Of a stretch of DNA of 64,000 nucleotides, positions 1 to 64,000 are shown piece after piece (the stretch's first letter is position 1; each line of letters starts with the position of its first letter). The position numbers and the translations under genes are program-made. Below the pieces are notes generated by a model. The model was not told the DNA's origin. It searched no databases and saw only the letters and a program-made list of their open reading frames with translations. This stretch comes from Eutreptiella sp. 'Long Island Sound 2002'. Lineage: Eukaryota > Protista > Euglenida. The DNA lies in assembly GCA_964036045.1 (NCBI GenBank), contig OZ038378.1, forward strand, positions 170,376,001-170,440,000, read 5' to 3'.

Positions 1-1116
1 GACGCATCAAGTCACAACCCTCTACAACCTTCAATGACTGTCAATAAAGCTCAAAAAACCCTGTAAAATACATTGGGCCCTAACACTGCCCTGGACAACC
101 GTCAATGACACTGCACAACCGTCATCAACCATCCACAGCTCTCAACAAGTCTCAATCAGCCTCAACGTTTTCTCAAAATACCCCACCCCTATTCTATTCT
201 GTCTTCTGCACCCTTAACAAGCTTCTGTGGCCATAATGCTCCTTAATCCTCCGCAGCTTTGCCACTCTTCAACAATCTTCAACAATCTCCCACAACCTAA
301 TAAACAGTCTCCAGCCATCACCCTCTGAAATTCTCAAAAATCCTCAATCATCAAGCGCCAACTCCCTTGAACAGGCAACCACCTTTGAACTGTCAACCCA
401 CTGCTCCGTTACGGAAAATGTTTCAGGCTGCTGTTGTAGGAGCTCGGAAGCGGGGTGGTCTCCAAAAGGGCCGTGTTCGCAGATCCGCCCCCTCGTATGG
501 AGCGGCTTGTGCTTGAAAATGCCGCTCAACGGCATCGGAACAAACACCCTCCGAAAGGAAGGGATCATCCTGGAACGCCTCACGCAGTGGTACAAGCATA
601 TACCCCTGTGTTTACGATGGACACCCTGTGAATGCCATCCGCCGGGGGGGCACCATAGTGCAGACCATCCGCCCCCCCCCGCCCCGGGGCACGGCGCCGC
701 ACTCCCACGAAAGAAATGGCCTGATTTGAGTTACAGACCAACACTCACGAACATAACAATGGGGGGAATGGGACAGAAAGCACGTCTTGGCAGTTCTTGC
801 CGCAGTTGCCGCTGCACTGCTTGCCACGTCGCCTGTGACTTGCATTATGGAGGCTTTGGACGTTTTCCTGTCATATCGTCGTTCTCTCAGGTACGCTTCA
901 CTCACATTTATACAGTTTTGTTCGATTTTCCGTCCCTTTCCCCCCCCGCCCCCGCCACTGCCCTGTAAGCAAACCTTTTTTCCACCACTATTTTGAGAAG
1001 GGGCAGGGGGCTATTACTGCATTGCTTTTTTTCTTTGCAACCTCAAAAATCCCAGCCCCGTACTGCTCTTGCCGCATGCCTCTCGCACGTGCACGAAACA
1101 GCTCCCTGTGCTGCAG

Positions 1117-49867
<48,751 letters not shown>

Positions 49868-50106
49868 TGGAGCTGCACATTGGCCGTACATCCACCGCAA
49901 GCTGGACACGACGCTGTCTCCTGTGTTTGCGCGACAGCCTGCCTCCGGAGACTTCAAGAGTCCTTTCTGCTTGCACCTTAATCCAGTCGAATTTGGTCGA
50001 AGGCACCAAATTGTTTACACTAGCCGTGTGTGTGCCTGAAGTGGTTCCCCGCACACAAAGGACAGGGGTTGTGTATGGGTTGTTTGTTTGCACGCGTTGT
50101 TGCTCT

Positions 50107-50370
50107 GTATGTATGTATGCATGCATGTATGTATGTATGCATGTACGTTTGTAGGTATGTATGTATGTATGTATGTATGTATGTACTGCCCCCAAATCCT
50201 GGACGGCCGGTATCCCCGGACTTCTGGGTCCTCCGTCAAGCTGTGGACAACCTCAGGCAATCCTGGGACCCATGGCACCGCGTCAGGGTGGCGACCACCT
50301 GCTCGGGCGTGGTCGCTGGTAACACCATTAGACGGCATAATGTTGGTTCATTCCTATTCCTATTCCGATG

Positions 50371-50409
<39 letters not shown>

Positions 50410-50520
50410 ATGTACGTACGCACGTATGTACGTATGTATGTCATGTATTTATGTATGTATGCATATATGTATGCATGCATGCATGTATGTATGCATTCGT
50501 GTCATATACATGCATACACT
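50107..50520. repeat. (TATG)n/(TG)n arrays downstream of the TOR stop, interrupted by a ~180-bp insert
   Basis: Visible directly in the sequence. Confidence 0.9.
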
Positions 50521-52257
50521 ATCTATCCATGTACTCTATCTATGGCTATGCAAGGCCAAAATGCAGTTTGTATTTGTACGCACTTATGTAGGCCTGTCCT
50601 GTCCAAGAGCTGCCTAGGGCCGCTTTTTGAGTGTTCCGAGGTAGATGTTGATAGTTGAAGAGAGGAGTGCTTGATCCTCCTTCGATTTTGTTCACTAAAT
50701 GCTGTGCATAGAAAAGTATGCACCCGAGCCCCACTGTCCAAAGTGGAATGGCAGTTTTGCTGGGGTCCTGCTTTTTCTCCTCCGCCAAGGTGCTGAGGAC
50801 GAAAGAGAGCTCAGTGCGGCAGCCTGGCGACAAGAATGCCACGATGCGGGGGCCTTACTTCGCCCCCTGGCAGTTTGAGATAAGCTAAGTCAACCAAAGT
50901 TCCGCGTAGACCTTCGCTTGATTCGGTCACTCACTCTCTCATTACTGCCCCTCAGGCGCAGTGTCGCACTGTTACACATGCGCGTGTAGACAGGCACGCA
51001 CACACGAACCAGGTTGTCAACCAGCCTCTCTGTAACACGGAGTGCAAGCGGTTACCATTTGGCCACTTCTGCATGAATGCGTGTGATGGCCTGCAGCTCC
51101 TGCTGCTGTTGGGGGCAGGGAGTGCTGGGCCTGGTCCGTGGATGCCCCCTGCCACCCCTCTCTGGTCTTTCTGGCGCTAACGCCTGGCGAAGGGCTGCAG
51201 ATCACTCTCTTCAAGCACAGCCCCCATCAACTGCTTGCCCCCCCCCCCCCCCCTCACGCCCTCCTTGGTTCCCATGCGTTGTCTGCGTCACGCCCATGCA
51301 GTTTACACAGTTATGGGTTGCCCTCCTTTGCGCCCACATACCAAATTGTTGCCAGGCCCTGCAGATATGCCCGCATGGACGTTTGGCGTCATCAAAGGGG
51401 GTTGGCACTCGTCCACCAGCTACTTTGGCATGTCCTCCAATCTATAACATCTGCCACCACCTTAGCGCACCGTTCCCCAAACAGGGGGCGCCAAAATTGC
51501 CTTAACGCTGGAAAAAAAAAGGTAGACTGTCGTTGAGTTTGCGGATGACAAATGCCCTGGTGCTGGAACACCAGACCCCTTGATTCTCAACCTGCAGCCA
51601 TCCCCAAGTCCACTGTCATGGTCCTGGTGCCTTGTTGCAGTGTGCATGAACAGTTGGCTTACAGTTCGCACATTGTTGCAAGGAACTGCTCAATACAGAA
51701 TGGCAACCGATGCAGATGCGGGTGAAGCAGTGAAATGTACCCTGCACACCCTGCATACCGCAAAATTCATGGTTTATTTTTTCTGCAACAAACACTTCTT
51801 AAGTTGACCTCCAACCTGGAACATCGTTTGCAACACCTGCCAGACCTTGGCAGGGCACGTGGACAACCTGCCGCCAGTATGGCGGCCACACCCGCCCCTA
51901 CCCGCTGGTGGCCACTTTCCGAACTGCCACTTACCGCCTTTGTAACTGCTCATCGACTGAAACCACTGGGCCTTTTTACCTTCAAGCGGCCTGTCTTCCA
52001 GTCCTTCCGGTACAAAATGTGCTGCACGCATTTCCAAGATACGCACTTGTACCTTACCAGCCTGAAATTGCCCATGTGTCAGGTTCGGGGGGTGAGGCTG
52101 CGGTGGGGGCTGAGCTACCTTGCCCATATTGGCTTTCAGGAGAGGCCCTGACTGCCTGAAATGGCTCACCAAAAACCGATGGGTACACCTGCTCTAGTTC
52201 AACCAGAGCTCCGGGCCCACAAGCAGGCCTGTCCCTGTTTTAAGGACAGCCCCCAAA

Positions 52258-52425
52258 GACCACCAACCGCCAACCGCCAACTGCCACCAACCGCCAATCG
52301 ATAACCACCACCAACCGCCAACTGCCAACCGCCACCAACCGCCAACCGCCAACTGCCAACCGCCGTCAACCACCAACCGCCAACCGCTACCAACCGACAA
52401 CCGTCAACCGTCACTAACCGCCAAC
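52258..52425. repeat. (CAACCGC)n-like tandem repeat
   Basis: Tandem heptamer-like units; related sequence at ~6440-6610. Confidence 0.85.
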
Positions 52426-54444
52426 CATTGTTCAATACTGTTTCTGTGGTCTTGTGTCTTGCCCATGTCTTGATCATGAAGCAGAGAGCGTCCTCGTGAA
52501 CGTTCATTTCTGTTGGCGTTACCCCCCCCTTTCTCCCCCCTTAAGGACAGTCCTGCCCACAAGGTCGGCTATTCACTGAATCCAAGAAGCGTCTCAGTAA
52601 GACAGACATTGCACTTCTACCCACAGAATCCCCCTTCCCAGTCGTGGTCCTGTGGTCCATGACCACGGGGACAGCGCGCCGCGCCCACGTGGTGTCCGAA
52701 GCAAGGGGGTGTGGGGAGCACATCGACCCTATCTGCCCACACCCATCCAGTGGGTAGACCCCCCCCCCATCATCATTCGCTTTTTGATGACGCCCCCCTC
52801 CCCCCTCCCAGTTGAAAACCTAGATATATGCCCTCGGGGAGGCAAAATGACAGGCGCCAGCCCCAAAGTCATGATGCCAGCAGGTGGGACAGTTTCAAAA
52901 AATCGGGACATCATTGTGATGGCATCATGAGAGGGCTCCCCACCTCTTGCAATTTTTGACCAGCCTCCCACCCAATGGGTGGAAAACCCAACAACCCATC
53001 CATGTGCGGAGGATTCGGATGCGCAAAGAAAAGGCGAACAAGTACGTACACCCGGAAGTAACAATCGGCATATTCAGCCGTTATCCCCCCCCCCCCCAAT
53101 TACACACCCCTCCCTCCGCACGTACACACTCCCCCACATCCACACTCTACCCAAAGGCACGCCTCCACAAAATCCAACCCAGTGCATTCGACCCCCCCCT
53201 TTCAAATGCTTCAAAGTCCCACTGAGGCTGTGGCAGGGGAGACCCAATCGTGGCGCAAGGACTTGGGATGGGCAACCGGAAACTTGCTCCCGAGGGGTTG
53301 GGGGGCACAGCAGAGACCTCGCGAAGGAACGGGGCGGGGTGCCCCACCGGGCGTCCGTGCCATCTGGTGGCCTGTTTGAGGATGACCAGTGGCGTGAAAA
53401 CGGCCGAAGAAGTCAATTTTTGCACCCTGATACATTCCTCAAAATGGTCAACACGTCATGGGGATGACTTATGACTCGTATTTGTTGGGATAGCCCCCTC
53501 CCCCCCCCCCCCCAGCGTGCGCTTGAGCGTGAAACCCCCTGCTGGGCCATGCTGGCGGTTGGGCAAGGGAACTGCATTAGCCTTGCCTACAGAACTTGTG
53601 GGGAAGGGACAGGGGAAAATTAGGAGTGGGGAGGGATGGCGAGGAAGCTGGTGGCGTTTTGTTCCAAGACTGTGTAGCCCACGGACACCTTCCCCTGGAT
53701 GTTGCTATTGTCACACTTTTGACCGCAACGGAGGAAGAAAACTGCTCCCCAAAGGCGGGGGCTCAGACCTGATTCCCGAACCCCCTCGCCCGTCCCTGGC
53801 CCATACCAGAGTAGTGCGGGTGGATTACCCGACGAGCCAACTTTCTTTTATTGGAGCATCGAGGCTGGTCTCCTTTCAGCGAGCCAGACCTGCGATCCAA
53901 TGCTAAGAAATGCGCTTGCTGATTGCACAGCGATCGCCATGAGTGTCCGCACAAGGACAATTGCGTCGTCAGGACCACATTGTGTTCTGCACAACATCAT
54001 GAATACAAGGTTCAAGTTCCTCCCACCATCACACAGATTTTCTAGCCACTGACCTGGGCCTGGCCCGTAATCGACAAGCTGCTTCCATTTCGATGGACTT
54101 GTGATGTTGCCACCCATTGGACTGTCCCCAATATTTCCAGTCATTTCAGAAAGGGCTAACGGGCCTGCCAAGGGATTTTAGGGGAGTGGAAAGCGGGATA
54201 GAAATAAACTCAAAGGATGGCAGGGCCGTCCCCGAGGATATCCACTTGACATGGTTTGGGTGTGGTGCAACAATTGCTGGAGGGAGGCGGGGGTTAGCGA
54301 GTGACTGAGGCTGTGGCAGCGCACCCGCAGAGACCTTTATATATGTGTTTTGTAGAGATTGGGGGCCGAGATGGGGCTGCCGACCGTACTATGCTTCCAC
54401 TTGGCCTGACGTTGGATAGGGGGGACGGTGGCTAACCACCTTTG

Positions 54445-54710
54445 TCTGTGTGCGTGTGTGTGTGTGTGTGTGCGTGCGTGCGTGCGCGCGGGCGTGTGTT
54501 TGTATTTGTGCTTCTGTGTGTGTTTGTTTTGGTCCATGTGTTTGTCGTTGCATTTGTCTTTGGCTCTGTCTATTCATGCATGCATGCGTGTGTGTGTGTG
54601 TTTGTGTGTTATATTTGCGTTGATGTTTGTGTTTGTCTTTGCGTTCGTGTTTGGTTTGTCTTTGTGCTTGTGTCTGCCTGCTTGTGTATGCACGTGTGTG
54701 TGTGGGGGGG
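54445..54710. repeat. TG-rich compound microsatellite
   Basis: Visible directly in the sequence. Confidence 0.9.
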
Positions 54711-55559
54711 TAGGTGTATCCATATGTTTATGCATGCATACACCGTAACCATAACTCTTTACTTACTTGTCTGACCATCAACCACAATACTTTCACGAAG
54801 GGGCTGGAGGATGAGGGCAAGATCTACTGTGGGCCATGGTGTCTCCAGGTTGCACGTTCAAGGCTCCCACTCTATCCTTCTTCTTCTTCTTCTTCTTTTT
54901 CTACTTCGAAAAATCTGGCCGAAGCATTTTGTCATTTGCCAGATGTTGACCATAATGACCCACACTTCGGCACTTGCCTCGGACGAAACGATAGACTGCA
55001 GCGCACCCCCCCCCCCCCCCTCTCCCCCAAGTGGTTTCAGGGAGATCATCATTGTGCAGGCCCACCTTGCAGTCGGGCACCTGGGGGCTTGGGAAGTGCA
55101 TGGGCCCCTCTCAAACTGCCTATGGCTGCCCTCCCAACCCTCTCAGTTTGCATGGGGGGCAGGCCACCTCTGCGCCAGCATGAACTGACAACCCGCAGTT
55201 GGCATGGCTGTGGGCTGTCCGGGCTTCTTGGTGGAGCCAGGGCGCCTCCCCACAGGCGATGGTGCTTGTGGGTGCTATCAAATGCGGCCTGTCCATCAAA
55301 GAGGGCATGCTGATGCGGTAGCCCGTGGCATGCGGGTGAGGGGACTGCTCAGGGACAGCATGGCTCTCAGGCGGTCTGGCAGTGCTGCAACAAAATTTGA
55401 TTGGCACACCATTTTCCCCAATCAAACCCTTTCGTAATGCTGTGGATACCCCTCGGAGAGGCAGGCAGTGGCTGGGCGGGTCCCTGAGAAATGGACACCC
55501 CCTCCCCCGTGTGGAGGTAGGCCATGAGTGGGGTAGTGGGTTGTAGCTGCAGAGCTGCA

Positions 55560-56280
55560 GCACGCACGCTTCATCATGAGGCGGGCCAACTAGCCCATGC
55601 ACCAGCACGAACGTCCTGCTCTTCGGAAGGCGTGTACCCGGCTGGCATCCCGACTGGGCTCCGGTTGAGCCTCGCGCCTATCTCCGGCGAATCCGTTGGG
55701 CCAGAAGACCTATTTGGGGAGGGAAGAATAGCCCAAAGCTCAAAAGCCCCCCACCCCCCCCGGGTCATTACGCAAAGGCTTGGCCCAAAAACTTGAAGTG
55801 GCAGGACCATCTTGGCATGCTTCTCAAGGGAAGGAATGCATACTTGGGAGCTTTCTCTCCTGAGTCAGTGTTTACTGGTCCTCACCTTTCCGCAGGACCG
55901 GGGTGTGCGTGAGGCCCTCATTGCCCCATCCCTCGGTAACTTCTGAGGAGGCCTTTCCCTGTCCTGCACATACCCCTTGGGGGTGTTTGCACTGGCTGTT
56001 CTACAGCCGAGCTTTCCTGCACCCCGTACATCATCACGTGGTGTATCCCTTGGTCTGCCCGGCACTCCCATGCATTACCAGCGCTTGTGTCTGTGCTGGG
56101 ACCTTCCACTCCTCTGGACCCAGGATCAAGATGTCATCCATGTACTGCACGACTACCACTTCACTAGGGAAGGCCTTGACCAAGTACATGGCCAGCAGCC
56201 GCTGGGCTAGGGGGGGCTGGCAATCCAGCCAAATGGGAGGGAGGGAAAGGAGTGTCTGAACACCCGGTGACATCATTCAA
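55560..56280 (-). pseudogene. Decayed reverse transcriptase / RNase H of a DIRS-like retrotransposon
   Basis: LPFGWIASP (about 56213-56239, minus strand), then a frameshift in a C run, then VVVQYMDDILI (YMDD at 56133-56144); FELWAIL downstream. Confidence 0.7.
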
Positions 56281-58269
56281 GTGGTGAAGTGGTCAATGTG
56301 TTGTGCCATGCCTGCAATGGAACTCCACTGGCCCATTATTCCCCGATCATTCCCCCATTATTTCCCATTACTCCCCGGTATTCCCCACTTTCTGGGTGTC
56401 AATTTTGTTTTTTCATGTGCCATGCTCTCCACGAATGTGACTGCTGCTGGGCAAATACCCCCTCATGTGTTTCGGACTCAAGGCCTCGCACAACCTACTC
56501 CAAAGGCTGGGCAATGGACGTCGCTTTTATTGCTGCTGGGGCTGACCACCGTGGCAAGGGAGCAGACAGGGGCCTTGAGGGCATGGCCACTCACAGCAAG
56601 AGCGCGAGGACAGGACGTGAAAAGAGCCTCTAGGATGCATAGCCCCATGCAGCTGAGAACTTTCATAGTACAGTGCTTCATGCTGCAGATCAAAAGCTGG
56701 CATGAAGTGCATAATCTGTAGCAGCTCATTAGCGCTCATTGCACTCCACCTCACCAAGCCCCATGGACTTGAGACCCGAAAATGCTTTTTCCGCCCAAAA
56801 TAAAAAAAAGACCCACAGACCCATGATTTTTGTCCCCCAAAGGGGGCTGTCATTTTCTTGAGGTCCCCCCCCTATCCAATAAAGTGGGTTTCAGGTGCAC
56901 GGTCCCCATCAACACATCATTCACGGTCCCCATCAACACATCATTGGGGGATATTTTCATTACACAATATACTAATAGGGATCAGACTACCCATTCCATT
57001 GCCTTTGTCAAGTCCACCTCGCAAATAATTGCCCCTAGCAACGTAGCACAAAATCACCCCCCCCCCCCTACCAGGAGGGGTGGCGAGCGGTGTCACCCTC
57101 TGGGTCCCGCCTTGTCAGAGGTGACCAGGGCGCAGCAGGCTCACTGGGAGCTCTGCTCCCTAGAGTGCTCCTGGGGCAGGGAAGTGCTCAGCACGCCCCA
57201 GGACCTTCCTTCTACTGGGACGCTCCCAGCCGGTCTGGCACTCTGTGCAACGCTACCTGTGACCCTCTGGGTCAGTCAAGGAGCACCTCAGACCACACGC
57301 CCCGTGCACCCCTCTGGGGTTCAGTCGTGGGCTGGAGGAAGCTGCTGGTCACCCAACCCACAGACTCCCTCAGCAGCCTCGTGGTAGGGCACCCATGCCC
57401 CGCTGCTGGGGCCCGGTGCACCGGGCACACACAACCCCCCACACGCGCCAACCACGGCCCGCTGGAGAATGACACAGGTGTGCCCCTGCCATGAAAGTCC
57501 CCCCCCAGGACCCCAGCGCGCGCGGACACACAGGCACGGCGGCATCTCCCTCCCACCAGCGCCTTGGTGGGGTTCGGGGGTCGTCAGCAGTCTGGAGGGC
57601 TGTGAGACCAGACAGCCGGGGTAGGGCCCAGTCGAGCCGGTGAGGGAAGGACACACTGGCCGTGGGAGCCTGCCACCGGTGCAAGCCAGGACCCAACCCA
57701 ACCCAACCCAACCCCCCCCCCTGCTCCACCTCTATCCCATTCCAAGCCACCTAATCACAAAGATAGCACGAGCTATGGAAAAGCTAAGGGGATGTTTTGC
57801 ATGCAGTGCCAAGTTTTTGGGCTCCTAAAAAAATGGGCCCTATTTTCAGGCTTTTTTCAACATTGCATGAAACTACCAGAGAAATGGGGTTTTTAGGGGC
57901 CCCAAGATGCTGTTTGGTGCAGTGTTTTAGGTTTCTCCCCTATGATGACACCTCACTATATGTGGCCGCGTCAATTGTCTTCGCTTTTGAGACCTGAGAT
58001 GGACGGGTTGTGTACTCCCCTCTCTCCACTTTGGAGACCTAGCAATGTGCCGTGGCAAATGCACAAAGGTCGTGTGGAACCGCATCACTATTCAAAGGCA
58101 AAGGCCACTGGATACCTTACAGGAATGGCTGTGTTTCTCATGTCAAGCACCTACATCTGTCAAGCACCTACATCTGTCAAGCACCTACATTTGGGTGCTG
58201 TTTGCACTTTTTTGTTTGTTTGCTGAAAGCAGCCTTGTTGATTGCACTTTGGACACCACTTGTAGTGTC

Positions 58270-59160
58270 ATAGGGGGCGCACCGTGCGCTGTGCGAAAAG
58301 CCGGCTGTTTTTCACCACCGGTAGCCACGGGTCCCAGGGTCCTGAATTCTGCACCCTACAGCCCCTGCCTGTACACCAGGGATTTTTTGTTTTAATCTGA
58401 TGCTTGCCACGGGTCCCAGGGTCCTGAATTCTGCACCCCCAATGCTGTTTTGAATGGATCATGCACGCTTCTGTAGGTGGGTGGTTTTCCAGGGGGGTTC
58501 CTGGGATAAACAACGTAATAATTGGCGCTGTGCCCGCGCTGTGCCCGCGCTGTGCCCACACTGTGCGAAAACGCCCCCATAGTACCTCATATGTCACAAA
58601 TCTCCTCGGCATGGAATATTTTTGGACCTTGACAAATCTTGAGAACTTGTTTGAGAGTTGGTTGTAAATCGCAAGGTGCAATTCTAAGCGAGGGCCATAA
58701 AGTCGCATGGGCCAATGAAAAGTTCTGAGACATTTGGTTTGGCACGCCGCTTGGAAAATTGGGCGTCCGCTGCTTGGAAAAAGTGCTTGCAAATTTTGAT
58801 GGGCGGGGCCGCTTGGGGGGGCGTACCGTGCGTTGTGCGCGCGCTGTGCACGCGCACAGCGCACAGCGCGCGGTGTGCGAAAAGTTGGCTGTTCTCCACC
58901 ACCGGGAGTTCGGTAAGTTCAGAAGATTGAAAGGACGTTATTGAATGGCTGCTGCAGTGGACGGGGCTATAGGGGGCAGAATTTAGGTCCCTAGGACCCA
59001 TGGCAAGCATCAGATGTTTGAATTTTTGAGTTTTGAATTGATTGTGCATGATTCCGCAGGTGGGTGGTTTTCAGGGTTGTTACCTGGATAATCACCGGAA
59101 TAATTGGCGTTGTGCGCGCGCTGTGCGCGCGCTGTGCGAAAACGCCCCCTGGGAAAAGTG
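58270..59160. repeat. Modular repeat with GCGCTGTGC arrays and duplicated blocks
   Basis: 58472-58577 resembles 59056-59150; CCACGGGTCCCAGGGTCCTGAATTCTGCACCC occurs twice. Confidence 0.8.
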
Positions 59161-60108
59161 CTTGCGAGATTGCATGCGAGGTTGCCGGGTGGGCTGGGCT
59201 TGGATTGGTGCTTGGAAATTGCCTAGGATGGATGCATGGGAAAAGTGTGCTTGGTGTTCCTACCAAGAAGTGCTCGGGAAAAGTAGTTCCAACAATACCA
59301 CGGTACACCATCACGTCGAAGCTGTTGTCTCCATGGACCAACTAAAAAAGTCGGTTGTGAATACCAGAGTAGAGATGTACCCCCTGCCCCTGTTGTAATC
59401 CGCCCCCTAATTTCACGCCGGTCTCCCCCAATGGGGGGGGGGGGGTCACCAAGTAATGGTCCCCCCCAACCCGAGTCCCAGTGTGACCTAAAGAAAAATT
59501 TTCTTCGGCGCCTAGTGTTTCCAATGCTTTTTTGGCCAAGTGACGCCCCCCCCCCCCCATGGGAGGGGGGGGGATTGCAAGGGGTAGGGTATTACAAGCG
59601 GGGCGGTGGGGGGGGGGGGGGGGGCAATACCCCTGACCAAATATACATTTTATGGAAAGCATATTTGTTACATGTGTCGGTGCAAGTTTATTGCTTTTGG
59701 GTACAACTGCACCAATCAATGTGGAAATTATGTGTGGGGATGGGGTTGATGTCAACCATTGATTTGATCTGCTTCTTCACAAGAAATGGTCAGAAATGGT
59801 CAACGGATGGAGGAAAATGTGGCGGAAATTGTCAATCTTAGGCGGCCGAAACAGGTACGCTTTTGTACCGCTCTTTTTAAAAAAAAAACACCGAGAAATG
59901 ATGTGGGCTTTTTCAGTGAATTACCGTGTTTTTTTGACCCTAATTTTTCATGCCTGTTTTTTCAGTTAAAAAAGGTACCTTTTTCCTGTCGTTGCAACAA
60001 ACGAGGCTCCTTTGTACTGGTGCGTACGATGGTATCTCAATAACGAAGGACAACCCACTGTGTGTCGCACCTCGTGTCGGTTATTACGCCCTTTTTTCTG
60101 CAACAAAT

Positions 60109-63100
60109 TGCGAGGCCTCGCAATGCAAGGATTCGATTTCATTTGTTTTACCAGAAGCGAATACACGGAAAATTCGCATACGGGTAATTACGACAAATAA
60201 CATTCATTTTCGAATGCGAGGCCTCGCATTCCATTTCGAAATATGCGCAAAAGGTATAGTTTCAGGAATCGAAATGCGAGGCCTCGCAATAATGGAACAG
60301 AAAACAATAAAATGGACAGATCCACCAACTACACAGCATGTGCATTCCCTTGATGCGGCGCTGCTGCATGGGCGCCCATACAGGTCCCGCCGGCATCTCC
60401 AGTTTTCATACTGTGGTCACCACTGGCTTCACTGCCCAACAGCTATGGTGGGCGGTTTGCAACTGGGTACCGCAGATGTGATCAACAAGAGAAATGTGGG
60501 ACCAGTTGACCGTTACCAGCAACCGAAAATGCGCACGCGCGGCGGATTTGCGCGCAAAGATCGCTATGCGCGTGTCGCGTGTGCAGCAATTTGCTGGCAC
60601 GAAATTTTATTTAACTGTAGCGTTAAAGGAGTCTGTTTTTTGTGGAATTGTATAATAAAATGCACATTTTTGATTCTTTTTTGATTTTGCGCGCTTGCTG
60701 CGACTGAACCGGAAAACACGGCACTCACTACGGAGGTTGAAAAGCAGACCAGAGAGCCGAGCCGCCAACCACTTCAAGGAGGAGTTCTTCAACTTATACA
60801 AAATTTTGCGCTTGCGATGCATACCCCAGCACCAGGACGAGGACGCCCCGGGTTTTGCCTCTATCGGTTGGCACAACAGGCGCCGGTTGCGCAGAACAGG
60901 ACTGCTGCGGCTGCGCGAGGAAACCATGAAGGAACGGTCCGCGGGAAAGATGCTTGAGACACGGCGATGGACGGAGAACCGGCAGGTTTGCATCTGGATC
61001 GACAATTGTTACATTAAGCAGTATGGAACGCATCCAACGATCCAGGATCAGTCGCAAAATTGCACAGCCCTTTGCGTCGTTGAGATTCCGTGCAGGTTGC
61101 CGTATTTCAGAGGACACCCAACCATAGATGTGCTCATCGGTAGCATCGGCAGTGTGGCTGCAGCGCTTGTCAGAACGAAACGGAGCTTTCATGGGATCGT
61201 GACAGACCTGGGCCTGCTTGCGGACAGACCTCCAGCAATACCGGGCATCAGGGCGCCGCTTGACATCGTGCGAGATCCACTACCAAATCCTGGTTGGAAG
61301 CCGCTGCTGCTGAGTACGCATCAGGTATCCTCGTACAAGGGCCTGGTTGAGGTGTTGGACTACATTGCATCGCTGTCAAACCACACGCACCCCATTGTGC
61401 CCATCCTCGTTGATGAGAACATACCCAAAAGATGCCTCAAGTTGCTGTACTCCGACAGAACGCAGCGGTGGAACTGGCACGAAAAACTGAAAAGGACTCC
61501 GGTCTTGTATGGCTGCTGGCATCCCTACAAATACCTTGTGACCAACGTATGGCGCCGCTTCCATTCGCTGTTTGTGTACTTCCGCTTTGGCCGCTTAGGA
61601 GTGGGAAAAACAGTAGGGTCGTACCCAAAGCTCAGAGTCATGGAGAGAACTATTGCCGGCATCCTCAAGTGTGCGCCGCATTTCCTGCGGCAGTTGCGCA
61701 GGAAAGCGAACAGGTTATGGGCTGTTGCCGATCACGGTGGGACGGCGATCGATCGACTGAAGAGTGAAGTATGTAAAGCAATGTTGAACCTTCTGCAGAA
61801 CTGGTGTCCGCTTGTCCTCTACTGTGGATTTCTCGTGAGACAATGCAACTGGTCTGGACGGCACCCTGGAACCGCCATCGACGCCCAAAATGTTTTGCGA
61901 CTTGTGTTCGTGCTTTTGATTGAGCTCGGGAGGGCTGCAGCTGAGCCTGTTGTGTATGTGAGGACCATCGGTGTTGCGTTGCTGCATTGGCAGACCTTCA
62001 ACAGCGGCCTGCCAGGATTGTGCTATGGTGAGGAGTTTGGCGAAGTCATGCTCAGTCGACTGGGGTCCATGAAGGATCGACACACTTGGGCTGTCACACC
62101 CAGCGACGTCGAAGATTTGTTTGTCCAGTTCTGCCCTGCGAGAATTAACAGACGCCTGCTGGTTAGTGGTTTGTCCTCCGACATCGAAACCGAGATCCGA
62201 CAGCGCTTGCACTCGTATGTTATTGACGACCGCCTGAGAATTCGGTACTGTCCTTGGAAGTCGGGTACGTCGACCATGGAGAGACACTGGGAGGCTGATC
62301 CAGATTTTCCGTCCGACCCTTACAGCGAGCCGGACGTGGACACATACAGAACTCTGTTAACCGATGTTTTGCGTACATTCCTGAGGCAGCCCCGGAATTT
62401 CTCACCTTCCGTAATACGATTGATGGACAACAAGGTTCCTCTGCGGTCTGATGCGCAGCGCACGAACATTCTGGACACAATCTGGGCCTTTACCGATGCA
62501 TAACATCGGGTTTAGGTTGATTCCCAACTCTGTTGTTGTTGTTGCGCGCACACCGGTGCTTTTGCTCACTACTGCGTGTTCGGAATGCGAGCCCTCGCAA
62601 TCGTCTTTTCAAAAAGTGCGTTTTTGACTATATGTTGTTACCTTAATGCGAGGCCTCGCAATACGAAGTAGGTAATTGAAGGCAAATACCTATAATGTCG
62701 ATTGCGAGCCCTCGCAATCAAAAAATAAATATGTACATTTCTCTCCCTTTTTACAGGCCTATTTCAACATGGCAGAGAGTTTGACGCCAACAAAAGCGGG
62801 TAGAGCATCACCAGACACGTCACAAGTACCATCCACGCAGGAAACGGTGCCAGAGGAGTTCTTGAGGTTCTACAAGAAGCCTTTGCAGGTGGAGGTTGAC
62901 GTTGGGAGCCTTTCCATCGACAAGAAGAAGAAGTACGGCCAGATCCGGAAGTATCAACAGACGCGAGTGGACGAGGTTATGAGAAGTCTTACGGCAAACC
63001 CCCCAGAGGAGCCCCTGACCGTGATTGCATGGCAATCACCAGGTACGTAACGCGGTCGCACCGCTGCTGTTTCATGTTCATCCTCTGAAGCCCATGTTTT

Positions 63101-63500
63101 CATCTCCAGCCGACGATTGGATCGTCATTGCAAAGCAGCACTGCGTCTGTGCGCTGAAAGCACTCCGAGACCAACGTCTTGAGAAGGGCCTCGACCCACC
63201 GCAGTGGATGCAAGTGGTGAAGGTCAACCTGTTGAAAACGGAAACCAGTTGGGCTACACGAGTAGCAATCGCCGGTCGGAAGCAGGCCATCGATCTAGAC
63301 ATCTCCGCCGTGCCACCGTCGGAAGCAGCTGACAACTTCCTTATGCATTTGCGAGATTCGCCGGCTGGGCCTGACGAGACTGCAAGGGAACACATTCACC
63401 GCACCATCCCGAAAGCCGCGAGCGGAAGTGCCTGGGTTCCACCACAAGTTTCCGACGATGAACTCCAAGTATGTTCCATTGTCGAATGCGAGGCCTCGCA
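60109..63500. promoter_or_regulatory. Seven copies of the palindrome TGCGAG(G/C)CCTCGCA
   Basis: At 60109, 60215, 60275, 62586 (variant), 62647, 62703 (variant) and 63487; none noticed elsewhere in the window. Confidence 0.7.
60695..62503 (+). CDS. Putative DDE-type transposase (Academ/DUF6589-like motif order); true start uncertain, first ATG at 60926
   Basis: VCIWID(103)N, VPILVD(240)ENI, LYGCWH(276)PYK, GE(446)EFGE(450)VMLSRL in an uninterrupted 1.8-kb ORF. Confidence 0.65.
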   Translation: MLRLNRKTRHSLRRLKSRPESRAANHFKEEFFNLYKILRLRCIPQHQDEDAPGFASIGWHNRRRLRRTGLLRLREETMKERSAGKMLETRRWTENRQVCIWIDNCYIKQYGTHPTIQDQSQNCTALCVVEIPCRLPYFRGHPTIDVLIGSIGSVAAALVRTKRSFHGIVTDLGLLADRPPAIPGIRAPLDIVRDPLPNPGWKPLLLSTHQVSSYKGLVEVLDYIASLSNHTHPIVPILVDENIPKRCLKLLYSDRTQRWNWHEKLKRTPVLYGCWHPYKYLVTNVWRRFHSLFVYFRFGRLGVGKTVGSYPKLRVMERTIAGILKCAPHFLRQLRRKANRLWAVADHGGTAIDRLKSEVCKAMLNLLQNWCPLVLYCGFLVRQCNWSGRHPGTAIDAQNVLRLVFVLLIELGRAAAEPVVYVRTIGVALLHWQTFNSGLPGLCYGEEFGEVMLSRLGSMKDRHTWAVTPSDVEDLFVQFCPARINRRLLVSGLSSDIETEIRQRLHSYVIDDRLRIRYCPWKSGTSTMERHWEADPDFPSDPYSEPDVDTYRTLLTDVLRTFLRQPRNFSPSVIRLMDNKVPLRSDAQRTNILDTIWAFTDA

Positions 63501-64000
63501 ATCCGAATATGGCTACTCATCCTCCTCATGTACAGAGTTATTCAGTCAAGGCGTTTGGACCGTTCTTCACTTGGGTGTACCATGCGGAGGACGCAGCGGT
63601 GACGTCGCTGGATAATTTCGAGAAGATGGACATGCCGGTGACGATGAACCAGCTGAAGTTCTTGCAGGGTCTGTACGAGCCATCGCTCCTACAACGGGTC
63701 GCCGCCGACATGTCGAGACCGAAAACGAACATCAAGGAAATCCAGGACCGGGCCTCTGCCTACCAGAAGCAGCAGTGGATCAATTGGCATTGGGGAGCCG
63801 CGCCGAACAACGTTATCCATCCGACCCGCAGTATGTTCCCCTCACAAGCAGGTAGGCAAACACGCAAACAAGGTAAACGCAACCTTTCCTATGTTTCCAG
63901 AGGCGAGTCCGGCAGAGAAGGTACCGTTGCACGACTGGGATGTCCTTTGGTTTCGGATCCCTTTGGGGGCTTGGCAGTGGAAACCTGAGGCTCCGTCGCC
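62769..64000 (+). CDS. Spliced gene with an N-terminal ParB/Sulfiredoxin-like domain; exons 62769-63042, 63110-63468, 63536-63830, 63901->64000
   Basis: Three GT-AG introns (67, 67 and 70 nt) join three otherwise separate frames into one ORF open to the window end; GQIRKYQQTRVDEVMRSL...PLTVIAW...WIVIAKQHCVCALKAL. Confidence 0.7.

Follow-up and report, generated by a model that had tools for sequence, protein, structure and literature searches.

The right-hand end of the 64-kb stretch of DNA analysed here (hereafter, the window) holds the left two-thirds of one defective copy of a cut-and-paste DNA transposon. Our preferred explanation, to which we assign a probability of about 60%, is that this copy belongs to a two-gene transposon of a new, superfamily-level lineage, whose palindromic sites are bound by a dimer of a protein encoded by the element itself. 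The features of the element are listed in Table 1.

Boundaries and copies of the element

Extension of the contig to the right, through locus L009 (the window's own contig; identity over 10,976 bases), recovered the whole element of 6,150 bp, which starts at window position 59837 and extends beyond the end of the window to 65986. Both flanks carry a perfect 5-bp target-site duplication (TSD), TCAAT, and the 33-bp terminal inverted repeat (TIR) begins with CTTAGGCGGCCG. The left-end homology among five copies begins at 59836/59837, and the left terminus is identical in L001, L003, L004, and L008. A reading made from the letters of the window alone (the sequence-only reading) had tentatively placed the left end at 59839; the true terminus, CTTAGGCGGCCG at 59837, lies 2 bp further left.

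Table 1. Features of the transposon copy; positions above 64000 are window-equivalent positions beyond the window end.
Feature	Position	Strand	Basis
Left TSD copy TCAAT, 5 bp	59832..59836	.	TCAAT again directly after the right terminus, 65987-65991 (L009 12963-12967)
Left TIR, CTTAGGCGGCCGAAACAGGTACGCTTTTGTACC, 33 bp	59837..59869	+	Reverse complement of right end, 65954-65986; 32/33 match
5' non-coding subterminal region; 3 palindromic sites (60107-60124, 60213-60230, 60273-60290; 18 bp)	59870..60673	+	
Junction of 163-bp internal deletion, private to the window's copy	60673..60679	+	157-167 additional bases in L008, L003, L004
ORF1, DDE transposase lacking its 5' end; 602 codons left of about 657	60695..62503	+	Family conservation, AlphaFold, Foldseek
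Intergenic spacer; 3 palindromic sites (62584-62601, 62645-62662, 62701-62718)	62504..62768	+	Motif count; 2 sites at the equivalent place in subfamily B
Gene 2 exon 1, with conserved GQIR motif	62769..63045	+	Exon 1 homologues in subfamily B and L007
Gene 2 intron 1, 64 nt, phase 1	63046..63109	+	Same position and phase in subfamily B (L002 14157-14225) and L007 (3625-3675)
Gene 2 exon 2, with K/G-Q-H motif	63110..63468	+	Protein alignment; tblastn to L002, L007
Gene 2 intron 2, 67 nt, phase 0; palindromic site 63485-63502	63469..63535	+	Homologous intron of subfamily B also has its palindrome
Gene 2 exon 3	63536..63851	+	
Gene 2 intron 3, 49 nt, phase 1	63852..63900	+	Position and phase kept in subfamily B, L007
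Gene 2 exon 4, cut by window end	63901..64000 (to 64541)	+	L009
Gene 2 intron 4 (palindrome 64563) and exon 5	to about 65364	+	L009
3' end: palindromes 65384, 65490, 65628, then right TIR	to 65986	+	L009

TSDs of 5 bp flanked all four complete copies (the window's own and three more, across two subfamilies): TCAAT, CATTT (L008), TGTGT (L005), and AATAT (L006). The TIRs measured 33 bp in subfamily A, which includes the window's copy (32/33 matching), 23–24 bp in subfamily B (perfect), and 21 bp in the lineage L007, where the TIR CTATGGCGGCCCAAAC was similar to that of subfamily A. Elements of the family were 6.2–6.8 kb long and ended in CTTAG..CTAAG or CTATG..CATAG.

The source genome contains tens to hundreds of copies of the transposon. 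The same assembly yielded, on Mb-scale contigs, about 20 copies of ORF1 with 80–92% identity, together with a subfamily of 36–40% identity, and subfamily B contributed at least 186 ORF fragments of gene 2 (429 by profile query). TIRs, a TSD of fixed length, dispersed copies, and a transposase of predicted RNase H-like fold with a candidate acidic triad place the element in the TIR order of class II. The proposal that this DNA is a transposon was thereby borne out, since multiple copies, TIRs, and TSDs were all found and the ORF1 product has an RNase H-type predicted fold. A non-mobile two-gene host locus, spread by segmental duplication, has a negligible probability: the introns of gene 2 are the sole point in its favour, and the copies are dispersed on different contigs, sharply bounded, and in some cases nested with other transposable elements. 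The TIRs and copy-specific 5-bp TSDs rule it out.

The 5' subterminal region varies between copies by 1-bp indels and one 60-bp tandem duplication. Because the region tolerates such changes, a 244-codon ORF at 59950-60684 is judged not to be coding.

The transposase gene

The transposase gene is intron-less, and its product measures approximately 650–760 aa. In the window, the ORF1 frame is open for 602 codons from a first codon TTG and had been described as intact, but the copy is 5'-truncated: other copies are longer by 157–167 bases at the 60673-60679 junction, where L001 also holds extra bases together with a nested MITE. In L008, the counterpart of the deleted stretch supplies the ATG; of the 55 residues ahead of the window's TTG, it encodes the first ~48 (MPRNIAHRAKRE...). 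Gene 2 of the window's copy contains the nonsense codons TAA and TAG beyond the window, at positions where L008 has TAC and CAG. The copy is therefore defective in both genes, through the 163-bp deletion of the ORF1 start and the two stop codons.

ORF1 homologues form a large protein family of 1,443 clusters, for which no name was met in any source sampled and no Pfam match was obtained. Pfam models of hAT, RAG1, and CACTA matched 0/43 family members, domains of the hAT transposase, such as that for C-terminal dimerisation, had no Pfam match among the same 43, and XPG, helicase, and PHD domains were not found in ORF1 by Pfam. Seven residues were invariant in the 43 members (D103, D190, D240, W275, H276, E317, and E447), and a G-x-W-H motif was conserved. 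Conservation together with secondary structure points to D103, D240, and E447 as the candidate catalytic triad.

The AlphaFold model of ORF1 (pLDDT 87.6, pTM 0.85) was compared with the PDB by Foldseek. The P element transposase came first (probability 0.99, E 7e-3), followed by Hermes (0.97) and then ISCth4, RAG1, and Transib, all with marginal E-values (best 7e-3) and low TM-scores (0.30–0.35). The top matches were thus DDE transposases, and the check for an RNase H fold was positive. As modelled, the protein resembles the P element, hAT (Hermes), and RAG1/Transib transposases in having an RNase H-like DDE core interrupted by a large all-helical insertion between the second Asp and the Glu.

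Substitutions were distributed over the three codon positions as 20/10/45 in ORF1 (p = 2e-6) and 21/19/52 in gene 2 (p = 1e-5), a pattern indicating that both genes are under purifying selection.

The second gene and its linkage to ORF1

The same-strand downstream gene with three mini-introns, recognised in the sequence-only reading, was confirmed as a spliced gene whose introns 1–3 are all GT-AG. Intron positions and phases (1, 0, 1) were identical in homologues of gene 2 that are only 23–31% identical, and between two copies the introns had diverged by 9.3% and the exons by 3.9%. The product, of approximately 780 aa, carries an acidic and basic tail.

ORF1 and gene 2 were linked in four DNA-verified lineages, namely the window's subfamily A, subfamily B, L007, and L011, and a fifth contig (ERZ1426817) has a matching gene order, known from gene layout alone. 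At least four lineages have gene 2 with these intron positions and a palindrome array particular to the lineage. The co-occurrence of the two genes agrees with the earlier view of a two-component element.

The same view held that the partner is a ParB/Srx-fold protein. DndB and DUF262 domains of this fold carry a QR pair and a DGQHR/DGQQR motif (also GxxR) (PMC4619093). The N-terminal domain of gene 2 has GQIR (Q-x-R) ~55 residues before an [N/G/K]-G/K-Q-H that opens a helix-like segment; GQIR and [N/G/K]GQH were conserved in three lineages, and the D and R of DGQHR were missing in all three. Profile searches gave no evidence of the ParB/Srx fold: ParBc, DndB, and DUF262 models from Pfam, NCBIfam, and PADLOC had no match to gene 2 at E<=10, with sensitivity for the N-terminal domain lowered because an intron splits it, and a profile search of the PDB likewise returned no ParB or Srx chain at E<=10. 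No DNA-binding domain was recognisable with Pfam, NCBIfam, or PADLOC, and none of the exons matched any Pfam domain, helicase and XPG included. AlphaFold modelling of the N-terminal domain, from a shallow alignment with an in-frame intron retained, gave no usable model (pLDDT 41.4). Gene 2 is thus reminiscent of the ParB/Srx fold at the level of motifs only (Q-x-R ... G-Q-H).

Palindromic sites

The window contains seven copies of TGCGAGGCCTCGCA, five perfect and two, at 62586 and 62703, with a single mismatch each (consensus TGCGAG[G/C]CCTCGCA), against an expectation of 0 in 100 shuffles. All lie between 60109 and 63500: three upstream of ORF1 (60109, 60215, and 60275), three between ORF1 and gene 2 (62586, 62647, and 62703), and one within the second intron of gene 2 (63487). 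The palindrome was absent from the remaining 60 kb of the window, host genes included, and from ~14 kb of L009 flanks, and no locus examined had it in its flanks. These counts uphold the original observation of seven copies of a 14-bp palindrome confined to spacers and an intron.

Subfamily A has 11 sites in total (3+3+1+1+3) and subfamily B has 10 (3+2+3+2). Each lineage possesses approximately 10 copies of its own GC-rich palindrome of 18–26 bp, which is lineage-specific in sequence but always palindromic and unrelated to the TIRs, and the copies cluster in both subterminal regions (5' and 3'), between the two genes, and in the gene 2 introns. In L010, three inverted repeats immediately follow the ORF1 stop. 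Subfamilies A and B, which inhabit one genome, share a 12-bp core, GCGAGGCCTCGC, whose flanks differ systematically between them and are palindromic in each. The palindromes had accumulated 1 substitution in 198 bp, compared with 132 in the 1,771 bp of non-coding DNA outside them (P = 4e-6), which indicates purifying selection and makes the palindromes a conserved and selected part of the element.

The palindromes are probably recognised by a dimeric protein that the element itself encodes. A rather unlikely alternative is that they are promoter, enhancer, or terminator elements for host factors, or RNA or DNA hairpins acting in transcription or splicing, with gene 2 otherwise employed. A host factor could recognise them because subfamilies A and B share one genome and the 12-bp core; each gene also has a cluster of sites just ahead of it, another cluster follows gene 2, and the L010 repeat has a variable 4-nt centre, as in a hairpin. 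However, the motif is missing from the host genes and flanks, the core flanks change systematically while staying palindromic, sites in three different introns and both subterminal regions are not at promoter positions, and perfect palindromes without a spacer yield only short stems.

Comparison with described transposons

By TSD length, termini, and available profiles, the family fits no described superfamily and is provisionally best treated as new, although at the sequence level it may belong to a poorly characterised known one (Academ, Sola, or Novosib). Most likely, it represents a superfamily-level lineage of DDE transposons.

The two genes and repeated subterminal sites follow a logic similar to that of En/Spm (CACTA) and PIF/Harbinger, as a functional analogy. 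The En/Spm transposase works with the DNA-binding accessory TnpA, which is bound to repeated subterminal motifs, and in Harbinger the accessory role is filled by a Myb/MADF protein. Both superfamilies have 3-bp TSDs. Their transposase Pfam domains are absent here, and the present sites differ in being long perfect palindromes that also occur between genes and in introns.

It is unlikely that the family belongs, as a divergent branch, to a known superfamily of the same fold class with 5-bp TSDs, either a hAT5-type hAT or the Transib/CMCT clade. TSDs are 5 bp in hAT5 and 2–5 bp in the CMCT clade, including Transib (PMC12730594), and Hermes, RAG1, and Transib were among the best structural matches. 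The family has no sequence-profile match to these groups or the P element, and it differs from them in having a conserved second gene, in carrying G-x-W-H rather than C/DxxH, and in lacking a conserved cysteine/histidine cluster of the RAG1/Transib zinc-site type. Its termini, CTTAG or CTATG (CT..AG), are neither YARNG nor the 5'-CA..TG-3' of the CMCT clade (PMC12730594).

The label "Academ-like" given to the transposase in the sequence-only reading was not supported, because Academ TSDs measure 3–4 bp (AcademX) or 9–10 bp (AcademH) (PMC10045372). We consider it quite improbable that the family is a third Academ lineage in which a ParB/Srx-fold partner replaced the helicase or XPG and loads on the palindromes as ParB does on parS. 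Academ elements, compared here by description only, are likewise large eukaryotic DDE transposons with an added enzyme function, their lineages vary in the second enzyme and TSD length (PMC10045372), and no Pfam model exists for them (PMC5751038), so that the Pfam miss for ORF1 would be expected; the gene 2 motifs and the multiple palindromes also accord with it. Against it stand the 5-bp TSD, an ORF1 product of 650–800 aa with none of the XPG, helicase, or PHD domains, a second gene encoding an unrecognised protein instead of an XPG or helicase, and the results on the gene 2 domain described above. As in bacterial ParB–parS, several copies of a 16–26-bp palindrome are linked to a gene, here one whose N-terminal domain has Q-x-R and G-Q-H motifs that recall the ParB/Srx fold; the present system differs in being a eukaryotic nuclear transposon with no ParA-like partner.

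Proposed mechanism and implications

In the preferred explanation of a two-gene element with its own palindrome-binding dimer, the transposase would recognise the TIRs via its helical N-terminus and then cut and paste the element. The palindromes would serve as operator-like sites to which a protein of the element, most probably the product of gene 2, binds as a dimer, and the bound protein would join the two subterminal regions for transpososome assembly, control both promoters, or both. The gene 2 introns may have been retained partly because they are the sole places inside the gene able to house such sites. A more specific version, which we regard as improbable, is that the gene 2 protein is a ParB/Srx-type (possibly nucleotide-switch) clamp that loads on parS-like palindromes spread along the element and pairs or marks the ends, in a new superfamily widespread in aquatic microbial eukaryotes. 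If so, a nuclear transposon would have taken over a DNA-loading module of the bacterial partition type, and some of its sites would be housed in introns kept for that purpose.

The recognised superfamilies of eukaryotic DNA transposons number only about two dozen. A family of this size, with its own TSD length and termini, would lengthen that list and improve how repeats are annotated in protist genomes and metagenomes. Its architecture, unusual and readily testable, combines an intron-less transposase with an accessory gene of deeply conserved introns and approximately 10 selected, lineage-specific palindromes, some of them intronic. It would offer a natural system for studying the co-evolution of a putative transposon-encoded DNA-binding protein with its sites, and possibly an example of introns being kept to carry cis-acting DNA sites.

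Termini, Copies, and Genomic Surroundings of the Element

In five other window-type copies (subfamily A), homology with the window always began at 59836/59837. The left end of 59839 proposed in the sequence-only reading was therefore near-exact, lying 2 bp inside the true terminus at 59837. To the right, locus L009, which is the window's own contig (10,976 bases identical to the window; L009 coordinate = window coordinate minus 53024), added 9.6 kb, and homology with copy L008 ended at window-equivalent 65986. The terminal inverted repeats (TIRs) of the window element were 33 bp long, CTTAGGCGGCCGAA[A/G]CAGGTACGCTTTTGTACC, with one mismatch between the ends. A second subfamily (subfamily B) encoded ORF1 at 36–40% identity, and its copies L005 and L006 were 6.8 kb long with perfect 23–24-bp inverted repeats CTTAGCCCACGCAAACTGCACCC. 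TCAAT was present on either side of the window element, CATTT flanked L008, and TGTGT and AATAT flanked L005 and L006, respectively; thus, a 5-bp target-site duplication (TSD) accompanied four of four complete copies. Approximately 20 ORF1 relatives of 80–92% identity were spread over numerous Mb-scale contigs of a single ENA assembly (ERZ25074135), which also contains subfamily B, and the TIRs, TSDs, and multiple copies together bore out the proposal of a transposon.

A gene for TOR kinase, the product of which has FAT and FKBP12-rapamycin-binding (FRB) domains, lies in the window, which is therefore eukaryotic nuclear DNA. Searches of the window for Rfam families and tRNAs gave no hits. The homopolymer runs just left of the transposon may be another repeat. 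Copies L001 and L002 lay among retroelements, including a LINE with endonuclease and reverse-transcriptase domains and Ty3/gypsy-type RT-RNase H-integrase genes. Two same-strand subfamily-A copies at L003, lying within ~10 kb and the second without its left 590 bp, could be the product of local reinsertion or segmental duplication.

Coordinates of features in the window and in further copies, with gene order in related lineages
Feature	Location	Strand	Properties
TOR kinase gene exons	window 17600-31500 (e.g. 20043-20816, 29548-30303)	+	FAT, E 8e-17; FRB, E 9e-34
Direct and inverted matches	window, around 58324-58438 and 58972-59015		33-44 bp
Dispersed repeat	window 58447-58555 and 59030-59137		109 bp, 83% identical
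G or C homopolymer runs	window 59400-59640		several, 12-19 nt, partly in inverted arrangement
ORF1	window 60695-62503	+	602 open codons, first codon TTG
Gene 2 ATG	window 62769	+	downstream of ORF1
Gene 2 GT-AG introns	window 63046-63109, 63469-63535, 63852-63900	+	sequence reading, spliced translation
Retroelements around transposon copies	L001 12727-21800; L002 1-8700
Insert in ORF1 start	L001 8583-10000		~1.4 kb, non-coding; inverted ends GGGATGCAG.../...CTGCATCCC; GAATTCG-rich subterminal repeats
Insert between ORF1 and gene 2 (subfamily B)	L002 12265-13868		1.6 kb; 77-bp TIRs, 97% identical; absent from L005 and L006
Paired subfamily-A copies	L003 8755-12877 and 19174-21488	same
Gene 2 homologue, subfamily B	L002, L005, L006	same as ORF1	27-31% identical, after ORF1; intron positions and phases (1, 0, 1) those of gene 2
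Gene 2 homologue, L007	6.6-kb scaffold, another metagenome		ORF1 ~26% identical; homologue E 1e-18 to 1e-20; three intron positions as in gene 2; lysine-rich tail; inverted ends CTATGGCGGCCCAAACCGACC of 21 bp, similar to those of subfamily A
Gene 2 homologue, L011	sediment metagenome		downstream of ORF1
ORF1-gene 2 order	ERZ1426817 contig		as in window; known from gene layout alone

Individual copies carried various lesions. At 60673-60679, the window copy was 157–167 bp shorter than L003, L004, and L008; in L008, this stretch encodes the ORF1 start (MPRNIAHRAKRE...) of a full protein of ~657 aa, and the ATG and N-terminus of ORF1 are accordingly missing from the window copy. Its gene 2 contained two nonsense codons past the window end, both of which are sense codons in L008. 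On these sequence differences, the window copy is defective. L008 itself contained frameshifts, L002 a nested 1.6-kb element, and L001 a nested insert resembling a MITE from a different family, together with a downstream insertion. A G-rich insertion at L001 12726 truncates one subfamily-A copy.

ORF1 as a Transposase

No Pfam model matched ORF1 or 42 diverse relatives, PDB sequence searches with ORF1 and its relatives gave no match, and sequence and profile searches of Pfam, NCBIfam, PADLOC, and PDB returned nothing usable for ORF1 or for any piece of gene 2. An exhaustive profile search (E<=1e-3) delineated an ORF1 family of 1,443 clusters from metagenome or transcript-sized contigs, mostly of 650–800 aa, and all sampled members were without a name or annotated as "hypothetical protein." A limited pattern scan with a 10-member alignment identified one JGI locus, zero viral contigs, and zero GTDB prokaryote genomes.

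Fourteen residues were invariant in 43 of 43 members (D103, R186, P188, D190, R193, W201, D240, W275, H276, E317, P372, G378, R382, and E447). The AlphaFold model of ORF1 was confident (pLDDT 87.6, pTM 0.85), and its pattern of strands and helices was compatible with an RNase H-like core that precedes a long helical insertion; one helix began at E447. Based on conservation and secondary structure, D103, D240, and E447 were read as the candidate catalytic triad. A Foldseek search of the PDB ranked the P element transposase at the top (probability 0.99, E 7e-3), followed by the Hermes hAT transposase (0.97) and then ISCth4, RAG1, and Transib, and matches other than transposases had probabilities <0.1. 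The RNase H fold, the absence of which had been set beforehand as evidence against the transposon reading, was thus seen both in the model and in the transposase matches. As judged from the predicted structure, ORF1 encodes a DDE transposase that belongs to an unnamed protein family.

Linkage and Conservation of Gene 2

The two-gene architecture proposed from the window recurred in subfamily B, L007, and L011, and the same order was present in ERZ1426817. At least 186 gene 2 fragments were found for subfamily B alone, and a profile query retrieved 429, with many subfamily-A copies among them. Between two subfamily-A copies, substitutions at codon positions 1/2/3 numbered 20/10/45 in ORF1 (p = 2e-6) and 21/19/52 in gene 2 (p = 1e-5), and divergence was 9.3% in introns and 3.9% in exons; therefore, both genes were under purifying selection during diversification of the lineage. 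Comparative evidence of this kind indicates that gene 2 is a real gene linked to ORF1. An origin of the palindrome-bearing introns as MITE or "introner" insertions was rejected, because intron positions and phases were kept across lineages at only 23–31% protein identity. A tblastn search of phage records with gene 2 exon 2 yielded chance matches only.

Palindromic Sites

Seven copies of the 14-bp palindrome TGCGAGGCCTCGCA were present in the 64-kb window, five of them exact and two with one mismatch. All fell within 60109-63500, and the number expected from 100 dinucleotide-preserving shuffles was zero. The palindrome-bearing architecture was upheld and enlarged by extension of the contig, with 11 sites in the full subfamily-A element. 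Their consensus is ATTGCGAGGCCTCGCAAT, and in some copies the palindrome can be extended to 26 bp. Three sites lie in the 5' region and another three in the spacer between ORF1 and gene 2; introns 2 and 4 of gene 2 hold one apiece, and the remaining three come past the gene 2 stop. No site was found in ~14 kb of element flanks. Subfamily B contained 10 sites, AGTGCGCGAGGCCTCGCGCACT, arranged as 3+2+3+2 with the middle three in introns 2, 3, and 4. L007 showed GCGCGCCTAGGCGCGC and GGCGCGCTAGCGCGCC at equivalent places, L010 three inverted repeats AGTCCGCGA-N4-TCGCGGACT directly past the ORF1 stop, and L011 the palindrome TTCGCTCCATGGAGCGAA. The palindromes did not resemble the terminal repeats.

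Between L009 and L008, one substitution was found in 198 bp of sites, compared with 132 over the 1,771 bp of remaining non-coding sequence (P = 4e-6); in subfamily B, three in 220 bp of sites were compared with 4.75% (P = 0.006). The palindromes are, on these substitution patterns, a selected, family-wide feature. In L008 (6929-7049, compared with window 60213-60290), a fourth upstream palindrome arose from a 60-bp tandem duplication of a site-carrying unit, and site arrays can therefore grow through local duplication. A 244-codon ORF in the 5' region (59950-60684) is not regarded as a gene, given the 1-bp indels that distinguish copies over this interval.

Comparison with Named Families

The labels "Academ-like" and "ParB-like" given in the sequence-only reading were not supported. 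Academ elements, for which Pfam has no model (PMC5751038), have TSDs of 3–4 bp (AcademX) or 9–10 bp (AcademH) and a second function of XPG or helicase type (PMC10045372); compared with this description, the present element differs in its 5-bp TSD and in showing neither function. Both hAT5 and the Transib/CMCT clade share the 5-bp TSD (PMC12730594) and the fold class; their profiles, termini, and motifs were not found in the element. ParB/Srx profiles from Pfam, NCBIfam, PADLOC, and PDB did not match gene 2, and its N-terminal domain, modeled with a shallow alignment of 13 rows from a subfamily-B read-through that retained an in-frame intron, reached only a pLDDT of 41. Gene 2 contains GQIR ~55 residues ahead of [N/G/K]GQH, and the resemblance to the QR pair and DGQHR/DGQQR of ParB/Srx proteins (PMC4619093) may serve as a lead. 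Judged by TSD length, termini, and the Pfam and PDB comparisons, the element is probably a new lineage of DDE transposons at the level of a superfamily; the original observation was confirmed, and is stronger after contig extension than was visible in the window.

Proposed Mechanism

The data established that the element is of the cut-and-paste type, has inverted ends, cuts its target with a 5-bp stagger, and encodes a DDE transposase together with a selected second protein; its palindromic sites are likewise under selection. The transposase would bind the element ends via its helical N-terminal region, and a second, dimeric, sequence-specific binder would recognize the palindromes. A binder encoded by the element itself is the best fit, because two subfamilies within one genome show systematic differences in the extended palindrome and because host DNA surrounding the copies lacks the motif; the 12-bp core common to both subfamilies is consistent with the possible alternative that the palindromes serve a host factor or function as hairpins. 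For an element-encoded binder, the gene 2 product is the obvious, albeit putative, candidate, and En/Spm TnpA and the PIF/Harbinger Myb/MADF protein are parallels to its proposed role. The symmetric subterminal site clusters suggest that the sites may act in end pairing, and regulation by the element of its own expression is suggested by the clusters that lie ahead of each gene.
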